Below are positions 1 to 20,000 of a stretch of DNA of 20,000 nt, in pieces (within the stretch, counting starts at the first letter, position 1; every line of letters starts with the position of its first letter). The translations under genes and the position numbers were made by a program. The notes below the pieces were generated by a model. It had not been told where the DNA came from. It made no database searches and saw nothing but the letters and a program-made list of their open reading frames with translations. The stretch is taken from contig JBEWZL010000152.1 in the NCBI GenBank assembly GCA_045837725.1, positions 543,008 through 563,007 on the forward strand, read 5' to 3'. Source of the DNA: Vermamoeba vermiformis (Eukaryota).

Positions 1-3000
1 AGCAAACGCGGAACCGCGAAAAAAACATTAAGATGCTTTTATGATTTAAAAGGAGCGAGTGTATCGGACAAGGTAATGTACCGAAGCCAAATTTCTTATG
101 CAGTCCAGTAGCTGATCTCGGTCGGTTTTAGGACAAGAAAGTAACAATCAAATGCAAAAACGGACAAAAGGTTGTATTGGCCGATTTTTCCTCGTCGGCT
201 GACGCTGGCTCTTGGAAAGAGGCTATTCAAAAATCGATTAAACAAGCGGATGCGCTTTCCAAAGAGACCTTTCAACTATCTTGGCCGCAAGAATTGGACC
301 CTTATCGTACGTACCAAATGCTAAGCGGACTTTCCGTCGGTTAGTGGAGCGCAATCCAGAATCTAACGAGTTCCACTTTAGTTCCTGCCTCACATGTTGA
401 CGATGTAAATATTATTGCAAACACTCCTATAGGTAAGCTCAAGTTAATTCAACTTCCTGATAACTTTTGGAGTAATCGAAATTTTACATCCCACAGATCT
501 CGAAGGAGTTCACTTAGAAGATTCATACGGCGCAAAAATTCGACTATTTGAGCTTACTCGACAACCTCGAGTATTCGTATTATTACGACACTTTGATTGG
601 TAAGAGAATCACCGGATTTGCGTTTCCGGATCTTCCCTTTTGAACTCAGTGACCACTATGATATATCTAATCGAAATGGGTTATAATTATTGTACCATTT
701 ATATTGCAATATGTTATTTGTTTATCGGCACTTGATTCTGCCAATTCACACGTCAATCTCGTCATTCGCTAAACAAACTAAATTTTATTTATAAAATTAT
801 AGCCTGCTATCTCGACGCTCGCTTCGTAACTTGACCAATCACGCCAGGTTATTCGAGCAAAAGTACGTAATAATAAAACGATTAATCAATGTTTGTGTGA
901 TCCCTAACGAAGATTTTGTGCACAGAGGTTTTGAGTTGACAGTCGTTGGGCTTGGCGGCAAAAAAGAAGCGAATGCATTGAAGCACGAATTCAAATTGCG
1001 TAAGTCAAGCGAGCGATAGCATTTTTACACTTGAAACTAACCCAAATTAGGAACTATTTACCGCGATGTGGATCTCACGTTATACCGTGCGTTGAGTCAA
1101 CGACGAGGAGTGCGTTATGCATTGAACGATCAAACTAAAAATAATACGCTCAACGCATTGCAATCAGCGCTCTTGTTTGGTGCAACAATCCCCGACGAGT
1201 TTTTGTGAGTTAATAATTATTGTAAAAATCGTAGGATATTATCATAATTATTATAACAAGCCCACAACTCGGAGGATTATTTGTCTTCGTTAATGAAACG
1301 ATTTTATACGAGCAACGCGAACAATATGCCGGCGAAGATATGAATTTTGAAGCTGCAGTAGCGGTAAGTATCATTTTCAACGCGTATTATAGTAGAATGG
1401 GAGAATGGTATTAAATATTATCGCTATTTAGGCTTGCAAAGATTTTAATATCAAAACAAATCGTGACTTTTGGTCTTCACCCAAAGAAACAACACTGCAA
1501 CAACGTAATTGGGACAAAATAATTGTACGTAGAGTATAATATGATTACAATAAGTTTTCTAATATTTTATAGCCAATGGATTACAATGAGCGCTGCGAAA
1601 AATCACCATTCGTGTTGGATCACAGTTTTTACAACTACGAATTGGGAGCACCTGATGTTCCCTATGAATCGGAACTGCGTATCGATAATTTAGAAGAGGA
1701 CACGACATTTTATCGCTCTATTATGATGGAGCGCGAGCACTACAATTTTTTGGGCAAGAAGCGCGATGACCCCAATCTCGGGAATGCGTTCTTAATCTCG
1801 TACTTGCACGTGCCCCTGGAAGCTGATGAATTCTCTTCCAAGAAAGTAATATTCCGTGATAAGAAGGTAAGACAATTTCTTTTTTTGAGTGCTGATCTGA
1901 CACTTTGCGTTCTTAGGGCAGCGTTAGATTTATAATACCGGACTCAGCAATCATGTCTGAGTCAGAGATCCTCGAGTACATTCTATTGCGCCAAAAAGTT
2001 ATCAACGACAAGTCAGAGATTGAAAACTTGTCAATCGTGAAGATCACCGCTGACTCGATCAAAAAAGATTTGTGCAAGTTCGAGTCAATTTCGCTGTTCA
2101 AGAGCTACAAATTTGGTGTCATGTACATTGCTGCTGATCAAACCACGGAACAACAAATCTTATCGAACCGTATGTACTTGCTATACCACGATCCTACCGG
2201 CTCTTATTAACTAATTGTCCTCATAGAAAATCCAAGTCCCGATTTCTTTAACTTTATGAACGCACTTGCCGATCGTATCGAGCTGAAAGGCTTCACTGGT
2301 TATCGCGGTGGACTTGACGTGCTTCGTAAGTTATCGAGCCACATCTGAAAAGCTTGCTAACCTCTGGCTTGACAGATGAAACCACCGGCAAAGAATCATA
2401 CTACACCGAGTACGCTGGTTTTGATATAATGTTCCACGTGGCTCCTTTCTTGCCTTTCAATCAAAATGACTCGCAACAACTGGAACGCAAACGTCACATT
2501 GGTAACGATGTGGTGGTGCTCATATTCAAAGAGGGCAATCAGAAATTTGATCCCAAAGTCATTCCTACCCAATTTAATCGTAAGTTAATTGTCGCTAAAC
2601 TACTGCAAGCATTCTTCTTTATTAACATGGTATTAAGATGTGTATATAATCGTCGAAGAAGTGAAAGAAAAGAACGCATACAGGTAAAGAAGAGGAACAC
2701 CGGTTCTTCTTTGTTAATTATTGCGTGCTAACAATTGCTTCCTAGACTGTCAATTTGTGCTCGTAAAGGTGTCGTTCCATTCGCACCATTTTTGGAAAAC
2801 GATGCGCTGATTTACAAAAACGATCCCAATTTGCGCAATTTCATTTTGGCTAAACGTATGTGCAATAGTGGCTTAACGATATCAAGCAATACTAATCTTT
2901 GGCCTTTAGTGCTGAACTCTGAACGCGCCAGTTTGTTAGCTCATGTGTTCACTGACAAATTTGAACGAACACGCCGCGAACAATTAGAGCTGCTAATGGA

Positions 3001-3571
3001 TGGATATTTTGACGAAGATAAGGCCTCTAAAGTATGTAGAGTATAATCAAAGACATTACGCGATATTAAAACATTGCTTCTATAGCTCAAAGTGGTTACC
3101 GCGAAGAAAAAGACAGTCCGACTCAGATCCAAGTCAACGGTAATTCATCTTTAGATCGCTTAGCAGTTGTACCTTATGAGCTAACTTTGCTTCACGTTTA
3201 GAAAAAGAAGAACAAGAGCCATATCAACATTCAAGACGACTTTTTATCGCGTACCACAGACAGCCAGTCTTCGGCAGGCAGTTTTGAATCGCGCGACGAT
3301 GATTTGAGTGAAACGGCCTCACAATTCAGTGAAGCAGACAGCGTAGCGCCGTTCACTGCCTGCGCTAATCGTGCGCAACAAGAAGTTCCCGAAGGACTTT
3401 GAGTTCATGCAGTACCACTCGTCGATGAGCCTCAACAAGCTGTCGAGTGAGATTGGCAAGTTGATGCGACAGCGAGTAGGCAGTCTTGAAGTGCAAGGTG
3501 TCGTATTGAGAACGGAACACATGGCTCTGTTACGCGACGGAGACACGTTAGATGCGGTGTTCAAAGATTAG
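1..3571 (+). CDS. Multi-exon RapGAP-domain protein, 5' end outside the window: PH-like domain, AhpC/TSA-2 (PRXL2-like) thioredoxin-fold domain, RapGAP domain, C-terminal tail
   Basis: Exons joined at GT-AG introns give RapGAP motifs YKFGVMY, YRGGLD, IMFHVA and QQLERKRHIGNDVVVLIF (catalytic Asn). Exons near 480-1360 read VFVLLRHFDCLLSRR...GFELTVVGLG...IYRDVDLTLYRAL...QLGGLFVF..ILYEQREQYAGED. Bases 1-300 end in a PH-type helix (AGSWKEAIQKSI). The stop position is uncertain (about 3402 or 3571). Confidence 0.85.
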
Positions 3572-3754
3572 GCTTGTAGTGAGTAGCGAAACTTTGTAAA
3601 ATAATATTGTTAGAAATAAACATAATTTACCTATGCATGCTCGGGAACCTTACCAGTAAATTTCGACTTCCTTCCGTCCAGATTCCGCTCCGTGACAAAT
3701 ATTTCATTTCCGCAATCATTGGTAAATTTAATCTTAATCAAACGTACGACTATA

Positions 3755-5619
3755 ATGCGCACTTGGGAATACGCACTGATATTTACATCCTTTTTGCATT
3801 TGCTATTCGGATCACCTGTCACTCTGATCAGCGTCGCTGCCTCTCTAGGTCTGCAGGTTTTTCTAGAATCTCACCGATGGCAATTATATCCTGTATATGC
3901 AGCATCGACGATGTTGCTTCTGACTGCCTTATTTACGTTCTCTGGTAAGCACTTACGAACAATTTTGCATTTAAAATTGAAAAGAATATTTTAAAAAATG
4001 CAGTTCTAACTTACAACGTAATGTAGCATCACCTGCGATTATTGTTAGAATATTCTCATTTTTGGGTGTTGCAATTTCTGCAGCTCTCGGATTTGTGCTT
4101 CCAGGTACGCACTTATCGCTTCTGTTTGCTTCAATTGCCTGCTAAAATATTTACATCGTACATTAGTGCCTAAAATTCCAAAACTTGAAAAGCCAGTTGG
4201 TACATTGGAACATACCATACTTCGCAGCACTGTGTAAGTATCAATTAACACATTATTCGTCATTATTCTATTTTTAACGGTCTTTAAATAGTAACGACAC
4301 GCAGTACACTCTACTCACGAATCTTACTAAAGACGTTCGAGTTCGGATCTGGTACCCTGCTAAGCAATCTAACTCAATGTAAGTTGCTGACGTTTTGAGC
4401 CTCGCATTCGATGTTGATTGTTTCACAGCCCCGCAGTATATCGTAATTATTACCCCGAAGGGTCCGTCGCACCCATGCTGAAGATTGGATTGAGCGACAA
4501 ATTGCCGCAGTTCTTCGGCAGTCACTTTTACTTGATGAAGAGCAATGCTGCTTATGGCGCGCCAGTCTCGGAAGAACGCATGCACTGGCCCGTGCTGTTG
4601 ATGTCGCACGGTCTCAAAGGGTATGTCGCACCCGTTGTTCGAAGTATTCAATCTTTAACGTAAATGCAGCATTCCAGAAACTTACATCACGCTCGGTGAG
4701 CAATTGGCGAGTGAAGGTTTTGTCGTGCGTATCTAAGTGCTGTTGAGTGTGTTATTTACAACTAATCCATTTGTTTCAGGTCGTAGCTCCCCAGCACACT
4801 GATGGCACGTCACCGATGAGTTATCAGAACACCAACACGACGCAAGAGATGCGCAACCAACAGCTCAATCGGCGATGTGAAGACATGCAACTGGTTGTTG
4901 ACACGCTGAAGAAAGGTACGCGTATAAATCGAGCTGGATCACCGCTGACAAATAGCTGACGTGGCGATGATGTTAGGCGGCATTCCGTTGTTGAAAGATC
5001 ACATCGATCTGCACGAGCTTGGCATCTGCGGCCATTCATTTGGAGGTGCTACAGCGGTCAAGTACGGGCAATTGAATCCCGATGTTAAAGCACGAGTCAG
5101 CTGGGACGGTTGGATGCATCCGTTATTGCCCAAAGACTTGAAGACTCCCTGTGATGCTCCGATCATGTTCTTGAACAGCGAGTTGTATCAGTGGGAGGCT
5201 AATCTTGACGACATGAACACGATCTGTGCTCACACGAATGGCGGCGGCTATCTGTTGACGGTCAAGGGCACTTCGCACCACAACTGTAAGTTTGACAAGT
5301 GTGCTGCCGTAACAGTGCTAATGTATGTTGTTAGTCAATGACATCGCTCTTTATTCTCCAATTGTTACAAAGCAGTTGGCCAAGAAAGACAAAGGCTTTT
5401 TGGGTCCCATCGATCCGTAAGTATTCCGTTTGATCTTCGTTTCATATGTTTAAATTATGTTATTATAGTCTACACAGTTTAACCATTGCTTCAAAATCAA
5501 CGGCCATGTTCTTCCACAGAAAATTTGCGCACCTTCGCGACAATTCAGTTGTGAAAAAGCTTGTTGAGTCCGATTTTGAGCACTTTCCGGAGGTGAATTA
5601 TTCTTATTTGCATGGTTAA
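3755..5619 (+). CDS. Multi-exon PAF-acetylhydrolase-family alpha/beta hydrolase with a hydrophobic N-terminal membrane region
   Basis: ATG 3755 opens hydrophobic segments (RWQLYPVY). Later exons give VRIWYPA, VLLMSHGLKG, LASEGFVV-VVAPQHTDG, nucleophile motif GHSFGG, WDGW (Asp) and GTSHHN (His). The last exon ends ...YLHG-TAA at 5617-5619. Confidence 0.85.
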
Positions 5620-5759
5620 ATCTTTGTATGATTCTGTAGTTAAATGTCCGATCCAAAAATAGCCACAAAAATTCTCATTCGTTTCAACGAAATTTTTTTC
5701 TTTTTGTTTTTACCAAAACGTTCGCAACGACAACGTTATTGTTATAATAGTTAGGTGCT

Positions 5760-6347
5760 ATGCAATATCATTTTTTGGTGTTTGTTATATTATTTTCCGC
5801 AGTTTACTGCGAGTGGTTATACACGACGTTCTGCGGCAACCCGGATCTTTCTGGATTTGCAATTAATGGCAATTGCGTAGCACTAAATTCACAACAAGAT
5901 AGCTTTCGATATATTCAGTGCTTGGACGGTGTGAAAGCAGTTGAGTACAATTGCACCGATCCACTTTGTGCAAACTGCGAGAAGGTAGACACATACAACA
6001 TAAATGATTGTTACAAGAGCGGTATTTTCGATCTATTAACAAGGTGCTTCAATGAAGAGCCTAATTTTAACAAACTCGCTCGCCCAAATCACACCGTAAT
6101 CAAGCACTTTGTACCCAAGGCGAACTGTGGCTCAGAACCGTTGCACGCGGAGGTCTATCCCACAAACTTTTGCTTTGCCGGTCAGTCAGCATATACTAGC
6201 ATCCAATGCAGCAAAACAGCTTTTTATGCAGTCTCTTATTTCGACAACGATTGTGAAAGGAAATCAGACGAGATCCTCTTGCCTTTGAACAAGTGCCAAA
6301 ACGGTACTTACATTGAATGCTTTGGAAAGATTGGCACTGAATTTTGA
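5760..6347 (+). CDS. Intronless secreted cysteine-rich protein, 195 aa, unknown function
   Basis: Single ORF with a signal peptide (MQYHFLVFVILFSAVYC), many Cys and N-glycosylation sequons (NCT, NHT, NGT). Confidence 0.7.
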   Translation: MQYHFLVFVILFSAVYCEWLYTTFCGNPDLSGFAINGNCVALNSQQDSFRYIQCLDGVKAVEYNCTDPLCANCEKVDTYNINDCYKSGIFDLLTRCFNEEPNFNKLARPNHTVIKHFVPKANCGSEPLHAEVYPTNFCFAGQSAYTSIQCSKTAFYAVSYFDNDCERKSDEILLPLNKCQNGTYIECFGKIGTEF

Positions 6348-6852
6348 ATTACCACTTGTCAACTTCTTAGCCGAGCGTTGAATCGCGTTCCACAGCGCAA
6401 CGTAGCCGTAAAATTATTATTGCTTGTAAATAATAAAATTAGAGTTTTATTGGAGTATTTAAGAATTACGATTTAATTCGTGTTTTCCCTACAAACAATA
6501 CGAATCCGGATAAAACCGGATATAAAAATAATAATAACAACGGTGGTACACACAATACAAAATTTTCCGTTAAATATTCGATCTCGCTAGTTTTGCTAAT
6601 GCACTGCAGGCAGCAAGATTTTATTCGTGATTTAACTCTAAAAAAAGGGATTGTTTGTTTTGGCACGAAGCCGAAAGTATTGGCACGTGCTCGAAAGTCG
6701 CCAGAAAGAGTTCAGATCCTTCTGTCGGTCAACCGAAGAACATTCTTCTCCGAAGAAGGCAAATCGCTCGAAGAAATTTCTACAGCGAACCTAAAATTTT
6801 GTACCTCGAACTGCTGCTGTCCTTTCATGTTCTTTTACTTGCACTGCAACAA

Positions 6853-8561
6853 ATGAAGCTAATTATATTTATACTTTGCGCTTTATCAGTCTACGCTCAA
6901 GAATGTGTACCAGGTTACACTTACGACGCTAGTTTCAGTGGTTTAAACTTCACGTGCTCCATATCGGGCAGTTGGACTTTTATTCGTGGTCGTCAGACAT
7001 ACTTCAACGGCTGGCTTGAAGGTCCAAACGAAGGACCTTGCTTGTTCTACTCATCCGGATTACCATCTCAAATTTCAATAACCGTCAATAATAATGCGTT
7101 TGTGGACGGAAAACAATCGTACGCTCAATATTGCTATATTACCAATTTTCTAATTTATTTTTAGAACGTGGTCTTGCTACGGAGGTCATTCGTTAGTGTT
7201 GGATGTGCCCGCAGATTTACCTTTAGGTGAATCTACTTGGACGCTCATTGTTAGTCGTAACAACGTGGTCAATTATACAATGTGCTCGCATATTCGCATC
7301 ATAGACGTTCCCAAGGTGCCTCGAAATCCAGTTGACAAATCGAATCTAACGGTGCCCGCTCTCGAACTATGGGAGGCACATATGATCAAGTATGCTGATA
7401 AATATTGCCAGATTAGTGGATGTTGTTGGGAAGGCGCATCGTGGTATTATGATGGAGTTAAAGTGTACCATCAAATCCGCGATTACTTTGGCAACGATTC
7501 GTACATACCTTGCATCGAATCCCATCGAGACTACTTCGAATATGTTCTTTCTACTAAAGGTGCGTACCATGAATGTTCTCTGGATCTCATCTCGAGATTT
7601 GTTTTTAGGAGGATTTGGTGGTTGGAGAGTTTTTCCTCATGGCTTGTACCTCGAGTATATTCGAACCGGAAACGAGTCTTATAGGGACGGTGTCTTGTTC
7701 TTGGGCAACAATTCAGCGTTGGCGAATAGCGGAGGGGACGCATCTGCAGACAATAACCGAGAGACTGCCTATCTAATCCATACCTACAATATGATGTCTA
7801 AATTAGGTGTGGATGTTCCTAAGAGAGAAAAAGCGATCCAAAACGCCATCGGTCACGTCGATCAGTGGTTCATCTCCAAACAACCGTTCTTGATCCAGTC
7901 TTTCATGGTGGGCTTGACTTGCGACGCTTTTATCGAGTACTGGGAAGAAACTAAAGATGAACGAGTCCCTTGGATAGTCCAAATTGCACTTGAAGGGTAA
8001 GTGTCAAACAAAAGATCGTAATCCGTTGTACTTTTTAATTGTTTCTTCCAGACTTTGGGATGTATTTTACAACGAGACTGACCGAACATTGAATTACAAT
8101 ACCGAGTCACTGACATCGTACTATGATCTGAACTTGATTCTCGCACACGAATTTATTTGGTTGTGGGCTTATACCGGAAACACTACGTATCGGGACCGAG
8201 GAGATATTTTATTCGAAACTGGCGTCCAAAATGCCTACTTGGGTACGTAAATCAATACTTATTTTCAAGCGGAGTTAACAAATTTTTTAACAGATGGTGG
8301 AAAACAATTCTCGCAAAACTACGTAAGAATGAAAACACACTCACTACCATGTTCTAATTTTTTTTAAAGAGAAATTCGTTCAAGTTTGTTAAGTGGAGAC
8401 AAGATCCGGATTTGATATCCGGTGCAGCAGGACCAATTTCGCCCTCTGTCTCACCCTCTGGCAAAACTGTTAAATCAAGTGCAGGAAAGAGAGAAATCAG
8501 TTCTGTTCTGGCATTTTCTGCCTTAGTACTCGTTTCTTGCTCCCTTGTGTTAATTTCTTAG
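6853..8561 (+). CDS. Six-exon secreted, probably GPI-anchored protein with a putative alpha/alpha-toroid (glycoside hydrolase-like) domain
   Basis: Signal peptide MKLIIFILCALSVYA at 6853. In-phase GT-AG joins link the ORF pieces (WYYDGVKVYHQI, PHGLYLEYIRTGN, RETAY, FMVGLTCDAFIEYWE, DLNLILAHEFIWLWAYTGNTTYRDRGD, GGKQFSQNYR). A Ser/Pro linker and hydrophobic C-terminus (SSVLAFSALVLVSCSLVLIS) end at TAG 8559-8561. Confidence 0.75.
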
Positions 8562-8742
8562 ATCGAACACTGTAACGTGTAAGGGCAAAGCCTAGCTGGA
8601 TATATATACGAATATTAAAACTAATTAAATAAATAAAAGGGTTAAACACGATGACGTGTTATGTTTACTATCAGTGCGAGCCGTAATTGACCAAGGGTGA
8701 ATTAAGTGCGGAACTGTGCAAAGGAACGAACAGACGTACGAT

Positions 8743-9192
8743 TCACACTGACAGGTTCATTATTTTAGCCAAAAATGATTTGCCATTATCTGACTGTAGT
8801 ATTTCAGGGAACTGAAGCTCATTCAAGAAGAGTTCGAAGATGTAATGCACAATTGGCTCTACCTCTTGAGTTGGAAAGCACTTGGCCCAGGCAAATTTCG
8901 AGAAACAATCAATGATAGTGAGCATATGGCAGTCGCCTGTGATGGGGTCTGCATATTCGAAGCTAGTGAAGTCGATTTGAAGCCATTCCAAGATCCGATC
9001 AGCAGTTATTGGCTTAGTTGGTGGCTTTGGAATTCCAGTACATATTTTCATCATGGCACAATGTTCACACTTGTCAATGAATGTGTTGACATCGTTGGTA
9101 AGTCCAACCCAATAGTATTTGGCTTGTAGTTCGTAAATCATGGTGTTTAGGGCCAGGGCTGGCCACTTTTTTAAAATAAAATTGTACTTCAA
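8743..9192 (-). pseudogene. Truncated retroviral-type (rve) integrase fragment, Ginger/LTR/Polinton-like
   Basis: YYW...CEHC (end of the H2C2 zinc finger), then LQIDF, LTIIDCFSKFAW and PEILQSDNGKSF give the first two catalytic Asp. The ORF stops before the catalytic Glu, and no RT or gag is nearby. Confidence 0.85.
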
Positions 9193-9226
9193 ACATGGGT
9201 AACCTTGTTCTTGGTGCAGCAGGAGG

Positions 9227-9408
9227 GCGTCAGACCGTCTGACGGCCTAGGGATGGGGGGTGCGTCAGACGGTCTGACAGCCTCAGGTGCAAAGGCATTG
9301 CACATGCACCTGCACCCTCAGTCATGCACTGCAACAGCAAAGGGTGCAGACGGTCTGACGGCCTTGGACAGGGGGGGGGTGCGTCAGATGGTCTGATGGC
9401 CTAGGGAT
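9227..9408. repeat. Four copies of a GC-rich palindromic unit GCGTCAGACNGTCTGACGGCCTAGGGA, with G-runs
   Basis: Copies start near 9227, 9262, 9347 (partial) and 9381. The core GTCAGAC-N-GTCTGAC is a perfect inverted repeat in copies 1 and 2. Confidence 0.85.
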
Positions 9409-9410
9409 TA

Positions 9411-9441
9411 AACGATAACTATTGTAAAATCAAATAAATGC
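9411..9441 (+). repeat. Left terminal inverted repeat of the 9411-16163 element
   Basis: 26/31 ungapped identity to the reverse complement of 16133-16163. Confidence 0.7.
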
Positions 9442-9713
9442 GTTATAGATTATTTATAAATAATTAACTATTTAATCTATCGTAATATTGTGTTAAAATG
9501 ATAGTCACTCATGGATCTGACCGCCGAATCTAGGCAACGGCAGATCGCGAAAAAATTTATTCACTAAAAAGGGACCTGTTTTAAAGACTTACATCCTAAG
9601 CTTAGACTTAGCAGTTTCCAAAATATGACGCTTATTTGAGGTGTTTGTGCGGAGAATCGGCCCTGAACTTTTTGATTTTGGATCAAAGACCGACGTAGTC
9701 AACCACAAGAAAA

Positions 9714-10921
9714 ATGACTGACCGCATTGTTTATGATTATGTTAATGTTCCTTATGGGAAACCTATGGAAGAGACGATTGATTTACCTGCCCTGACGGAA
9801 GAGGATTTAAAAGAGTATCGGACCGTAACGACAAGGTAATAAATAATTTTAAATAATTTAATATTGGTAAAATATCAATCTTCCGTTGACCCAATGAAAT
9901 ATTATGATTTGCCAATTATTATTTTAATTCTTTAATTTTTTTTAGCACCGTTTTCAAGGACGATTACGGCAGTACTGCCATAGCTTTTTTCCAAGGGGTG
10001 CTCGAGAAAAAGACTGTCGATGACGCCAAAAAAGCTGCCCAGTCGTTATTAAAAAATTTAAAGCCATCTCAACCTGGGACTAGCGCGCATACAGGCGAAT
10101 GGCGAAAGAGCAGCGATTGGATATTCAAAACCAAAGACACAGTCAACGGTGAAGAGTACTACAAACGAGTTAACCGAAAGCCCTTTTGGCAGAATGCTGC
10201 CACAAAAAAGATCGTCAAAAAAGTTGATAACTACTTTTCAAGAACAGCGAGCGATTTATGCGAGGCATATAAAAGAATCAACGCAGAACGCATTTACGGA
10301 GGCTCGTACCTCATGTGCGTTATCAACACTGGGGTAGTTGGGCCTCATTACGACGAGAAAGACGAAATTGAAGGACTTTGCTGTGTCGTTCCAATGGGCG
10401 TATTTGATGGTGGCGACCTGGTGTTCCGACAACAGAAGCTTCGTTTTCAAGTACGAACAGGAGACATCATCTTCTTCCGCTCTCGCGAGTTGATGCACGA
10501 GAACTTACCTTGCACCGGAGAGCGATATTCGTTAGTCTTCACTACTGACCACGACTCGTTTACGGAATTTGGTCAACCTGCTCGTCAGTACATGCATTGG
10601 AAGCAACCAAAGTTAAACAGTCACGCCACTATTGAAGCACAAGGATTCAAACCCGAAGACGTACCCGAGTTACGCAAAACAAAGGTTGTTGTTATCGACA
10701 AGGTGTACACAAAACTAACGCGTGCAAATACACCACGAACAAAATTTGGTACGTTAAAGCTACCCTCACAAGATGGAAACCCAAGGGCACCAATTTCTCT
10801 TCGAAAAAATGCCAAGAAAAAAAAGAAGGCAACGAAGAGAAAGAGAAAAGAGATCGACGATGACGAGAGCCATTCTGAAGAAATATTGCTCGAAACAAAA
10901 AGACGGCGTATACAAAAATAA
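9714..10921 (+). CDS. TET/JBP-like 2-oxoglutarate/Fe(II) dioxygenase, ~365 aa, exons 9714-9835 and 9946-10921
   Basis: HxDxxD (PHYDEKD, His codon at 10346), GGDLVF, GDIIFFRSRELMHEN (distal His) and RYSLVF (2OG-binding Arg, compare TET RxSLVF). Lys/Arg-rich C-terminus resembles an NLS. The intron join is in phase. Confidence 0.8.
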
Positions 10922-10922
10922 T

Positions 10923-12263
10923 TTATTTGTTACGATAAAAGAAGAACGATAATAAATTGTTAATTTCCATTTGGTATTGATTACGAGTGTAGAGCTCTTT
11001 CATATAATAAAATAAATCCAAATTATTCGGCAAAGTTGACAAATTAGCTGATGCTAGTGGAAGCGAGGGCAGCAATTGGGGAGGTAATGAAGGTTGAGGC
11101 ATGCTGAGCGACTGGGCATTATTTTGACTTTGCAAGTCGGGGGTCTTAAGCGGTGGCAACAGGGCTGGCTCATTGTCTACTGACCTCGGCAGAGGTAACA
11201 ATGACTCCTCGTGACCCTCCTCTTGCTTTGTCTCAGGAGGAGTTTGAACCAACTTCTTTTTTTGCTTGTACCGCCTCTTGGTGAGCTTATATTCACCTGA
11301 TGCATCATCGCTTATAGAACGATCAACAACAACACGTGTCTTCTTTCTTCGGGTCATAGATTTTGACTTCGCAGCTGCCGTTGGACTTGCCGTCTTTTCA
11401 TTTTTTCTTGCTCCTTGCGATCTTGTCACCCGTCGTTCAGGGCCAGGAGTGCTTTTTTGCTCTACTTTCTTTGTTACTCGGGCCTTTTCTTGTTTTGAGG
11501 GTGGTACTACTTCCTCTTTAGAATGTGTTCGTTCTGGTGAAGACTACTAGGATTAAAAATTTGTTAATTAATTTGAGCTTACTTTATGTGTGACTTCTCC
11601 AGACAGAAATTGTTGCCAAATTGTCGTCAATTGTTCGTTTTGCTCGGTTGGGATTTGTGCCGGGTCTGAAAATTTTCTGAACTGCTTAACGTCAAGCAAA
11701 CACACCTCGTCAAACTTTTCTGTTGTTGCAACTATCCTTGGACTTAAACCCTTTCAAACCGTAGTTACAAATTATAAAAATAATTAAAATAATTGTTAAG
11801 TAATCGTTCTTACCCTTTCAATTGCTAAAATTATATATGTAGTGCTTCCTTCATTCAGTAGAATGCGATTGCCAGAACCAAGAGCAATTTTAGAGTTGGG
11901 AAGTAAAACAGAACCGTAGTAACGACCATTGATTGCACTTCCATTGTAGCGTGCAGTACTATGAAGTTCGTCTATCAAAGTTTAGCATGTGGCAACCCTA
12001 TTATTTGCTTGTACCGCTATCTTCATCCTTTTTCACGTTGGATTTCTCTTCATCTAGTTTTTTTATTGATAAATTTGGCTTGGTTTCCTCTTTCAAAGTA
12101 GTTAAATCTGCTTCTTATATAATATATTAATTCGTCTAGTAGGTAAAAACATGTAACTTTTTTTTACAAGCCAGATCTTACCGAGAGCAACCTGAGTACT
12201 TGTTGGTAAATCATCATTCTTAGTAGTTTCTTCATTACTTATTGAGGACTCATCAGCACTCAT
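10923..12263 (-). CDS. Five-exon hypothetical protein inside the element: small beta-rich domain plus basic, Pro-rich disordered tail
   Basis: ATG at 12263. Four GT-AG introns join in frame: MSADESS...VAL/DELIYYIRSRF...EDS/DELHSTARYNGSAINGRYYGSVLL...AIER/GLSPRIV...VTHK/SSPERTHS...YRNK-stop. Confidence 0.7.
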
Positions 12264-12475
12264 TGTTATGGTTGTGTGTATCCCAATCAAAACGTTACTA
12301 TCATAAGTAGTTTTACTTTGCCGACATGCATTTTCGAAGCTTCCTTTCCTTTTTTGGAAATTCAACGAGCAATTTTTTCCCTGCTTTACCAAGCCTTCGT
12401 TAGCATTAAAATCAGGTAGAACCACCACAACATACTTTGGAAAGTGATATACTTGCAATATAATATCAAAATAAT

Positions 12476-15400
12476 ATGGCAGATAATATACTAGGTAAGA
12501 TCTTAAGAGTTGCTGTTCGGATCTTGATTTCTAAATATTTTTTTACTTCGGCACATAACTTATCTTTTTTAACAAGATTAATTAAGTCTATATCTTACCT
12601 CTGTTGTGTAATTGGCTAGGCAATTATGCAATGTCGGATTAAATCTGAGCATTTTTACATTAGGTATCGAAATCGAAGGAGCGACAGTAAGTTTTAAGCA
12701 TTACGCACATGATTTTTAATTTATTTAGCCCATTCCAAGTGATTTACAAGGGTTTGTATGGGGATCCGGAGGTTGAACTATTTTGTTACAAGCATAATTC
12801 TAACCGGTGTACAGGAATTATCAACTTGTGTACCATGGAAACATTGTGCTTTATATTTAAACAAGCCCTAGTGGTATACAACATGGTAGTTGATTGTGAA
12901 TTTTTTCGACTATTGCGCAACACTCTGGATGCCGTTACATTTGATCAACTACACACCAGTAAATTACCAATAATTCAGTTTTTCCAAAAGCTGTGTCCTA
13001 CTTGGGTGCCAGGAAGATACGTTGGCGTAAATGAATTACTAAATCCTTTAATCAAATCGGAGCTTGTTTTCAAGACCAAATTTGAGCTTTGCTTCACCAA
13101 GTCAGTCAACTGTGATTGTGGCCAAGAAGTTCAAACTCTCTTTAGCAACTCTCTGGTGGTATCTGAAGATTACTTGAAACAAACAAATTCAGTTACTGCA
13201 TCAATAAGAAGATCAATGTTTCGAGAGCAAAACTTAGCAGGTGTCTGTTGCTTTTGTCACTCACCAAGGCACTTGAAAGGTAGATAAACTGTTTCAAAAC
13301 TAACTTTAACCAACCTTCTTTAGAATCAATAACAAAGCTTCCAGACTTGTTGGTTGTGGAGTTTGACACTGGACATCAAAACTATCTGTCTTCTACATTT
13401 GATATTGAACAAATTGTTCGCTTAGAAGATGGAGATTTTTCATTATTGAAGGCATTGAGAATTGATGGGAATCATACTACTGGATTCTTTCATAAAAATG
13501 GTCGAGTGCATGTTTATGATGGCTTAAAAAATGAGGGTAAAGCAATGGAGCTGCAGTACTCTAAAATGCACTATCTACCCTTGGAAGATTTTAAATATAT
13601 AACACACTTGATTTACATTCGTACTGCCAATTTTGCCAAAGGTAATAACATTAAATTCAAGCTTACTACTCTGTTGACATGCTAATGTACTTCTTAGACT
13701 TGGTTCTTTCAGATAGCAGTCAATTACTATTCTCACAAATCAATGCAGCAAAAAAACTCACTCCCCTTGGAGATAGTGGCTCAACCTCCAATGAATTGGC
13801 AACTGTCGAAGCTACCTCATTATTTAGTAGAATGAATCAAACAGTCAATAACACAAAGAGTAGCTCTTTGGCTAAACAATCCATGTTGAAAAAGAAGTTA
13901 ACCCAAGAACATGCCTCAAAAAGTATGTGCATCTACCGTTAACTATAGAGCATAATGCTAAATACTGCTTTAGGTTTACGTTTTAAGTGCTGCACAAATG
14001 AGTGCTGTTCTAAATTTGATCTATTCCAAGTCGTACATTATCGAAACCAATTACTACAAGACAACCATTTCAATTCGAACTTTATTAAATCCTACATTCG
14101 ACAACATGCCAACAACGAAACTATTTCTTGGCAATTTGGAGGGTTAGAAGTTTGTCAAGCAGCATGGTACACACTATATGGATTTTCGTCAGTTAAATTT
14201 TTTAAAGCAAAAAAAGAAGAATTACAAGGTAAACTCTGCATTACTTGAATTGTCATTAATATTGTTTAGGGTCTTATCAAGTGCTTCACGGGAACTATTT
14301 TCGAGAATATCCAAAGCCAAAGAGTATTAGTGTAAGCGCATGGCTTACAAACTACTGTGAAAAGTATGGAGATTATGTTCCTACAATCAATGAAATACAT
14401 TTAAGTGGCAATTTAAGGTAAGTAACGTTACAATTTGCTGTAAGCCTTTAATTGTATGTGCAAGTTTACAAGAGTGGTATGAAGAGTATCATGCTGAAGC
14501 ATCAGTCACTTTGGGTGACGTAGCAAGTTTTAAAACCTTTTGCTATGTTCGTAATTCCCAATTTTCGCATGTGAAGTTTCCAAAAGTTACTAGACTGGGC
14601 AAGTGCTCCATTTGTGTTTCAAATAGAAAATCAAGATTACTTTGTAGTAACCTTGAAGACATCATATCATTGAAATCTGAGTTAAAGGCACACTTTAGCG
14701 TTACTGCCGGAGAAAAACAACAGTACCATGGCAGAAAGATAAAAGCCAGGCAATATCCAACTGCAATTTTGTCATTTATTAGTGATAAAACAAAAGATGT
14801 AGAAATTCCAACTACCAACCCTCTACCAAAATCATGGACAAGAGTAAAAAGACATCCAGTTGGAATTATGGGCATTTTAAATCATTCGTTAGGAACCAAA
14901 GAATTTGTTTTGTTTTCCCCAGAACAGTGGACCTTGGACTCAAACTTTTTTCTAACAATTTTACATAACTCGATTATGAACTCTCTAAAAGCTTACAAGG
15001 CAGAAAGGCCCAGAGTTTTATATATACAAACAGATAACTGCAGTGCAGAGTCAAAAAACCAGTATTTATTAGCATATTTGGCTCTACTAGTCGAGTACAA
15101 AATTTTCGATGAGATTTACTTCCACACTCTAATTCCTGGTCATACTCATGAAGATATAGACCAACTATTCAGCGTTCTGCACCAAAAATTAGAAACTGCT
15201 ACTATTGAAACAATATCACAACTAATCAACTTCATGGAAACAAAAGTTTTCTCAAGTCGTCCAATTGTAACATGGATTCGAGCTGTGTATGATTGGAAAC
15301 AATGGATGTCTGGTTTTTGTAACAAAATATCTGGTCACAAATCACCACATGCTTTCTTAATTAAGAATGGTTCTGACTCTAAGGTGCACCTATATTATAA

Positions 15401-16128
15401 AAAGTACTCTCAAGATATGGAATGGTTGGGAGACCATAATCAAAATGTCATTTTCAATTCAAAACCTGCAGCATGGCCAAATATCCTTCATCAAAACCAG
15501 TTTGATCATGAAGCAATTAAAAAGATGGTAGATCAATGCAGGTCACACATCTCGGAAACGGTAAGTTTAAAACTTTGAAAAGCAATTAACAACCTTTAGA
15601 GTGTTCAATGGTGGCAACATATTGATAAATCAGTTAAAGTCCTACCTTGTTTGTCAATTACACCCAATCCATTTGCTGATTTTCAAATATCTTCTGTTGT
15701 TCAACATGAATTCAAAGTTGTTTCAACACAAACACCAGTTATAAAAGTAACAAAACCTAGGCAAAAAAGAAAGCCAGAAGGTTTGTACTGTTTATTATAT
15801 AGAACGGTTCTAATCATTTCTAGATTGGCCTACAGGAGCTGTGAAAAAGCTTCGTTCTGCAAAAGTAAAGGATGATTTGTTGGATTTATTGGCAAGCCTT
15901 AGTAAATCCTTTGAAGCTAGTCTGCATTATCCTATTCCAACTCTACAACAATCTCTTCGCAACTTACTAGGGTTTGGATCTCCATTTATAACCAACATTT
16001 CAATGAACAAAGAGTTTGAAGAAGAAATTGGATCACTACGGTCAAGAATTGAAGCACTACAGTATTTACATACACTGTTAGAAGATTATGACAGCATTGT
16101 AAAAGATTTGAAGCTCAAAAAAAAGTAA
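12476..16128 (+). CDS. ~1000-aa, ~11-exon fusion of an N-terminal USP-like cysteine protease and a Sola1/DUF7869-like DDE transposase
   Basis: Protease part: GFVW..IINLC (Cys codon at 12829), CDCG and CCFC zinc pairs, LPDLLVVEF, GNH (13473), VYDG (13518). Transposase part: CCTNECC, HGN...W...GDYVP...HL, CSIC, SFISD, LYIQTDNC..ESKN, LIPGHTHEDIDQLFS, YDWKQW. All joins are in phase with no internal stop. The first three small exons are less certain. Confidence 0.8.
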
Positions 16129-16132
16129 ATTT

Positions 16133-16163
16133 GCCTTTATTTGGTTTTACATTAGTTGCCGTT
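16133..16163 (-). repeat. Right terminal inverted repeat of the 9411-16163 element
   Basis: Starts 4 bp after the transposase stop (16128) and lies in the 68-bp gap before the amidohydrolase stop. 26/31 identity to the left end. Confidence 0.7.
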
Positions 16164-16196
16164 AATGTTCAACGACTTTCGGTTCAAAGAGTAAAT

Positions 16197-17647
16197 TTAC
16201 AACTTCGAAGCAGTACTAGGTGGGTCTAATTTAAATACATGACAGGCGGTCTTCCACAAGAACTTGTCTTTGGCATCCGACGAGAGGCCTAAAGTATCGA
16301 CATTTTTCAATGTCTTCTCAAGATTCAATTGCGGAAAATTCGTGCCAAACATCACTAATATAACCTTATTAGCACTTGTATAATATTGTTTATATTAAAA
16401 GTCGTACCTTTGTCAGATCCATAAGTCTTCATATAATGAACTAATGCTGGCGGGAAGTATTTAGGATCATAAGCGGAAGTATCTATAATATTATAAAGAA
16501 GCGTTAATAAATTATTGTAATTTCCATATAAGGATAAAATACGTACCAATATAAACGTTTTGATGCTTCCAACAAACTGCAATCATTTCTTCGGTCCAAG
16601 GATATCTAATAAACAATAATAAGACCCCATTTCATATATATATTATATATATGTTACTAACTTACCCAAGATGACCGCCAACAATTTTCAATTGAGGAAA
16701 AGTTAGCGCAACTTCGTCGATGTACGGGATCGGACGACCAGTCTCGGAAGGCATAAGCGGCCCTGTATGCCCCACTTGACAACAAAATGGTATGTCTAAT
16801 TCGATGCACTTGACATATAACGGATAATACAACTTGTCATTGGGAGGAAGTTTCCACATCCTGATCGCACGAGAGAAAACTCATTAATAAACACGAAATC
16901 ATCCATTAGGATATAATTATGAGAGTTCAATGCATAATATTTACCATGGAACAACTCGAAGAGCTTTAAAACCGTATTCTTTGACGCATTTTTCGAGTTC
17001 TTTGACCGCGGCAACTGGATCCGCCAAATTGACCGCTGCAACACCTTAAAACCGACAGAAATTAACAATGTATTAGAAATATCGTATTAATATGCATAGG
17101 GATTGTAAGTAGGATAGGTACCAATAAATCTTTGAGGGTTGTATTTGACGAACTCGTAGATTTCTTCGTTCGTAAGGGGATAGCATCCAGGACGCGACCT
17201 AAAATATGAATTATTATTCGATTTTAATCATTTTATTATATTTACCACGCGGAAAGCATCATTCTGTCAATGTTCGCTTGATCCATCAATTTCAACAAAG
17301 CTTTTGGAGTCCATTTGACGCTGCCTATAAAGAATCGCTTAGTCAATAATAATTATAGTATTCATGGGTAATATTAGGTATATACACCATTTAAATCGGA
17401 CCGATTTTGTGAAAGAAAAAATCTTTCCGTCGAAAATACTGGTGGGATCTGATATTATACCTGTTTTAATGGCCGTAAAAAGTTGTTCGTTGCCCTTTCC
17501 CGATATTTCTAGCAACCTCAGCGTCTCAGGCGCCAGGTTAAAGAAGTTCGAACCTACATCCAAATTTAATTCGGTATACTTTATTTGAAAGACACAATTA
17601 TTACCTGCAGGTTGTGCCCAAACATCAATAGCTACTCTTTGTGCCAT
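16197..17647 (-). CDS. Multi-exon amidohydrolase (Amidohydro_2 type TIM barrel) with C-terminal PTS1 signal SKL
   Basis: IDVWAQ, YYPLYVKCIELDIPFCCQVGHTGP, IDEVALTFPQLKIVGGHLGYPW, IDTSAY, VMFGTNFP. The last exon reads ...DPPSTASKL-TAA, stop at 16197-16199. Confidence 0.85.
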
Positions 17648-17968
17648 AATGATTCGTGGACGTCTTTGTTGTTGATCAAAACTTAAAGAGAATAAAACTG
17701 CGCCTTTTCATTTTATTTCAATCTAACCTGCCATCAACATATAATCACCTTCAAACGATCGTATAAAATAGAAAAAGATTTACCCAGAGCTAGGATCCGC
17801 TGAATTGACGAGAAATGCAGATTATCAAAAGGTAATCCAGCTGCCAATTAATTTTTTAATTGCCAAATAATCGAAAATAATTATTGTTGTCCGGATTCAA
17901 ATCCCGCCAAAAATAATTTATAAATAGTTCCCACCCCGTAAATAATATGAATTTTATAAATTATTTTA

Positions 17969-18020
17969 GAGTGAGTCTCCGATTTTGTCCCAAACCCCCA
18001 ATTTTGTCCCAAACGATTTT
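17969..18020 (+). repeat. Left TIR of the pogo element, with two internal ATTTTGTCCCAA direct repeats
   Basis: GAGTGAGTCTCCGATTTTGTCCCAAACCCCCAATTTTGTCCCAAACGATTTT. Confidence 0.92.
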
Positions 18021-18119
18021 GGACTAAAATTTAACAATAATTTATTTTAATACTTATTTAATGGAGTGATTTCAATACGAATAGATAAATAATAAGTGAA
18101 TACTTGAATTACAGTTGAT

Positions 18120-19832
18120 TTAATCGTGCAATTCGCCTTCATCACTGGCCAGATCGGATCTTTCTTCGCTCAGATCAGATCCGCATTCAGCAGCATGCTC
18201 ATCATGAATATCTCGTTTTTGACACTTCTTGCATACTTGATAGCTATTACATGAGGTGCAGACCCAAAATTTGTGCTTCTTGGTATATATACGACGGCAA
18301 GGTGAGCACGTCCTACTAATCACATCACTCTGTTTGTCAAGTTTGCGTCGCTTGACGAGCTCTTGTCGCTCTTCTTTCTCCTCTTCTCTCTTTCTCTTCT
18401 TGTCCTCTCTTTCTTTCTTCGCAAGTTCTTTAGCCTCCTTCTCTTTCAGTGCTTTTTCCTCCTTCTCACGGGCATAGATCACCAACTGCTGGCCAGTCAC
18501 CAATTTATTCCGCTCATTGGCACGTACTCGCTTGATAGGAGTCTTGGTTTGATTAGGTATCAAGGCCTCCTTAAGTATCAGTGCCATAGCTTTAACTTCT
18601 TCATCTTCACTGGTGTGCAGTTGAGGTTTTGTGTCGAACATGTACATGTTCTGAAATTTCTTGCTGATAAGTGCACTATCGAATGGCCAAATGCCTGTAT
18701 GTCGAAATCCTGCCTTAATGACCTCTTTATCAAATATATTGGACTTCTCCTCCGTGATAATGTCTTCAATAACAGAGTGCAGGGTCTCTCCAGTGAGGAG
18801 CCGTCGCATTCTTTCAAGGTCTCTCTTGACACGCATCTTGCGTTTGAACGAGCCAAAAATCACGTCGTCAAGAGGTTGAAGCAAATGAGTTGTATGTGCT
18901 GGTAGGTACAGGGGCTGTATATCAGAATCTAATAGCAAGTTGATGCTGGTCAACTCCAGGTGGGTGGAGTGGCGGTCAAGAAGTAAAAGAGCTGGTTGTC
19001 CTTGCTTGAACGCTGAAAGTCGCTCCACGAGTCGCGCTATTATTTGCTTCCACAACTCATTTGTAATAAAGCCATTAGCTGTTGTGGCATAATAAGTTGG
19101 TATAGTGCTGCGAGTATATCTCAGCTCTGTAGTGACGGGAATCGAATTCTTCTTTTCGTTGCCATTTTGTGACATGTCCTTGTAGATGAGCACTATCATC
19201 CAAACACGACCAGATGCTGCAACGAATGGAAGTATAGTGCGTAGATGACTCTTGGGAGTACTCAATCTACCCTGCTTTTTCGAATTTGCACTCGTTAGAA
19301 TCTTCGAACTTTCTCCGTCAGTAAATTTACAGGGAGATTCGTCAGCGTTGATGATGAAGTCGTCCGTGTAACTTTTCTCTTCTAGTAGCCTCTTGTATTC
19401 TTTCACAAATGACTCAATAATATCAATAGTGACAGAATTGACACGTCCCATGTCGAGGTCTTTACCAAACGCGTGAGAGATGTGATCTGAATTGCGGATC
19501 AGAAAATTGCTAAACCAGTGATCGCCTCGCCAGTCTTCAGGGAGCTCAAATATCTTACGTACAAAACTAATGAATACACTTCTCGACAGAGCTATTCCGC
19601 TTGCTGAAAAAGCTAAAATGATGCTGCATAGTCTTTTTTCTTGCTGATCGGTGAGCATCTGATTTCCATGTTTCTTCTCTTTATTCTTTTGAGCCCGCTG
19701 GTAGGCTTTGCGAAGTGTTTCGAATTTATTGGGACTATTCCGCGTCAAATCGCGAATAATTTCGCTAATTGTCTCGCCGTTTTCTGAAATCCGTTGATTG
19801 ATCTCATGAATTTCGTTTTCATACTTCGCCAT
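18120..19832 (-). CDS. pogo-family DD35D transposase, 570 aa: CENP-B-type HTH, DDE_1 domain, coiled coil, C-terminal Cys-rich zinc finger
   Basis: LTDQQEKRL...WFSNFLIRN (HTH), INADES, LLLDRHSTH, LPAHTTHLLQPLD with 35 residues between the second and third Asp, and CSPC..CTSC..CKKC at the C-terminus. Confidence 0.93.
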   Translation of the reverse strand: MAKYENEIHEINQRISENGETISEIIRDLTRNSPNKFETLRKAYQRAQKNKEKKHGNQMLTDQQEKRLCSIILAFSASGIALSRSVFISFVRKIFELPEDWRGDHWFSNFLIRNSDHISHAFGKDLDMGRVNSVTIDIIESFVKEYKRLLEEKSYTDDFIINADESPCKFTDGESSKILTSANSKKQGRLSTPKSHLRTILPFVAASGRVWMIVLIYKDMSQNGNEKKNSIPVTTELRYTRSTIPTYYATTANGFITNELWKQIIARLVERLSAFKQGQPALLLLDRHSTHLELTSINLLLDSDIQPLYLPAHTTHLLQPLDDVIFGSFKRKMRVKRDLERMRRLLTGETLHSVIEDIITEEKSNIFDKEVIKAGFRHTGIWPFDSALISKKFQNMYMFDTKPQLHTSEDEEVKAMALILKEALIPNQTKTPIKRVRANERNKLVTGQQLVIYAREKEEKALKEKEAKELAKKEREDKKRKREEEKEERQELVKRRKLDKQSDVISRTCSPCRRIYTKKHKFWVCTSCNSYQVCKKCQKRDIHDEHAAECGSDLSEERSDLASDEGELHD

Positions 19833-19948
19833 TACAGGTCAGAAAAATTATAAATAAAATCAATACTATTGAACAACAAGCTGTCGTGTTCGTGTGCGAA
19901 GCAACTTATTGAATGCCGTTGGTAAAATAATTTGCGAAATTACGCAAA

Positions 19949-20000
19949 AAAATCGGTTGGGACAAAATCAGGGGTTTGGGACAAAATCGGCGACTCACTC
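19949..20000 (-). repeat. Right TIR of the pogo element
   Basis: Reverse complement reads GAGTGAGTCGCCGATTTTGTCCCAAACCCCTGATTTTGTCCCAACCGATTTT, 48/52 identical to the left TIR. Confidence 0.92.

Follow-up and report, generated by a model that had tools for sequence, protein, structure and literature searches.

Is the TET/JBP-like dioxygenase gene in this stretch of DNA a true member of its family, why does it lie where it does, and which base would its product oxidise? We examined these questions in the window, by which we mean the whole 20,000-nucleotide stretch that was analysed, and in the remainder of the genome, whose host looks amoebozoan. The gene is near certainly cargo of a DNA transposon bounded by terminal inverted repeats (TIRs) and encoding a DUF7869 transposase (Table 1). 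We consider it probable, from sequence and structural models, that this Sola-like element carries an anti-silencing oxidase of 5-methylcytosine (5mC), with a product that possibly stops at 5hmC.

The TET/JBP gene and its family

The gene previously annotated at 9714-10921 is real, with an intact HxD...H triad, an RxS arginine and a basic tail, but it is not a single open reading frame. Read unspliced from the ATG at 9714, the frame meets stops at codons 42-43; predicted splicing of a short intron, which none of the reads and contigs examined crossed, yields a protein of 365 amino acids with zero internal stops. All the motifs quoted in the first-pass annotation (HxD...H, RxSLVF, TVFKDDYG..IAFFQGVL, HTGEW and the basic tail) were present, and the tail also contains KRRR at 10898-10909. 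That annotation had missed the location of the gene inside a DNA transposon. Residue numbers are counted from the exon-2 frame start at 9947, and 41 must be added for the full-length protein.

Table 1. Coordinates of the TET/JBP gene, its key residues and the transposon that carries it, in window positions.
Feature	Positions	Strand	Remarks
DNA transposon with TET/JBP gene, whole, 6,753 bp	9411..16163	+	Bounded by inverted repeats; second copy at C301
Left terminal inverted repeat	9411..9441	+	84% complementary to 16133-16163 over 31 nt; C301 similarity starts exactly at 9411
TET/JBP exon 1	9714..9835	+	40 codons + 2 nt, predicted from sequence
TET/JBP intron, predicted, 110 nt, GT..AG	9836..9945	+	In-frame stops if unspliced; spliced frame open
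TET/JBP exon 2	9946..10921	+	Dioxygenase domain about 9947-10570, then C-terminal tail
Val125	10319..10321	+	NgTET1 A212 / TET2 T1372 pocket position; two residues before conserved Asn, profile alignment to NgTET1
H134 (10346) and D136 (10352), HxD iron ligands, with D139	10346..10363	+	D139 is the NgTET1 D234 counterpart
Distal His184 (10496), 2OG-binding Arg193 (10523), Val197, Thr199 (10541), Asp201	10496..10549	+	
Basic tail KKKKKATKRKRK, putatively NLS-like	10814..10849	+	C-termini of close relatives also basic
Second cargo gene, spliced, convergent with TET gene	10923..12458	-	CT..AC joints 11543-11583, 11749-11813, 12113-12182 in run X4 contigs
Probable multi-exon transposase gene	12709..16128	+	Short predicted GT..AG introns join ORF pieces; 12709-13690 part putative
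Right terminal inverted repeat	16133..16163	-	DNA-run contig ends at 16164
Right target-site duplication AATG	16164..16167	+	Left AATG present in C301 copy; window left flank is ATTA

Searched alone, the window protein matched Pfam Tet_JBP at E 0.032, under the cut-off, and gave nothing significant as a single sequence against the PDB; matches there came from the profile. Among representatives clustered at 50% identity, 529 were related to it at E<=0.001. In an alignment of 113 sequences (the query and 112 of 150 relatives among the matches listed), H184 is invariant and H134, D136, D139, R193 and S195 are each kept in at least 90%; given these relatives and conserved positions, the motifs are not chance occurrences. 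Tet_JBP (PF12851) was matched at E<=0.01 by 104 of the 113 aligned members. The profile recovered NgTET1 (4.4e-16) and CcTet (2.4e-12) from the PDB, with prolyl hydroxylases at 0.003 or worse.

The predicted structure of the TET domain (exon 2; pLDDT 94.8) gave the same placement. Modelled in this way, the fold was closest to NgTET1 (Z 21.2, rmsd 2.2, 193 residues aligned), CcTet (Z 19.1, rmsd 2.2, 197 aligned) and TET2 (Z 16.7, rmsd 3.1, 203 aligned), with FTO next at Z 13.6, AlkB and prolyl hydroxylases at 13.6 or below, and CMD1 at 12.0. In Foldseek, the best 14 ranks among the matches listed were held by NgTET1, CcTet and CMD1, with the families in the same order as in the Z ranking. ESM Atlas returned Tet_JBP clusters only, and in a cluster look-up covering 10 relatives Rhizophagus was the sole organism named. 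Membership of the TET/JBP family, as proposed earlier, is near certain on these profiles and models, and non-nucleic-acid 2-oxoglutarate (2OG) oxygenases did not supply the best profile or structure matches. It is scarcely credible that the gene encodes instead a 2OG oxygenase for proteins or small molecules (prolyl hydroxylase, PKHD type) or an AlkB-type demethylase: 22 of the 113 aligned members also match 2OG-FeII_Oxy_3, but TETs came first by wide margins (E 4e-16 versus 0.003; Z 21.2/19.1/16.7 versus <=13.6).

The base pocket and the predicted reaction

Pocket positions were read off the profile alignment with NgTET1, and the roles of the residues were taken from PMC4678852. NgTET1, a compact single domain like the window protein, was its best profile and fold match at about 20% identity. 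The window protein keeps H134, D136, H184 and R193, as well as S195 of RxS, V197 (V293 in NgTET1) and D139 (D234), the last of these occupying the Asp/Asn position five residues after the first His (D234/N1387). It differs in V125 for A212, T199 for F295, D201 for H297 and H48 for Y141. T199 and D201 thus stand where 5mC-oxidising TETs have an aromatic stacking residue (F295/Y1902) and a histidine (H297/H1904). Among 149 outside relatives, D139 is kept in 140, Thr occurs at the F295 position in 31 and Asp at the H297 position in 38.

The earlier description of the enzyme as catalytically complete holds for the metal and 2OG-C5 ligands, but a second arginine (NgTET1 R224/TET2 R1261), called strictly conserved in known 5mC dioxygenases (PMC8256090), has no clear counterpart. 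No Arg lies between N127 and H134, and in the upstream loop the window protein has Ser41 where 47% of relatives have Arg. The conserved R53 or R115 might act as a substitute. Across the family, loss of the loop Arg was not significantly associated with a non-aromatic residue at 199 (p 0.27). One reading of these losses, which we regard as very unlikely, is a catalytically weak or dead TET fold that binds and shields methylated DNA; the stacking aromatic and a clear R224 counterpart are gone, but the iron triad and 2OG arginine are invariant in a close clade of 19 sequences, and dN/dS values of 0.04-0.16 in five of five close TET pairs reveal purifying selection.

The Thr that follows RxSLVF, taken earlier as a hint of an atypical substrate or product, does occupy the TET2 Y1902/NgTET1 F295 position, but is on its own a weak sign of an atypical substrate, being shared by the relatives counted above and co-varying with a larger side chain where NgTET1 has A212 and TET2 has T1372. 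Of 53 sequences with V, I or L at 125, 42 have a non-aromatic residue at 199, compared with 6 of the other 86 (p 6e-19, a value that counts related sequences and not independent events). In a tree from which 50 of 181 rows with fewer than 120 aligned columns were dropped (16 of these 50 being fragments from this genome), the window protein falls in a clade (support 0.975) with the V/T swap fixed, beside an A/F/H clade, and similar V/T swaps occur on other branches. The co-variation of Val and Thr, together with the recurrence of the swap on several branches, favours a compensating swap rather than a change of substrate.

With three pocket residues changed and R224 lacking a clear counterpart, an altered product (5hmC-rich) or an altered substrate is possible. 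In NgTET1, D234 recognises cytosine N4 and determines the preference for cytosine, Asn at this position is thymine-favouring, and A212V limits the product to 5hmC (PMC4678852); in TET2, higher oxidation is controlled by the corresponding pair T1372/Y1902 (PMC12830177). The A212V measurements were made on an enzyme that retains F295, and the smaller Thr may cancel the effect here.

The same residues bear on a transposon-borne TET of atypical chemistry, with a pocket that takes thymine or 6mA or that forms a CMD1-like 5mC adduct, which we think unlikely. It would account for the three changed pocket residues and for the missing Arg at both the R224 position and the upstream loop. Thymine N3-H could donate a hydrogen bond to the Asp that replaces H297, CMD1 too is carried by a transposon (bioRxiv 2022.06.16.496473), and the host has MT-A70 genes, one of them AMT1-like by reading. 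Several features argue against it. D139 is kept and is neither Asn nor Gly, the RxS arginine is intact, the V/T pairing on several branches is that expected of a compensating swap, CMD1 ranks below NgTET1, CcTet and TET2 as a fold match, and Pfam searches recognised no glycosyltransferase in the element. CMD1 differs further in using vitamin C and making 5gmC. The 6mA activity of CcTET of Coprinopsis, a transposon-associated enzyme of 5mC and 6mA and our second-best fold match, is linked to its G331/D337 pair (Kojima 2025, PMC12730594); this feature (Gly/Ser at 331, Asp at 337) is absent from the window protein, which has Asp139 and Leu144 at these positions.

The carrier transposon and other TET loci

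A second copy of the element, at G000:C301:76369-83121, differs from the window copy at 22 of its 6,753 bases and has AATG on either side. TIRs and a transposase ORF are present in the window copy; its target duplication lacks the left repeat and is complete in C301 only. A scan for the termini matched either end pattern at two places only, the window and C301. The two copies share their right flank, where the host gene next to the element differs by 3.5%. On the left, the window element adjoins a truncated repeat element, whereas a contig of DNA run X1 that enters at 9411 has the C301-type flank; the left junction at 9410/9411 is therefore a rearrangement or an assembly join.

We identified a DUF7869 core in 14511-15578 (Pfam 1.9e-52), with the motifs CxxC, D92, D175 and GHTxxxxD (D217). 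The transposase model was too poor for a fold search (pLDDT 43), and the PDB gave no sequence match. ORFs in 12709-13690 are probably the N-terminal exons of this transposase. Cys- and His-box-like motifs seen there by eye were suggestive of a ubiquitin-specific peptidase, a reading that we rejected as Pfam and PDB searches lent it no support. The minus-strand cargo gene had no Pfam match at E<0.01.

Target duplications of 4 bp were found at C301 (AATG), C56 (ATCC), C292 (GTTA) and L102 (TCAC), the ends being unmatched at C121; L102 is a TET-less DUF7869 element whose TIR has a TATTGTAAAA core in common with the left TIR of the window. Sola transposons are defined by four-base duplications and DDD transposases (PMC10741241), and the present elements agree with them in DDD-type layout, short TIRs, 4-bp duplication and a size within 2-9 kb (PMC10741241, PMC3627910). 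The motif order CxxC, D, D, H..D resembles, by eye only, that of Sola2 proteins in the supplement of PMC3627910. We call the element Sola-like and not Sola, on the basis of duplication length and of a motif order compared by eye. In dictyostelids, Sola2 elements capture cargo (Fanzor; PMC10741241, PMC3627910).

Elsewhere in the genome we found 27 TET-related matches, which collapse to 24 loci. A second TIR family, represented by C56, C121 and C153 (97% identical, with different flanks) and by C292, carries a TET gene upstream of a DUF7869 transposase that is only about 25% identical to that of the window. This sister family has been mobile: C292 has a GTTA duplication, and its empty site is present in the flank of C56. 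The filled and empty pair (G000:C292:50495-55780 and C56:337440) places two families of TET and DUF7869 elements in the same repeated target sequence. The host flanks of C56, C121, C153 and C292 have a G+C of 0.47-0.54 compared with 0.36-0.42 around the window, which may reflect regional variation or a mixed source.

At C215, a TET gene and a piggyBac-like transposase lie between inverted repeat arrays. TET genes also stand beside RAG1-like ORFs at C140, C77 and C294 (weak Pfam matches, 2e-7 to 3e-3); no TIRs were found around these three loci, the TET gene of C77 does not lie in a multi-copy stretch, and the links are of adjacency only, without a control for chance. In total, 10 of the 24 loci are enclosed by TIRs or have a transposase-like ORF within about 3 kb, one of them doubtfully, and an eleventh (C73) is 6.5 kb from a piggyBac-like ORF that falls outside the module it has in common with C137 and C289. 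That 3.3-kb TET module is about 90% identical between the three, has a TA-rich junction at its end, and contains no recognised transposase. The remaining loci, about half of the 24 and often at contig ends, had no recognised transposase in a scan of 64 chosen ORFs.

In the tree, the window TET groups with the proteins of C140 and C209 (support 0.979) and not with other DUF7869-borne TETs, which suggests that the TET gene has been exchanged between element types. The gene was absent from 16 of 16 other DUF7869 stretches examined, indicating that it is dispensable for this transposase family. Scans of metagenome and viral contigs for related loci gave no confirmed relative, and the transposon link is thus one shown in this genome only.

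TET-carrying DNA transposons have been described in fungi, where an anti-silencing role was proposed and is untested (Kojima 2025, PMC12730594). The fungal elements are similar to those here in having the TET/JBP gene within TIRs and target duplications, in forming several families per genome and in having the gene common to several superfamilies; they differ from the present DUF7869/Sola-like transposase and from a host that has DNMT3 and looks amoebozoan. Non-fungal cases of expressed TET/JBP cargo come from Chlamydomonas, in which DNA-1_cRei carries CMD1 and Helitrons carry TET genes; DNA-1_cRei has 8-bp duplications and no recognisable transposase (bioRxiv 2022.06.16.496473). We found no report of a TET-carrying Sola-like element or of an amoebozoan case in the literature available; Repbase and the papers of Iyer et al. 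(2009, 2013, 2014) may hold some. Within that scope, these elements add another kind of transposon, and probably another eukaryotic supergroup, to the known range of the TET-cargo strategy.

Host methylation, CpG footprint and possible benefit to the element

We identified in the host a DNMT1 (1.4e-72), a DNMT3-like enzyme (3.8e-18), a chromodomain-linked C5 DNA methyltransferase that is chromomethylase-like by reading (L084; G000:C11:561000-563600) and an enzyme labelled DNMT2-like by reading. A capping-protein exon on contig C292 matched 4AKR, the Dictyostelium protein, at 223 bits (171 for the entry after it), and this single marker, which lies on a different contig from the window, makes an amoebozoan host likely. 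Methylation by DNMT1/DNMT3 is a mark of young transposons in Acanthamoeba (PMC12344493). Observed/expected CpG ratios were 0.92-1.34 in 20 host bins of the same contig, and in the window 0.43 for the transposase and 1.29 for the TET exon. The three TET-linked DUF7869 transposases had 0.42-0.48; in the second family the transposase likewise had 0.42-0.48 and the TET gene 1.14-1.18, and all 10 TET ORFs tested were host-like (1.00-1.41). Synonymous C before G was found at 35 of 63 sites in the TET exon and 6 of 37 in the transposase (p 1e-4). Depletion is not universal among transposases, the RAG1-like ORFs having 0.81-1.06 and the pogo ORF 0.93.

As read from base composition, these ratios show past methylation of the elements, from which the TET gene escaped. 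The host-like CpG of the TET gene could equally come from recent capture out of unmethylated DNA, and the pattern therefore does not show the TET protein to be the cause of the escape. TET-linked DUF7869 transposases were no less CpG-depleted than TET-less ones (0.42-0.48 versus 0.09-0.82; p 0.66, n=3 versus 12, with 4 of 16 near-identical copies dropped), so that there is no sign of the element lastingly protecting its own transposase.

Expression of the element was examined in run X4, which we guessed to be RNA and which bears another organism label, at a depth of about 3. Contigs from this run match the TET exon in three places, with 0-3 differences, and show splicing of the minus-strand cargo gene and of the host neighbour gene; none covers 12443-16174. 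This suggests that the cargo is expressed without a detectable transposase transcript; the contigs give neither strand nor level. RNA runs X12 and X14 had no reads on the element, and their host-neighbour reads were only 90-95% alike, so that the strain may lack it.

The explanation that we favour would operate as follows. A cut-and-paste Sola-like transposon would have as its cargo a working TET/JBP dioxygenase dependent on Fe(II) and 2-oxoglutarate, in a host whose DNMT1/DNMT3 would methylate CpG in transposons. The cargo would be transcribed and its product would enter the nucleus by means of the basic tail, flip 5-methylcytosine into its pocket, read cytosine N4 through Asp139 and oxidise the methyl group mainly to 5hmC, the Val at the A212 position being the presumed reason for this limit. 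Maintenance of silencing would be weakened on the element or on transposons generally, and TET-carrying elements would be favoured, with the gene passing between transposon families. Standing against this account are the changed or missing counterparts of the F295 stacking residue, H297 and R224, and in Naegleria genomic 5hmC was not detected despite NgTET1 (PMC12344493).

An ordinary 5mC oxidase without protection in cis, acting genome-wide or serving the host and merely carried along by transposons, seems to us improbable, and more so than an atypical chemistry. It would fit the lack of CpG relief in the linked transposases, the roughly half of the 24 loci with no recognised transposase in the flanks examined, and the X4 contigs that cover the TET gene and not the transposase. 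Benefit to the elements is nevertheless the easier account of a TET gene found repeatedly inside the TIRs of two distantly related DUF7869 families, as well as beside other transposases, and under purifying selection between copies at separate loci. A bolder possibility, which we rate about as unlikely as atypical chemistry in the window protein, is that the Val/Thr/Asp clade would be a transposon-spread TET lineage with a new chemistry, in which stable 5hmC, 5hmU or a CMD1-like adduct would keep its own gene unmethylated, and which would have moved between Sola-like, RAG1/Transib-like and piggyBac-like elements within an amoebozoan genome.

This genome offers a cleaner test of TET anti-silencing: the host has both DNMT1 and DNMT3, members of one transposase family occur side by side with and without a TET gene, there are young copies, and one insertion site is present in filled and empty form. 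The enzyme is small (a domain of about 210 residues) and is a natural A212V/F295T variant; were it to stop at 5hmC or to make a different base, it would be of use as a reagent and would demonstrate how the pocket tolerates loss of the stacking residue.

The truncated repeated element at 8575-9410 starts with TGT and ends exactly at the left TIR of the TET element; it contains an integrase fragment on the minus strand (8743-9192; rve and an H2C2 finger) and palindromic tandem repeats (9222-9408), is Ginger-like by reading, and recurs in pieces on more than 10 contigs. At 17969-20000 the window holds a pogo/Tc1-type element with 52-nt TIRs and an intact DDE_1 transposase of 570 amino acids that is not CpG-depleted. 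In C301 an additional pair of inverted repeats, 91 nt each, surrounds the pogo/Tc1-type element, after which comes another transposon-like sequence, and an ORF for a His-Me finger endonuclease (4.9e-9; L038:6777-7325 of G000:C301) lies about 2.5 kb to the left of the C301 copy.
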